Notes: generated by a model not told the origin, from the letters alone. 64,000 bases of DNA from Vicinamibacteria bacterium (GCA_965199715.1 OZ241322.1:512001-576000), one strand, 5' to 3'; numbered from the stretch's first letter, positions 1 to 64,000 are shown. A program made the numbers and translations.

Positions 1-2
1 GC

Positions 3-701
3 GTGACCGGCGTGACGATCCATCCGCCGGGCGCCGGGTTCGAGCAGCTCCAGACTCCCCAGCCGGTGCGGGTCCAGGGCATGGCGGATCCGCTGGAGCC
101 CACCGAGGCCGGCCGCCGGGCGACCTCGGACTCGCTCGGGTTCGTCGGGAGCGGGCGCCGGATCTACCATCCCGGACTCCAGACGATCACCTTTGAGTCC
201 AGCGATCCCAACGACGACCGTCTCGTCCACGCGGTCGCGATCCGCCGGGTGGGCGAGGTCGCTTGGACTCCCCTCGCCGACCGGCTGCGCGAACGGGTCT
301 TCGCGTGGGACACCTCCGGCCTTCCGGACGGGAGATTCGAGCTCCGGGTGACCGCGGACGACAGCCGCGACAACCCGCTCGGCGACGCGCTCGCCGGCGA
401 ACGGGTGAGCCGCCCGTTCATGGTGGACAACACGCCGCCGGTCGTCTCGGATCTCGCCGTCGCCGCCGACGGGAGCCTCCGCTTCGCCGCTTCCGACGGG
501 GCGAGCCCGATCCGCCGGGCCACGGCCGCGGTCGCGGGGGGCCCGCCGCAGGTGATCCGTCCCGCCGACGGCATCAGCGACTCCCTGAGCGAACGCTACG
601 AAGCGCGGCTGGACGGATTCGCGGCCGGCTCCGCGGTGGTGGTCCGCGTGGAGGACGACCTCGGCAACTGGGTGACCGCGGAGGCGAGGGCCGAACCCTG
701 A
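3..701 (+). CDS. C-terminal part of a large secreted beta-propeller / Ig-FnIII-like protein (5' truncated by window edge)
   Basis: Motifs DPNDDRL, WDTSGLPDGRFELRVTADD, VDNTPP, DGISDS..E.Y and EDDLGN resemble the C-terminus of a conserved Acidobacteria/Planctomycetes protein family. Confidence 0.6.
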   Translation: MTGVTIHPPGAGFEQLQTPQPVRVQGMADPLEPTEAGRRATSDSLGFVGSGRRIYHPGLQTITFESSDPNDDRLVHAVAIRRVGEVAWTPLADRLRERVFAWDTSGLPDGRFELRVTADDSRDNPLGDALAGERVSRPFMVDNTPPVVSDLAVAADGSLRFAASDGASPIRRATAAVAGGPPQVIRPADGISDSLSERYEARLDGFAAGSAVVVRVEDDLGNWVTAEARAEP

Positions 702-1366
702 CCCCGGGATCGTCCCGGATCACGGTCTTCACCCGCTCCCCCCGCCCCGGCGAAACCAAGACCCGCCTGATCCCGGCGCTGGGCGCGGACCAGGCGGCGG
801 CGCTCCAGCATGCGATGGCGCTGGACCTGCTCGACGATCTCGGCCGCCGCGCTGCGGCGCGCGAGCGGGAGTTGCGGATCGCGGGCGCCCCGTTCCCGGT
901 TCCCGGCGGGTGGTCCGTCCGCCCGCAGGGACCGGGAGATCTCGGGGCGCGCCTCGCACGGGTCGCGGAGGACGCGCGGCGGGAGGGGGCAGCGAGCCTC
1001 GTCGTCCTCGGGGCCGACGCTCCGCTCCTGCCGGACGGCCTCCTCGGGGCCGCCTTCGAGGCGCTCGAGGCGGACGACCTTGCGCTCGCGCCCGCCGAGG
1101 ACGGGGGCTACATCCTGATCGGCTTCGCCTGCGGCCGCCTCGAGCAGGACCGGATCCGCCGGCTGCTGTCGGGGATTCCGTGGGGGACCGACCGCGCCCT
1201 CGAGGAGACGCTGAAGGCGGCGCGCGGCCTGCGGCGGACGCTGCTGCCCGGGTTCTGGGACGTGGACCGCCCCGAGGACCTCGCACGGCTCCGGCGGCTC
1301 GCCGTCCGAAATCCGGAACGGCTGGCGCGGGTCGCTCAGGCCATGAGCTGGAGCACGACCGCCTGA
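698..1366 (+). CDS. TIGR04282 / DUF2064 glycosyltransferase-like protein (rSAM/selenodomain- or arsenosugar-associated transferase 1)
   Basis: FTRSPRPGETKTRL, QGPGDLGARL, LGADAP, PAEDGGYILIG, WDVDRPEDL; probable CTG start overlapping the upstream TGA (CTGA 698-701). Confidence 0.85.
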   Translation: MTPGSSRITVFTRSPRPGETKTRLIPALGADQAAALQHAMALDLLDDLGRRAAARERELRIAGAPFPVPGGWSVRPQGPGDLGARLARVAEDARREGAASLVVLGADAPLLPDGLLGAAFEALEADDLALAPAEDGGYILIGFACGRLEQDRIRRLLSGIPWGTDRALEETLKAARGLRRTLLPGFWDVDRPEDLARLRRLAVRNPERLARVAQAMSWSTTA

Positions 1367-1734
1367 CCGATGAGCGCGAACGAGTTGTAGGACACGTTCA
1401 TCGCGGCGAGCGCCCCCTTCCGGCCCTCGTAGGCGAACGACTGGTAGCCGATCGGGAGGAGGAATCCGACGGTCGCGGCGAGCGCGAGATGCACGCCGGC
1501 CAACGCTCCGTCCGCGCCGGCGAGAAGCTGCTGCAGGATGAACGCGGTGAGCAGCGCGAGCAGGAACGAGACGCCGTGGGTCTTCAGCGGGTTGAAGTCC
1601 CTGCGGATCTCCTCCTCGGTCTTCTCCACGAGCTCGAGCCACTTCTTCCCGAAGAGCGGCCCGTACCAGAGCATCCCGACGACCATCGGAACGAAGCCGG
1701 CGACGAGCACCGGCAGAAACTGAACTTCGTGCAT
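1336..1734 (-). CDS. DUF1761 family membrane protein
   Basis: GMLWYGPLFGKKW motif; about 4 hydrophobic segments; GGAGG RBS upstream. Confidence 0.8.
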   Translation of the reverse strand: MHEVQFLPVLVAGFVPMVVGMLWYGPLFGKKWLELVEKTEEEIRRDFNPLKTHGVSFLLALLTAFILQQLLAGADGALAGVHLALAATVGFLLPIGYQSFAYEGRKGALAAMNVSYNSFALIGQAVVLQLMA

Positions 1735-1746
1735 GGGGACCTCCCG

Positions 1747-3018
1747 TCAGTCGCGATCGGGCGCGCCGCCCACGTCCACGCCCGCCTTCTCCAGCTCCCA
1801 CAGGATGGCGTCGGCGAACTCGTTCAGGCTGGACAGCTTGCGCCCGTTGATGAAGATGCTCGGCGTGCTGGTGATGCGCAGGCGCATCGCCTCGCCGATA
1901 TCCCGCTGGAGCGCGGACTCGGTCTCGGCCGCGCCGAGACACGCGGCGAAGGCGGCGCCGTCGAGGCCCGCGCCCTCGGCGATCTCGGTCACGTCTTCCT
2001 CCGAGGGATTGAAGGGGGGAGTCGCGTACACGGCGTCGTGGTACGCCCAGAAGCCGCCGAGCGCCTCGGCGCAGATCGCCCCCCGCGCCACGTTGCAGGC
2101 GCCCGGATGCACCGGCGCCGGAATCTGGGGCACGCAGGTGTCCAGCGGGTAGTTGCGGTAGTAGAGCGCCACGTGCGGCCCGGTCGGCCCCTGCGCGTAC
2201 AGGTCGTACGCCCGCGCGAAGTTCTGGCACGAGGGACACAGGAAGTCCGAGAACGTGACGATCTTCACCGGCGCGTTCGCGGATCCCTTCACCGGCGCGC
2301 CCTCGAGCGAGACCTTCACCGGGCGCTGCTGGCGGAACGTCGGGTTCCGCCACTGCGGGGGCGCCGGGGCCAGCCCGGCGTGGGTCAGGGCGAGATCCTC
2401 CCGGGCGGGTTCCGCCGACGAGATTCCGAGGATCGAGAGATCGCCCGCCGCCGCCCGCTTGCTGAGGCCGTCGTTCACGACGAGCGTTCCGGAGATGATG
2501 AGGGCGGTGGTCAGGCCCCAGGCGCGAATCAAGAAACGTTCCACGGCAGTCTCCGATGGGTTACGAACCCTGCGGCGCGCCGGCCATACCGAGATCAGGA
2601 TCGCGGCGTTGGCGACATACGTCCACAGGCAAAGCGAACAGAGGGCCCCGATCGCGAGGGTCTGGACGCCGAGCAGGAAGGCGTCCACGACGAGGGCCAG
2701 AAGGACCAGCCGGAACGCCAGGCGTCCGACGACGCCCGAGATCGACATTCCGGCGAGCATCGAGAATCCGGCGAGCACGCCGAAGGAAAGAAAGTACGCG
2801 AGACCGGCGGCCGCGAGCGGCACGCCGCCGACGGCCGACCAGGCGCTGGCCGCGACGGTCGCGCAGCCCGCGTCCGCCGGATCGCAGAACGCGGCTCCGA
2901 GCGCGCTCTGGTCGAGCCCGTAGTGCCGGAGCAGCAGGATCCCGGAGAGAAGCGCGCCGGCGCCGGCGGCGAGAAATGCGCCCGCGAACCGGAGGGAAGC
3001 GAACCGGCTGCCGTACAT
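1747..3018 (-). CDS. Vitamin K epoxide reductase (VKOR) domain fused to a DsbA-like thioredoxin domain
   Basis: VKOR loop C..C (FCDPADAGCATVAASAWS) and CSLC; C-terminal FSDFLCPSC, RNYPLD and cis-Pro TPSIFING. Confidence 0.88.
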   Translation of the reverse strand: MYGSRFASLRFAGAFLAAGAGALLSGILLLRHYGLDQSALGAAFCDPADAGCATVAASAWSAVGGVPLAAAGLAYFLSFGVLAGFSMLAGMSISGVVGRLAFRLVLLALVVDAFLLGVQTLAIGALCSLCLWTYVANAAILISVWPARRRVRNPSETAVERFLIRAWGLTTALIISGTLVVNDGLSKRAAAGDLSILGISSAEPAREDLALTHAGLAPAPPQWRNPTFRQQRPVKVSLEGAPVKGSANAPVKIVTFSDFLCPSCQNFARAYDLYAQGPTGPHVALYYRNYPLDTCVPQIPAPVHPGACNVARGAICAEALGGFWAYHDAVYATPPFNPSEEDVTEIAEGAGLDGAAFAACLGAAETESALQRDIGEAMRLRITSTPSIFINGRKLSSLNEFADAILWELEKAGVDVGGAPDRD

Positions 3019-3030
3019 GCGCCGGAGAGT

Positions 3031-3696
3031 CTAGTGTTCGCCCCTCGCGCGCCGGTATGCCGACGCGGAATCCGGCGTCGGCACGCCTGATTTCAGATCG
3101 GGCGCGGGCTCCGGCTCGCCGTACACGGTCCGCACCGGGACGAGTCCGGCCCACCACGGGAGCGCGAGGTCCTCGTCGTCGTCCGACGGCGGGCCGGAAC
3201 GCGCCTTCGCCGTCGCCTCCGTGATCGGGACCGCCGCGACGAGCGTCGCCTTCATCTCGGCCGGATTCGGGGGCCGGGTCTCGCCGAGGCGCCCCGGGAC
3301 CAGCTTCTCCAGCAGGACGTCGAGCACCCGCGCCTTGGCCTCGGGCTCCTCGACCGGCGCGGCCCGCCCGAGGACCACCGCCGACCGGTAGTTCATCGAG
3401 TGGTGGAACGCTGACCGGGCGAACACCAGCGCGTCGAGGAGCGTCACCGTGACCGCGACCTCCGCGCCTGACGCCAGAAGCCGCATGAGCCGGCTCGCCG
3501 ACGAGCCGTGCAGCAGGACGCGGTCCCCGTCCCGGGCGTATCCCATGGGAATCACGAACGGGGAGCCCTCGTCCACGAAACCGACGTGGGCGACCAGCCC
3601 CTCGTCGAGGATCCGGTCGATGAGCGCGCGGTCGTGGCTGCCGCGTCCGGGGATGCGGCGCACCCGGCTTCTGGCGGTCGGCGCGAGGTCGCTCAC
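3031..3696 (-). CDS. Pyridoxamine 5'-phosphate oxidase-like flavin-binding protein (NimA-like)
   Basis: ILDEGLVAHVGF, PFVIP, LHGS..SR, FHHSMNYRSAVVLG, AKARSGPP. Confidence 0.85.
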   Translation of the reverse strand: MSDLAPTARSRVRRIPGRGSHDRALIDRILDEGLVAHVGFVDEGSPFVIPMGYARDGDRVLLHGSSASRLMRLLASGAEVAVTVTLLDALVFARSAFHHSMNYRSAVVLGRAAPVEEPEAKARVLDVLLEKLVPGRLGETRPPNPAEMKATLVAAVPITEATAKARSGPPSDDDEDLALPWWAGLVPVRTVYGEPEPAPDLKSGVPTPDSASAYRRARGEH

Positions 3697-3700
3697 GTCC

Positions 3701-4816
3701 TCATCCCTCCTCGGAAAGGCGCAGGCGCAGCCTGCGGGTCACGGCGCCCATCGTCACGACGCCGACGAGCTCCCCCCGCTCCACGATCGCGATCGCCCGG
3801 AGCCCCGCGGACAGCAGCGCGCAGGCGCGCACCGCCGCGTCACCGGGCCGGAGCGTCCGCCGCAGGATCTCCGGCTTCATCACGTCGGCGGCGGTCGTCC
3901 GCTCGCGTCGGTCCTCCGGACAGCGGCGCACGTCCTCGAGGCGCAGCGAACCCACGAGCCGGCTCTCGTCCACGACCGGGATTTCGGGGAACTCGGCCTC
4001 CTGGTCCTCGACCTCGCGGAGCGAGGCGCCCCGCTGCACCGCCCGGATGCGGTAGTCCAGCACGTGACGGGCCTCGAGCCCGGCGAGCGCCTCCCCGAGC
4101 CACAACTGGTGGATGACCTGACGCGACACGCGCCGGAGGTGGACGCCGAGGAAGACGAACCAGACCCCGACCACGACCTGCGGGCCGCCGGCGCCTCCCG
4201 AGAGCAGGCCGAGCGCGCCCAGCCCGATCAGGAGCAGCGCGAACGCCCGCCCGCTGGCGGCGGCGGCGCGGCTCGCGGCCGCGGGTCGGCCCCAGATCTT
4301 CCACAGCGAGGCCCGCAGCAGACGGCCGCCGTCGAGCGGCAGCGCCGGGATCAGGTTGAAGGCCAGAAGAAGGCCGTTCATGAGCGCGAGGTGCTCGGCG
4401 ACGAGCGAGGCCGCCGCCGGAAGCCCCGCGATCGACCGGAGCCACAGCAGCGCCGCGAGAAGCGCCCCGGTCGCGAGCGGGCCCGCGACCGCGATCCGGA
4501 ACTCCTCGCCGGCGTCCGCCGGTCCCTCGCCCAGCACGGTGCGGCCACCGGCGAACTCCAGACTGACCCCGGCGACCTCGCGCCCTTGTCGGACGGCCGC
4601 GACGGCGTGCGCGAGCTCGTGCGCCATCACCGAGACCGCGAACAGGCTGGCGGTCACCACGCCGAGTCCGAAGGCCGCCGCCCCGCCGAGCCCGAGGCCG
4701 CTGCGAAAGTAGATGGCTCCGAGGCAGGCCGCCAGCACGACGCCAAGAAGCAGCCACGAGGCGTGGACGTCGATCGGGACGCCGAAGGCCCGGCCGAGCC
4801 GGAACCGGCTGGTCAC
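3701..4816 (-). CDS. Site-2 protease (M50) with C-terminal CBS domains
   Basis: HELAH zinc motif, IAVAGP, FNLIPALPLDGG, CBS-like tail; GTG start at 4816 overlaps upstream TGA. Confidence 0.88.
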   Translation of the reverse strand: MTSRFRLGRAFGVPIDVHASWLLLGVVLAACLGAIYFRSGLGLGGAAAFGLGVVTASLFAVSVMAHELAHAVAAVRQGREVAGVSLEFAGGRTVLGEGPADAGEEFRIAVAGPLATGALLAALLWLRSIAGLPAAASLVAEHLALMNGLLLAFNLIPALPLDGGRLLRASLWKIWGRPAAASRAAAASGRAFALLLIGLGALGLLSGGAGGPQVVVGVWFVFLGVHLRRVSRQVIHQLWLGEALAGLEARHVLDYRIRAVQRGASLREVEDQEAEFPEIPVVDESRLVGSLRLEDVRRCPEDRRERTTAADVMKPEILRRTLRPGDAAVRACALLSAGLRAIAIVERGELVGVVTMGAVTRRLRLRLSEEG

Positions 4817-6045
4817 GGGAGCTTCTCCCGGCGCAGCAGCAGCAGCCGGTCGCCCGGCTCGAGGACGCGGTCGAGGAATCCCCGGTTGAGCGCGAGAAGG
4901 GCCTCCTCCGGCGCGTCGCTCGCGGACTCCGGCAGCCGCCCGAGGGCGTCGCGCACCGTGATGCCGCCCGGTCCCGGCGCGGCGCGGGCGACCACCCGGA
5001 GCGGCCCCGGCGCGTCCGCTCGGCCGATCCGGCGCAACGATTCGAGCGTCGCGACGAACTCGTCCTCGCAGCGCCGGAACTCCTCGCAGTCCATCCGGAG
5101 CGCGACCGCGCCGGGCGGAGCGGACACGAGGGCGACGAGCGCGCGCGCCTCCCCGTCCCGCATGACCCGGCCGCGCGCGCCGATCCAATTCCGGATCCGG
5201 ATCGCCTCGGCCATGCCGACCTCCTCCCCTTCCCCGGCGCCCGCCCGTTCGAGAAGACCGGCGAGGCGGTCGAGGAGCGCGCGCTCGGCGTGGAAGGCTT
5301 CGACCGGACTCTCCGCCGGAACGTCCGGCGGGGCCGGAGCGGCGACCCCGGGGCATTCCCCGGCGTTCTCCAGGCCGAACAGCGACGCGACTCGCGGCGA
5401 GCCGGGATCGGCCCCGAAGGCCACGCGGAACGAGCGGCCCGTATCCGAGGTCGCCCGGAGACACGGCCCCACGTGCGACCGGAAGGCGAAGCCGTCGGGC
5501 AGCCGAAGGCGGACGCCGGCGGCCGGCAGGAACACCGCGCCGTCCCGCTCGGAGCCGAGCCGCCCCGGTTCGCCGAACACGACGCCGTCGACGAGCTCGA
5601 ACCACTCCTCCGCGCCGGTCTCCTCGACATTCGCGCCGATGTCGAGCTCGAACGGTTGCGCCCGGAGCGCGCGCGTCTCCGGGTCGCGGAGGCCGGTCCC
5701 CCACGCCGCCTCGGCGCGTTCGAAGAACGCCCGCAACGCGGCCGGGCCGCCGAGCGCGACGAGCGCCCCCCGCGAGAGGTGCAGCGTCCGGTCGGCGAAG
5801 AGGCCCGCCTCGGGCGCCGGAACGTCGGTCACGACCACCCGCCACGGCTGCCCGATCGGAGCTCCCAGCGCCGCGATCCGGTCGCCGAGCGTCTCGTCGG
5901 GCCACAGCGGCGCGACGCTTTCGATTTCGGTCCGCGCCCGCAGCGCCTCGGCGACGGCCGCTGCGTCCGGCGGGGTCGGACCCCGGGTCGTCGCGCAGCC
6001 CGTCAAGGCCGCGACGAGCGCGAAACGAAAACGGATTCCAGAAAC
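4813..6045 (-). CDS. Lipoprotein related to M48 metalloprotease/LysM proteins but lacking HExxH (start codon uncertain)
   Basis: Lipobox ALVAALTGC; LHLSRGAL and VDGVVFGE segments resemble M48 family; LysM-like C-terminus LLALN...LEPGDRL. Confidence 0.55.
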   Translation of the reverse strand, partial: VSGIRFRFALVAALTGCATTRGPTPPDAAAVAEALRARTEIESVAPLWPDETLGDRIAALGAPIGQPWRVVVTDVPAPEAGLFADRTLHLSRGALVALGGPAALRAFFERAEAAWGTGLRDPETRALRAQPFELDIGANVEETGAEEWFELVDGVVFGEPGRLGSERDGAVFLPAAGVRLRLPDGFAFRSHVGPCLRATSDTGRSFRVAFGADPGSPRVASLFGLENAGECPGVAAPAPPDVPAESPVEAFHAERALLDRLAGLLERAGAGEGEEVGMAEAIRIRNWIGARGRVMRDGEARALVALVSAPPGAVALRMDCEEFRRCEDEFVATLESLRRIGRADAPGPLRVVARAAPGPGGITVRDALGRLPESASDAPEEALLALNRGFLDRVLEPGDRLLLLRREKLP

Positions 6046-6080
6046 AAGAAGGGCTCCGGCAGCAAAACTGCCCGGAGCCC
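6042..6080 (-). terminator. Rho-independent terminator after the nuo-ferredoxin operon
   Basis: Minus strand GGGCTCCGGGCAG-TTTTG-CTGCCGGAGCCC followed by TTCTTGTTT. Confidence 0.7.
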
Positions 6081-6154
6081 GGTGGTGAAACGAATCGGCG
6101 CCAGCAACGCTCACCGGCCGGAGCTTTAGGCCGCCGGCCGGGAGAATCCGCCGA

Positions 6155-6412
6155 TCAGGCGTAGAAGGCGGTGTTCGTGTCCCGGTAGTCGGCCCACTTG
6201 TCCGGCAGATCCTCGTCCGGGAAGATGGCCGTGACGGGGCACGCCGGCTCGCAGGCTCCGCAATCGATGCACGTGTCGGGATCGATGAAAAGCTGCTCGG
6301 CCTCTTCGAAACCGTCCTCGTCACTGGTCGGGTGGATGCAGTCCACCGGACACACGTCCACGCAGGCGGTGTCCTTCGTCCCGATGCAGGGCTCGGCGAT
6401 CCAAAACGACAT
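6155..6412 (-). CDS. fdxA: 7Fe-type ([3Fe-4S][4Fe-4S]) ferredoxin
   Basis: CIGTKDTACVDVCPVDCI and CIDCGACEPACP; AAGGAG RBS. Confidence 0.9.
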   Translation of the reverse strand: MSFWIAEPCIGTKDTACVDVCPVDCIHPTSDEDGFEEAEQLFIDPDTCIDCGACEPACPVTAIFPDEDLPDKWADYRDTNTAFYA

Positions 6413-6445
6413 TGAAGTCTCTCCTTCAGAAAATCGGCGTCCGGC

Positions 6446-7936
6446 CTATCCCATGGCCAAGAGTTGCTGGGAGTACTCGGTGACCCGATCCAGCGAGCCC
6501 CAGAGCACAAGCCCAATGATGTTAGGAACTACCAGTGCCAAAAGCAAGGCGGCGTCGAGCCGACTGAGCCCGAACGGAGCGGCTCCGGCAGCGGCCTCGT
6601 CCACGACCATGACGCGCAGGACGCGCATGTAGTAGAAGGCGGCGACGGCGGCGTTCAGCACGCCGATCACCGCCACCCACGCGAGCCCGGCGTCGATGAC
6701 CGCGGCGAAGACGTAGTACTTGGCGAGGAAGCCGGCGAAGGGCGGGATCCCCATCAGCGAGAACATCAGGACGCCCATCGCGAGCGTAAGCGTGGGCGAA
6801 CGGCGCCACAGGCCCCGGTAGGCGTCGAGCTCGAAGCTGCCCGTGTCCCTGTGGACGAGGATGACCACGAGGAACGCCCCGAGGTTCATGAACAGGTAGA
6901 TCACGAGATACGCCGCGATGGCCTGGACGCCCTCGACGTTGAACGCCGCCGCCGCCATCAGGATCGTCCCTGCGTGGGCGATCGACGAGTAGGCGAGCAG
7001 GCGCTTCAGGTTCGTCTGCCGCAGCGCCGCGACGTTCCCGAGCGTCATGGTCAGGACCGAGACTCCGATCAGAAGTCCCGCGGCGTTCACTCCGCCGACC
7101 GAAAGGAACGTCCCGTCGCCGCCCGGCGTGGCCAGCGCCGAATGGAACAGCCGGATCAGGACCGCGAACCCCGCCGCCTTGGGACCGACCGAAAGGAAGG
7201 CGGTCACCGGCGTCGGCGCTCCGGTGTACACGTCCGGACACCAGAAGTGGAACGGCGCGGCGGCGATCTTGAAGCCGACCCCCGCCATGACCAGCACCAG
7301 CACGAGGAGGATGGCCTCCGCGTTCGCGCCCTCTGCCAGCGCCGCCTGCACGCCGTACACGTCGAGCGTGCCGGTCAGCCCGTAGAGCAGCGACAGCCCG
7401 AAGAGCATGACCCCGGTGGATACCGCGCCGAACAGGATGTACTTGAGCGACGCCTCGTTCGAGAGCCGGTCGCGGCTCAGGTAGCCGACCATGACGTAGG
7501 ACGCGACCGACACCGTCTCGAGCGACAGGTAGATCATCGCGAGGTTCACGGCCCCCGCCATCCACATCAGCGCCACGGTCACGGTCACGAGCAGCGCGAC
7601 CATCTCGCCCATCCGGGCGCCTTCGAGCTCCCGGTTCCGCAGCGAGAAGAGCAGCACGAAGATCGCGGTCGCGACGAACACCGGACGCAGCACCCCGAGA
7701 AGCCCGTCGTCGGCCACCATCGAGGCGAACAGCGCGCCCCCGCTTCCCTCCATCGCGCCCAGCGCGAAGAACAGCGACGCGAACAGGCCGACGAGGGTGA
7801 TCCCGACGAGCAGGTTTCGGTTGCGCTCCGCCGACAGACGCTGGGTCCACAGGTCGGCGACGATCACGACGGCGAGCGTGCCGACGAGGATCAGCTCCGG
7901 GATGAAGTGGCGGATGCTCTCGAGGGCGTTCGACAC
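6446..7936 (-). CDS. nuoN: NADH-quinone oxidoreductase subunit N
   Basis: EASLKY, FKIAAAPFHFWCPDVYTGAPTPV, KRLLAYSSIAHAG, GIPPFAGFLAK. Confidence 0.95.
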   Translation of the reverse strand: MSNALESIRHFIPELILVGTLAVVIVADLWTQRLSAERNRNLLVGITLVGLFASLFFALGAMEGSGGALFASMVADDGLLGVLRPVFVATAIFVLLFSLRNRELEGARMGEMVALLVTVTVALMWMAGAVNLAMIYLSLETVSVASYVMVGYLSRDRLSNEASLKYILFGAVSTGVMLFGLSLLYGLTGTLDVYGVQAALAEGANAEAILLVLVLVMAGVGFKIAAAPFHFWCPDVYTGAPTPVTAFLSVGPKAAGFAVLIRLFHSALATPGGDGTFLSVGGVNAAGLLIGVSVLTMTLGNVAALRQTNLKRLLAYSSIAHAGTILMAAAAFNVEGVQAIAAYLVIYLFMNLGAFLVVILVHRDTGSFELDAYRGLWRRSPTLTLAMGVLMFSLMGIPPFAGFLAKYYVFAAVIDAGLAWVAVIGVLNAAVAAFYYMRVLRVMVVDEAAAGAAPFGLSRLDAALLLALVVPNIIGLVLWGSLDRVTEYSQQLLAMG

Positions 7937-7939
7937 CGG

Positions 7940-8245
7940 CTATCCCTTCAGGTCCGCCGCCTCGTCCAGGTTCACGTTCTTCCGAATCCGGTAGAGGGAC
8001 ATCACGATGGCGAGGGCGACCGCGGCCTCGCACGCCGCGATCACGATCACGAGCAGCGCGAACACCTGCCCCCCGAGCGCCCCCTCGACGAAACGCGAGA
8101 ACGCGACCAGGTTCAGGTTCGCCGAGTTGAAGATCAACTCGATCGACATCAGCACGTTCACCGCGTTGCGCCGGGTCAGGACCCCGAACACCCCGATCGC
8201 GAACAGCGCGGCCGAGACGTAGAGGTAGTGCTCGAGCGGAATCAT
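7940..8245 (-). CDS. nuoK: NADH-quinone oxidoreductase subunit K
   Basis: RRNAVNVLMSIELIFN, IAACEAAVALA; ATG at 8245 overlaps nuoJ stop. Confidence 0.95.
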   Translation of the reverse strand: MIPLEHYLYVSAALFAIGVFGVLTRRNAVNVLMSIELIFNSANLNLVAFSRFVEGALGGQVFALLVIVIAACEAAVALAIVMSLYRIRKNVNLDEAADLKG

Positions 8246-8751
8246 GAGCCGGACCTCCGCCGCCGCACCAGCATCGCCGCGCCCATGAGCGCGATCAGCA
8301 GCAGCACCGAGGCGACCTCGAAAGGAAGCAGGAAGTCGCCCATCAGCAATTCCCCGACGCCGACGCTCGTCGGGCCCGGGTCGCCGGTGTCCATGGCGTT
8401 CCAGTCCACCGACCCGATGATGCCCACCAGCAACGCAAAGACGACGCCAGCGGCGATCGCCCCGGGCAGCACCTGGACCGTTCCGGTCCGCAGGTTCATG
8501 TCGTAGATGCGGTTCGTGAGCATGACTCCGAACAGCAGCAGGGTCAGGATGCCGCCGACGTAGATCAGGATCTGAGCGCCGGCGAGGAAGTCGGCCCCGA
8601 GATAGACGTAAAAGACGGCGACTCCCGCGAGCGCCCCGACGAGCGCGAACGCCGAGTGCACCAGATTGGTGCCGAGGACGACGTAGAGCGACGCCCCGAG
8701 CACCAGCAAGGCGATCCCGTAGAAGATCGCCTGCGCCGCCAGGGTCTCCAT
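8242..8751 (-). CDS. nuoJ: NADH-quinone oxidoreductase subunit J
   Basis: NLVHSA, QILIYVGGI, PFEVASVLLL. Confidence 0.95.
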   Translation of the reverse strand: METLAAQAIFYGIALLVLGASLYVVLGTNLVHSAFALVGALAGVAVFYVYLGADFLAGAQILIYVGGILTLLLFGVMLTNRIYDMNLRTGTVQVLPGAIAAGVVFALLVGIIGSVDWNAMDTGDPGPTSVGVGELLMGDFLLPFEVASVLLLIALMGAAMLVRRRRSGS

Positions 8752-8759
8752 CGCGCTTC

Positions 8760-9263
8760 TCAGGCCGCCGGCGGCGTGCGCGGTTCCTTCGCGAACCGGT
8801 AGAGCAGGTCGCCCTTGGTCGCACCCCCGAACTCGTAGTTGGGAGTCATGACGATGCAGTCGGTCGGGCACGGGAAGACGCAGAGCTGGCAGTAGCAGCA
8901 CAGCGACATGTCGATGTCGAACTGGACGACCGTCTGCTTGATGGCCATGCCGTCCGCCGCGAAGATCGGCGGCGCGTCCCGGGTGCGCCTCTCGTTCTCG
9001 ATGTGGATGCAGTCCACCGGGCAGGCGCGCTCGCACTGCTTGCAGCCGATGCAGTCCTCGATCTTGACGTGGAGCCGCATCCGGGAACGGTCCATGACCT
9101 CCTGCGCGGGCAGGTTCATGGGTGTCTTCCAACGCTCTTCGGGCCGCTCGTCGGCGACGTACTGCTGGGTCACCGCCCGGGTGAAGAGGTGGCGGAGGGT
9201 GATGGCCATTCCGGCGAGGATCGTCGAGACGGTCTCCCAGATGTCCAGAAAATAGCGCCGCAC
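8760..9263 (-). CDS. nuoI: NADH-quinone oxidoreductase subunit I
   Basis: [12 protein letters not shown] and [12 protein letters not shown] 2x[4Fe-4S] motifs; TQQY. Confidence 0.93.
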
Positions 9264-9276
9264 GTTCAGGCCTTCC

Positions 9277-10428
9277 TCAGGCGAGCCCCCGGATCAGCGT
9301 GACCGCGATCAGAAGGGAGAAGGAGATGGGAATGACGTACTTCCAGCACACGGTCATGAGCTGGTCCACCCGCAGCCGGGGCAGCGTCCACCGCAGCCAC
9401 ATCTGGACCACGACCAGGAAGAACGCCTTGCCGAAGAGCAGGATGGGACCGGAGCCGACCGGACCGCCCCAGCCGCCGAGGAACAGCAGCGCCGCCATCA
9501 TGGAGACCAGCAGCATGTTCCCGTACTCGGCGAGGAAGAAGAACGCGAACCGCATCCCGGTGTACTCGGTGTAGTACCCGGCCACCAGCTCGGACTCGGC
9601 CTCGGGAATGTCGAACGGGGTCCGGTTCGTCTCCGCGAGCCCGCAGATGAAGAACAGGACGAACGCGATCAGGTTGAGCGGGAAGAGCTGGAAGATCAGC
9701 CAGTCGCCGACTCCGAGGAAGCCGCCCGACTGGAAGGCGACGAAGTCCGGAAGACTGAGGCTGCCCACCTGCGCCACGGCCACCAGCACGAGGATCGCCG
9801 TCGGGATCTCGTAGCTGACCATCTGGGCGGCGGCGCGCATCCCGCCGTAGAGCGCGTACTTGTTGTTCGACCCCCAGCCCGCCATCAGCACCGAGAGCGC
9901 CCCGAGCGAGGTGATCGCGACGAAGTACAGGACGCCGATGTTCAGGTTCGCGACCGCGAGGATCGCGCCGTCGCCCGACACGCCCCACGGGATCACGACG
10001 AACGCCGCGAACGCGCTCGCCACCGCCACCATGGGCGCCGCCCGGAAGAGCACCCGGTCGGCGTCGCGGGGGACGATGTCCTCCTTGAACATCAGCTTCA
10101 CGCCGTCCGCGAAGCTCTGCAGGAGTCCGTGCCAACCGACCCGCATCGGACCCAGCCGGTCCTGCATGTGGGCCGCGACCTTCCGCTCCAGCCAGATCGC
10201 GTAGATTGGGTTGATCGCGACCACGGAGACGACGCCGCCGATTCCGAGCAGCACCACGGTGAGGCGCTGGAGCTCCGTCGGCACGAAGTCGGCGATCAGC
10301 TCGCCGACGATCGGCGCGATGATCGGGAGCGCGGCGATCGTCGCGAGCGCGCCGAGCGCCATCGCGATCGGGATCGCCGTCAGCGGCCCCATGAGCCGCA
10401 TCTCGATCTGCCGGAACCGGGTGATCAA
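9277..10428 (-). CDS. nuoH: NADH-quinone oxidoreductase subunit H (TTG start overlapping nuoD stop; ATG at 10401 or 10392 are alternatives)
   Basis: [46 protein letters not shown]. Confidence 0.95.
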
Positions 10429-11642
10429 CGATCGATCTCCCCTAGCACGATGTCCAGGCTGCCGATGATCGCGATGATGTCCGCGATCATCTCGCCGCGG
10501 GTGATCTCGTGGAAGAGCCCCATGGCGACGAAGCAGGGCGACCGCCCCTTGACCCGGTACGGAATCGGCTTCTTGTTCTCGGCGACGACGTAGAAGCCGA
10601 GCTCGCCCCTCGGAGCCTCGGTACGGCAGTACGCCTCGCCGGCCGGCGGGCGGATCGTCCGGGGCACCGCGGCATGGACATCGCCTTCGTCGGGAAGCCG
10701 CTCGAGCGCCTGCCGCGCGATCTTCACGCTCTCGTACATCTCCCGCACGCGCACCCAGTACCGGTCCCAGCAGGAGCCGACCGGGCCGTGCTCGCCCGAA
10801 GCGACGATCACGTCGAAGTCGTAGGTCTCGTAGCCGAGATACGGGTCGTCCCGGCGCAGGTCCCACGAAATGCCCGACCCCCGGAGGTTCGGTCCCGAGA
10901 GCGCGTAGTCGCGTGCCATCTCCGGAGTGATGACGCCGATGTCGGCGGTCCTCCGGACGAAGATCTTGTTGCCGGTGAGCAGCCGGTCCATCTCGTCGAG
11001 CACCGGCTTGAACTCGGTCAGGAACTCGCGGGCCTTGGCCTTCCATCCCTCGGGGAGATCGTGCGAGACCCCGCCCACCCAGTTGTAGTTGTACAGGAGC
11101 CGCGCCCCGCACAGCCACTCGAAGAGGTCGAGGATGCGCTCGCGCTGCTGGAAGGCCAGCAGGAAGGGCGTGTACGCCCCGATGTCCATCCCGTAGGTGC
11201 CCATGGCCAGCAGGTGGCTCGCGATACGCTGGAGTTCGGCGGTGATGACCCGGATGCCCTGGACCCGCTCCGAGACCTCGATCTCGAGCAGCTTCTCCAC
11301 CGTCATGGCGTAGCTGAGGCTGTTCGCCATCGAGCCGACGTAGTCCATGCGGTCGGTGAACGGGATCACCCCCTGGTAGTCGATGTTCTCCGCGTGCTTC
11401 TCGAAATTGCGGTGCAGGTAGCCGATGTGCGGCCGGGCGTCCTTGACGATCTCCCCGTCGGTCTTGAGCTCCACGCGCAGCACGCCGTGGGTCGAGGGGT
11501 GCTGCGGCCCCATGTTGAGGATCATCTCGTCTTCCTCGAGATCCTCGGGGGCGAAGGCGTAGGAGTCGTCGGGCGGAAGCTCCTCGTCGTAGAGCGTGAC
11601 GAGCGGCCCGCCGTCGGGGCCGCGCAGCGCCGGGCCGGACAT
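10425..11642 (-). CDS. nuoD: NADH-quinone oxidoreductase subunit D
   Basis: [39 protein letters not shown]. Confidence 0.96.
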   Translation of the reverse strand: MSGPALRGPDGGPLVTLYDEELPPDDSYAFAPEDLEEDEMILNMGPQHPSTHGVLRVELKTDGEIVKDARPHIGYLHRNFEKHAENIDYQGVIPFTDRMDYVGSMANSLSYAMTVEKLLEIEVSERVQGIRVITAELQRIASHLLAMGTYGMDIGAYTPFLLAFQQRERILDLFEWLCGARLLYNYNWVGGVSHDLPEGWKAKAREFLTEFKPVLDEMDRLLTGNKIFVRRTADIGVITPEMARDYALSGPNLRGSGISWDLRRDDPYLGYETYDFDVIVASGEHGPVGSCWDRYWVRVREMYESVKIARQALERLPDEGDVHAAVPRTIRPPAGEAYCRTEAPRGELGFYVVAENKKPIPYRVKGRSPCFVAMGLFHEITRGEMIADIIAIIGSLDIVLGEIDR

Positions 11643-12193
11643 CAGTCGAACGGCCCCACGCCGGTCATGTCCCCGCCCTCGGCGCGGTCGGTCATCTGCC
11701 GGCCCGGCTTCACCGGAATCTTGTGCCACGTCTCCGGCCACTCCCAGTCGCGCAGCAGCGGATGGCCCGGCCAGTCGGCGGGAAGGAGGATGCGGCGGTG
11801 GTCGCTGTGGCCCCGGAACCGGACTCCGAAGAGGTCGAACGCCTCCCGCTCGTGCCAGTTGGCCGCCTTCCAGACGTTCTCGAGCGTGGGCAGTTCCCCG
11901 CCCTCCCTCGGCGCGCGCACCTTGAGCACGATCCAGTGCTTCTTCCCCAGCGAGAACAGGTGATAGACCATCTCGATCGCCGGCGGATCGTCCTTGTCGT
12001 AGTCCACGCCGGAGACGCAGTGGAGCGTGTCGAAGTCGAGCTCGGCGTCGCTCTTGAGGAACCGCGCGGCGGACTCGAGCTGGTCGGACTCGATCCGCAT
12101 CCACGGGTCCTTCGCTTCGGCGTCCGCCGTCACCGCGTCCTCGTCCAGCCCGAGATGGGCGGACAGCCGCGCGATGACCTCAGCTCCAGTCAC
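11642..12193 (-). CDS. nuoC: NADH-quinone oxidoreductase subunit C
   Basis: [32 protein letters not shown]; GTG at 12193 overlaps nuoB stop. Confidence 0.93.
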
Positions 12194-12714
12194 GCCCGCG
12201 CCTCTTCCGCCGGGGCCTGCCGTCCGGCGCGGGGATCCTCCAGCAGCGAGCGGTCGCGGATCAGATCCTGCAGCGCCATGATCCCGTAGAGCAGCGCCTC
12301 GGGGCGGGGCGGACACCCGGGCACGTAGACGTCCACCGGGATGATCTGGTCCACGCCCTTGACGACGTGGTAGCCGTGCTGCCAGTACGGGCCGCCGTTG
12401 TTCGCGCAGCTCCCCATGGAGATGACGTACTTGGGCTCGGGCATCTGGTCGTAGAGCCGCTTGACCCGCAGCGCCATCTTGTGGGTCACCGTGCCGGCCA
12501 CGACCATCACGTCCGACTGCCGGGGAGAGGCCCGGGGAATGAGGCCGAGGCGGTCCCAGTCGAACCGGCTGGCGCCGGTGGCCATCATCTCGATCGCGCA
12601 GCAGGCGAGGCCGAAGGTCATCGGCCAGAGCGCCGAGAGCCGCGCCCAGTTCACGATCGCCCCCACCGTGGTGAGCGCGACCTGGTTCTTCCCGAGAACG
12701 TTGATGAGATCCAC
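12190..12714 (-). CDS. nuoB: NADH-quinone oxidoreductase subunit B
   Basis: [32 protein letters not shown]; GAGGAGG RBS before GTG 12714. Confidence 0.96.
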
Positions 12715-12731
12715 TGAGCGCTGACGCCTCC

Positions 12732-13154
12732 TCAGGCGGCCATCCGATCCACGCCCTGGGCGGAGCGGCTCCGCTTCAGTTTCCGCCGGTCCTCCTCGCG
12801 CACCCACTCGAGGTCACCCTTGACCCACACGTCGGCGAGCCCGAGCACGAGCATCGCGATGAAGATCAGCCCGGCGACGAGCGCCCCGGTCCCGGCGTCG
12901 ACGTACGTGAGCGCCCACGGCACCAGCAGCACCGCCTCCACGTCGAAGATCAGGAACACGAGCGCGAAGACGTAGAACCGGATGTTGAACTGGACGCCCC
13001 ACGGCGTGCCGACCGGATTCTCCCCGCACTCGTAGGGCCGGACCTTGGCTTCGGAGGGCGCGGACGGGCGGACGAGCGACGAGACCAGCAGCGTCATGCC
13101 GACGAAAAGCGCGCCGGCGATGACCGCGATCAGCGCTCCGAGGAATTCACCCAT
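12732..13154 (-). CDS. nuoA: NADH-quinone oxidoreductase subunit A
   Basis: [20 protein letters not shown]. Confidence 0.95.
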
Positions 13155-13214
13155 GAAAAAGGCCGACGAGAGGCCCGCCGGAGCGCGAATTCTATCCGCC
13201 GCGCCCCACGAGGT

Positions 13215-13694
13215 CTAGACGGAACCGGGCGGGACGCGCGCGAAGGCCATGGAATTCCCGCTCGGGAAGAAGAGCGTCATCCGGTCGCCCTCCACCCGGA
13301 CCTCGCAGGGCTCCCGGTGGTTGCGGTCCGCCTCGCCGGCGCTGCGAAGCGCCATCCGCAGCGGGGCGGCCTCGAGCGGCCCGATCGGTTCGCCCGCCGA
13401 CAGGTGGTGCATGTGGGTGAGCATGAGCGAGTCCCCGTCGCGCGACCAGCGGCCTCCCTCCGCCGAGCCGCGCGCCGGCTCGCCGCCCTCGCCGGTCACG
13501 AAGAAGAGGACGAACCACTCCCCCTGCCCCGGCGCGTCCTCCCGGAACGAAATCCGCCCGTCCACGGGCAGCTCGCCGCCGCCCGACATGACGTAGGCGC
13601 GGGGCCGCCACGCACCGGCGAGCGAGTCCGACGGCGGCGCCGGAGCGGTGCACGCGAACGCGAGCGTGAGGAGAAAGAACTTCCCGAACTTCAT
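13215..13694 (-). CDS. Hypothetical lipoprotein, lipocalin-like beta-barrel
   Basis: Lipobox LAFAC; LAGAW start of barrel; coding-like codon usage. Confidence 0.55.
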
Positions 13695-13717
13695 GCCAAC
13701 AGCCGATCATACGCGCC

Positions 13718-14419
13718 GTGGCGCTTTCGGTCGTGATCCCCACCCTGAACGCGGCGACGACCATCGGGAGCGCGCTCGACTCGGTGCCCGGGAGCGCCGA
13801 AGTCGTGGTGGTGGACGGTGGGAGCGGCGACCGCACCCGGGAAGTCGCCGCCGCACGCGGGGTTCGAGTGCTGCGGGCCGAAGCCGGTCGCGCCCAGCAA
13901 ATGAACCGTGGCGCCGAGGCGGCTTCGGGCGACGCACTGCTCTTCCTTCACGCCGACTGTCGCCTTCCCGAGGATGCCGGGGCCGCAGTCGAGCGGGCGC
14001 TCCGGGACCCCGGCTGCGCCGGAGGCTGGTTCCCGCTGCGGGTGCTGCCGGAGACGTGGATCATGCGCCGCGCCGCGAACGGCTCGAACCGCCGCGCCCG
14101 GCTCCTCGCCCTGCCCTACGGGGATCAGGCGATCTTCGCCCGAGCGTCGGCCTTCCGGGCGGCCGGGGGCTTCCCGGAAGACCCGATCATGGAGGACGCC
14201 GGCCTCGCCCGCCGCCTGCGCCGCATCGGGCGGCTCGCCGAAGCGCCTTCGCCGGTAGTCACCGGCCCAGGTCACTGGTCGCGGCGCGGCCCCGTGCTTG
14301 CCGGGCTCATCGACCAGATGGTTCTGGCCGCCTGGCTCCTCGGCGTCCCGCCAAAGCGGATCGCCCCCGCGTACTACTCGCTGACGCGCCCGAAGAGCCG
14401 CGACCCGGCCATGCCCTGA
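13718..14419 (+). CDS. TIGR04283 family GT2 glycosyltransferase (rSAM/selenodomain- or arsenosugar-associated transferase 2)
   Basis: [48 protein letters not shown]. Confidence 0.9.
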
Positions 14420-16653
14420 GCCTCCACCGCGGCGATCGCGATGACGTGGACGATCTCGTCCACGTCCGAGCCTCGCTGGAGGACGTGCACCGGCCGCCGC
14501 AGCCCGGTGAGGATCGGCCCCACCGCCTCTGCACCGCCGAGGCGCTGGAGCAGCTTGTAGGCGACGTTCCCGGCTTCGAGACTCGGGAAGACGAGTACGT
14601 TGGCGGCCCGGTCAAGCTGCGAGAACGAGAACGTCCCGAGCAACTCGTCCACGACCGCAGTGTCCGCCTGCATCTCGCCGTCCACAATCAGATCCGGCTC
14701 GCGCTCATGGAGGATCTCGACCGCTCGCCGCACCTTGTTCGAGCGCGGATGGGGTGCGCTCCCGAAGTTCGAGAACGAGAGCATCGCCACCCGCGGCTCG
14801 ACGTGGAAACGCCGCGCCACCTCGGCCGCCTGAACGGCGATGTCGGCGAGCTCTTCCGCCGTCGGGTCGATGTTCACGGTGGCGTCGGCGATGAACTTGA
14901 TGTCGTGCTCGAAGACCAGCATGTACACGCCGGCGACCTTCCGCACGTCCTCGCGCTTGCCGACGATCTGGAGCGCGGGCCGGATCGTGTCCGGATAGGA
15001 CTGCGCCACTCCGGCCACCATGCTGTCGGCGTCGCCACGATGGACCATCATCGCGCCGAAGACGGTCGGATTGCGCATCAGCTCGTGCGCCTTGCCCGTG
15101 TCCACCCCGCGCCGCTCGCGCAGCTTCAGCAGGACGCCCGCGTACTGGTCAAGCCGGTCGGAGCGATCCACGTCCACGACTTCGGCACCGCTGAGATCGA
15201 CGCCCAGTTCCGCCGTCCGCCGGGCGATCACGTCGCTCCGGCCGAGCAGCATCGGGCGGGCAATCCGCTCGTCCAGCACCCGCTGCGCGGCGCGGAGGAT
15301 GCTCGGGTGCTCGCCTTCGGGAAGCACGACCGACCGGACCGACTCGCGGGCGCGCACGGCGACGCGCGACATGACCTCGCGCTCGAGTCCCAGCCGGGCC
15401 TCGAGGCTCGCCCGGTAGTCGTCGAGGTCGAAGTCGGGATTCCGGGCGACGCCGCTCTTGATGCCAGCCGCGGCGACCGCCGGAGCCTCCCACAGGAGCA
15501 CCCGGGAGTCGAAGGGCGACGGGATCAGGTACTCGGGTCCGAACTGCATCCGCTCCTTGCCGTGGGCGCGGATGACCGAGTCGGGCACGTCCTCCTTGGT
15601 GAGGGCGGCGAGCGCCCGGGCGGCGGCGAGCTTCATCTCCATGTTGATGGCGCGGGCCCGCACGTCGAGCGCGCCCCGGAAGATGAAGGGGAAGCCGAGG
15701 ACGTTGTTCACCTGGTTCGGGTAGTCGGACCGGCCGGTGGCCATGAAGACGTCCTGGCGGGCGTCCATGGCGTCCTCCCAGGTGATCTCCGGATCCGGAT
15801 TGGCCATCGCCATGACCAGCGGGCGGTCGTTCATGGAGACGACCATCTCCTTCGAGACCGCGTCCTTGACCGACAGCCCCATGAACACGTCGGCCCCGCG
15901 CATCGCGTCGTCCAGCGTGCGCATCGAGGTGTCGAGGGCGTACCGCTGCTTGAACTCGTTCATGCCCGACGAGCGGCCGGCGTAGATGACCCCTCTGGAG
16001 TCGCACATGACCACGTGCTCGTGGCGCACGCCCAGTTGCTCGGCGAGCTCGGCGCAGGCGATTCCGGCGGCCCCCGCCCCGTTGATGACGACGCGGACGT
16101 CGGCGGGATCCTTGCCGGTGAGCTCCAGCCAGCTCAGGAACGCCGCGCCGGAGATGATCGCGGTGCCGTGCTGGTCGTCGTGGAAGACCGGGATGTCCAT
16201 TTCGGCGCAGAGGCGCGATTCGACGTGGAAGCAGTCGGGGGCCTTGATGTCCTCCAGATTGATGCCGCCGAACGTCGGCTCGAGCGCCTTGACCACCTCG
16301 CAGACCTGATCGGGATTGGTGACGTTGAGCTCGATGTCGAACACGTCGATGTCGGCGAACCGCTTGAAGAGAACGCCCTTCCCCTCCATCACCGGCTTGG
16401 CGGCGAGCGGCCCGATGTTCCCGAGCCCGAGGACGGCCGACCCCGTGCTCACGACGGCGACGAGATTTCCCTTGGCGGTGTAGTCGAAGACCCGCTCGGG
16501 ATCCTTGTGGATCTCGCGGCACGGCTCGGCCACGCCGGGGCTGTAGGCGAGCGAGAGATCGCGCTGGGTGCTCGTGGGCTTGGTGGGCCGGACCTCCACC
16601 TTCCCCGGACGGCGGCCGAGGTGGTAATCGAGTGCGTCCTGCTTGCGGATCAA
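14374..16653 (-). CDS. maeB: NADP-dependent malic enzyme with phosphotransacetylase-like C-terminal domain
   Basis: [46 protein letters not shown]; GAGGAGG RBS with TTG start. Confidence 0.96.
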
Positions 16654-16791
16654 GGGATTCCCTCCTCGGGACCGATCCGGCTGCGCTCCGCCAGAACGGG
16701 GCCGCGGCGAGCCGGTGAGGATCTGCCCGCCCCGCGGGGCCGGTCGAATGTGGCCGGAAGTCTAATGGCGCGGGCGTGGCATCATCGGGCG

Positions 16792-18309
16792 ATGGGCGAC
16801 GGCGGAGCGACGATCGGCTACGAGGCCGAGCTCTGGGCGATGGCGGAAGAGTTCCGCGTCTCCATGGAACCGGCCGAGTACAAGCACGTCGTCCTCGGGT
16901 TGATCTTCCTGAAGTACATCTCCGACGCGTTCGAGGAGCGCCGCGCCGCGTTGGCCGCCGAGCACGGCGACGTGGTGGCCGAGGATCGCGACGAGTATCT
17001 GGCCGACAACGTCTTGTGGGTCCCATCCGCGGCTCGGTGGGCGAAGCTCAAGGCCGCGGCGCGGCAGCCTGGGATCGGCGAGACCGTGGATCGAGCCATG
17101 GACGCGATCGAGCGGCAGAACCCGAAGCTCAAGGACGTGTTGCCAAAGGGTTACGCGCGCCCTGCCCTCAGCAAGAAGGACCTCGGAGGCCCTATCGACA
17201 TCGTCAGCAACATCCGGGTGGGGGACGGCGACGCCCGCTCCCGGGACGTGCTCGGCCGCATTTACGAGTACTTCCTTTCCCGCTTCGCGAGCGCCGAGGG
17301 AAAGAAGGGCGGCGAGTTCTACACGCCCCGTTGCATCGTCCGGCTGCTGGTCAAGATGCTGGAGCCCTACTCGGGGCGGGTTTACGACCCCTGCCGTGGC
17401 TCGGCGGGCATGTTCGTGCAGTCGGTTGAGTTCCTGCGGGCGCACTCCCGAGGCGACGGCGCCGCCATCAGCACCTATGGGCAGGAGTCCAAACACACGA
17501 CGTGGCGGCTCGCGAACATGAACCTCGCCATTCGGGGAATCGAAGGCCAGATCGCCCACGGCGACAGTTTCGGCAACGACCGACATCCCGACCTGAAGGC
17601 CGACTGCATCCTCGCCAACCCGCCGTTCAACCTCAAGAAATGGGGCGGCGACCAACTGACCGAGGACCAGCGGTGGCAGTGGGGAGTCCCGCCCAAGGGC
17701 AACGCCAACTTCGCGTGGGTCCAGCACATGGTCCACCATCTCGCCCCCGGCGGCACGGCGGGATTCGTGCTGGCGAACGGCTCCATGTCATCGGCGCAGT
17801 CGGGCGAGGGCGAGATCCGGAAAACGCTGATCGAGGCGGGTCTCGTGGAATGCATGGTGGCGCTGCCGGGGCAACTGTTCTACTCGACGCAGATCCCGGC
17901 GTGCCTCTGGTTCGTGGCGCGGGACCGCCCCCGATCCGGCGAGGTTCTCTTCATCGACGCCCGCAAGCTGGGCCGCATGGTGGACCGCACCCACCGGGAG
18001 TTGACCGACGACGAGATCGCCCGAATCGCAGCGACCTACCGAGCGTGGAGAAAGGGCGACAGCGCCTACGAGGACGAGCCGGGCTTCTGCCGCAGCGCCC
18101 CACTCGACGAGGTGCGCAAGCACGACCACGTGCTGACGCCCGGCCGGTACGTCGGGGCTCCGCCGCCAGAGGACGACGGCGAGCCGTTCGACGAGAAGAT
18201 GCGCCGGCTCGTCGGCGAGCTCAAGGAGCAGCGGGCCGAGGCGGCGAGGCTGGATCAGGCGATCGAGCGGAACCTCCGGGCGCTGGACTTCTGGGACGGC
18301 CCGGCGTGA
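16792..18309 (+). CDS. hsdM: Type I restriction-modification methyltransferase subunit M (orphan, possibly decaying)
   Basis: [23 protein letters not shown], motif [11 protein letters not shown], motif [14 protein letters not shown]. Confidence 0.92.
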
Positions 18310-18335
18310 CGTTTGGATTGCGCTTTCGTCCCTAG

Positions 18336-18450
18336 AGTGCGACACAACGCTCGTTGCATGGCGCAAGTGCGAGACAATCCAGTTTGCGTCGCACTTATAC
18401 GCTCAAAACGCAATATAATCGCCGTTGCGTTGCAAGAGTGCGAGATAACG
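18336..18450. promoter_or_regulatory. Operator-like repeat array and TATAAT box upstream of fic
   Basis: AGTGCGA(C/G)R(C/T)AA at 18336, 18366, 18437 and inverted at 18382-18395; TATAAT 18414-18419. Confidence 0.55.
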
Positions 18451-18467
18451 ATCAGCCGCGCCCCCTG

Positions 18468-19580
18468 ATGGTGCCGGTCACCTACCAGACGGGCCGGTTC
18501 CCCCCTGACCACCGCCTCGATTGGCCGCGTCTGGTCCCGCTTCTCGGCCCTGCCGTCGCCGCCGTCGCCCGGTATGACGGCATCATCGCGGCCATCCCCA
18601 ATCCGGACGTGTTGCTCGCCCCGCTCGGGCTGCAGGAGGCCGTGCTGTCCTCCCGCATCGAGGGAACGCAGGCGACGCTCGGCGACGTGCTCGAGTACGA
18701 AGCCGGGCACGAGCCGGAATCCCCGACCCGAAAGCTGGACGTACAGGAGGTCCTGAACTACCACCTCGCGATGCAGCGGGCGGTGACCCTGCTGAAGGAC
18801 CTTCCGCTCTCCCAACGCGTCCTTCGCGAGACGCACCGAGTCCTGCTGGACGGAGTGCGCGGCGACGGCAAGGCGCCCGGGGAATACCGAGTCGTTCCGA
18901 ACTGGATCGGCCCACCGGGGCGCTCCATCGAGGAGGCGACGTTCGTGCCGATCGATGCCGGAGCGCTGCCGGACGCGATGAGCGCTTGGGAGGCTTACAT
19001 GCATTCGAACGCTCCCGATCGTTTGGTGCAGATGGCCATCCTGCACGCCGAGTTCGAGGCGCTCCACCCCTTCCTTGACGGCAATGGACGGCTCGGACGG
19101 ATGCTGATTCCCCTGTTCCTGTGGCGGCGCGGACTGATCGGCGCACCCTCGTTCTACATCAGCGCGTGGCTCGAGGCCCGCCGCAACGACTACTACGAGA
19201 GACTGCTGGCGGTGTCGCGAGACGACGACTGGACGGGCTGGTGCGAGTTTTTCCTGGAGGGAGTGCGGGCGCAGGCGGAGGACAACCTGGCTCGGGCCGA
19301 GAGCATCCTCACGCTCTACGAAGGGATGAAGCGCCGCATGGCCGAGCTGACCCGATCGCGCTACGCGATCCACGCGCTTGACTGGATCTTCCGCTACCCC
19401 ATCTTTCGGAGCACCCGCTTCGTCGCCGAAGCCGGCATCCCGTCGCACTCGGCCTGGCGCATCCTGAAGACCCTGCGTTCGGCGGGCGTCGTCCGCACGC
19501 TGGTCGCCGGAAGCGGACGGCGTTCGCCCATCCTGGATTTTCCAGAGCTCAGGCGGATCGCCGAGGGGAACCGACCATGA
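18468..19580 (+). CDS. Fic family protein (Fic_N + Fic + C-terminal HTH; class II with intramolecular inhibitory motif)
   Basis: HPFLDGNGRLGR Fic motif; SSRIEGT inhibitory motif. Confidence 0.92.
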   Translation: MVPVTYQTGRFPPDHRLDWPRLVPLLGPAVAAVARYDGIIAAIPNPDVLLAPLGLQEAVLSSRIEGTQATLGDVLEYEAGHEPESPTRKLDVQEVLNYHLAMQRAVTLLKDLPLSQRVLRETHRVLLDGVRGDGKAPGEYRVVPNWIGPPGRSIEEATFVPIDAGALPDAMSAWEAYMHSNAPDRLVQMAILHAEFEALHPFLDGNGRLGRMLIPLFLWRRGLIGAPSFYISAWLEARRNDYYERLLAVSRDDDWTGWCEFFLEGVRAQAEDNLARAESILTLYEGMKRRMAELTRSRYAIHALDWIFRYPIFRSTRFVAEAGIPSHSAWRILKTLRSAGVVRTLVAGSGRRSPILDFPELRRIAEGNRP

Positions 19581-20718
19581 GACCCACCGACGCCCACATC
19601 GAGCGCCAGTTGCGGCTGGGAGAGGGACAACCGTTGGGCGTTCCACCGCAGCGCATGCGCCAGCGATCGCCTCGCCGACGAGATCGGCGCGTTCGCCAAT
19701 GAGGACGGCGGCGTACTGCTGTGCGGCGTCACCGACTGCGGCGAGGTCGTCGGAATGTCCCGCGGGCAACTGGATTCCCTCGAGCGTCAAATGGTCGAGA
19801 TCGGCGAGAACTCGATCCGACCGCCGCTCCCGCTCTTCATCACGCGGCGGGAACTCCACCCCGGCAAGGCGTTCCTCGTGGTCGAGGTCCCACGGGGACG
19901 CACGCTCCACGAGAGCCCCGGCGGCGCGTTTCGGCGAACGGGTAGCTCGAAGCGGCGCATGGGCTCGGACGAACGGCTCCGCTTGGCGCAGCGCCGGGCT
20001 AAGGCGCGTTTCGCGTGGTTCGACCGTCAGCCCGTGCCCAGCACGGGGTTCCGCACGCTGGAGGAGGAGCTGTGGCGGCCCCTGATCGGCGATGAGGGAG
20101 CGACGAATCCCGAAGACGCCCTGCGGCAGTTAAACCTGGTGACCGAGGACGAAGCTGGAGCCTCGCGGGCCTCCGTCGCCGGAGTGTTGCTCTGCGCCGA
20201 GAAGCCCCACACATGGCTGACGCAAGCCCGGATCGTCGCCACCTGCTACGAAGGCGGCGATCGCGCCTCGCGCCAGTTGGACGCGTTTGAGATCACCGGC
20301 CCGCTGCCCTGTCAGATCAGTGACGGGATGCACTTCGTGCGCCGCAACGTGCGCATGGACCCGCCGCAGTACAGCCTGCGAGCCGTATTCGAGGCCGTCG
20401 TGAACGCGGTGGCGCACCGGGACTACTCCATCAAGGAGCGCCGCATTCGCCTCTCCATGTTTCGTGATCGTCTGGAGCTCAGTTCTCCGGGCGAAATGCC
20501 CGAACGGCCAGCGACGCGCAACGAGACTCTGACCTCGATCCTCCGTCGCACGGCGGTCGGCAGCGTCCACGGCGCGGGAGAGGCGTTCCTTCATGGGCGT
20601 CAGCGGCGACGGCATTCGCATCATCCAGCGGGAGACCGCCGATCTCTCCGGCCAGGAGGTGCGGTATCGCCTCGTGGACGGCAGGGAACTGCAAGTGACG
20701 CTGCCCGCCTCGACATGA
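19577..20718 (+). pseudogene. AlbA_2 (Schlafen-like) + HATPase_c_4 protein, two frameshifts
   Basis: MRPTDAHIERQLRLGE / DNRW..DEIGAFANEDGGVLLCGV..FEAVVNAVAHRDYS..SPG / FMG..GDGIRII..ELQVTLPAST*; frame changes near 19625 and 20580. Confidence 0.8.
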
Positions 20719-20870
20719 CCGCACCCCTCCACTACCGCCCGGGCGCCTTCCCGCCGGATGACCGCATCGACTGGGGGCGCCTCGTTCCGCTGCTCGGCCC
20801 CACCGCCGCAGCCATCGGCCGCTACGACGGCTTCCTGAGTGCCTGTCCGAACCCTGAGGTACTCCGAGAA
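20715..20870 (+). pseudogene. N-terminal stub of a second Fic paralog
   Basis: MTAPLHYRPGAFPPDDRIDWGRLVPLLGPTAAAIGRYDG..PNPEVL aligns with the first about 50 aa of the Fic at 18468. Confidence 0.8.
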
Positions 20871-21029
20871 GCCGTCGCCGAGTCGGAGATCCACCGCTTC
20901 GGGACCTGGTACAAGTGCCTTTGGAAGGCGACGCGCACGAAAATCCGTAACGCTGGGGTACCAACCCGCCGACCGATCCACCTTGATCGACCTAATGGAT
21001 CGCAGCGCGTACGACTTGGTACGGGTTGG

Positions 21030-21713
21030 ATGACCGCCGCCACCCAGGCCCGCCCACGAGCATTCGAGGAAGTGGAGCGGCTCCCACGCTGCCCGGACGT
21101 CGTCCACGCCGCACGAAAGCGGGGCGTTCGCGAAGTCGTCCACTTCACGACCATCAGCGGCCTCATCGGGATTCTGGCGAAGGGCGCCGTGCTGAGCCGT
21201 GCACGGCTGGAGGGAGACAAGTACCTTGAGTACGTGTGTCGACCGAACGCACCCGTTCGGAAGGACGAGGCGTGGCTGGACTACGTGAGCCTTTCCGTCA
21301 GTCGCATCAACGACTGGATGTTCGAGCACTCCGAGCGCTGGCAGGTCAAGAATGACAACCCGTGGGTGGTCCTGGCCTTCGATCCGGCGCTCCTCGGCGA
21401 CCCCGGTGTGGTGTTTGCGACCACCAACAACATCTACCCGGCGTGCCGCCGGGCCGAAGGCCTCGTCGGATTCGAGGGCCTGTTCGCGGAGTCGGTCGCC
21501 GGGCGGTACGGAAAACTCCACGACCGCGAGGAGAAGCCCCGAAGCTGGCCGACGGACCGGCAGGCTGAGGTGCTCTATCCGGGTCAGGTATCGTGCCGGT
21601 ATCTCCTCCGCGTTGACGTGCAGCGGGAGGAGACGCTGGATGTCGTTGCTGGTCTCGAGGGCACTCTACGAGTGAGCGTGCCGGTTCGACATACACCGGC
21701 GGTATTCCAATGA
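21030..21713 (+). CDS. darT: DarT-family (DUF4433) ssDNA ADP-ribosyltransferase toxin, DarT1-like
   Basis: VVHFTT..L.GIL..G..LSR, DYVSLS, WMF, WVVL, F.TTN, PTDRQAEVL with catalytic Glu. Confidence 0.82.
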   Translation: MTAATQARPRAFEEVERLPRCPDVVHAARKRGVREVVHFTTISGLIGILAKGAVLSRARLEGDKYLEYVCRPNAPVRKDEAWLDYVSLSVSRINDWMFEHSERWQVKNDNPWVVLAFDPALLGDPGVVFATTNNIYPACRRAEGLVGFEGLFAESVAGRYGKLHDREEKPRSWPTDRQAEVLYPGQVSCRYLLRVDVQREETLDVVAGLEGTLRVSVPVRHTPAVFQ

Positions 21714-23254
21714 CCAGCAAGGGTTTGTTCGTGAGACACAAAGCCCCGACACTTGCTGGACGCGACGTGGGCGGCGTGCTGGGCCGCGTCGAGCGGTCGG
21801 CCCTCTGGGCCGCCTACGGCGACGCCCTCGGTTGGATCAGCGAACTGACGAACGCCGCTGGCCTGCGGAAACGCACCGGCGGAGCGCCGCTCGACGAACC
21901 GATCGCTTGGGAGCGTCACATCGGCGGCCGATCGGGGGTCACCGTTCCCCTTCCCCGAGGCTGCTACTCGGACGACACGCAGTTGCGCCTCGCCACGGGG
22001 CGAGCGATCCGACCCGAGGGTTTCGACGTCGAGGCATTCGCGAAGGTCGAGCTTCCCGTGTGGCTTGGTTACGGACTCGGCGGTGGGAAATCCACAAGCG
22101 CGGCCGCCGCCCAGCTCACGAGACGCAATCCGGCGTGGTGGAGCAACCGCTTCCGGGGATGGACCCGCTCCGGCGGAAACGGCGCGGCCATGCGCATCCA
22201 GCCACACGTGTGGGCGTCACGCTCTCCGGAGGACCCGGAGTCCTATTTGCCGGATGTCGTACGGAATTCAGTGTGCACCCACTCCCATCCCACCGGGCTT
22301 ATGGGAGCCGTCCTGCATTCGCTTTGCGTGGCCTATTCCACAGCGACCGGCGAGGTACCGTCCCCGAAGCAACTACCGACTCTTCGTGAACAGACGGCGC
22401 GGGTGCCGGGACTCGTCGCCCGAGACGACGAACTGCGCTACTGGCGAGCGGCCTTCCAGCAAGAGGAAAGCCGCTTCGACTCGGCGTGGGCGCGAGCGTG
22501 GGACGAGGTTCAGCAGTCCGTCGAACACGTCGCCGCCTGCCGCAACGGCTCGCAGGGCGTGGACGGTTATGAGGCCATCGTGCAGGCTCTGGGACTGCGC
22601 GAACGAGAGCGCCGGGGCAGCGGAATCCTGACGGCGGTGGCCGCGCTCGGTTTGGCATGGTGCGAGGATCGGCCGGCGGAAGCCATGCGGATCGCGGCGA
22701 ACGCGGTCGGCACCGACACCGACACGATCGCGTCCATGGCGGGCGCGATTCTCGGGGCCACGGCGGACGCCGACCCGCCGTTGGAGGTGCTTGACGGCCC
22801 GCTGATCCGTTCCGAGGCGGTCCGTCTGGCAAGGATCGGGGAGGGTGAGAGTCCCGCGAGTCATCCCTACCCCGACCTCCTGCATTGGACGGCCCCCAAG
22901 CACCGAGCCGAGGCGTTGGAGCGGACGAAGGACGGAGGGCTCCGTGTGCTTGGCCTCGGTCCCGCCCGGCGGCTGGAGGGAAACCCGCCCTTCGTCAACG
23001 GCACGTTCCAGTGGCAGTGGATCCGGCTGGACTTCGGGCAGACGCTCCTCATCAAGACCCGTAAGGGGGAGCCCGAGGCCCCCCAAGAGAAGAGGGGCCT
23101 GCAGGAGACGATCGCCTACGTCTCGGAACATATTGACGACGATCGGATCGTCGGACAGGCGCTGCGCAAGGTCGCGCGCAAGGGCACCCACGGCGGGATT
23201 GCGGGCTTCAGCTCGGCGCTGATCGACCTGCTGCGCGCTCACAAACCGGACTGA
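21710..23254 (+). CDS. ADP-ribosylglycohydrolase (ARH/DraG family) with about 130-aa C-terminal extension; putative antitoxin
   Basis: AAYGDALG, YSDDTQL, GNGAAMRI, THSH, GTDTDTIASMAGAI metal-binding motifs; ATGA overlap with darT. Confidence 0.9.
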   Translation: MTSKGLFVRHKAPTLAGRDVGGVLGRVERSALWAAYGDALGWISELTNAAGLRKRTGGAPLDEPIAWERHIGGRSGVTVPLPRGCYSDDTQLRLATGRAIRPEGFDVEAFAKVELPVWLGYGLGGGKSTSAAAAQLTRRNPAWWSNRFRGWTRSGGNGAAMRIQPHVWASRSPEDPESYLPDVVRNSVCTHSHPTGLMGAVLHSLCVAYSTATGEVPSPKQLPTLREQTARVPGLVARDDELRYWRAAFQQEESRFDSAWARAWDEVQQSVEHVAACRNGSQGVDGYEAIVQALGLRERERRGSGILTAVAALGLAWCEDRPAEAMRIAANAVGTDTDTIASMAGAILGATADADPPLEVLDGPLIRSEAVRLARIGEGESPASHPYPDLLHWTAPKHRAEALERTKDGGLRVLGLGPARRLEGNPPFVNGTFQWQWIRLDFGQTLLIKTRKGEPEAPQEKRGLQETIAYVSEHIDDDRIVGQALRKVARKGTHGGIAGFSSALIDLLRAHKPD

Positions 23255-23257
23255 CCC

Positions 23258-23869
23258 ATGAACCTCATCGTCTTCGGAGCCACCGGCAAGACCGGGAAAC
23301 ACGTCCTCAAGGCCGCGCTCGACCGGGGAGCCGAGGTGACCGCGTTCGCCCGCTCGCCGCAGAAGCTTGACGGATTCGAGGGTGTCCGTATCGCGGAAGG
23401 CGACGTGCTGGACCCGGAGTCGGTCGCGGCGGCGATTCCGGGACACGACGCCGTGATCGTCGCGCTCGGGAGCGTCAACCTGAAGGACGCGACGACGCTC
23501 TCCGCCGGAACCCGGAACGTGCTCGCCGCCATGAACCGCCACGGAGTGCGGCGTCTCGTCGCGCTCTCCGCCGTCGGCGTCGCCGAGAGCTGGGGTCAGC
23601 TTCCGCTGCTGCCCAAGCTGCTGTTCCGAACGATGCTGCGGAACGTCCTCGCCGACCACGAGGCGCAGGAGGCGCTCGTCAGGGACAGCTCGCTCGACTG
23701 GACGATCGTCCGCGCCGCCATCCTGAAGGACGGCCCGGCGACCGGCGAGGTCACCGCCTCGAACACCGGCAAGGTGGGCAATATCCAACGCGCCGACGTG
23801 GCCGCGTTCCTCGTCGCCGCGGCAACCGAGGGGACCTACCGGGGACAGACGATCTCGATCACTTCCTGA
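23258..23869 (+). CDS. NAD(P)H-binding flavin reductase-like (BVR-B / atypical SDR)
   Basis: FGATGKTG, GDVLD, LDWTIVR, RADVA. Confidence 0.88.
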   Translation: MNLIVFGATGKTGKHVLKAALDRGAEVTAFARSPQKLDGFEGVRIAEGDVLDPESVAAAIPGHDAVIVALGSVNLKDATTLSAGTRNVLAAMNRHGVRRLVALSAVGVAESWGQLPLLPKLLFRTMLRNVLADHEAQEALVRDSSLDWTIVRAAILKDGPATGEVTASNTGKVGNIQRADVAAFLVAAATEGTYRGQTISITS

Positions 23870-24779
23870 CGCCGGGAACCCCGATTCGCTCAAGAATCGT
23901 CCGCAGTTCCTCCCGCTCCGAAGCATCGAGGCTGCGGGTGGGGAGCCGGCTCGGACCGCCTGTTCTTCCCGTGAGCTCCAGCGCCGCGTTCACGACCGGG
24001 CTCTCCGCCCCGGTGCGCCGCCACATCCGGATCCGAAAGGCGTACCACGGCCAGTTCACCCGGGTCAGCAGCTCCTGCGCCGCCCGGTACTCGCCCGCCT
24101 CCATCAGCCGAAAGACCTCCAGATCGTGCTCGGGCCAGATCATCGCGAGATGGGTGATGTATCCCCGGCCCCCGAGCATGTGCGTCAGCGCCTGCGCCCC
24201 GAAGTTGTCGATGACCGCGACGCGATCCCGGAAGCGCTCGATCCCGCGCTGGTACTCGAAGGCCCCCCGCGCCGTGGACCACTTGAGCGCAAGGCACCGG
24301 GGCAACGCGACCAGCCGCTCGACGTCGTCGAGCGTCATGTCGTAGCCCTCCCAGTGCGTGTTGTAGATCATGATCCCGAGAGTGCTCGTGGCCTCATGCA
24401 CCGCCTCGAACACTCGAAAGAGATCATCGGGCGACGGTTCGTAGTAGTAGCCGGGAGCGAGCTGGACGCCCCACGCGCCGATCTCCTCGGCGAAGCGCGC
24501 CATCTCGACCGAGACGCTCGGGTTCGTGTCCTGCGCGCCGACCACCACCGGGACGCGCCCGTCCGCCGCCCGGACGACGGTCTCACTGACCGCTTTCCGC
24601 TCGTCGAGCGAGAGCATCGGGAAGTCGCCTCCGGCGCCGGCGGCGAGCAGCGCCCCGCTTCCCGAGACGATTCCCCGGTCCACGACGTACCGCACGTTCT
24701 CGCGGATCGCGTCGTGGTCCACGCTCAGGTCGTCATGGTAGTGGGTGATGACCGGAATCAGGGGGCCGCAGATCGCCAT
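23859..24779 (-). CDS. Dihydrodipicolinate synthase / N-acetylneuraminate lyase family aldolase
   Basis: GAGGDFPMLSLDER, GRVPVVVG, MIYN, Schiff-base Lys in LKWS. Confidence 0.85.
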   Translation of the reverse strand: MAICGPLIPVITHYHDDLSVDHDAIRENVRYVVDRGIVSGSGALLAAGAGGDFPMLSLDERKAVSETVVRAADGRVPVVVGAQDTNPSVSVEMARFAEEIGAWGVQLAPGYYYEPSPDDLFRVFEAVHEATSTLGIMIYNTHWEGYDMTLDDVERLVALPRCLALKWSTARGAFEYQRGIERFRDRVAVIDNFGAQALTHMLGGRGYITHLAMIWPEHDLEVFRLMEAGEYRAAQELLTRVNWPWYAFRIRMWRRTGAESPVVNAALELTGRTGGPSRLPTRSLDASEREELRTILERIGVPGVRK

Positions 24780-24801
24780 CCCTGTGTTATACCCGAACCC
24801 C

Positions 24802-26283
24802 GTGGCGGCGGTTGACTGGATCGTTCTGGCGGTTTACGCCGGACTGACGCTCTGGCTCGGCTGGTTCTACGGGCGGCGGCAGACCTCGACCCGCGAGTAT
24901 TTCGTCGGGGGCGGGCGCCTCAACCCGCTCGCGGTCGGCGTCTCGCTCTTCGCGACGCTCGTGAGCACGGTCTCGTACCTCTCGGTGCCGGGCGAAATCA
25001 TCGCGAAGGGGCCAGTCACCCTCGCGCAGCTCGTCACGCTTCCCGTGGTGTACGTGGTCGTCGCCTACTGGCTGCTTCCGGCGTTCATGGGGCGCCGGGT
25101 CACGAGCGCCTACGAGCTCCTCGAGGTTCGTCTCGGCGCGGGGGCCCGCCTGCTCGGCGCGTCCATGTTCATCATCCTTAGGGTGGGATGGATGTCGCTC
25201 GTCGTGTACGCGGCGGCGGTGGCCCTGACGGTGATGATCGGCGCCGGCCCCGAAGCGGTGCCGGCGATCGTGCTCGTGACCGCGGCCGTCGCGGTCGCCT
25301 ATACGTCGCTCGGCGGACTTCGCGCCGTCGTCGTGACCGACTGCATCCAGTCCACGTTGCTTCTCAGCGGGGCCCTCGTCGTCATCGGCGTCGTAACCGT
25401 GGAAATGGGCGGTTTCGGGTGGTTCCCGACGACGTGGCAGGCGAACTGGGACACGCAGCCGCTCTTCAGTTGGAATCCGGCGACCCGCGTCACCGCCTTC
25501 GGCGCGGTGATTTCGACGCTCACGTGGTACGCGGCGACCGCCGGAGGCGATCAGGTGGCCATCCAGCGGTTCATGGCGACGACCGACCTGAAGGCCGCCC
25601 GACGCGCCTACGCGACGCAGCTCATCGCCATCACGGTCGTGACGGTGGCGCTCGCGCTCGTCGGGCTCGCGCTCCTCGGCTACTTCGAGGCGTTTCCCGG
25701 GGAGCTGGGCGCGGGCCTTTCGCTCAGTGACGACGGGGACCACGTGTTCCCGTACTTCATCGCCCAACGGCTACCGACCGGGATCGCCGGGCTGGTGGTC
25801 GCCGCCATGTTCGCCGCCGCCATGTCCAGCGTGGACTCGGGGGTGAACTCGATTTCCGCCGTGGTCTTGACCGACTTCGCGCCACGGCTCGGCAAGGGCG
25901 GCGGAGATGACGCGACCAGGCTGCGGCTGGCGCGCTGGATCGCGGTGGGAACCGGCGGCCTCATCGTTCTCGGCAGTTTCCTGATGGCCATCGTCCCCGG
26001 CAACATCACCGAGACGACCTCGAAGACCTCGAACCTGCTCACGACTCCCATCTTCGGGCTCTTCATCTTCGCGATGTTCGTGCGCCGCGTGCGCCCCGTC
26101 GGCGCCTTCGTCGGCACGGCGGCCGGCATCGTCGCGGCTGCGCTCGTCGCGTTCTCGGGTCCGATCTTCGGGTTCGATCCGGTCACCGGAGGCGACCCGG
26201 TGAGTTTCCAGTGGATCGCCCCGATTTCGTTACTGGTCCAGATCGCCGTGGGCTTCCTCGTGAGCCGGCTGTTCGAACGATGA
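24802..26283 (+). CDS. Sodium:solute symporter (SSS) family transporter
   Basis: EYFVGG, SAYELLEVRLG, GGLRAVVVTD, DQVAIQR, AAAMSSVDSGVNS. Confidence 0.9.
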   Translation: MAAVDWIVLAVYAGLTLWLGWFYGRRQTSTREYFVGGGRLNPLAVGVSLFATLVSTVSYLSVPGEIIAKGPVTLAQLVTLPVVYVVVAYWLLPAFMGRRVTSAYELLEVRLGAGARLLGASMFIILRVGWMSLVVYAAAVALTVMIGAGPEAVPAIVLVTAAVAVAYTSLGGLRAVVVTDCIQSTLLLSGALVVIGVVTVEMGGFGWFPTTWQANWDTQPLFSWNPATRVTAFGAVISTLTWYAATAGGDQVAIQRFMATTDLKAARRAYATQLIAITVVTVALALVGLALLGYFEAFPGELGAGLSLSDDGDHVFPYFIAQRLPTGIAGLVVAAMFAAAMSSVDSGVNSISAVVLTDFAPRLGKGGGDDATRLRLARWIAVGTGGLIVLGSFLMAIVPGNITETTSKTSNLLTTPIFGLFIFAMFVRRVRPVGAFVGTAAGIVAAALVAFSGPIFGFDPVTGGDPVSFQWIAPISLLVQIAVGFLVSRLFER

Positions 26284-26618
26284 TCCGCACCCTCGCCGCC
26301 GCGCTGCTGCTCGGCTTCCAGCTCTTCATGATCGGGTACGCCCGTTTCGTGCCGTCGCGCTACTTCTGCTGGGCGCCGATGGACTCGCAGAACCTGTATT
26401 CGATCGCGGTCGAGATCGACGGGCACAGCCTCGGCCCGGACGAAATCGAGGCGCGGTACCGCCAGCCGGCCACCGGCGGGAACTGGCAGGCCATCCAGCA
26501 CGCGCTCGACAAGGTGCAGCAGTACGAGGAGACCTACGGAAAGGACGACGACGCCCGTGTCACCGTCACGTTCACCGTGAACGGCGGCCCCGAGGAGACG
26601 TGGTCGTGGCCGCCGTGA
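26280..26618 (+). CDS. Small membrane-anchored hypothetical protein (possible HTTM partner)
   Basis: N-terminal TM, RYFCWAP motif; ATGA/GTGA overlaps with both neighbours. Confidence 0.65.
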   Translation: MIRTLAAALLLGFQLFMIGYARFVPSRYFCWAPMDSQNLYSIAVEIDGHSLGPDEIEARYRQPATGGNWQAIQHALDKVQQYEETYGKDDDARVTVTFTVNGGPEETWSWPP

Positions 26619-27775
26619 CCGCCTCGTGGAACCCGTTCCGCTGCGGCGGCACTCCACTCCCGACGCCGCTCCTGCTCGCGGCCAAGCTGCTGGTCGTCAC
26701 GCTGCTCGCGACCGGGCACGTCGCCACGCTCCCCGATCCCTTCCTGCCCTTCCTCCGCGTGTTCGACCGGATCGGGCACCCCGAAGCGTTCCGGCTCGGG
26801 CTCCAAATCCTGTTCGTCGCCGGCTCGATCGCCGTGCTCTTCAATCGCCGGGTCCGGCTCGCCTCGCTCACGGTGGGCCTGACGATCCTCGTGGGCATCG
26901 CGTCCTCAAGGATCTACTGGGCCAACAACACCTTCTTCGCCGGCGCGGCGCTGACTCTGATCGGACTCCACGCGTCGGGGCGGTCGGTCTGGCTGCTGCG
27001 GGCGCAGGTCGCGCTCATCTACTTCGGGGCCGGGTTCAACAAGATCCTCGATCCCGACTGGCTCTCGGGACAGTTCTTCGAGCACTGGACCGAGAATCTC
27101 GGCCACGACCTCTACATCCGGGCGGCGGCGCTGCTCCCGCCGATGGCGCTCTCAAGGTTCATGTGCTGGGCGACCATCGCCACCGAGCTGAGCCTCTTCA
27201 TCGGGTTCGCGACGCCGCGGCTCCACCCGTATGCGATCTGGCTCGGCGTGCTCTTCCACGCGGCGATGACGCTGTTCACCGGCATCACGTTCGTGCTGTT
27301 CCTGTACGTGGCCCCCATCGCGTATCTGGCGTTCGCCCGGTGGCCGCGCCAGACGACCGAGGTCCTTTACGACGGCGACTGCGGAATCTGCGCGAGGACG
27401 AGGCGCTGGTTCGAGGCGCGGGATTTCGAGGGCGCGTTCCGCTGGACGACGTTCCAGAGCGGAGCCGGCGACCGGTTCGGCATCACACGGGAGGCGCTGC
27501 GGCGGCGGCTCCACATCGTCGTGGACGGAACGCGCATCCACGAAGGCTTCCGGGCGTTCAAGCTGATGCTGCTCTACAACCCGGTCACCTACTTCGTGAT
27601 GCTCGGGGCGTTGCTCGTCCTGCACGACGGACCGGCGGGGATGCGCAGCCTGCTGCTCGTCCTGATGATCGGGTTCTTCTTCCCGCTCTTCGACCCGATC
27701 GGGCAGTGGTTCTACGACCTCGTGGCGCGCAACCGGGGACGGCTCGGCTCGGAGCCGTCCTGCCCGGTGGACTGA
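26615..27775 (+). CDS. HTTM-like membrane domain fused to DCC1/DUF393 thiol-disulfide oxidoreductase
   Basis: LRAQVALIYFGAGFNK..DWLSG and G..FH HTTM-like motifs; VLYDGDCGIC and YDLVARNR DCC motifs. Confidence 0.75.
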   Translation: MTASWNPFRCGGTPLPTPLLLAAKLLVVTLLATGHVATLPDPFLPFLRVFDRIGHPEAFRLGLQILFVAGSIAVLFNRRVRLASLTVGLTILVGIASSRIYWANNTFFAGAALTLIGLHASGRSVWLLRAQVALIYFGAGFNKILDPDWLSGQFFEHWTENLGHDLYIRAAALLPPMALSRFMCWATIATELSLFIGFATPRLHPYAIWLGVLFHAAMTLFTGITFVLFLYVAPIAYLAFARWPRQTTEVLYDGDCGICARTRRWFEARDFEGAFRWTTFQSGAGDRFGITREALRRRLHIVVDGTRIHEGFRAFKLMLLYNPVTYFVMLGALLVLHDGPAGMRSLLLVLMIGFFFPLFDPIGQWFYDLVARNRGRLGSEPSCPVD

Positions 27776-28152
27776 CCGCGCAGCACCTTCTCGAACACGC
27801 GGTATGCCTGCGCGAGCCAGTCGGCCAAGGCCTCCCAGTTGTCGGGGTTGCGCGTGTCGCACTCGTTGAAATAGTTCGCCCACTTGCTACTCGGCTCTTC
27901 GCCGAAGTGCCGCATGAGCGCCTCGCGATACATAGCGATCCGGCACGTCGCCTTCAAACCTTCCCCTGGCAAACCAATCAGGAAGCAGTTGACCCGATCT
28001 GAGGCCACGGAGTGGCCAATCCGCAGATCGGTACCGGCGACCTCAAAGTGCACGTAACTGCGGGCTGTCTGCTGCACGTCACCCGGGTGAAGCCGAGCGA
28101 TCCGGGTCCAGAACTCACGCCGGAAACCGCTCCAGTCGAATTCGGTAGCCAC
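27712..28152 (-). CDS. DUF4268-like stand-alone domain protein
   Basis: RREFW start and NW...ADWL......FE end; lower GC than neighbours. Confidence 0.45.
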   Translation of the reverse strand: MATEFDWSGFRREFWTRIARLHPGDVQQTARSYVHFEVAGTDLRIGHSVASDRVNCFLIGLPGEGLKATCRIAMYREALMRHFGEEPSSKWANYFNECDTRNPDNWEALADWLAQAYRVFEKVLRGQSTGQDGSEPSRPRLRATRS

Positions 28153-28154
28153 GC

Positions 28155-30170
28155 TCAGCGCCCGCCGTCGTCAGCCACCATCTCCCCGGAGTGCCGCCCG
28201 AACCACGCCAGAATCCGGTGCGTGACGTCCATCAGGAACTTCGGCTCCCGGGGGCCGTGCGGCGTGCGCGGGTACACGACCATCTCGGTCGGAACCCCGA
28301 GCCGGTCCAGCGCCCGGTAGAACTCCTGCCCTTGGGTGAACGGCACCCGCAGGTCCTCGGCGCCGTGGATCACCTGCGTCGGGGTCGTCACCTCGGCGAT
28401 CCGGTAGATCGCCGAGTGCGCCTCGTACACCTCGTAGTCCTCCCAGAACTCGCCGCCCATGTGCCCGGCGAGGTAGTCCTGGATGTCCGTGGTCGTGACC
28501 ATGCTGACCAGATTCGGAAGCCCGGCGCCCATGCTGGCCGCGACGAACCGGTCCGTCCGGGTCACCGCGAACGAGGTCATGTATCCCCCGTAGCTCCACC
28601 CCATGATGAACAGCCGCTTGGGATCGGCGATCCCCCGCTCGATCACGAGATCCACGCCCGCCATCAGGTCGTCCATGTCCTTGAAACCCCAGTCCATGAA
28701 GTTCGCGTAGCGGAAGTCCTTCCCGTATCCGGTGGAGCCTCTGGGGTTCGGCCGCAGGACCGCGTAGCCCTCCTGCGCGAACGTCTGCAGCATGTAGATG
28801 GACGGACCGCCGGTGAAGGTCTCCGAATAGACGCCGGCAGGCCCGCCGTGGACGTTGAGCACGAGCGGAACCCGCCGCCCCTCCTCGTAACCCACCGGGA
28901 GGGTCAGTAGCCCGTCGATCTCCAGTCCGTCGCCGGAGTCCCACGTGAGGACCGACGTCTCGCCCATCGCCGGGCGGGGCACGTCCCGGTGCAGGTCCGT
29001 CAGCCGCTGCGGTTCGAACGCCGCCGCCGGGCCGCCGCCATCCGCGACCGCCGCCGTGAACACGTCCCACGGCGTGTCCGGGGTCTGGTGGGTGAACGCC
29101 ATCACGTCCGCTCCCGCCGCGATCGAGTGCGCACCGAAGACGCCGGCTCCGGGAGTCATCTCCACGAGCGCGCCACCGTCCGCCGGGAGCGCGAAGAGCC
29201 CCCGACTGGTGCGGTCGGCCTCGCTGACGTACACGAACGACCCGTCCCGGGACCAGCCCACGATCCCGGGACTGCGGTCGCGGGTCTCCGCCAGCTTGAC
29301 CCGCTCGCCGCCCATGACCGGCATGACGTACACGTCGCCGAGCCCGATCGGCTCCGGCTGGTCACCCGTGGAGCGGAACGCGACCGTCGCGCCGTCGGGC
29401 GAAACACGCGGACTGCTCTCGACGCCGTCGCCGCCGTGGAGCGGCGTCACCCGCTCCTCGTACACATGGACCACCGAGAGATCGCCCGAGCGCCGGTTCG
29501 TGTTGATGCGTGGGTCGTCCTGATGCGCGAACACGATGCGGTCGCTGCTCGACCAGTCCCATCCGGTCACGTGGAAGTCGCCCTCGGTGAGCCGGCGGTC
29601 CTCCGCGTCGGGATCCGGACCGTCGGTCACGAGCGCGAGGTACAGATGCCCGTACTTGAAGTCCTGATCGACGAGCTCGACATCCCGCTTCTCCTTGCGG
29701 CGGGCCTCCTCGTCGTCGGTCTCCGGGTCGCGCATCACGTAGCCGACGCTGCCGCCGTCGGGCGAGAAGCGGAACGATCCCGCGCCGTTTTCGGCATGCG
29801 TCACCGGGAACGCCTCGCCGCCCGCGAGCGGGAGCAGCCAGACCTGCGGTTTCCCGTCGCTCGCCCGCAGAAAGCCGAGATACCGGCCGTCGGGCGAGAA
29901 CGCGGGCGACGTGGCGGAACTCTCGCCGGTCGTCCACGCCACCGGCTCGCCTCCCACTGCGGGAACCACGTGGATTTGCGTCCGGTACTCCGACTGCTCG
30001 CCTTCCATGAGGGGAACGGTCACCGTGAACGCGACCATCTCCCCGTCGGGCGAGATCGCCACCGACGAGATGCGGTGGTACTGCATCTGGAGTTCCGGCG
30101 TCCAGCGGTGGTCGTCAGCGAGCGCGAACGCCGACAGCAGCGTCAGAAGAATGAGGAATCGGGCGATCAT
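28155..30170 (-). CDS. Secreted S9 family (acylaminoacyl / dipeptidyl) peptidase
   Basis: Signal peptide, SPDG propeller repeats, HGGP, GWSYGG, HG.ED.RV, PH catalytic triad. Confidence 0.93.
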   Translation of the reverse strand: MIARFLILLTLLSAFALADDHRWTPELQMQYHRISSVAISPDGEMVAFTVTVPLMEGEQSEYRTQIHVVPAVGGEPVAWTTGESSATSPAFSPDGRYLGFLRASDGKPQVWLLPLAGGEAFPVTHAENGAGSFRFSPDGGSVGYVMRDPETDDEEARRKEKRDVELVDQDFKYGHLYLALVTDGPDPDAEDRRLTEGDFHVTGWDWSSSDRIVFAHQDDPRINTNRRSGDLSVVHVYEERVTPLHGGDGVESSPRVSPDGATVAFRSTGDQPEPIGLGDVYVMPVMGGERVKLAETRDRSPGIVGWSRDGSFVYVSEADRTSRGLFALPADGGALVEMTPGAGVFGAHSIAAGADVMAFTHQTPDTPWDVFTAAVADGGGPAAAFEPQRLTDLHRDVPRPAMGETSVLTWDSGDGLEIDGLLTLPVGYEEGRRVPLVLNVHGGPAGVYSETFTGGPSIYMLQTFAQEGYAVLRPNPRGSTGYGKDFRYANFMDWGFKDMDDLMAGVDLVIERGIADPKRLFIMGWSYGGYMTSFAVTRTDRFVAASMGAGLPNLVSMVTTTDIQDYLAGHMGGEFWEDYEVYEAHSAIYRIAEVTTPTQVIHGAEDLRVPFTQGQEFYRALDRLGVPTEMVVYPRTPHGPREPKFLMDVTHRILAWFGRHSGEMVADDGGR

Positions 30171-30219
30171 GGGTCAAGTATGGCAACTCCGGGCCGTCCG
30201 TTCCCGTAGTCTTTGACCG

Positions 30220-31380
30220 ATGACCGCGCCCGTCAGCACCGGCCTCGAGCGTCTCCCCGACCTCGGCGATCTGCTGCGCGGCCTCCGAGTCGGCCTGATC
30301 GCCAACCCGTCCGCGGTGACCGCCTCGTTCCGGCACGCACGGGAGGTCATCGCCGGGCTGCCGGGAGTGACGCTCGCCGCGCTGTTCGCCCCCGAGCATG
30401 GCTTCGACGCTACCGAACAGGACCTCATCGAGATCGAGGGCGCCGCGGATCGCATCCCGGTGCACAGCCTCTACGGCCCGGTGCGCCGACCGACCGAAAC
30501 GATGCTGGAAGGGCTCGACGCGCTGGTCTTCGACATACAGGACATCGGCTCCCGCTACTACACCTACATCTGGACGATGGCCCACGCCATGGAGGCGTGC
30601 GCGGCCAGCGGACGCCGGATCGTGGTGCTCGACCGCCCGAACCCGATCGGCGGCCGCATGGTCGAGGGGAACGTCATCCGCAAGGACCACCTCTCGTTCG
30701 TCGGGCTCTATCCCCTGCCCAACCGGCACGGCATGACCGTCGGCGAGATCGCGGCGCTGCTGAATCGGCATCACGGCATCGGCGCGGACCTCGTGGTTGT
30801 GGGGTGCGACGGCTGGAGCCGGGAGGCGTGGCTGGACGACGCCGGGCTCCCCTTCGTGCCGCCGTCGCCCAACATGCCGACCCTCGACACCGCTGCGGTG
30901 TATCCGGGCATGTGCCTCGTCGAGGGCACGAATCTCTCCGAGGGGCGGGGCACCACCCGGCCGTTCGAGATGGTCGGGGCCCCGTGGATCCGCGGCGGCG
31001 AGCTCGCCCGCGCCCTTGCTGCCGAGGAACTGCCGGGAGTGGGCTTCCGACCGATCCGGTTCCGCCCGACGTTCCACAAGCACGGAGGCGAGGAATGCGG
31101 CGGCGTCATGCAGCACGTCACCGACCGAGCGACGTACCGGCCGTGGCGGACTGGGATCGCGATGCTCGCCCACATCCGGCGGCTGTGGCCGGCCGAGTTC
31201 GCGTGGCGCCCGCCGCCGTACGAATACGAGCTGGAGCGGCTTCCGATCGACATCCTCGCCGGTTCGCCCCGACTGCGCGAGGGGATCGAGGCGGGCGCCG
31301 ACGTTGCGGAGCTGGCCGGGGACGATGAGGGTCGCGCCGCATTCGACCGGGTGCGCGAGCAGTTCCTGCTCTACCGCTGA
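30220..31380 (+). CDS. namZ: Exo-beta-N-acetylmuramidase NamZ (DUF1343)
   Basis: LFAPEHG, FDIQDIGSRYYTY, LDRPNP, RHGMTVGE, PSPNMP, SEGRGT. Confidence 0.9.
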   Translation: MTAPVSTGLERLPDLGDLLRGLRVGLIANPSAVTASFRHAREVIAGLPGVTLAALFAPEHGFDATEQDLIEIEGAADRIPVHSLYGPVRRPTETMLEGLDALVFDIQDIGSRYYTYIWTMAHAMEACAASGRRIVVLDRPNPIGGRMVEGNVIRKDHLSFVGLYPLPNRHGMTVGEIAALLNRHHGIGADLVVVGCDGWSREAWLDDAGLPFVPPSPNMPTLDTAAVYPGMCLVEGTNLSEGRGTTRPFEMVGAPWIRGGELARALAAEELPGVGFRPIRFRPTFHKHGGEECGGVMQHVTDRATYRPWRTGIAMLAHIRRLWPAEFAWRPPPYEYELERLPIDILAGSPRLREGIEAGADVAELAGDDEGRAAFDRVREQFLLYR

Positions 31381-31787
31381 CCGGCGATCCTCCAGCCCGG
31401 CAGCGCCGCGGCCTGACGGACCCACTCCTCCATTTCGGGTCGGTCGAGCGGCCCTTCCAGCACGTCGGCCCAGCGGGCGTCCGGGTCCTTGCCGGAACCC
31501 GGCGGCAGCGGCCGAAGCGCCGCGCCCCGGAAGAACGTCACCCGCACGAAGCGATTGAAGCAATGGACGTTCAGGAAGAACCCCCGGTCGCGCACTCCAT
31601 AGAACGGCGAGTTCCAGCGCACCGCCCGGACCACCCCGGGAACGACGCCGGCGATGAGCGCGTCCAGCTCGCGGGAGGTCTCGCCCTTCCACCCCGGAGC
31701 GGCAGCGATCCACGCCCGCACCGGAGCGTCGCCGTCTCCCTTGGGGATTTGGGGATTGCCACCGGAGAGCAACCTCGGCGCGGCCAT
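31371..31787 (-). CDS. DUF1801 domain protein
   Basis: LLSGGNPQIPKGDGDAPV, VRWNSPFYG, WVRQAAALPG. Confidence 0.85.
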   Translation of the reverse strand: MAAPRLLSGGNPQIPKGDGDAPVRAWIAAAPGWKGETSRELDALIAGVVPGVVRAVRWNSPFYGVRDRGFFLNVHCFNRFVRVTFFRGAALRPLPPGSGKDPDARWADVLEGPLDRPEMEEWVRQAAALPGWRIAGQR

Positions 31788-31820
31788 GAGACGCGGAATT
31801 CTGGCCCGTAGAATCGCGGC

Positions 31821-34800
31821 ATGTCCATCGTCCTCCTGAGCGCGCTGCTGTTGGCCCCCGAGGAGGAGAAGGTCCTTCCGCTCGCCGCGACCGAGACGCT
31901 CGAGTTCACGGTGACAGAGGGCACGTGGATGTCCCTCGATGTCTCGCCCGACGGCGGCACGCTGGTCTTCGACCTGCTCGGCGACCTCTACACCCTGCCG
32001 ATCGAGGGCGGCGAGGCGACTCGGATCATGGGCGGCATCTCGTTCGAGAGCCAGCCGGTCTTCTCGCCGGACGGCAGCCTCATCGCGTTCCTCAGCGACC
32101 GAACCGGAGTCGAGAACCTGTGGGTGGCGGACGCCGACGGCAGCGACCCCCGCGCCCTCACCGAGGACGGACCGACGAACGACCGCCCCCAGCTCATGGT
32201 CTCGCCAAGCTGGACGGAGGACGGCCAGTACATCCTCGTCTCAAGGAGCCGGCCCCCCGAACGCACCGCGAGCGTCTTCCTCGTGCATCGGGACGGCGGG
32301 AGCGGCGTGCGCCTCGGCGAGCCGCCGGGCGAGCCCGCTCCCGGCGGGCCGCAGCCGCTCAACCGACTCGGCGCGGTCGCGTCGCCGGACGGACGCTTCG
32401 TGTACTTCTCCGAGCGGCGCGGGGCCTTCAACTACAACGCGCAGTTCCCGATCTGGCAGGTGGTGCGGTTCGACCGCTGGACCGGGGACGAGACCACGAT
32501 CACGAGCGCCCCCGGAAGCGCGATGCGCCCGGTCCTGAGCCCCGATGGCCGGAGCCTCGTGTACGCGACCCGTCATCGGACCAAGACCGCGCTCCGGGCG
32601 CGCGACCTCGAGACCGGCGAGGAGCGCTGGCTGCTGACCGGAGTGACGCGGGACGACCAGGAGTCGCGCGCCAGCCGCGACACGATGCCCGGCTACGCCT
32701 TCACGCCCGACGGCGACGAAATCATCGCGAGCGTCGGCGGCGGCATTCACCGGATCGACTTCCGAACCGGCGCGACGACCGAAATCCCGTTCTCGGCGAA
32801 GGTCGAGGCCGAGGTGGCTCCCCGGCTCTACTACCCGCGCCGGGTCGAGGACGGCCCCACGGTGACCGCCCGCATGGTCCGTTGGCCGCGCATCTCGCCG
32901 GACGGGAGCGCCGTCGTCTTCACGGCGTTCAGCCAGCTCTACCGCATGGAGCTTCCCGCCGGGACCCCGGAGCGGCTCACCGACTCCGACGAGGACGAGT
33001 TCATGCCCGCGTGGTCCCCGGACGGGAGCCGGATCGCGTACGTCACGTGGTCCACGGGCGGCGGCCACCTCAAGACCGTGTCCGCATCCGGCGGTTCGGG
33101 AACGGCGTTCACGACCGAGCCGGCGTTCTATGCCGAGCCCGCGTGGAATCCCTCGGGCGACGCCATCGTGCTCCGGCGGGCTCCGGTGAAGGAGCACCTC
33201 TACTCGGTGCCCGACGAGGAAGAGATCGGCGGGATGCGCCCGGCCGAGCTCAGCGAGCTGCTGCTGATTCCGGCGGCCGGCGGCGGCCTCACCGTGATCG
33301 GCCCGTCGGAAGGCGGGCGGTTCCCCCATTTCGCCCACCTCCCGGACCGGGTGTATCTGACGGAGCGCGATGGGCTCCACTCGGTGCGGACCGACGGCTC
33401 CGACAGGCGCCACCACCTCAAGCTCACCGGGAGGGGCGCGGGGCGTAACCCGCCTCCGGCGAGCGAGATCCGACTTTCCCCGGACGGAACCCGGGCGTTT
33501 TTCGAGCTGCAGAACCGCCACTTCCTCGTCGAACTCCCGGGCGCGGGCAAGGAGGTGATCGAGGTCAAGGTGACCGGTGGGCCGACTCCCGTTCCGGTCC
33601 GCGAGATCGCGCCCGAGGGCGGCTTCCATCTCGACTGGGCCGCTGACGGATCCAGCGTGATCTGGTCGCTCGGCAACACGATTTTCCGTCAGGAGATCGC
33701 GGCCGAATCCACCCCCGAGACGTTCCGGGCGGTGGTCGAAGCGCCGAGAGCCCGCCCGAAGGGGACGATCCTGCTGGCCGGGGCCGCGCAGGTCATCACC
33801 ATGGAAGGCGACGAAATCCTCCCGGGCGGCGATGTGCTCGTCGAGGACAACCGCATCGTCGCCGTCGGGACCGATCTGGACGCGCCGGACGGGGCACGGG
33901 TGTTCGACGTTTCCGGCAAGACCGTGCTGCCGGGCTACGTGGACGCCCACGCGCACATGTGGGCGCCTCGGGGCGTGCACCAGCGGCAGGTGTTCCAGCA
34001 CCTCGCGAACCTTGCCTACGGCGTGACGACGACCCGAGACCCGCAGACCTCCACCGCCGACGTCTTCACCTACCGCGACATGCAGGAGGCCGGGCGCATC
34101 CTCGCTCCCCGGATCTACGCGACCGGTCCCGGGATCTTCTCGCGCTCCGGGGTTTACGACGCGGAGGCGGCGGACCTCTTCCTGAAACGGTACGCGGATG
34201 CGTGGAACGCGATCACGCTGAAGCAGTACGTCGTCGGCGACCGCATCGTCCGTCAGTGGGTCGCGATGGCGTCCGCGAAACACAAGCTGATCCCGACCAC
34301 CGAGGGGGCGCTCGACCTGAAGCTGGATTTGACTCAGATGGCCGACGGCTACTCGGGCAACGAGCACAGCCTCCCGATCATCCCGATCTACGACGACGTG
34401 GCCCAGTACGCCGCCCGGACGGACCAGTACTACACGCCGACGATCCTCGTCGCCTACGGCGGCCCGTGGAGCGAGAACTTCTTCTTCCAGAACACCGACG
34501 TGGCAGGCGACGAGAAGCTGGCCCGCTTCATCCCCGCCTCCATCCTCGACAACATGGTCCGTCGCCGCGGCCAGTGGTTTCTGGAGGAGGAGTACGTCCA
34601 CGTCGGGATCGCCGAGGGCTGCGCGAGGATCGTCCGCGCCGGCGGGCGATGCACGCTCGGAAGCCACGGCCAGCTACAGGGGCTCGGGGCCCACTGGGAG
34701 ATATGGGCGATGGGCTCCGGCGGCCTCACGCCGCACGAGACCCTGCGGGCCTCGACGCTGCATGCGGCGGAGGCGATCGGTCTCGCCGAGGATCTCGGCT

Positions 34801-35006
34801 CGCTCGCACCCGGCAAGCTGGCGGACATCCAGATCCTTGACGCCGACCCGCTGACCGACCTGCGGAACACGAACTCGGTGCGATGGGTGATGTTGAACGG
34901 CGAGCTCTTCGACGCGAGCACGCTGGAGACGCTCTACCCGGTGCCGAAGCCCGCGCCCGAACTCTTCTGGGACGAGGACCCGCCCCCGGTCGCGCCGGGA
35001 CGCTGA
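31821..35006 (+). CDS. TolB-like (PD40) beta-propeller + amidohydrolase fusion protein
   Basis: EGTWMSLDVSPDG, multiple SPDG repeats, PGYVDAHAH, GSHGQ, GSLAPGKLAD. Confidence 0.9.
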   Translation: MSIVLLSALLLAPEEEKVLPLAATETLEFTVTEGTWMSLDVSPDGGTLVFDLLGDLYTLPIEGGEATRIMGGISFESQPVFSPDGSLIAFLSDRTGVENLWVADADGSDPRALTEDGPTNDRPQLMVSPSWTEDGQYILVSRSRPPERTASVFLVHRDGGSGVRLGEPPGEPAPGGPQPLNRLGAVASPDGRFVYFSERRGAFNYNAQFPIWQVVRFDRWTGDETTITSAPGSAMRPVLSPDGRSLVYATRHRTKTALRARDLETGEERWLLTGVTRDDQESRASRDTMPGYAFTPDGDEIIASVGGGIHRIDFRTGATTEIPFSAKVEAEVAPRLYYPRRVEDGPTVTARMVRWPRISPDGSAVVFTAFSQLYRMELPAGTPERLTDSDEDEFMPAWSPDGSRIAYVTWSTGGGHLKTVSASGGSGTAFTTEPAFYAEPAWNPSGDAIVLRRAPVKEHLYSVPDEEEIGGMRPAELSELLLIPAAGGGLTVIGPSEGGRFPHFAHLPDRVYLTERDGLHSVRTDGSDRRHHLKLTGRGAGRNPPPASEIRLSPDGTRAFFELQNRHFLVELPGAGKEVIEVKVTGGPTPVPVREIAPEGGFHLDWAADGSSVIWSLGNTIFRQEIAAESTPETFRAVVEAPRARPKGTILLAGAAQVITMEGDEILPGGDVLVEDNRIVAVGTDLDAPDGARVFDVSGKTVLPGYVDAHAHMWAPRGVHQRQVFQHLANLAYGVTTTRDPQTSTADVFTYRDMQEAGRILAPRIYATGPGIFSRSGVYDAEAADLFLKRYADAWNAITLKQYVVGDRIVRQWVAMASAKHKLIPTTEGALDLKLDLTQMADGYSGNEHSLPIIPIYDDVAQYAARTDQYYTPTILVAYGGPWSENFFFQNTDVAGDEKLARFIPASILDNMVRRRGQWFLEEEYVHVGIAEGCARIVRAGGRCTLGSHGQLQGLGAHWEIWAMGSGGLTPHETLRASTLHAAEAIGLAEDLGSLAPGKLADIQILDADPLTDLRNTNSVRWVMLNGELFDASTLETLYPVPKPAPELFWDEDPPPVAPGR

Positions 35007-35734
35007 TCCGCGTCGACCGCCTCGGCCATCGCAGCGAGCGTCGGGAACACGAAGTCGGTCTCGGGGAGCGTCTCGAGCGGCGCGGTCGCGCCCCAGCTTC
35101 CCCCTTCGGAGAGACGCTGGCGATCGATCCAGGCATTGCGGAGGCCGAGGCGTTTCGCCGGAACGTGGTCGTGGTGGAGGCTCTGCGCGGTGTGGAGCAC
35201 GTCTTCCGGCCCGAATCCGAAGTCGGATTGAAGTCGCTCCAGCAGGAAACGGAAGTTCGTCAGCGACGGTTTGTAATCGCCGATGTCCTCGGCCGTCCAG
35301 ACCGCATCGAACCGTGCTCCCAGCTTCCGCTGCGAGGCGGCGATGCCGTCCCGGTGGACGTTGGAGAGGATGACCAGCCGGTAGCGCCGGGCCAGACGGC
35401 GGAGCGCGTCGGCGGTGTCCGGGAAGGCCGGCCACTGCCCGACCGAGGCTCCGAACGCCGCATCCAGCGCCGGAGTCGTCTCCATGGCGAAGGTCCCGGC
35501 GAGATCCCGGTGGACGCGCTCAAGGAGCTCGGGATACCGGAGGCCGGGGTTCGCGGCCTCGTTCCGCCCCTCGACTTCGGCGAACGCCCGGAGCGCGATG
35601 TCCCGCGTCACCTCGACCGCGCCGCTGCGCATCAGGAGCGGCTGGAGAGCGTCCCAGATGCCGGTCTCCCAGTCGATGAGGGTGCCGTAGCAATCGAACG
35701 TCAGAATCCGGAAGTCGGAGAGGCGCGGCTTCAT
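34934..35734 (-). CDS. HAD family hydrolase (haloacid dehalogenase type II-like)
   Basis: FDCYGTLIDWE, LSN, YKP, HTAQSLHHD. Confidence 0.9.
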   Translation of the reverse strand: MKPRLSDFRILTFDCYGTLIDWETGIWDALQPLLMRSGAVEVTRDIALRAFAEVEGRNEAANPGLRYPELLERVHRDLAGTFAMETTPALDAAFGASVGQWPAFPDTADALRRLARRYRLVILSNVHRDGIAASQRKLGARFDAVWTAEDIGDYKPSLTNFRFLLERLQSDFGFGPEDVLHTAQSLHHDHVPAKRLGLRNAWIDRQRLSEGGSWGATAPLETLPETDFVFPTLAAMAEAVDADQRPGATGGGSSSQKSSGAGFGTG

Positions 35735-36699
35735 TCTGGATCCGGGAGATACCGCTTGGGGAACATCGCGACCACGGTGTAGTTCGGATCGACGACGTTT
35801 CCGATGCGGGCCTTTCCGAGCTGGGACAGAAGCTGCAGCGCCTCCCAGCGGTCGAAGCCGTAGTCCGCCTCCAGCCAGAGGATGATCTCGGTGTGGGCGA
35901 TCCGGAACGCGTCCATGAGCGGGCGGACCGAACCCGCAACCATGATGTAGTCGTCGTTCTCGATGCGCGGCCACGAGATGGTCTCGCCCGAACGCACCTC
36001 GAAGCGGAACGTGATCTCCGCGGTGGTCTCGAGCCCGGTGCCGGTGATCTCGCCCTCGCCCTGCAGCGCGTGCACGTCGCCGAAGTAGAAGTACGCCCCG
36101 TCCTCGAACACGGGCAGATGGACGCTCACCCCCTCACGGATCTCGGGCGTGTCCATGTTGCCGCCGAACCGGCCCGGCGCGGCCACCCAGATGACCTCGC
36201 CCCGGTCGGGCGCGACGGCGACCCGGCCGATCATGGGTTCCAGATCCACCGTGATCGGCGGCTTGCCGCTCGCCGGCAGATCGAGCGTGCCGGTGCCCGC
36301 CTCCCGGTCGAGCCGCCACTCGAACCGCCGCTGCGGCACCGGATCGTGCAGCATCGGCGTCTCGGGCGTCATCGTGAGGGCCGCGAAACCGGCGGAAGTG
36401 CCGGAGATGGCGAGATCCCGGTTCAGCGCGAGCCGTTCCACATGGACGACGAGGGTGTCCCCGCGCTTCGCCCCCTCGATCCAGATCGGGCCGACCTCGC
36501 CGGCGCGATGGCGCTCGGACTCCGGCATGAACGCCGCGCCCATGGTCTCGGTGACGAGGGTGTCGCCGGCGTCGATGCGCAGCACCGGCTCCCGCACGGC
36601 GAAGGTCTGATAACCGTGGTCGGGCACGAAGTGATGCGTGCGTTGGGCGATCGCCGGCGCGGCGACGACGACGAGAGTGAAGAGAAGCAGGATGGGCAT
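35731..36699 (-). CDS. Acetamidase/formamidase family protein
   Basis: GPIWIEGA..GD, FGGNMD, GDVHALQGEGE. Confidence 0.88.
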   Translation of the reverse strand: MPILLLFTLVVVAAPAIAQRTHHFVPDHGYQTFAVREPVLRIDAGDTLVTETMGAAFMPESERHRAGEVGPIWIEGAKRGDTLVVHVERLALNRDLAISGTSAGFAALTMTPETPMLHDPVPQRRFEWRLDREAGTGTLDLPASGKPPITVDLEPMIGRVAVAPDRGEVIWVAAPGRFGGNMDTPEIREGVSVHLPVFEDGAYFYFGDVHALQGEGEITGTGLETTAEITFRFEVRSGETISWPRIENDDYIMVAGSVRPLMDAFRIAHTEIILWLEADYGFDRWEALQLLSQLGKARIGNVVDPNYTVVAMFPKRYLPDPE

Positions 36700-36750
36700 G
36701 TTGCGATTGTCTCCCGAAAGCTCAAGCCATAGTTATGATATTATGGGTAT

Positions 36751-36966
36751 ATGCCAAACCGGAAGGTAACCTTCAGCCTCGACGAGCGAACCGCGAGCCG
36801 CATCGGGGCGCTGGCCGACGAGCTCGGGATCGCCCGCAGCGCCGTCGTTCGGGAGGCCGTGGCGTTCTATCGGAAACACGCCGATCAGGTCAGCGAAGAG
36901 GAGCGCGACGAGCGCGTGCGCGCCTTTCGGAAGTTCCTCCGCGACGCGTCCGACAAGCCATCATGA
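36751..36966 (+). CDS. Ribbon-helix-helix (CopG) antitoxin, VapB-like
   Basis: KVTFSLD...RSAVVREAV; extended -10 TGaTATTAT 6 nt before ATG; ATGA overlap with PIN gene. Confidence 0.8.
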   Translation: MPNRKVTFSLDERTASRIGALADELGIARSAVVREAVAFYRKHADQVSEEERDERVRAFRKFLRDASDKPS

Positions 36967-37367
36967 TCGTTCTGGATACTTCCGTCCTTGTGGACGCGCT
37001 CTCGGGTTCAAGGTCGCTGGCCACTACCTTCGCGAAGGTCCTCGCGACTGGCGAGCGCCTGCGGCTGCCCGCTCCCGTCCTCTACGAGTGGCTGTGCGGC
37101 CAGCGGACCGTGCCCGAGCTCGCGCTCCAGCGGGTGCTCTTCCCGGACGAGCGCACGCTGGCGTTCGGGCCGGTTGAAGCGCGGGTTGCCGCCGATCTTC
37201 ACCTCAGCGTCGCCGGGCTCGGCGAGCGGCAGGCGGCCATCGCGGCGTGCGCGCTCACCCGGGAGGGGCAGCTCTGGACCACGCGGCAACCGGACTTCGC
37301 GGAAATTCCCGGGCTCGCGCTCTTCCGGCCGGCGCCCCCCGGCAACGGAGCACCGGAACCGCGCTAG
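36963..37367 (+). CDS. vapC: PIN-domain VapC toxin (possibly attenuated)
   Basis: MIVLDTSVLVD, VLYEW, IAACA, LWT...DF..IPGL. Confidence 0.8.
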   Translation: MIVLDTSVLVDALSGSRSLATTFAKVLATGERLRLPAPVLYEWLCGQRTVPELALQRVLFPDERTLAFGPVEARVAADLHLSVAGLGERQAAIAACALTREGQLWTTRQPDFAEIPGLALFRPAPPGNGAPEPR

Positions 37368-37393
37368 CATCGCTCGCCCATCAGGAGGCGACC

Positions 37394-39526
37394 ATGAGAA
37401 TCCTGCTCGTCCCGGGCGCTCTGCTGCTGGCGTTGGCCGGCTGCGGCGGGGGCCTCGACTACCCGTATTCCGACAAGGGAGACGTCACCGAGGACATGCA
37501 CGGCGTCACGATTCCCGATCCCTACCGGTGGCTCGAGGACGACCACGACCCCGAGGTTCTGGAATGGGTGGACGCCCAGAACGAAGTCACCCGCGAGTAC
37601 CTCGACGCGCTCCCCGCCCGGGAAGCGCTTCTGGGCCGCCTGACCGAGCTCCGCGACTACGCCCGCCAGAGCGCGCCGTTCCGCTGGGGCGACCGGTGGT
37701 TCCTTCGGGCGAACGACGGCCTGCAGGATCAGGACGTGCTCTACCGGCTGACCGACCCCGACCAGCCGCAGTCCGAATGGGAGGTGCTGCTGGATCCGAA
37801 CCGGCTCTCGGAGGACGGCACCGTCAGCCTCGAGACGACCGCCTTCACCGAGGACGGGTCACTGATGGCCTATGGGCTCGGGCAGTCCGGTTCCGACTGG
37901 CGCGAGTTCCACGTCATGGACGCGGGGACCGGCGAGAAGCTGGACGACCACCTCCGCTGGATCAAGTTCTCCGGCGCGGCGTGGACCCACGACAACGGCG
38001 GCTTCCTGTACAGCCGCTATCCCGAGCCGGATCCCGACGCCGCGCAGGGCGGCGTGAACCGGAACCAGACCGTCTGGTACCACCGGCTCGGCACGCCGCA
38101 GGACAGCGACGAGATCGTGTACTCCCGTCCCGACCAACCGGACTGGCTCACCGGGGCGCAGGTCTCGGACGACGGTCGCTACGCCATCTTCGACATCCAG
38201 GAAGGAACGGACCACCGGAGCCGTATCCACGTGCTGGACCTCAAGGACGCCGCCAGCCCGGACTTCAGCGGCGAGGTGAACCCGCTGCTCGACGAGTTCG
38301 ACGCCGCCTACGATTTCCTCGGCAACGACGGCCCGGTCTTCTACTTCCTCACGAACCTCGACGCCCCGCGCTACCGGGTGATCGCCTTGGACCTCCGGCG
38401 GCCCGACCCGGCGCACTTCCGCGAGGTCGTGGCCGAGGGGCGGGAGACGCTTCTCGGGGCGCGCATGTTCGGAGATCGCTTCTTGCTGTCGTACCTCACA
38501 GACGCCAGCAGCCGTCTCGCCGTGCACGCGCTCGACGGCACTTTCGAGCGTGACGTGCCGCTGCCCGGCATCGGCTCGGTGGATCAGGTCAGCGGCAAGC
38601 GGAACGACCCGACGATGCACTTCGTGTTCTCGTCGTTCCTGTTCCCGCCGTCCGTGTACCGCTACGACTTCGAGACCGGCGAGGCGGACCTCGAGTGGGA
38701 GCCGGACATCCCCTTCGACCGGGAAGCGTTCGAGACGAATCAGGTGTTCTTCGCCTCGGCGGACGGAACCCAGATCCCCATGTTCCTGACCCACCGGAAG
38801 GACCTGTCCCGCGACGGGGACAACCCCACGCTGCTCTATGGCTACGGCGGGTTCAACATCAGCCTGACGCCGGGATTCAATCCGGCGAACCTCGTATTCC
38901 TCGAACACGGCGGCGTGTACGCCCAGGCGAACCTGCGGGGTGGAGGCGAGTACGGCGAGGAGTGGCACAACGCCGGGCGGCTGCTGAACAAGCAGAACGT
39001 GTTCGACGACTTCATCGCGGCGGCCGAGTTCCTCATCCACGACTCGGTCACGCAGCCCTCACGGCTCGCGATCGCGGGCGGCTCCAACGGCGGGCTGCTG
39101 GTGGGCGCGGTGCTGAACCAGCGACCCGAGCTCTTCGGCGCGGCGCTTCCGGCCGTGGGAGTGATGGACATGCTGCGCTTCCACCGATTCACGATCGGCT
39201 GGGCGTGGATCTCCGACTACGGCGATCCCGAGGACGCCGAGATGTTCGAGGTCCTCCATGCGTACTCGCCGTACCACAACATTGCGCCGTCAGAGACTTT
39301 TCCGCCGGTTCTCGTGACCACCGCCGATCACGACGATCGGGTCGCCCCGGGGCACTCCTTCAAGTACGCCGCCCGGCTTCAGGAAGTCCACGGCGGCGGT
39401 CCTGCCCCGATCCTGATCCGCATCCAGAAGAGCGCCGGCCACGGTTCCGGCATGCCGGTCTCGATGCGGCTGGCGCTGGACGCCGACCGGTTCGCGTTCC
39501 TCTTCCACAGCCTGCGCATGGACTGA
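37394..39526 (+). CDS. Prolyl oligopeptidase (S9A), lipoprotein
   Basis: Lipobox LALAGC, DPYRWLED, YGYGGF, GGSNGG, DHDDRV, AGHG; AGGAGG RBS. Confidence 0.95.
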   Translation: MRILLVPGALLLALAGCGGGLDYPYSDKGDVTEDMHGVTIPDPYRWLEDDHDPEVLEWVDAQNEVTREYLDALPAREALLGRLTELRDYARQSAPFRWGDRWFLRANDGLQDQDVLYRLTDPDQPQSEWEVLLDPNRLSEDGTVSLETTAFTEDGSLMAYGLGQSGSDWREFHVMDAGTGEKLDDHLRWIKFSGAAWTHDNGGFLYSRYPEPDPDAAQGGVNRNQTVWYHRLGTPQDSDEIVYSRPDQPDWLTGAQVSDDGRYAIFDIQEGTDHRSRIHVLDLKDAASPDFSGEVNPLLDEFDAAYDFLGNDGPVFYFLTNLDAPRYRVIALDLRRPDPAHFREVVAEGRETLLGARMFGDRFLLSYLTDASSRLAVHALDGTFERDVPLPGIGSVDQVSGKRNDPTMHFVFSSFLFPPSVYRYDFETGEADLEWEPDIPFDREAFETNQVFFASADGTQIPMFLTHRKDLSRDGDNPTLLYGYGGFNISLTPGFNPANLVFLEHGGVYAQANLRGGGEYGEEWHNAGRLLNKQNVFDDFIAAAEFLIHDSVTQPSRLAIAGGSNGGLLVGAVLNQRPELFGAALPAVGVMDMLRFHRFTIGWAWISDYGDPEDAEMFEVLHAYSPYHNIAPSETFPPVLVTTADHDDRVAPGHSFKYAARLQEVHGGGPAPILIRIQKSAGHGSGMPVSMRLALDADRFAFLFHSLRMD

Positions 39527-39598
39527 CGAACACAGAATCTGCGCGCTTCGCACTCAAATAAAGCTGCGGTGCATCTCGATATATGTTCGCGGCGCGCC

Positions 39599-39627
39599 TT
39601 GACTTTTTTCCGGCGATGGCCTAGTGT
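39599..39627 (+). promoter_or_regulatory. Sigma70-type promoter for groESL
   Basis: TTGACT-17 nt-TAGTGT. Confidence 0.6.
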
Positions 39628-39768
39628 TCGCGCCGTCTGGAGCCCGGTCTTCGCCCCCAAGGACCGAAACGGGCATGCGGCCTTCCCCAGTCGGAAGGAT
39701 CGTCCGGGCGGTTCGTATTCACGTGCGCTGGCGGCGTACGTTTCGCGAGAGAGGAGACCCATTCCGCG

Positions 39769-41738
<1,970 letters not shown>

Positions 41739-41753
41739 TCCACCGCCCCTCCC

Positions 41754-41788
41754 GGCCCCCCGGACGGCGACGTTCGGGGGGCCTTTTT
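41754..41788 (+). terminator. Rho-independent terminator after groEL
   Basis: GGCCCCCCGGACG-GCGA-CGTTCGGGGGGCC followed by TTTTT. Confidence 0.85.
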
Positions 41789-41831
41789 CGTCCGCGCGTG
41801 CGCCCGCCCCCTTCGCTACACTCCGCCGACG

Positions 41832-42149
41832 ATGTCCGCAAGCCACCTCGAGAGCCGTGCGGCCGGCGGCCTCACCGTCGTGGACGAGATCGAGAACGGC
41901 CTGCACTACGAGCTGCTTCCGGATCTCTGGCGACGGCTGAAAGCCATGGCCGAGGCGTCGGAGGTCCAGCTCTTCGTAACGACGCACAGCGATGAGTGCA
42001 CTCAGGCGGCGATCGCGGCGTTCGAGGGCGACCTGGACGAATTGGCGGTGCACACTCTTTCGCGACACAGCGACGGGAGAGCGCGCGCAGGTACGTACCG
42101 GTCGGAGGCGCTCAAGAGCGCGAGACGCTTCAATCTCGACCTGCGATGA
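41832..42149 (+). pseudogene. C-terminal remnant of an AAA_21 / ABC-type ATPase
   Basis: Walker B VVDEIENGLH and H-loop VTTHS are present; Walker A half is absent. Confidence 0.75.
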
Positions 42150-42774
42150 CGGACGGCGGCAGGGACAGACGAACCGCTCGGACCGACTCCTTCTCGTCGA
42201 GGGAAAGGACGAAGTGCTCTTCTTCGGATCGCTCCTGAAGCGAGAACGCGATCCGCCGCAGATCCTTGAGGTCGGCAAGGATGGCTTCCGTACCGATCTG
42301 GATGCCGTCCTGAGGAGAGCTCAGGATAGTGGCGTCGAACTCGCCTCCATCGGGATCGTTCGCGACGCTGGCGAGAACCCGCGCGGCGCCCTCCAGAGCG
42401 TCCAGGACGCTGTTCGCGCAGTGGGGCTCACGCCGCCGGCGACGCACGGCGCGTTCTCGGACGCAGCGCCGCGAGTCGGAGTCTTCGTCATGGCGGACGG
42501 CGAGAACCCGGGGGCGCTCGAGACGCTTTGCCGGCGGCCCGTCGAGACGAGCGCGGAGGGCCGGTGGACCGACTACCTCAAGTGCCTCGACGGGCTCCGC
42601 GCCGATCGCAACGCCGCGCAGCGGGACAAGTCGTTCACGCACGCCTGGCTGGCCTCCATCAAGAACCCCGTAGCCCGCGTCGGCGAGGGCGCGGCGCAGG
42701 GAGCTTGGGACTTCGCCCATCGCGCCTTCGCCCAAATCGCCGACTTCGTGGGCCGCCTCGCAGCCGATGATTGA
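42146..42774 (+). pseudogene. DUF3226 (TOPRIM/RloB-like) partner of the ATPase, frameshifted near the N-terminus
   Basis: LLVEGKDE, IGIVRDAG (DxD degenerate), GALETL, WDFAH; the coupled ATG at 42146 is out of frame with the body. Confidence 0.7.
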
Positions 42775-42783
42775 GGTCACGCC

Positions 42784-43578
42784 ATGACCATGGACCGCGA
42801 AACCGAACGCCGGCCGCTGCGCGAGCGGTCAAGCGGCCAGCTCGGCCGACTGGCGGGCATGTTCCTGTCTCCGGGAGCCGTCTTCGAGTCCATCGCCGTC
42901 GCTCCGACCGTGGCCGCGGCCCTCGTCGCGACCAGCCTCGCCGGCGCGCTGGGCGCGACCGCGGTGAGCCGCGCCGCCGACGTCGACGCCATGGCCCGCT
43001 TCGCGTTCGAGCGGCAGCAGGAGGCGATGCCGGGCCTCGTCTCGCGCAACATGTCGGACGCCGATCGCGAGCGGGCGTTCGAGGCGGCGCGCACGGGACT
43101 CCGGATCAGCCGCAACTTCGCCCCGATCATCGGGGCGATCGGCGGGGCGGCGGCGCCGCTCGTCGCCTCGGCGGCGCTGCTGCTGGGGTTCGGGGTGCTT
43201 GGCGCCTCGGGAAGCTACCGCACGATCCTCTCCACCGTGACCCACGCCTGGTGGCCCGCCGCCGCGACCTCGAGCGTCCTCACCGCGGTCGTGGTCTGGA
43301 CCTCGTGGCCGATGGCTCCCGAACGCGCCGCCGCGCCCCTGCGAACCAGCCTCGCCGCGCTCGTCCCCGACGCCGACCGCGCCGCGGCCGCCTTCGCCGG
43401 CCGGGTGGAGCTCTTCCTCGGCTGGGAGATCGCGCTCCTCGGAATCGGCCTGGCCACGACCCTCGGCGTCTCGCGCAAGCTCTCGTTCGGCGCCGCGACC
43501 GCGCTCTGGGCGCTCGCCACCGCCGCGGCGGTCGGGGTCGCGGCCGCGACGCGCTTCATCGGGTTCACCGCGGCGTGA
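42784..43578 (+). CDS. Yip1 domain membrane protein
   Basis: FLSPGAVFESI, multiple TM segments, precedes a MacAB-like pair. Confidence 0.7.
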   Translation: MTMDRETERRPLRERSSGQLGRLAGMFLSPGAVFESIAVAPTVAAALVATSLAGALGATAVSRAADVDAMARFAFERQQEAMPGLVSRNMSDADRERAFEAARTGLRISRNFAPIIGAIGGAAAPLVASAALLLGFGVLGASGSYRTILSTVTHAWWPAAATSSVLTAVVVWTSWPMAPERAAAPLRTSLAALVPDADRAAAAFAGRVELFLGWEIALLGIGLATTLGVSRKLSFGAATALWALATAAAVGVAAATRFIGFTAA

Positions 43579-44834
43579 TCCGGAAGCTTCTCATCGGCGC
43601 TGCGGCGCTCGCATTGGCCGTCGTCCTCGTGTTCCTCAACGCGGAGCCCGCGGACGAGCGGCCCCGCGTGGAGGCCCGCACCGTCTCGCCCCGCGATTTC
43701 GTGGCCACGGTGGACGCCTCGGGGGTCGTCCGTCCCGGCGAGAGCGTGGACATCTCGGCCGAAGTCGTGGGCCGCCTCCTCGAGATCGCGGTCGGGCCCG
43801 GCGACGCGGTCGCGCCCGGTCACGTCGTCGCGCTGATCGACGACGCCACCCAGCGCGCGATCGTCGAGGAGCAGCGGGCCGTCGTCCGCGAGGCCGAGAC
43901 CGCGCTCGAAGGCGCCCGCATCGAGGAGGAAGACGCGCGGCGCGAGGCGGAGCGCGCCGCCCGGCTCCACGCCGAGGGCGTCGTGAGCGCCCGCGGCGTC
44001 GAAGAAGCCGAGGTCGCCCGCGACCGCGCCGCGAACGCCCGCAGCCGCGCCGGCCTGACCATCGAGCGGGCGCGCTCGGCGCTGCGCCGCGCCGAGGAGG
44101 ACCTGGCCAAGACCGTCGTCCGCTCTCCGATCCGGGGCACGGTCCTCGCGGTGGATCTGGAGCCGGGCGAGCTGGTCGTCGCGAGCAGCCAGAACCTTCC
44201 CGGGAGCAAGATCATGACTCTCGGCGGCGACGACGAGCTTCTCGTCGAGGCCGACGTCCCCGAAGTGGACGTGGTCCAGGTCGAGGAAGGTCAGACGGCG
44301 GAGATCACGCTCGCCGCGCTCGGGGACGCGACGCTTTCCGGCGAAGTGACCGAGATCCAGCGGGTCGGCCAGCGCGACGAGTCCGCCCGCCTCGGCGGCG
44401 CGTCTCCCGGGGCCGAGTTCCGGGCGCGCATCCGCCTTCTGGATCCGCCGGCGGCGGTGCGGCCCTCGATGAGCGCGCTGGCCCGCATCGAGACCGAGCG
44501 GCGGGCGGACGCGCTCGCGGTTCCCATCGGCGCGCTCGTCCGCCGCTTCCCCGAGTCCGCCGCGCCGACCCGCACCGTGGCCATCAGCGTCGGCGGAAGC
44601 GGCACGAACGTCTCGGGGAGCGCGACGCCGCAGGGCGCCGGCTGGCAGGTCGCCTTCGTCGTGAAGGACGGGCGGGTGGAGGAGCGCCGGGTCACGACTG
44701 GCCTTTCGGACCTGCTGGAGGTGGAGATCGTCGAGGGGCTGGCGGCCGGCGAGGACGTCGTGATCGGGCCGCCGCTCGTGCTGCGAACGCTCGAGGACGG
44801 GCTGGAGGTCGTCGCGGCGGGCGAGAGCCGGTGA
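43575..44834 (+). CDS. Efflux periplasmic adaptor (HlyD / MacA-like)
   Basis: ASGVV.P...VDISAEVVG, VRSPIRGTV, V.EVDV..V..GQ, EIVEGL..GE.V. Confidence 0.88.
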   Translation: MIRKLLIGAAALALAVVLVFLNAEPADERPRVEARTVSPRDFVATVDASGVVRPGESVDISAEVVGRLLEIAVGPGDAVAPGHVVALIDDATQRAIVEEQRAVVREAETALEGARIEEEDARREAERAARLHAEGVVSARGVEEAEVARDRAANARSRAGLTIERARSALRRAEEDLAKTVVRSPIRGTVLAVDLEPGELVVASSQNLPGSKIMTLGGDDELLVEADVPEVDVVQVEEGQTAEITLAALGDATLSGEVTEIQRVGQRDESARLGGASPGAEFRARIRLLDPPAAVRPSMSALARIETERRADALAVPIGALVRRFPESAAPTRTVAISVGGSGTNVSGSATPQGAGWQVAFVVKDGRVEERRVTTGLSDLLEVEIVEGLAAGEDVVIGPPLVLRTLEDGLEVVAAGESR

Positions 44835-46048
44835 TCCGCGAGAGCCTGCGGATGGGGTTCTCCTCCATCCGCCGCAACCCGCTCCGGTCGTTCCTGAGCA
44901 CGCTCGGGGTCGCGATCGGGATCGCGTCGGTGGTCGCCGTCGCGTCGGTCTCGGACGGGCTCTCCCAGTCGATCCGGGGCGAGTTCGGCGATCTGGGCGC
45001 CGAGTACATCACCGTCATGTGGAGCCCTCCCCGCGACGACGTGATCCGGCGGCGCTCCTTCCTGACGGTGGCCGACGGCGAGGCCGCGTTCCGCGAGGCC
45101 ACGGCCGTCGCGGCGTTCGATCCGGTGATGAAACTGCGGCCGACCGCCCGCCTCGACGAGGAGGAGCTGGAGATGGCCGTCGAGGGAGTGGGGCCGTCGC
45201 ACCTCGAGGTCGGGGGCAAGACGCTGGCGCGGGGCCGGTTCCTGAACCCGGGCGACATGAGCCGCCGCAGCCGCGCCGCGGTCGTGGGCGCGGGGGTCAT
45301 GGACGAGCTCGGCGGACCCGCAGACCCGGTGGGCGAGCGGGTGCTTCTGGACGGGGTCCTCTTCACGATCGTCGGCGAGCTCGCCCCGAAGGAGCGCGGC
45401 GCGTTCTCCATGGGCGGCGAGCCGGACGAAACGATCCTCGTCCCGGTCACGACCGCCGAGGACCGGTTCGGACGGGGACGCTCCACGCCGGTCCAGCTCC
45501 ACTTCCGCGCTCGCTCGCTCGAGGAGGTCGAACTCGCCGAGGAGCAGCTTCGCGAGGGGCTGCGCCGGGCGCGGGATCTGCCCGACCGGGCGGAGGACGA
45601 CTTCCAGATCCTCTCGCTGGACGCGCTCCTGAGTTCGGTCCGGGCCGCCGTGCTCGCGGTCGTGACCGTCGGCGTGGCGCTCGCCGCGATCAGCCTGCTG
45701 GCGGGCGGAATCGGCGTCATGAACGTGATGCTCGTGGTCGTACGCGAGCGCGGGCGCGAGATCGGGATCCGCAAGGCGATCGGCGCGAGCCACCAGCACC
45801 TCGTGCTCCAGTTCCTGGTCGAGGCGGTGCTGCTGTCGCTCTCGGGCGGCCTGCTCGGAGCCGCCATCGGGGCGATCCTGCGCCTGCTCGCGCCCGCGTT
45901 CGCCCCTTCCCTGCCCGTGGGCGCGCCGCCGCTCATGGCGTTCGCGGTGGCGTTCGTGTTCTCGGTGGCGGTGGGGGTGGTGTTCGGGATCTACCCGGCG
46001 GTGATCGCGGCGCGCCGCGAGCCGTGGTCGGCGCTGCGCTCGGACTGA
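44831..46048 (+). CDS. MacB/FtsX-family ABC transporter permease
   Basis: RSFLSTLGVAIGIASVV, GGIGVMNVML..V.ER.REIGIRKAIGA, FGIYPA. Confidence 0.92.
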   Translation: MIRESLRMGFSSIRRNPLRSFLSTLGVAIGIASVVAVASVSDGLSQSIRGEFGDLGAEYITVMWSPPRDDVIRRRSFLTVADGEAAFREATAVAAFDPVMKLRPTARLDEEELEMAVEGVGPSHLEVGGKTLARGRFLNPGDMSRRSRAAVVGAGVMDELGGPADPVGERVLLDGVLFTIVGELAPKERGAFSMGGEPDETILVPVTTAEDRFGRGRSTPVQLHFRARSLEEVELAEEQLREGLRRARDLPDRAEDDFQILSLDALLSSVRAAVLAVVTVGVALAAISLLAGGIGVMNVMLVVVRERGREIGIRKAIGASHQHLVLQFLVEAVLLSLSGGLLGAAIGAILRLLAPAFAPSLPVGAPPLMAFAVAFVFSVAVGVVFGIYPAVIAARREPWSALRSD

Positions 46049-46141
46049 CTTCCCCCGGCTCGAGCGGGGCTCCCCGCCGGAATTCGTCGGTCTCCAGCGC
46101 CGGCGCCTCGACGTCCACGCCGCGCGCGGCCGGCGACTCCG

Positions 46142-46435
46142 TCAGCCGCGAACTTCCGACGAACTGGAGAGGCGCGGAAACGAGTCCTTCCGCATCTGGC
46201 GCGCGTCGCGCCGCCAGGCGTCGAAGTGCACGCCGCGGGCCGCCATCGAGTCCTAGCGCTCGTTGAGCGCTTGCATGCGTCGCTCCCGGCGGGACGGCTG
46301 CCGGAACGAGGCGGATCGAATCGCCCTCCGTACGGCTTCGACCTTCGGAACGTTCCAGCGCCGCGCGAGCCGTTCGATCTCCTCGGCGGTCGCCAAGTCC
46401 AGCGAGAACGTCATCTTGACGGCAGGTTGGGCCAT
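46142..46435 (-). pseudogene. RHH antitoxin-like gene with internal TAG (46253-46255); no cognate toxin
   Basis: KMTFSLD...KVEAVRRAI; the frame continues past TAG as DSMAARGVHFDAWRR to TGA 46142. Confidence 0.6.
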
Positions 46436-46460
46436 GCCGTCACCGTAGAGTTTCGACGGG

Positions 46461-47799
46461 CTACTCTGGCGCGGTCCACGCCGGCCCCCGCAGCGACCGG
46501 CCCGGGAGCGCCCGGGTGTACTCCCCCTCGTCCACGACCGGGACGCCGTTGACCAGGACGTAGCGCATCCCAACGGAGTAGTGGAACGGATCCTCGAAGG
46601 TCGCCACGCCCCGGATCGTCTCTGGATCGAAGATCGCGAGATCGGCGAAGTGGCCTTCCTCGACCGTCCCGCGGTCCTCGAGCCGGAGGATCTCGGCGGG
46701 CAGGCCGCTGAGCCTCCGGATCGCCTCCTCCCAGGTCAGCAGGCCCTCGTCGCGGACGTAGGTTCCGAGCAGGCGCGGCACGGTTCCGAGGTGGCGCGGG
46801 TGCACCAACGGCGGGAGGTTCTCCGAATCCAGGTCGAGGGCCCCGCCGTCGGTTCCCCCGGCCACATACGGCGGCGCGAGCACGTGCCGGAGGGTGTCCT
46901 CCTCGTTGTTCCAGTCGATGACGACGCCCCGGCCCTCCTGCTCCAGCACCACGTCCATGAAGACCTCCTCCGGCGGCTGGCTGCGGATCTCGGAGACCTC
47001 CTCGACCAGCTTCCCGTTGACCTCGGGGTCGTCCACCCCGAGCCGGACCCGATGCCAGCCGATGTTGGCGAGGTAGGGCGGCTCGGTCACGAAGTCGCCG
47101 GCGATGCGCTCGCGCTCCGCCGGATCGCCGAGATGCGCCAGCATCGCCTCCGTTCCGCCCTCCTGCGCCCACGCCGGGATGTAGCTGGCGAGTCCGGTGA
47201 TGCCCCAAGTGTAGGTGTAGCTGTCGCCGGTGATCTCCACGCCTCGGGCGCGGGCCTCGTCGATGATCCCGAGGAAGACGTCGGCTTCGGTCGAGGAGGT
47301 CGAGTTGAGGTGGAAGAAGTGGATGCGGGCGCCGGCGGCCTCACCGATCGCGGGCGCCGGCGACCTCACCGATCGCGAGCGCCTCGCGGATGGCCTCGGG
47401 GTCGGTCCCGTTCATCGTGCGGGCGTGGTTCGCGAAGAGCCCGCCCATCGCCGCCGCCTCGCCCGCGATCGCCGCGAGCTCCTCGGTGGACATGTAGATG
47501 TTGGGCACGTAGCTCAGACCCGCCGAGACCCCGAAGGCTCCTTCCTCCATCGCCTCCCGCGTGAGCCGCAGCATCTTGTCCATCTCGCCGTCGGTGGGCG
47601 GGCGGGCCTCGTAGCCCATGACGTACGCCCGGACCGCGCCCGACCCTACGTAGGACGCGACGTTGATCGCGGTTCCGGTCCGCTCCACGTAGTCGAGAAA
47701 ACCGCCGAGCGTGTCCCACTGGTCCCCCACGATCCCCACGTCCGCGACGACTCCCGGCGCGCCGCGCCCGTCGAAGACCGTGCCGCCCCGGATCACCGC
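46461..47799 (-). pseudogene. N-acyl-D-amino-acid deacylase (amidohydrolase) pseudogene
   Basis: IRGGTVFDG..ADVGI, AMEEGAFG.S.GL.Y, HPR..GT.PR, DRG..EEG..AD; lacks the PGFIDxH segment; 25-bp duplication shifts the frame. Confidence 0.85.
47325..47374. repeat. 25-bp tandem duplication (1 mismatch)
   Basis: GCGGGCGCCGGCGGCCTCACCGATC / GCGGGCGCCGGCGACCTCACCGATC. Confidence 0.9.
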
Positions 47800-47801
47800 C
47801 G

Positions 47802-48176
47802 GAGGACCGTGCCTTCTGGGAGAAAAAGGCCTCGAAGGCGACACTCGCCTTGGCCGATGAGATGCTGAAGCCATTCCACGAGATCAATCGAGACTTGAAG
47901 CTGAGGTACACCAAGCAATATCTCGGTATGGAGCTGCGCGGGGCCGCATACAACTTTGTCGGTCTTGTACCGCAGAAAACCAATCTGGTCTTGCGATTTC
48001 GTCACCCTAAGGACGCCGACCTCGACCAGCGGCTCGCGGCGGAAGATCTGGAAACCTCCGCATACAACAAGCCCTGGGAGTACGGCATCAGCCTGACGCC
48101 GAACCAGTTTCGGGAGAAGAGAGCGCTGGTGAAGGATCTCGGGAGGTTGGCGTACGAGTACTACACCAAAGGCTGA
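47802..48176 (+). pseudogene. C-terminal remnant (DUF5655-like domain) of a restriction/nuclease-associated protein
   Basis: EDRAFWEKK...ALADE..LKLRYTKQYLG...NF...PQK; lower GC; no clear start. Confidence 0.5.
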
Positions 48177-48243
48177 CATCGGGGGTCCGACGCACGCTTT
48201 GGCTTTGCGCTCACGTCCGGCCCCCCGACTAGGATCGGGCGAC

Positions 48244-48612
48244 TCACTCCTCCTCCAGCGCCGCGCGCCGGAACAGCCACCCCGACCCGGCCCAGAAACC
48301 CGCGAAAACGTGGTTCGAGATCAGGATCTCCGGGATCGAACTCACCGGGACGAGGTGCTTGCCGATCATCAGCCCGTACCAGGCCACGAGGATCTGCGCG
48401 AACGCCGCCGCGAAGAGCGCGTAGGCGGTTCCCCGTGACCGGAACCGCGCCAGGGCTGATCCGACGAGCGCGGTGGCGATGACCCCGAAGTAGATGCGGT
48501 CGAAGGGATCGCCCTCGACGCCGATGAGGCCCACGGCCCCGATCACGACGAGCAGCAGGAGCCCGGTCGCGAACGCGGCCGCCGCGCCGAGACGGCGGGT
48601 TCGGACGGCCAC
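48244..48612 (-). CDS. Hypothetical membrane protein
   Basis: GAVGLIG.EG, ARFR..G.A, F...W..S.WLFRRAA; 4 TM. Confidence 0.7.
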   Translation of the reverse strand: MAVRTRRLGAAAAFATGLLLLVVIGAVGLIGVEGDPFDRIYFGVIATALVGSALARFRSRGTAYALFAAAFAQILVAWYGLMIGKHLVPVSSIPEILISNHVFAGFWAGSGWLFRRAALEEE

Positions 48613-49959
48613 CTACCGGAACCCGAAGATCAGCGGGAACAGCGTAGCGACGACCGCGCCCCACCCGGCGTAGACCAGCAGATACCCCATCTGCCAACGC
48701 TCGAGCGCCCCGAATCCCCTGCCCGAGTGCAGGAAGCGGGCGTAGAACCCCGCCGATCCGGCGAGGCTCACGAGCAGCACGAGGTTCTCCCCGAGCGCCG
48801 CGACTCGGTTCGGCGTGAATCCGAATTCGCCGATGCGTCCGAGGATCGCGCCGAGCGCGAGGAGGTCGGCGGCCAGCGCGGCGACTGCGAGCAGCAGCGC
48901 GAGCGCGTCGAACAGGCCGGGCGGCGCGGCCGGATCGCGGGCCGAGACGTTGTAGAGGATCAGGCCCGCCACGAGCACCAGCACCGCGTCGAACAGGATG
49001 AGCACCTCGCGCTCGATCCCGACCGGGTTGCCGGTGAGGAGACCGGTCGCGAGGAACGCGAGCAGCGCGAGCGTGAACAGCGGCGTGAAGATGCGGGCCA
49101 GCACCGGGGCCATGTTCTCGACGACGCTCTTCTTCATTTCGACGAGGCCCGAAGCGACGACGATCGCGCCGGCGACTCCGCACGGGACGATCCAGTTGCC
49201 GATGAGCCACTCGGCGTCCACGCCGATGGCCTCGAAGCTGAGCACGGTGACCGCGGTGAACACCATGCCGCCGAGCCCGATGAGCACGAGGTAGATGAAG
49301 AGTTCGCCCGAGAAGCGGACGAAATCCATGCGGGCGCCGCCGGCGAACCAGCGCCCGCCGGCGTAGGCGATCCCGACGAGCAGCCACGCGGCGATGGGAG
49401 CGTGGAAGACGAACAGCACCTCGGTGTCGCCGCCCGGCTGGAACGGCCAGAGGTTCGCGGCGAGCGCCACGAGCGCGAACCCGCCGCCCAGAAGCAGGAT
49501 CGTCCGCCGGCTCAGCTCCCGCTTCCACGCGAGGAACGCGGCGACCCCGGGAAACAGGAACAGGCTCATGTTCCGGGCGTAGAAGTGCCCGCCCGCGTCG
49601 TCGAAGCCAAGGCCGAAGAGGCTCGGGAGCTTGATGAGCGCCGCCGCGAGCACGGCGATCCCGAGGGCGACGAGGGGCTCCCGTCCCGCCGCCTCGGCGG
49701 GCGGCGGCGAGACGAGCTGTTTCCACAGCCGCTCCGAGTGCTCCCGGGCGAACTCACGGGAGATTTCGTCAAGGGCGCCCATCCGCTTGATGGCCACGAG
49801 GAACGCCTCGTCGGGCGTAAGGCCGGCTTCGGTGAGTGCCGCGATGCGCTCCCGCAGGTGCCCCTCCAGCTCCTCGGCGTCCGGGCCGCTGACCGCCGGG
49901 CGCCGCCGGAGGAAATCCCGCCAGCGGGCGATCAGCTCTTCGACCGGCGGGGCGTTCAT
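48613..49959 (-). CDS. Permease-prefix-domain membrane protein (PadR-associated)
   Basis: EELEGHLRE.I..L...GL..DEAFLVAIKRMG, ENMAPVL, GFTPNRVAALGEN. Confidence 0.8.
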   Translation of the reverse strand: MNAPPVEELIARWRDFLRRRPAVSGPDAEELEGHLRERIAALTEAGLTPDEAFLVAIKRMGALDEISREFAREHSERLWKQLVSPPPAEAAGREPLVALGIAVLAAALIKLPSLFGLGFDDAGGHFYARNMSLFLFPGVAAFLAWKRELSRRTILLLGGGFALVALAANLWPFQPGGDTEVLFVFHAPIAAWLLVGIAYAGGRWFAGGARMDFVRFSGELFIYLVLIGLGGMVFTAVTVLSFEAIGVDAEWLIGNWIVPCGVAGAIVVASGLVEMKKSVVENMAPVLARIFTPLFTLALLAFLATGLLTGNPVGIEREVLILFDAVLVLVAGLILYNVSARDPAAPPGLFDALALLLAVAALAADLLALGAILGRIGEFGFTPNRVAALGENLVLLVSLAGSAGFYARFLHSGRGFGALERWQMGYLLVYAGWGAVVATLFPLIFGFR

Positions 49960-50303
49960 GCGGGCACCGCCGACATTTCCGACCAGAGGCCCCGCAGCGT
50001 GTCCTCGACGATACGCCACTGGCGGCGTTGGGCCGCGAGCTGGGTCCGCCCGGACGGCGTGATCCGGTAGTACTTGCGCCGCCGTCCGCTCTCCGTTCTT
50101 TCCCAGCGGGCGGTCACGTGGCCCAGGCGTTCGAGCCGATGCAGGATCGGATACAGCATGCCGTCGGTCCACTGCAGCTCGCCGCCGGAGAGTTCGGCGA
50201 CGCGCTTCAGGATCGCGTAGCCGTAGCTGTCCGCCTCGGCGAGGATCGAGAGCACGAGGGGCGTGGCGGAAGCCGCCACGAGGTCCTTGCCGATGCCGTT
50301 CAT
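49956..50303 (-). CDS. PadR family transcriptional regulator
   Basis: SYGYAILKRV, GMLYPILHRLE, GRRRKYY.IT..G. Confidence 0.93.
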   Translation of the reverse strand: MNGIGKDLVAASATPLVLSILAEADSYGYAILKRVAELSGGELQWTDGMLYPILHRLERLGHVTARWERTESGRRRKYYRITPSGRTQLAAQRRQWRIVEDTLRGLWSEMSAVPA

Positions 50304-50342
50304 ACCTAGAGGCATTATGCGTCACGCCTCTAGGTATGTCAA
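50301..50342 (-). promoter_or_regulatory. Sigma70 promoter overlapped by a perfect 13-bp inverted repeat (putative PadR operator)
   Basis: TTGACA (50342-50337)-17 nt-CATAAT (50319-50314); CATACCTAGAGGC-N12-GCCTCTAGGTATG. Confidence 0.8.
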
Positions 50343-50866
50343 CCTCCCGAGTAGAACTTCGCGGTGCGGGCCGCCGCCTGGGCGGCCGCTTCGGGGTCCG
50401 CCCCGCCCTCCACCGCCGCCTGCTCCCATCCGGTGGCGCTCTCGTGGATGTCGGTCGGCGCCAACGACTCCCCGAAGTGCACGGCCAGTTCCCGGAACGA
50501 CATCTCCCAGCCCACGCCGGTCGCGGCCGGCCCGTACCGGTCCCAGTGCTCGGACGGGTTCGAGGCGTGGGTCAGCGTCAACCGGGAATCCGGCCCGATC
50601 TTCACCTCCACCCAGCTCACGTCGCCGCCGAACTCCCACGTGAGCGAAAGGCGCGACGGCGGCTCGCACCGGGTGATCCGCCCGCCCGCATTGCCCTCAA
50701 GCTGGAAGCGCCCGCCTTCCTCGAGGCGGACCGGCAGGAACCAGCGAGCGAGCCGCTCCGGGCGCGTGAGCGCGTCCCAGATGTCCTCCGGCGAACCCGA
50801 GAAGCACCGCGACAGCGTGACGAAGTGCCGCGCCCCGAGCGTGACCGAGCGCGTGAGCTCAGGCAT
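50339..50866 (-). CDS. SRPBCC / AHSA1 family protein
   Basis: DIWDALT.PERLARWF, GGRFQLEGNAGG.I..CEPP, GPAATGVGW. Confidence 0.85.
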   Translation of the reverse strand: MPELTRSVTLGARHFVTLSRCFSGSPEDIWDALTRPERLARWFLPVRLEEGGRFQLEGNAGGRITRCEPPSRLSLTWEFGGDVSWVEVKIGPDSRLTLTHASNPSEHWDRYGPAATGVGWEMSFRELAVHFGESLAPTDIHESATGWEQAAVEGGADPEAAAQAAARTAKFYSGG

Positions 50867-51815
50867 CGCCGGCGAGCTTCACCGCCTCGGGCACCGGGCG
50901 CAGATCGCGGACGAGGCCGAGCCACGACATGACGACGAGCGCGTAGTAAGTCGGGTCGAGCTCCCACCAGAAGAACCCCTGCCGGGTCGCCGCGGGGTAT
51001 CGGTGGTGGTTGTTGTGCCAGCCCTCGCCGAGCGTCAGCAGCGCGAGAACGAGGCTGTTGCGGCTGTCGTCGCGGGTCTTGTAGCGCTGGCGGCCCATCC
51101 GGTGCGCCGCCGAGTTGATGAGCGAGGTCGCGTGGAAGAGCGCCACCGTCGAGATGAAGAAACCCCAGACCAGCATCTGCGGCCCGGTGGTTTCGACCCC
51201 GGCGGCTCCGAGCGCCGATCCGAGCGCGTAGAGGCCCCCCGCGAGCGCCAGCGGAACCGCGGTGTCGAAGCGGTCGAGCAGGCGCAGTTCCGGATAGCGG
51301 GCGAGGTCCGACACGACGTCCAGCCGGGTCGGGAAGTTGGCCGGCGCGGTGATCCAGCCCATGTGGCTCCACAAGAAGCCGTGCTGGCGCGGCGAGTGGA
51401 CATCCTTCGGGCCGTCGGAATAGCGGTGATGGAGCCGGTGGTGCGCCGCCCACCACAGCGGCCCGCGCTGGACCGCCGACGCGCCGAGCACGGCGAACGC
51501 GAACTGCCCGACGCGCGACGTCCGGTACGTCATGTGCGAGAAGTACCGGTGGTAGAACCCGGTGATCGCGAACGCCCGGATCCAGTAGAGCGCGAGCGCG
51601 ACCCCCACCGCGGCCCAGCTCCAGCCCACGAGGATCGGGCCGAGGCACGCCACGTGAACCGCGATGAAGGGAAGGACGCGGGTCCACTCCACGCGCATCG
51701 CGCGCTCGCCGGAGATAGGCTCGTAGGACCAACTGTCGAACCAGACGGTGGCGATCCGCAGGAAGGACGCGGCCGCGCTCAGGAAACCGCTCGCAGGTTC
51801 GTCATCGGTGCGCAA
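50859..51815 (-). CDS. Acyl-CoA (delta-9-like) desaturase (start uncertain)
   Basis: His boxes HRYFSH, HHRLHH, GEGWHNNHH. Confidence 0.92.
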   Translation of the reverse strand: MRTDDEPASGFLSAAASFLRIATVWFDSWSYEPISGERAMRVEWTRVLPFIAVHVACLGPILVGWSWAAVGVALALYWIRAFAITGFYHRYFSHMTYRTSRVGQFAFAVLGASAVQRGPLWWAAHHRLHHRYSDGPKDVHSPRQHGFLWSHMGWITAPANFPTRLDVVSDLARYPELRLLDRFDTAVPLALAGGLYALGSALGAAGVETTGPQMLVWGFFISTVALFHATSLINSAAHRMGRQRYKTRDDSRNSLVLALLTLGEGWHNNHHRYPAATRQGFFWWELDPTYYALVVMSWLGLVRDLRPVPEAVKLAGDA

Positions 51816-51825
51816 CTATACGCCC

Positions 51826-52590
51826 ATGAACGCCGCGCTGGCCGGGCTCTTAGCCGTTTTCGGCCTCGCGTTCTCGCTGTGGCTGCTCAGCCTCGCGAAG
51901 CGGGACGCCTCCATCGTGGACATTTTCTGGGGCCTCGGGTTCGCGGCGCTCGCGTGGCTCTACCACGAGCGGACCGGCGCGGAGTCATTCCGCGCGGTCC
52001 TCGTCCCGGCGCTCGTCACGCTGTGGGGCGTCCGCCTGGCGGCGCACATCGGGCTGCGCCACCGCGGCGAGGACCCGCGCTACCAGGCGATGCGGCGGAA
52101 GTGGGGAGCGCGTTTCGGGGCGGTCTCGCTGTTCACCGTGTTCTGGCTGCAAGCGGCGATCATGTGGATCGTCGCGATGCCGCTGCTCCAGGCGCAGCTC
52201 GCCGACGCCCCGTGGTCGCGGCTCGACTGGCTCGGAACCGCGCTCTTCGCCGGGGGCTTCCTTGTCGAGGCGACCGCGGATCTCCAGCTCCGCAGGTTCC
52301 GCGCCGACCCGGCGAACCGGGGCCGCGTGATGGAGGGCGGCCTGTGGCGGTACTCCCGGCATCCCAACTACTTCGGGGACGCGGTCGCGTGGTGGGGCCT
52401 CGGCTGCCTCGCGCTCGCGACGCCGGGCGGAGCGTGGACCCTCTTCGCACCCGCGATCATGACGTTCCTGCTGCTGCGCGTGTCGGGGGTCCCGCTGCTC
52501 GAAAAGGGCCTCCGGGCGAGCCGCCCCGGTTACGCCGAATACGCCCGGCGCACGAGCGCCTTCGTCCCGTGGCCGCCCCGCCCCGCCTGA
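51826..52590 (+). CDS. DUF1295 (steroid 5-alpha-reductase-like) membrane protein
   Basis: SIVDIFWG, WGVRL, EDPRY, ADLQL, GLWRYSRHPNYFG. Confidence 0.9.
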   Translation: MNAALAGLLAVFGLAFSLWLLSLAKRDASIVDIFWGLGFAALAWLYHERTGAESFRAVLVPALVTLWGVRLAAHIGLRHRGEDPRYQAMRRKWGARFGAVSLFTVFWLQAAIMWIVAMPLLQAQLADAPWSRLDWLGTALFAGGFLVEATADLQLRRFRADPANRGRVMEGGLWRYSRHPNYFGDAVAWWGLGCLALATPGGAWTLFAPAIMTFLLLRVSGVPLLEKGLRASRPGYAEYARRTSAFVPWPPRPA

Positions 52591-53426
52591 TGCTCCGCTT
52601 CGCGATCCTGCTGCTCGCTCCGGCGTGCGCCGCGCCCCCGGCGGCCCCGCCCGCCCCCGAGGGGGTCGAGCGGAGCGTCTGGATCGGCCGCGCGAACGGA
52701 GAAGTCCTCTACGCCGAGGCGGCCGACGTTCCCCGCCCCGCCGCCAGCTCCATCAAGGTCTCCTATCTCGTTGAGCTCTTCGCCGAACTCGAGGGCGCGC
52801 TGGACCGGCCGGTTCCCGGCGCCGCGGCGATCGTGGGGGACCCGGCGCATCCGGCGATCGCGCACTTCGATCCCGAGACGCAGGCCGAGATCCGGGACGC
52901 GCTCGAAACCGCCGACGTCCGGACCGTGGGCCGGCGCATGATCCGGGGGACCGGCGTCTCGAACGCCGTGTACAACGCCGCGGCGAACCTGACCACGGCG
53001 TTCCTCGGGGGGCCGGCGGCGCTCACCGAGCGCATCCACGCCCGCCACCCCGACTTCGCCGGAATCCGCTCTCGCCGCTACATGCTCGCGGCGCGGAACG
53101 TCACCGGCGACAACACGGCGACCGCCGAGTCGCTCGCGGCCGTGCTCGCCGCAATCGCCCGCGACGACTTCCCGGGCGCGTCCGAGCTGCGGGAGGTCCT
53201 GTTCCTCGAGGACACGCCCCGGGGGCGGCACTTCTACAAGGGCGGCTCGCTGAACAGCCTCCCGGTGACGCGGGTGCTCTCCGGATTCTTCGAGCGGGCC
53301 GGGGAACGGGCGGGCGCGCAGCTCGTCTATGCATTCATGGGCGAGATCGCAGAGGTCCCAGATCCGGGTGCGGCCGGGGCCGCGCTCCAGCGGCATCTCG
53401 AAGAGCTGGCCGAGGCGCTTCCGTGA
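52590..53426 (+). CDS. Class A beta-lactamase-like serine hydrolase, lipoprotein
   Basis: AASSIK (SxxK), N.AAN, YKGGS; signal with Cys. Confidence 0.7.
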   Translation: MLRFAILLLAPACAAPPAAPPAPEGVERSVWIGRANGEVLYAEAADVPRPAASSIKVSYLVELFAELEGALDRPVPGAAAIVGDPAHPAIAHFDPETQAEIRDALETADVRTVGRRMIRGTGVSNAVYNAAANLTTAFLGGPAALTERIHARHPDFAGIRSRRYMLAARNVTGDNTATAESLAAVLAAIARDDFPGASELREVLFLEDTPRGRHFYKGGSLNSLPVTRVLSGFFERAGERAGAQLVYAFMGEIAEVPDPGAAGAALQRHLEELAEALP

Positions 53427-54643
53427 CGCTGCTGCTCGTTCTCGCGCTCCTCCCCGCGGGCGAGGACTGGCCGCAGTGGCGGGGGCCGGCGCGCGACGGC
53501 GTGTCGAACGAGACGGGCCTTCTGGAAGCGTGGCCCGAGGGCGGGCCGCGCCTCGACTTTCGCGCGGACGGACTCGGCGAGGGGTACTCCTCGATCGCGG
53601 TCGCCGACGGGCGCATCCACACGCTGGGAATGCTGTCGGGGCGCGAGTGGGTCTTCGCGCTCGACGAGGAGACCGGCGCGACGCTGTGGTCCACCCCGCA
53701 CGCCGACGAGTTCAACGACTGGCGCGGCGACGGCCCGCGCAGCGTCCCCACGGTCGCGCACGGCCGCGTCCACGCGCTCGGCGCGAGCGGGCGCCTCAGC
53801 GTGCTCGAGGCCGCGACCGGGCAACTCGTGTGGAGCCGCAACCTGCTCGACGACTTCGGGGCGCGCAACATCAGTTGGGGGATCAGCGAGTCGCCGCTCG
53901 TGCTCGACGACCGCATCCTCGTCTCGCCGGGCGCGCGGCGCGCCGGGTTCGCGGCGCTCGACCGCCGCACCGGCGAGACGCTGTGGACCGCCGCCGGCGA
54001 CGAGGCCGGCTACGCCTCGCCGATCCCGGTGGACCTCGAGGGGGCTCCGCACGTCGCGTTCTTCAGCGGCGAGCGGGCGGTCGGGATCCGGGCGAGTGAC
54101 GGCGAGATCCTGTGGAGCTACGACCGCGCCTCGAACGGGACCGCGAACATCGCGACCCCGATCCTGGTCTCGAACGCGGGCGGGACGGCGCGCCTGTTCG
54201 TGACCTCCGACTACGGCGCCGGCGGCGGACTGATCGAGCTGCGGGCCGGCCCGGACGGCTCGGTCGCGGCCTCCGAGCTCTGGTTCACCCGGAACCTGCG
54301 GGCGCACCACGCGACCCCTATCCTGCATGACGGGACGCTGTACGGCTTCTCCGGCTCGATCCTGACCGCGCTCGGCGCCGGCGACGGCGAAATCCGCTGG
54401 CGCGACCGCGGCTTCCCCAAGGGAGCGCTCGCGTTCGCCGACGGGCGGTTCTTCCTGGTGAGCGAGCGCGGCGACGTGGCGCTGATGGAGCCGTCGAGGT
54501 CCGGCTACGTCGAGCGCGGGCGGTTCCGGTTCCCCGAAGCGGACCGGTCGCGCCGGGACTTGTGGTCGCACCCGGTCGTCGCGAACGGACGGCTCTACGT
54601 CCGGGACCAGGACGCGCTGCTCGGCTGGAGCGTGCGACGATGA
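53423..54643 (+). CDS. PQQ-like beta-propeller repeat protein (BamB-like)
   Basis: DWPQWRGP.RDG, GYSS..V, ALD..TG..LW repeats, W.HPVVANGRLYVR. Confidence 0.88.
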   Translation: MTLLLVLALLPAGEDWPQWRGPARDGVSNETGLLEAWPEGGPRLDFRADGLGEGYSSIAVADGRIHTLGMLSGREWVFALDEETGATLWSTPHADEFNDWRGDGPRSVPTVAHGRVHALGASGRLSVLEAATGQLVWSRNLLDDFGARNISWGISESPLVLDDRILVSPGARRAGFAALDRRTGETLWTAAGDEAGYASPIPVDLEGAPHVAFFSGERAVGIRASDGEILWSYDRASNGTANIATPILVSNAGGTARLFVTSDYGAGGGLIELRAGPDGSVAASELWFTRNLRAHHATPILHDGTLYGFSGSILTALGAGDGEIRWRDRGFPKGALAFADGRFFLVSERGDVALMEPSRSGYVERGRFRFPEADRSRRDLWSHPVVANGRLYVRDQDALLGWSVRR

Positions 54644-54663
54644 GGGGTCCGTAGGATTCGCGG

Positions 54664-55401
54664 GTGGCCCAGTACGACCGCATCGCGAGCGCGTACCGGG
54701 AGTCCAAGCGCCTGCGGTTCCGGACTGCGATCGAGCGGTTCACGCTCTTCGAGACTCTCGGCGACGTCCGCGGGCGGACCGTGCTGGATCTCGCGTGCGG
54801 CGAGGGCCACTACGCCCGCCTGCTCCTGCGGGCGGGCGCGACGGCGGTCACCGGCGTGGATGTCTCGCCGGGGATGATCGCGCTGGCGAAGGCCGAGGAG
54901 CGCCGGGAGCCGCTCGGCGCGCGGTACGTGCGCGCCGGCGCGGCGGACTACCGGGCGGACGAACCGGCGGACTTCGTGATCGCGATGTTCCTGCTCTCCT
55001 ACGCCGGGACGAAGGAGAAGCTCGTCCGATTCCTGGAGGCGTGCCACGACTCCCTCAAGCCGGGCGGTCGGCTGGTCGGCTTCAACGACAACGTCCTCCG
55101 GCCGCCGAGCGGAACCGAGTCGCGGCGCAAGTACGGGTTCGAGCGGACCGGTCCGGCGGTCGCGATGGCGGGCTCCCCGATCCGCTACCGCTTCTACGCC
55201 GCGGACGGGAGCTTCTTCGAATTCGAGAACGTCTTCCTGCCGCCGGCGACATGGAAGGAGGCGTTCGAGGAGGCCGGGTTCCCCGATCTCCGGTGGCCTA
55301 TCGTGCGCCTTGATCCCGAGGAGCGCGGCGACCCGTTCTGGGACGACTTCCTGGCCAACCCGCCGATCATCGGCTTCACGGCCTCCCGACCGGCGATCTG
55401 A
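54664..55401 (+). CDS. Class I SAM-dependent methyltransferase, ToxA-like (copy 1)
   Basis: YD.IA..Y..SK.L.FR..IE, VLDLACGEG, GVDVS..MI, LKPGG, EAGF. Confidence 0.85.
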   Translation: MAQYDRIASAYRESKRLRFRTAIERFTLFETLGDVRGRTVLDLACGEGHYARLLLRAGATAVTGVDVSPGMIALAKAEERREPLGARYVRAGAADYRADEPADFVIAMFLLSYAGTKEKLVRFLEACHDSLKPGGRLVGFNDNVLRPPSGTESRRKYGFERTGPAVAMAGSPIRYRFYAADGSFFEFENVFLPPATWKEAFEEAGFPDLRWPIVRLDPEERGDPFWDDFLANPPIIGFTASRPAI

Positions 55402-55427
55402 GAGGCGCCGGGCCTTACGATTGGCCT

Positions 55428-56171
55428 GTGGCGCACTACGACAGCATCGCGATGGCCTACCGGGACTCCAAGCGCCTGCCGTTCCGGGACGCCATCGAAC
55501 GGCACACGCTCTTCCGGTTGCTCGGGGACGTCCGCGGGCGGACCGTGCTCGACCTCGCGTGCGGCGAGGGGCACTACGCCCGCCAGATCAAGAAGGCCGG
55601 CGCGGCGGCGGTCACCGGCGTGGACGTATCCCCGGCGATGATCGTGCTGGCGCGGGCGCAGGACCGGCTGACGCGGCTGGACGTGCGCTACGCCGTGTCG
55701 GACGCGGCGGACTACCGACCGGACGAACCGGTGGATCTGGTCGTGGCGATGTACCTCCTGTCCTACGCGAAGACGCAGGGGAGGCTTCTGCGCTTCCTCA
55801 AGGCGTGCCACCGCGCCCTGAAGCCGGGCGGCAAGCTCGTCGGCTTCGTGGACAACGTCTTCGATCCGCCGGGAAGCGGGGAGACCCACAGGTGGCGGAG
55901 GCACGGTTTCGACAAGATCGGGCCGGCGGAACTGAAACCGGGGGCGCCCGTCCTCTACCGGTTCTACCCCCAGGGCGGCGAGCCGTTCGAGTTCACGAAC
56001 ATCTACTACCCGCCGCCGACGTGGGAGGAGGCGTTCCGGCGGGCCGGCTTCCCGGACCTCCGCTGGCCGATCCTCAAGCTGGAGCCCAAGGCGCGCGGCA
56101 ACCCGCTGTTCGCCCAGTTCATGGCGAGGCCACCGGTCATCGCCTTCACGGCCACCCGCCCCACCGCCTGA
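55428..56171 (+). CDS. Class I SAM-dependent methyltransferase, ToxA-like (copy 2)
   Basis: Collinear paralog of 54664-55401 with the same motifs. Confidence 0.85.
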   Translation: MAHYDSIAMAYRDSKRLPFRDAIERHTLFRLLGDVRGRTVLDLACGEGHYARQIKKAGAAAVTGVDVSPAMIVLARAQDRLTRLDVRYAVSDAADYRPDEPVDLVVAMYLLSYAKTQGRLLRFLKACHRALKPGGKLVGFVDNVFDPPGSGETHRWRRHGFDKIGPAELKPGAPVLYRFYPQGGEPFEFTNIYYPPPTWEEAFRRAGFPDLRWPILKLEPKARGNPLFAQFMARPPVIAFTATRPTA

Positions 56172-56718
56172 CGCGGCCTGCGGGAATTCCCTTCGCCGGG
56201 GAACTTTCTTGCATTTCGCATCGTTATTGTGTACCGGGCACTATTCGATTCGGCGATCGTTTCGCGAGGGAGGAAGCAGCGCATGGGGTACCAACAGTTC
56301 GAATCCAACGAGGATTGGTTCCAGTGGCTCGGGGAGTGCTGCTTCGGGGGTCCGGAGCGGAAGCCTCGACCCGCCGCCGGGACCATCGGGAACGTCCGCG
56401 GTTGGATCCGGGTGAGCTTGCCCCGCTTTCGTGGACAGTTGACTATTTTGGATCCGCGGCGTGACGCGAGCTTCGTTCCCGCCGCCGGGCCGTGTTCCCG
56501 AGAGCCGGCCCCGCTGACGTGGACGGCTTCGAGAGCGAGGTCACACTCGGCGGCGCGGGCGGCCCCGAGACCGGAACCGACCGCCCGGATCGGCGAGGTT
56601 GCGTCTCCCCGCCAACCGCGCCTCGGCCCGAAGCGCCGCGCCCGCACCCCGCCAGGGGTGCGGCGCGCAGGGCCGAGGCCCGTCGCCCGCTCGTCCCGCG
56701 GCTGCGCTCCCGACCCGC

Positions 56719-57567
56719 TCATGCCGGCCCCCCGAAGCGCCGCTCGCACTCCATCGGCGACTCGTACCCCAGCGCCGAGCGCCGACGCCGCGGGTCGCGC
56801 CACCCCTCGATGAACGCGAACGCCTCACGCCGCGCCGCCTCCGGGTCCGCCAGCGGAACCACCTCCAGCAGCTCGCACTCCAGCGTCGCGAAGAACGACT
56901 CCGCCATCGCGTTGTCGTAGCAGTCCCCCGCCGACCCCATCGACGGACGCACCCCCGCCCGCCGGCACAACGCCCCGAACGCCGCCGACGCGCACTGGCT
57001 CCCCTGGTCCGAGTGGCGGACCGCTTCCGTGGGACGCCGCCGCGCTGCCGCCATCTCCAGCGCGTCCAGCACCAGCGACGAGAACAGCCGCAGCCTCATC
57101 GCCCGGCCCACCACCCGCCGGCTGAAGGCGTCCACCACCGCCGCCAGGCACATCGTCCCTCTCCCCGTAGGGACATACGTCACGTCCGCCACCCACGGCC
57201 GGTTCGGCCCCTCCGCCCGGAAGTCCCGGTCCACGAGGTCCGGCGCCGGACGAGCCGCCGCCCCCCGCACCGTCGTGATCTCCCGCTTCCGCCGCGACGC
57301 GCCCCGAAGCCCCAGCGCCCGCATCAGCCGCGCCGCCCGCTTCCGACTCGCCCGCTCCCCCCGCGCCTGAAGCTCCGCGTGGACTCGCGGCGCCCCGTAC
57401 GCCTCCCGGTTGTCCCGTTGGATCGCGCCGATCTCCTCCTTCAACGCCGCGTCCCCGAGCGCCCGCGCCGACGGCTCCCGGTCCAGCGAGGCGTGGAACC
57501 CGCTGCGGGAGACCTCCAGCACGCGGGCCGTCGTCGCGGTCGGATACACGGCCTGGCGCGCCTTCAT
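56719..57567 (-). CDS. IS3 transposase OrfB (DDE integrase core), heavily substituted
   Basis: YGAPRV, WVADVTY, DAFSRR, HSDQGSQ, DNAMAESFF. Confidence 0.88.
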   Translation of the reverse strand: MKARQAVYPTATTARVLEVSRSGFHASLDREPSARALGDAALKEEIGAIQRDNREAYGAPRVHAELQARGERASRKRAARLMRALGLRGASRRKREITTVRGAAARPAPDLVDRDFRAEGPNRPWVADVTYVPTGRGTMCLAAVVDAFSRRVVGRAMRLRLFSSLVLDALEMAAARRRPTEAVRHSDQGSQCASAAFGALCRRAGVRPSMGSAGDCYDNAMAESFFATLECELLEVVPLADPEAARREAFAFIEGWRDPRRRRSALGYESPMECERRFGGPA

Positions 57568-57872
57568 GAACCTCCATCCTCGGAGATGGTCTCCCGGGCG
57601 AACCAGGCCGCGGCTTTTTTCAGGATCTCCAGCTCCAGCGCCTGCTGGGCGACCTTCCGGCGCAGGGCGCGGTTCTCCTCGCGCTCCGCCCGCGTCCAGC
57701 CCGCGGCGTCGCGGCCCTCAGCCGCGTCCGCCGCCCGCACCCAGTCGCGGATGGTCCCCGCCGTCGGCTCGAACTCCCGCGCCAGAGCCTCCGGACTCCG
57801 GCCCGAACGCGCCAGCTCCACCAGCCGCGCCCGGTGCTCCGCCGCGTACCGCGGCCGCTTCTTCGTGCTCAT
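57564..57872 (-). CDS. IS3 transposase OrfA (HTH) with A6G -1 frameshift site
   Basis: RY..E.R...VEL..SG, EILKKAAAWFA; GAAAAAAG on minus strand at 57614-57621; GGAGGAG RBS. Confidence 0.88.
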   Translation of the reverse strand: MSTKKRPRYAAEHRARLVELARSGRSPEALAREFEPTAGTIRDWVRAADAAEGRDAAGWTRAEREENRALRRKVAQQALELEILKKAAAWFARETISEDGGS

Positions 57873-58062
57873 CGGGGACTCCTCCTCCAAAGAAGTTAGG
57901 CGTCCACGAAACCGGGGCAACTCCAGTGGGGTAAAGAAGGGCCCTCAGGGCGTGCCGGGGAAGACTCCAAGCGTCGCGGCGACGATCCTCAAATAGAGAG
58001 TCCTCGTCGCCCCGGGCTGAGCCGTCTTGTCCCCTGCCCGACCCTCGGCTACTGTCGCCGGC

Positions 58063-59284
<1,222 letters not shown>

Positions 59285-59304
<20 letters not shown>

Positions 59305-60004
59305 CGGCCTCCTCCCCGAGCGCCCGCTCGCCGACGCGGCCAAGCCAGCGAACCAGCGGGATCGTCGCCGCGATCCCGACGATCGTCAGCGCCCCCGAGA
59401 GCGTCGCGCCGCCGCGGGCCATCTCGACCCCGGCCCGTCCGGCGGCCCCGAGATGCGCGAACAGCAGCGCCCCCGGCCCGACGCCGAGCGCGGTTCCGAG
59501 CACGTAGTCGCGGACGCGCACCCGGGTGAACGCCCAGCCGAAGTTCTGCACCGCGAACGGGAACACCGGCGAGAGCCGGGCGAGGAACACCGTTCCCGGC
59601 CCGGCCGAGCCAAACGCCCGGGAGAGCGCCTCGAACCGGGGGAACCGGCGGAGCAGCCAGCGGCGCAGTCGCCCGAGGAGCAGCCGCCCGAGCGCGAAGG
59701 CGATGAGCGCCCCGACTCCGTTCCCGATCCACGCCGCCGCGAGGCCCTTCGAGAAGCCGAAGAGATAGCCCGCCGCGACGCAAAACGGCGAGCTCGGCAG
59801 CGCGAACCCCACCGCGATCGCCATGACCAGCGCGAAGGCGGGCAGGCTCTTCGGCGCCCATTCGAGCACCGAGCCCCCGTCGGCGTCGCCGCGCACAAGC
59901 AGCGGCAGCGCGACCGCGTTCAGGCAGAACAGCAGCAGCAGCCAGAAGCGCCAGTCGCGCAAGCGCCCGCTCGACGCGAGACGCTCAGAACCGACGGGAG
60001 GCAT
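59285..60004 (-). CDS. TVP38/TMEM64 (VTT/DedA) family membrane protein
   Basis: P......[27 protein letters not shown]. Confidence 0.85.
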
Positions 60005-61463
60005 CGCGGGGCCAGCGCTCCACCACCACCTTGGTCTGGGTGTAGAATTCCACCGCGTGCGCGCCTTGGGCGTGCAGGTCGCCGAAGAAGCTGCCGCGCC
60101 AGCCGCTGAACGGGAAGAACGCCATCGGCGCCGCCACCCCGACGTTGATCCCGACGTTGCCGGTGAGCACTTCGCGCCGGAACCGCCGGGCGGTGCGGCC
60201 GTCGCCGGTGAACACGGAAGCCATGTTCCCGTAGTCGCCGCCGTTCACGAAGCGGATCGCCTCCTCCACGTCCGGCGCGCGGATCACGCCGAGCACCGGG
60301 CCGAAAATTTCGGTCCCGGCCACGTCGCCGTCGGGGGACAGGTCGTCCAGCACCGTGGGGCCGACGAAGTACCCCCGCAGGCCCTCGACCCGGAAGCCGC
60401 GCCCGTCCACGGCCGCCTCGGCCCCCTCGCCTTCCACGGCCGCGCCGATCAGCGACTCGATCCGGTCCCGGCTCTCGCCCCGGATCACCGGCCCCATGTC
60501 CACCGAGTCGTCGAGACCGGAACCCACCACGCGGGTGCGGGCGGCCTCGGCGATCGCGTCGCGGAAGGGCTCGTGGGCGTCCCCGACCGTCACCGCCAGC
60601 GAGGCGGCGAGGCAACGCTGGCCGGCGCAGCCGAAGGCGCTGTCCGCCACCGCGCTCACGACCGAATCCACCTCGGCGTCGGGAAGGATCACCACCGGAT
60701 TCTTGGCGCCGCCCTGGCACTGGACCCGCTTCCCGTTCGCCGCGGCCCGCGCATAGACGGCGCGCGCCACGTCGGAGGAGCCGACGAAGCTGACCGCCGC
60801 CACGTCGGGATGGTCGAGCAGCGACTCCACGGCCGCCCGCCCGCCGTGCACGAGCTGCACCACCCCCCGGGGCAGATCCGCCTCCTCGAGCAGCCGCGCG
60901 ACGAACTCCATCGTGAGCGGGGTTTTCTCGGAAGGCTTGAGCACGACCGCGTTCCCGCAGGCCACCGCGTACGGCAGGAACCAGAACGGGATCATCGCCG
61001 GGAAGTTGAACGGCGCGATCACCGCCACGACGCCCACCGGCTGGCGCACCATGAACTCATCGATCCCGCGGGCGACGTCCTCGAGCATGCGCCCTTGCAT
61101 CAGCGTCGGGATCCCGCAGGCCACCTCCACGTTCTCGACGGCGCGGCGCACCTCGCCCCGGGACTCGGCGAGGGTCTTTCCGCACTCGCGGGTCACCAGG
61201 CGCGCGATCTCCTCGAAGTCCCGCTCGAGGAGCGCCTTGAGTCGGAACAGCGGCTGCACCCGGTCGGTCGGGGGCGCGTCCCGCCATGCGGGGAGCGCGG
61301 CGGAAGCGGCCTCGACCGCCCGCCCCACGTCCTCGGGACCGCCGAGCGGCGTGCGGGCGAGCAGGCGCCCGGTGGCGGGATCCCGGACGTCGAGGGCGTC
61401 GGTGGCCGCGGACGGCGTCCAGCCTCCGGAGATGTAGTTGCGAAGCGTCCGAATCCGGGACAT
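59985..61463 (-). CDS. mmsA: CoA-acylating methylmalonate-semialdehyde dehydrogenase
   Basis: [47 protein letters not shown]. Confidence 0.93.
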
Positions 61464-61489
61464 GGGCCACGCATAGGATACGCGGCGGC

Positions 61490-63745
61490 ATGACTTTCTT
61501 GCTCCTCGCCCTCGCGTCCGCGTCGGCTCCCGAGGTCGGCTTGCTGCCCCAAGGCGCCGACGCTCCGATCGTGGACGGGATCGTGGACGACGCCGCTTGG
61601 GCGGGGCTGGATCCGTTCACCGGCTTCATCCAGCAGGAGCCGGACAACGGGGCGCCGGCGACCGAGCGCACCGAGGTGCGGCTGCTGCTGTCCGAGACCG
61701 CGCTCTACGTCGGGATCATCGCGTTCGACCGCGATCCCGACGGCGTGCTGGTCTCCGAGAGCCGGCGCGACGGAGACCTGAACGAATCGGACTCGGTGCA
61801 GATTGTCCTCGACACGTTCAACGACAGCCAGAACGGGTTCCTCTTCGGCACGAATCCCGAGGGGATCGAGTACGACGGCCAGATCGCCGGCGAGGGCGCC
61901 ACCGGCGGCTACAACCCGAGACCCGGGCAACGCGGCTCGCAGCGCGGCGGGGTCACCGGTTTCAACGCGAACTGGGACGGCGACTGGACCGTGCGGTCGA
62001 GGACCACGGCCCGCGGCTGGGAGACCGAGTTCGCGATCCCGCTGCGGACGCTGCGGTACCAGCCGGGAGACGAGCGCACCTGGGGCCTGAACGTGATGCG
62101 GAACATCCGGCGCAAGAACGAGCAGTCGTTCCTCGCGCCGATCCCCCGCGGCTCGAACATCTACCGCGTCTCGCTCGCCCGGAGGGTCCACGGCCTGCGG
62201 CTGCCGGGCCGGCGCGACGTCAAGGTGACCCCGTTCGCGCTCGGCGACGCGACCCGGAACGCGCTCGCGGTCAGCGAGGAAGCCCGCTCCAACGAGGGGT
62301 TCGACGCGGGGCTCGACGTCAAGTGGGGAGTCACCCCCAACCTGACGATCGATCTCACCGCGAACACCGACTTCGCTCAGGTGGAGGCCGACGACCAGCA
62401 GGTCAACCTGACCCGGTTCCCGCTCTTCTTCCCCGAGAAGCGGCCGTTCTTCCTCGAGAACGCCTCGACCTTCCAGTTCGGGGCGCCGCAGGAGGTGGAC
62501 CTCTTCTTCAGCCGGCGCATCGGGCTGAACGCCGGGCAGGCGGTCCCGATCCTCGGCGGCGCCCGGCTGTCCGGGAAGATGGGCGCGTTCAACATCGGCC
62601 TGATGAACATGCAGACCGGCGCCGCGTTCGACGCCGAGACCGGCGCGCTCTCGCTCGCCGCGAACAACTACGGGGTGGCGCGGATCCAGCGCGAGGTGGG
62701 CCGCTCCAACTTCGGCGGCATCCTCGTGAACCGGCAGGCGAACGGCGACTGGGCCGAGGGGGACGACTGGAACCGGGCGTTCGGGGCGGATGCGGCGATC
62801 CAGTTGGCCGAGAACACCCGCTTCTTCAGCTTCCTCGCGAAGACCAGCTCGCCGGGCGCAACCGACGGCGGCGATGTCGCCGGGCGGGCGTTCCTGAACC
62901 ACATCGGACCGCTCCACCAGGGCCACGTCGGGTTCACGCAGGTCGGCGAAAACTTCAATCCCGAGGTCGGCTTCGTGCCGCGCCGGGGCTATCGGAAGTA
63001 CCAGTGGCGCTATTTCCTCGACTACCAGCCCACGGGGATCGAGGCCCTGTCGTGGTTGCGGCGGTACTCCCCGCACGTCACCTGGAACGCCTTCTACGAC
63101 TTCGACGGCCAGATCCAGTCAGGGCGCGGACACTTCCACTTCATCGAGTTCCAGCCCAACTCGGGAGGGCGCTTCGGGTACTGGTTCGACACCATGGTGG
63201 ACGCGCCGACCCGGAACTTCCCCGTGTTCTCCGGCGCGGACGGGAACGAGGTGGTCATCGCGCCGGGCGAGCACCGCTGGCTCGTCCACAACGTGAACTA
63301 CATCGGCAACGCGAGCGCCCGCTTCTACCCGACGATCTACTGCCAGACCGGCGGGTTCTACGACGGGAACCAGCGGGGCTGCAACGTGAGCGTGAACGGC
63401 CGCGTGGGCGCCGTTTTCCAAGCGAGCGTCGGCTGGCGCCGGGACGTCGTCGAACTCCCCCACGGCGAGTTCACGAGCGACCTCGTGCCGATCCGGCTGA
63501 ACTACTCGTTCACGCCGCTGCGCCGGCTCGAGGCGCTCATCCAGTACAACAGCCAGACGGCCTCGGTCTCGTCGAACGTCCGCCTCGTGATGCTCGACCG
63601 GAGCGGAACGGGCCTGTTCCTCGTGTACAACGACATCCGGAACACGGCCTCGTTCGACCGGTTCGACTACGAGACGGGCTTGGAGTATCCGAACGTGCTC
63701 GGGCGCTCGTTCATCGTCAAGTACACCCGGCTGTTCGACTTCTGA
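61490..63745 (+). CDS. DUF5916 / CBM9-like outer-membrane beta-barrel protein
   Basis: [44 protein letters not shown]. Confidence 0.85.
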
Positions 63746-63749
63746 GCCG

Positions 63750-63974
63750 TCAGGATCCCGAGGGGATCCGGTCGAGCACTTCCGCGTGCTCCGGGAACCG
63801 GCTCGTCTCGTACTTCGAGTAGATGAGCTCGCCGTCGAGCTTGACGTCGAAGATCCCCTTCGAGCCCTCGATCAGCTCCGACTCGAGGCCGCGCCCTTCC
63901 TTGATGGCGGCCGCCAGACCGGCGGCCTGCGGAAGGTAGTTTCAAACGACGCAGTAGGTGATGGAAACCCGCAC
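63750..63974 (-). CDS. SelT/SelW/SelH (Rdx family) selenoprotein, 74 aa, Sec at codon 11
   Basis: MRVSITYCVVUNYLPQAAGLAAAIKEGRGLESELIEGSKGIFDVKLDGELIYSKYETSRFPEHAEVLDRIPSGS; TGA at 63942-63944; AAGGAGG RBS; Rdx motifs G.FDV..DG..IYSK...RFP. Confidence 0.9.
63909..63927 (-). promoter_or_regulatory. Bacterial SECIS hairpin
   Basis: GGCCGCC-GGTCT-GGCGGCC beginning 15 nt after the UGA, with G-starting apical loop. Confidence 0.75.
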
Positions 63975-64000
63975 GACACCCTCCTTCGGCCCCCTCGCGG

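Follow-up and report, generated by a model that had tools for sequence, protein, structure and literature searches.

Do two overlapping genes, one for a DarT-type toxin and one for an ADP-ribosylglycohydrolase (ARH), constitute a defence system in their own right, or are they what is left of a larger one? The genes lie in a stretch of 64,000 nucleotides (here called the window) of a Vicinamibacteria bacterium (GCA_965199715.1, OZ241322.1:512001-576000), and a preliminary description had taken them for a new, third DarT architecture consisting of only the transferase and the hydrolase. In the best explanation of the data presented here, the locus is most probably a remnant of a DarHTG system, in which a deletion took most of darH and fused the stump to a fragment of a Fic gene, and left DarT and DarG3 intact. 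The features of the locus are as follows.

16801..18309, + strand: HsdM-like type I restriction-modification methylase gene (Pfam N6_Mtase, E-value = 5.2e-106; HsdM_N, 8.1e-24)
18354..19580, + strand: Fic/DOC-family gene, intact (Pfam Fic_N, E-value = 2.2e-25; Fic, 1.2e-16; GC3 0.81)
19755..20700 (right boundary approximate), + strand: degraded ORF with a partial HATPase_c_4 match (RecG-C-terminal-like regulator), forming the front of a spurious 652-aa frame
20715..20891, + strand: second Fic gene fragment of ~65 N-terminal codons, adjoining the helicase stump (tblastn)
20917..21033, + strand: darH stump, the last 37 codons of a UvrD-like helicase, followed by Gly and a TGA stop (tblastn, profile)
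21030..21713, + strand: darT, intact, for a 227-aa DarT-family ADP-ribosyltransferase, the predicted toxin (Pfam DarT, 8baq match, invariant residues)
21710..23254, + strand: darG3, intact, for a 514-aa ARH-fold ADP-ribosylglycohydrolase with a C-terminal extension, the predicted antitoxin (Pfam, AlphaFold2, Foldseek)
21776..22840, + strand: catalytic ARH domain of DarG3, residues 23-377 (secondary structure, pLDDT, invariant residues)
22916..23062, + strand: small beta domain of DarG3, residues 403-451, conserved (six strands in both models)
23099..23239, + strand: C-terminal three-helix bundle of DarG3, residues 464-510 (helices 464-473, 478-491 and 494-510)

Translation of the window DNA gives a frame of 227 amino acids plus stop at 21030-21713 and one of 514 amino acids plus stop at 21710-23254, both on the + strand, and the darT stop (21711-21713) and the ATG of the ARH gene (21710-21712) share an ATGA overlap, as had been described. 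The ORF listing contains the second frame as it stands (514 aa, 21710..23254, +) and encloses darT in an ORF of 652 aa (19755..21713, +); the earlier remark that the toxin is hidden in a spurious frame is thus correct, the front of that frame (19755-20700) being a degraded ORF. All of the motifs named beforehand were found in the translated proteins: HFT (residues 38-40), YVSLS (85-89), WVVL (112-115) and PTDRQAEVL (174-182) in DarT, and GDALG (37-41), SDDT (87-90), GNGAAMR (156-162) and DTDT (336-339) in the ARH protein. The HMM search that had been suggested agreed with the assignment, PF14487 (DarT) matching residues 38-226 of the 227-aa protein with profile positions 2-200 of 201 (E-value = 1.1e-21; 77.9 bits against a cut-off of 22.5), and PF03747 (ADP_ribosyl_GH) matching residues 34-351 of the 514-aa protein (E-value = 3e-35; 122.7 bits against a cut-off of 26.2). 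These matches are both far above chance.

Six residues of DarT (H38, F39, R77, S89, N133 and E180) are invariant in the alignment of 28 sequences, at least 90% of which also keep R57, D79 and Q178. A sequence search of the PDB (phmmer) found a sole solved relative, E. coli C7 DarT1 (8baq, E-value = 8.5e-8), and matched no DarT2 structure. The residues reported as essential in the DarT1 paper correspond to H38, F39, R57, R77, D79, S89, N133, Q178 and E180; H17, F18, R52, D54, S63, N104 and E152 of DarT1 are H38, F39, R77, D79, S89, N133 and E180 here, the equivalence of R77 and D79 having been re-read by eye in a part of the phmmer alignment that contains gaps. The positions with which DarT1 binds the base and phosphate of DNA are kept as well (N104 as N133, Q150 as Q178). 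Across 30 helicase-linked DarTs, this catalytic set is present in all 30 at the His, Phe, Arg, Ser, Asn and Glu positions and in 28 at the Asp position. Two columns distinguish these proteins from macrodomain-linked ones: that of Ser89 (Ser in 30/30 helicase-linked, Tyr in 13/14 macrodomain-linked) and that of Asp79 (Asp in 28/30 and 0/14, respectively), whereas the N133 column does not discriminate between the classes, Asn being found also in 11/14 macrodomain-linked DarTs. The suggestion that the toxin is closer to the DarT1 clade is therefore upheld, with 8baq as the sole solved relative and the DarT2 Tyr replaced by Ser in 30/30. Because the catalytic set is DarT1-like, the target base is likely to be guanine (N2), and the kept catalytic residues make both enzymes look active.

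In DarG3, D38, S87-D88-D89, G155-G156-N157-G158-A159, M161-R162 and D336-T337-D338 are invariant in 28/28 sequences, and the SDDT- and DTDT-type motifs are what we take to be the sites holding two metal ions in the ARH family. The AlphaFold2 model of the protein has a pLDDT of 90.1, and Foldseek placed it next to MJ1187, ARH3, ARH1 and DraG at E-values of 2e-9 to 2e-7, with a probability of 1.00 and TM scores (target) of 0.67-0.79 to 1t5j, ARH3, ARH1 and DraG. The beta domain and the C-terminal region had no Pfam match, and Y387, P388, W437 and G443, near the beta domain, are invariant in the alignment. A separate model of the C-terminal region (pLDDT 85.4, pTM 0.49) gave no match at E <= 0.001 in a Foldseek search of the PDB and a search of the ESM Atlas with this region gave none; VIA-align against 48,161 chains returned generic three-helix-bundle matches only (model residues 102-155, Z <= 7.2), which barely cover the beta domain. 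The linker before the three-helix bundle, a stretch of low complexity with the lowest conservation in the protein, is shorter in the window than in the homologues (514 aa in total vs 509-610 aa in 27 homologues). The complex prediction for DarT with full-length DarG3 scored 0.04 (mark 0.32), which speaks neither for nor against binding.

An ARH homologue comes after DarT in 31 of 32 related loci, the 32nd being cut and broken, and a gene for a UvrD-like helicase of ~470 aa lies directly upstream of DarT in all 32, the match being a single tblastn segment in 27 loci and broken into 2-3 pieces in five. The pairing expected from the neighbourhood survey is thus kept, but the form of the family is a three-gene one. 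A 4-base NTGA overlap joins the DarT and ARH genes in 19 of the 30 loci listed (L031 left out), and a broken DarT or ARH gene was seen in L013, L014, L015, L020, L028 and L032. The helicase-DarT order recurs in an E. coli locus, a Salmonella-plasmid locus and two genomes of the window's taxonomic family. Judged by record titles, the three-gene module exists in Pseudomonadota, Acidobacteriota, Chloroflexota, Actinomycetota, Spirochaetota and Planctomycetota, and it is also plasmid-borne. The operon of E. coli AR_0128 (locus L069) is labelled in RefSeq as '3'-5' exonuclease', 'DarT family protein' and 'ADP-ribosylglycohydrolase family protein', the first of these being a UvrD-like protein of 465 aa. 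The window DarT is 41% identical to its DarT (E-value = 6e-50) and DarG3 is 38% identical to its ARH protein (4e-104), while the helicase of the window's nearest relative is 40% identical to its helicase (5e-118). In short, the window has an intact, translationally coupled darT-darG3 pair with homologues in the E. coli, the Salmonella-plasmid and 32 other helicase-DarT-ARH operons. In the tree, the window DarT is nested inside the helicase-linked clade (SH-aLRT 99), beside L002, and the loss of darH is therefore secondary; helicase-linked and NADAR-linked DarTs are grouped at an SH-aLRT of 82-86 only, in a quick tree with long branches. In a sample of 401 genomes of the window's phylum, 16 of 24 ORFs downstream of DarT encode a macrodomain and two an ARH protein.

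What remains of the helicase gene in the window is its 3' end. The tblastn matches of the helicase are limited to 20917-21027, where residues 448-484 of the L002 helicase are aligned with 65% identity (E-value = 1.1e-8 in the set of loci, 3.6e-11 locally), and a profile of 16 helicases matches the stump at positions 429-464 of 465. The stop of the stump and the ATG of darT overlap as ATGA, and the stump is spanned by an ORF at 20839..21033 in the ORF listing. With a darH of roughly 485 codons, about 447 are missing; the UvrD-like DarH that a DarHTG system would need directly upstream of darT is represented by 37 C-terminal codons only. In the rest of the genome (93% complete), the 16-helicase profile found no other darH copy, with partial matches of <= 38.9 bits only, and other UvrD-family helicases are present. 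To the left of the stump, 20715-20891 matches residues 38-102 of the Fic protein encoded at 18354-19580 (tblastn, 54% identity, E-value = 1.3e-18). The HATPase_c_4 match in 19755-~20600 (residues 229-275, profile positions 2-60 of 89) scored 25.1 bits, under the cut-off of 26, and a DNA contig of another run has two extra bases behind 20577, the point where this match ends. The neighbours are thus indeed broken, as had been noted, although it had gone unrecognised that the piece at 20917-21033 is the 3' end left over from a helicase gene.

DarHTG (Liu-DS3) of E. coli was published on 8 April 2026 in Nucleic Acids Res (PMC13069673). [quoted passage not shown] The window resembles it in the identities to the E. 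coli helicase-DarT-ARH operon given above (AR_0128/L069, which is equated with Liu-DS3 by matching description only), in the UvrD-like helicase directly upstream of DarT in close relatives, and in the ARH-like protein encoded directly downstream, whose model best matches MJ1187 and ARH3. It differs in that DarH is lacking save for 37 codons, so that the system is not complete, and in that the host's phylum is not that of E. coli. Because DarH is reduced to these codons and no second copy was found, we file the locus as a DarHTG remnant, and because DarHTG with DarG3 was published in April 2026, the DarT-ARH pairing is not claimable as a discovery.

In the mechanism that we propose, DarT would use NAD+ to ADP-ribosylate a base of ssDNA, most likely at guanine N2, and such a modification would block replication. 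The two-metal ARH domain of DarG3 would strip the ADP-ribose and keep the cell alive, in the manner of an enzyme-type (type IV) antitoxin. We infer that DarT and DarG3 form a toxin-antitoxin pair, a view indirectly supported by the failure to obtain a DarG3 mutant of the E. coli system, and that the pair probably persists because it is addictive: the loss of darG3 before darT would be lethal, and this is the proposed reason why both genes are intact among broken neighbours. Since the published defence needs the ATP-binding residues of DarH, the window copy probably no longer defends against phage. No match to DarG3 at E <= 1e-5 was found by tblastn in 50,697 phage records, in which phage-borne counter-defence genes were sought.

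Could the two genes suffice by themselves, with DarH dispensable or its role taken over in trans by a helicase of the host? This reading of the pair as a self-sufficient defence or toxin-antitoxin system ('DarTG3') is possible but doubtful. Both genes are intact with all catalytic residues, the genome carries other UvrD-family helicases, and the canonical DarTG1 and DarTG2 defend with two genes in the portions of the literature covered. In addition, a distant lineage (L067) has a divergent DarT and an ARH protein (30% identity) with an NOV_C protein upstream and without the helicase, and this pair suggests that a two-gene form can be viable in its own right. Against this stand the helicase gene beside DarT in 32/32 relatives of the clade, the stump, which is the mark of a deletion rather than of an evolved two-gene design, the decaying neighbourhood, and the loss of defence on mutation of the DarH ATP-binding site in the passages of PMC13069673. 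The decay could also be taken further, such that the pair would be incipient pseudogenes that lost their promoter with darH, fell silent and are too recent to have decayed. A scan for sigma-70-like promoters in 20300-23500 found 0 sites vs 0.2 expected, which says little for the window's organism; pieces of several genes make up the DNA upstream, the helicase is split in 5/32 loci and DarT or the ARH gene is broken in several relatives, and DarG3 here is without the long linker of its homologues. This reading we regard as unlikely, the ORFs of 227 and 514 codons being open with every invariant residue of the family kept, and the linker being of low complexity and less conserved than any other part of the protein. 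Contigs from RNA libraries may count on the same side: those of two metatranscriptome runs (one study) cover 30/30 bins of 18000-24500 (depth about 0.2-12), one of 444 bases (21624-22067) spanning the DarT-DarG3 junction, although these contigs carry neither strand nor level, span the broken neighbours equally and may include DNA carry-over.

It is distinctly improbable that the DarT-like enzyme modifies protein or RNA, with the ARH protein reversing a protein (e.g. arginine) or RNA modification. The ARH fold is known above all from enzymes for protein-linked ADP-ribose, the structural neighbours of DarG3 include ARH1, DraG and the ART-ARH effector-immunity pair of Listeria (8za7), there are weak NCBIfam DraG and Tri1 matches, and the consulted passages of the DarHTG paper (PMC13069673) give no biochemical data on the target. 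But the transferase is clearly of the DarT family with the base and phosphate residues of DarT1 (N133, Q178), in relatives it comes with a DNA helicase-like protein as obligatory partner, and both characterised DarT classes modify ssDNA, as stated in parts of PMC11543638 and PMC5179494. Least probable by far is the reading of the preliminary description, that of an undescribed architecture of just DarT and ARH. PADLOC-DB 2.0.0 (2023) has no model matching the ARH partner (0 families for DarG3 and two homologues), and the reviews and papers up to February 2026 name, in the parts covered, DarTG1 and DarTG2 only. However, DarT with an ARH-like DarG3 has been in print as DarHTG since 8 April 2026 (PMC13069673, in part), and the conserved form of the family has three genes, the helicase gene preceding DarT in 32/32 loci, so that neither the novelty nor the two-gene architecture stands; a pair catalogued before was one of the refuting outcomes set beforehand, and it applies. 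ARH-type neighbours of the DarT-type ART family may reportedly have been noted as early as 2012 by De Souza and Aravind. The portion of Schuller et al. 2023 covered (PMC11543638) credits that work with macrodomain and NADAR neighbours.

The DarHTG remnant can also be compared with the other known systems. DarTG1 combines DarT1 with a NADAR antitoxin, DarG1, and ADP-ribosylates guanine N2 of ssDNA (Schuller et al. 2023, PMC11543638, in part). DarT1 (8baq) is the solved structure closest to the window DarT by sequence, and the two have in common the strand-1 His-Phe, an Arg-x-Asp pair (R52/D54 of DarT1, here R77/D79), the glutamate of QAE and the Ser in place of the Tyr of H-Y-E. This situation is different in that the antitoxin has the ARH fold (PF03747) instead of NADAR, the ancestral operon includes a helicase, the helicase-linked DarTs stand in a clade of their own on a long stem, and M71 of DarT1 is not conserved, the matching column being M, Y, F or L. 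DarTG2, a DarT2 with the macrodomain protein DarG2 that ADP-ribosylates thymidine (Jankevicius et al. 2016, PMC5179494, in part), has in common with the window pair the toxin superfamily and Pfam family, an enzymatic antitoxin and an extra C-terminal part on it, whereas neither window protein has a Macro match and the Tyr of H-Y-E (Y71 of DarT2) is Ser in 30/30 helicase-linked DarTs. The statement that the window has neither a NADAR nor a macrodomain gene was borne out, the sole matches in the genome being at C1:249 kb and C1:1.74 Mb; the window is C1:512001-576000, so that the NADAR match is about 284 kb away and the Macro match is the one at 1.74 Mb. In DraT-DraG and other ART-ARH pairs (8za7, Tri1), an ADP-ribosyltransferase gene likewise adjoins a gene for an ARH-fold hydrolase, which undoes the transferase's modification, and the structural matches of the DarG3 model include DraG and 8za7; the transferases of those pairs, however, are of the R-S-E type and act on protein arginine, in contrast to the DarT-family enzyme here, and the window scores are far under the NCBIfam cut-offs (DraG, 24.8 vs 337 bits; Tri1, 15.3 vs 490 bits). 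The helicase of the relatives matches PADLOC 'NERD+UvrD' (E-value = 2e-23) and Gabija GajB (4e-18), but the matches are partial, these systems have other partner genes, and the window itself lacks the helicase.

The locus is a natural dissection of DarHTG, in which the helicase is deleted and toxin and antitoxin are still intact, and it fits a model of DarT-DarG3 as a self-maintaining core with DarH as a defence-specific addition. The residue comparison predicts guanine rather than thymine as the target and so bears on whether an ARH fold can erase base-linked ADP-ribose. The ARH enzymes characterised to date have protein, PAR or phosphate-linked ADP-ribose as their main substrates in the sources consulted, and the table of a 2026 review has, in the part covered, no ARH entry for base-linked ADP-ribose. 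The passages of PMC13069673 likewise name neither the base modified by DarT nor an activity of DarG3 on DNA. The N2-guanine link is a guanidine-like N-glycosidic bond, chemically akin to that of ADP-ribosyl-arginine. We put forward tentatively, as a bolder proposal that may well turn out otherwise, that DarG3 is the first ARH-fold enzyme with a nucleobase-linked ADP-ribose substrate (likely N2-guanine in ssDNA), and that the remnant reveals DarT-DarG3 as a stable addictive core to which DarH was added as a phage-sensing or targeting part.

GC3 is 0.79-0.80 for darT and darG3 vs 0.88-0.93 for the flanking core genes; a filter of GC3 > 0.80, set for core genes, drops both and was discarded as a test of genuineness. 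A DarG3 homologue was found in 0/3 genomes of the same genus and 2/24 of the same family, and, because of this rarity and the low GC3, a foreign origin of the locus is counted as supported. The same gene arrangement is found in DNA contigs of two studies, either of which may be the source sample of the window, one being identical and the other having five substitutions and one 2-base insertion. The HsdM-like gene (16801..18309) marks the left end of a lower-GC3 accessory island, with a core malic-enzyme gene to the left of the methylase.

The darT-darG3 locus is a truncated member of a known three-gene anti-phage system, DarHTG, of whose helicase gene, darH, only a 3' stump is left in the window. 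The genes in and around the locus are as follows (window positions).

Left flank: malic-enzyme gene, core
16801-18309, + strand: HsdM methylase gene
18354-19580, + strand: Fic gene, intact
Within 19755-20700, + strand: regulator-like ORF of the HATPase_c_4 type, degraded
20715-20891, + strand: Fic fragment directly 5' of the stump (N-terminus; 54% identity with the intact Fic over its residues 38-102)
20917-21033, + strand: darH stump
21030-21713, + strand: darT (toxin)
21710-23254, + strand: darG3 (ARH-fold hydrolase, antitoxin)
Right flank: NAD(P)H-binding protein gene, core

The window has a high G+C content (0.66-0.76), and its plus-strand ORF listing gives a 652-aa ORF (19755..21713) and a 514-aa ORF (21710..23254). 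Translation of 21030-21713 yielded 227 aa and that of 21710-23254 yielded 514 aa, each with a stop codon, and thus the two genes overlap as ATGA. The smaller protein matched the Pfam family DarT (PF14487; E = 1.1e-21, 77.9 bits) over almost the entire profile, and the larger one matched ADP_ribosyl_GH (PF03747; E = 3e-35) over residues 34-351. These identities agree with the preliminary description, which had read the ORFs as a DarT and an ADP-ribosylglycohydrolase from motifs, every one of which is present in the translations. PADLOC, also proposed there as a check, gave a weak DarT match for the toxin (2e-7) and no match for the hydrolase, and NCBIfam yielded only DraG and Tri1 matches, both far below threshold.

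When one genome per species was scanned, 32 loci with a DarT relative (40-69% identity) were found, in genomes titled as Gammaproteobacteria, Alphaproteobacteria, Betaproteobacteria, Acidobacteriota, Chloroflexota, Actinomycetota, Spirochaetia and Planctomycetota. The pairing of DarT with an ARH, for which such a neighbourhood survey had been suggested, is kept: a hydrolase homologue lies immediately 3' of DarT in 31 of the 32 loci, and the exception (L032) is broken and cut by a contig end. The NTGA overlap of the two genes was present in 19 of the 30 loci listed for this count. In many loci, the flanking-ORF listing also contains a co-directional ORF of ~470 aa that ends at the start of DarT. 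Sixteen of these upstream proteins, when aligned, showed 38-66% identity and Walker A (GSGKT), DEAQD and HSAKGLEFDH motifs; Pfam recognized UvrD_C, UvrD-helicase and AAA_19 in the ~470-aa proteins, whose top PADLOC matches were 'NERD+UvrD' and GajB. By tblastn, the helicase is directly 5' of DarT in all 32 loci; 27 loci show it as a single segment, and L004, L014, L020, L028 and L032 have it in two or three pieces. The darT-darG3 pair is two thirds of a conserved three-gene operon. Split or shortened genes occur in helicase-DarT-ARH loci of metagenome-assembled genomes (L004, L013, L014, L015, L020, L028 and L032); the DarT of L014 is interrupted by ~840 bases, and L015, L020 and L028 have frameshifts. 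These may represent either common decay of the system or assembly errors.

A full-text search combining DarT, UvrD and ADP-ribosylglycohydrolase returned a single paper, 'Systematic discovery of bacterial anti-phage systems through a protein domain-centric strategy' (Nucleic Acids Res, 8 April 2026; PMC13069673). In the excerpted text of this paper, the E. coli system Liu-DS3 is named DarHTG, and DarH is described as a UvrD-like helicase without the 2B domain. According to the same excerpts, DarHTG protects E. coli against T4, T7, T5 and SSL_2009a by an abortive-infection-like response in which DarT and the DarH ATPase are needed, the construction of a DarG3 mutant was not achieved, and the system occurs in <0.5% of E. 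coli genomes (PMC13069673). With the operon of a Vibrio relative as a query, we found matches in 21 of 5426 complete E. coli genomes (0.39%), in a gene annotated as ADP-ribosylglycohydrolase family protein. In AR_0128, the one of the 21 that was inspected, a 465-aa '3'-5' exonuclease' (UvrD_C by Pfam) is followed by a DarT family protein and an ADP-ribosylglycohydrolase family protein, with IS elements and a YobI-like NTPase in the flanks; the proteins of this locus are WP_000699006.1, WP_000151475.1 and WP_001087212.1. Because its architecture fits the published description, by which alone it is likened to Liu-DS3, this operon is taken to be of the DarHTG kind; a Salmonella plasmid has the same three genes. 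The AR_0128 products are homologous to the DarT (41% identity, E = 6e-50) and DarG3 (38%, E = 4e-104) of the window and to the helicase of its nearest relative (40%, E = 5e-118). Hence, of the new DarT-ARH system that had been proposed, the pair itself is real, but the system is the known DarHTG (PMC13069673), and the window's copy is truncated. The DarH-type gene is called '3'-5' exonuclease' by RefSeq in AR_0128 (L069, 3727-5124) and 'helicase' by GenBank in the Salmonella plasmid (L070, 2907-4304), although the architecture is identical; both loci lie between IS elements and adjoin a gene for a 1299-aa YobI-like P-loop NTPase. DarG3-like genes were found on eight plasmid records (Streptomyces 3, Cereibacter 2, Salmonella 1, Nostoc 1 and Shinella 1), three of them typed as conjugative; the Salmonella record was the one inspected.

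The helicase match in the window is limited to 20917-21027, where 37 residues align with residues 448-484 of the L002 protein at 65% identity. The stump ends with ...DLVRVG and a TGA stop (21031-21033), which overlaps the darT ATG at 21030 as ATGA; intact relatives have this junction too. When a profile of the 16 helicases was searched against the 2.66-Mb, 93%-complete genome, only the stump was recovered, besides partial generic UvrD-family matches of up to 38.9 bits. The helicase, DarT and hydrolase occur together in two genomes from the window's taxonomic family, apparently those of L011 and L012, and a search with the window's DarG3 found no homologue in three genomes of the same genus. 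A quick maximum-likelihood tree, built from 51 DarT sequences, unites the helicase-linked DarTs in one clade (SH-aLRT 99) with the window's DarT nested inside it, beside that of L002; therefore, the loss of darH is secondary. Single DNA contigs from two studies, either of which may come from the source sample itself, span 18000-24500, one being identical and the other differing by five substitutions and by two bases inserted behind 20577. This rules out an assembly artefact as the origin of the truncated arrangement.

darT and darG3 lie at the end of a ~6.5-kb stretch whose GC3 is lower (0.79-0.81 versus 0.88-0.93 in the flanking core genes); this stretch is a decaying defence island. The 2-base insertion, an extra GA, is located exactly at the end of the partial HATPase_c_4 match, which suggests that, compared with a close strain, the window's strain has a frameshift in the regulator-like gene. 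Among the ORFs scanned from the HsdM gene to 23.3 kb, no hsdS or hsdR was recognized, and this type I methylase gene may have been orphaned as the island decayed.

Residues invariant in 28 aligned DarT homologues are H38, F39, R77, S89, N94, W112, FATTNNIY (129-136), R141, R166, T175, A179, E180, Y183 and P184. A sequence search of solved structures matched only the E. coli C7 DarT1 (8baq, E = 8.5e-8) and none of the DarT2 structures. The DarT1 active-site residues H17, F18, R35, S63, N104, Q150 and E152 correspond to H38, F39, R57, S89, N133, Q178 and E180 of the window's protein, and R52-x-D54 corresponds to R77-K78-D79 by manual re-reading of a gapped phmmer stretch. In an alignment of all 51 DarTs, position 89 is Ser in all 30 helicase-linked sequences and Tyr in 13 of the 14 macrodomain-linked ones, and position 79 is Asp in 28/30 and 0/14, respectively. 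Positions 38-39 are His-Phe in 30/30 helicase-linked DarTs, whereas the macrodomain-linked ones have mostly His-Ile/Leu and never Phe at 39. Asn133 of the helicase-linked DarTs does not discriminate between the classes, because it is shared by 11 of the 14 macrodomain-linked ones. By this residue pattern the window's toxin is DarT1-like, and its target is likely to be guanine N2.

The AlphaFold2 model of DarG3 (pLDDT 90.1, pTM 0.85) has three parts: an ARH domain (residues 23-377), a six-stranded beta domain (403-451) and a three-helix bundle (464-510). Foldseek placed MJ1187 nearest to the catalytic domain (E = 2.3e-9, TM 0.79 of target), followed by ARH3, the Listeria ART-ARH pair 8za7, ARH1 and DraG. 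DarG3 appears to be active, since D38, S87-D88-D89, GGNGA (155-159), M161-R162, Q164-P165-H166 and D336-T337-D338 of this domain are invariant in 28 sequences. The C-terminal module is also conserved (Y387, P388, W437 and G443 are invariant), and searches with it yielded neither a Pfam family nor an informative structural neighbour. The window's protein is missing most of the low-complexity linker that joins the beta domain to the helical bundle (about residues 452-463; 23060-23100), and has 514 aa as compared with 509-610 aa (mostly 546-610) in 27 aligned homologues. The family is large, with E < 1e-176 for every one of the best 120 clusters, and the sole name among them from any source is 'ADP-ribosylglycohydrolase family protein'. 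A single 805-aa protein from a metagenome contig (P0011) contains both PF14487 and PF03747 with 62% identity to DarG3, and represents a DarT-DarG3 fusion of natural origin or the product of a gene call reading through the ATGA overlap.

Within the window's phylum, 27 of 401 sampled genomes had a DarT match. The 24 downstream ORFs scanned comprised 16 macrodomain partners (one, L056, in a genome flagged as unpublished), three DarT1-associated NADAR partners, two ADP_ribosyl_GH partners, one DUF1156 partner and two without a match. Of the two ARH cases, one comes from the L006 genome of the species-level scan again (identical row). The other, L067 (genome G084, C212:14512-18057), has a very divergent DarT, which scores 79 bits in Pfam but gave no tblastn match to that of the window, and then an ARH with 30% identity to DarG3, with a NOV_C-domain protein and no helicase 5' of DarT. 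It looks like a second, independent, helicase-less DarT-ARH lineage.

DarT would ADP-ribosylate single-stranded DNA, probably at guanine, and the ARH domain of DarG3 would erase the mark. Without DarH, the remnant would no longer defend, and the pair has probably persisted because a cell that lost the antitoxin would die. An autonomous two-gene system would have a parallel in L067; with the helicase gene kept beside DarT in all 32 related loci and the DarH ATPase needed in E. coli, we consider it rather unlikely. Silent genes heading for decay would suit the surrounding island, and appear quite improbable beside two complete reading frames with conserved catalytic residues. A protein or RNA as the target would suit the presence of ARH1, DraG and 8za7 among the structural neighbours of DarG3; with a toxin of the DarT family whose active site is DarT1-like, it is very unlikely. 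The target base, the action of the ARH on base-linked ADP-ribose and the role of the C-terminal module of DarG3 are all testable.

A single DarT is encoded in the window's genome, which also carries a second, ordinary ARH at 189 kb. Its NADAR match (249 kb) and its macrodomain (1.74 Mb) are both distant from DarT. The NADAR match, the only one in the genome (C1:249158-249486), is split over two neighbouring pieces whose open frames differ (profile positions 44-106 and 109-160), which suggests that this gene is frameshifted or mis-assembled.
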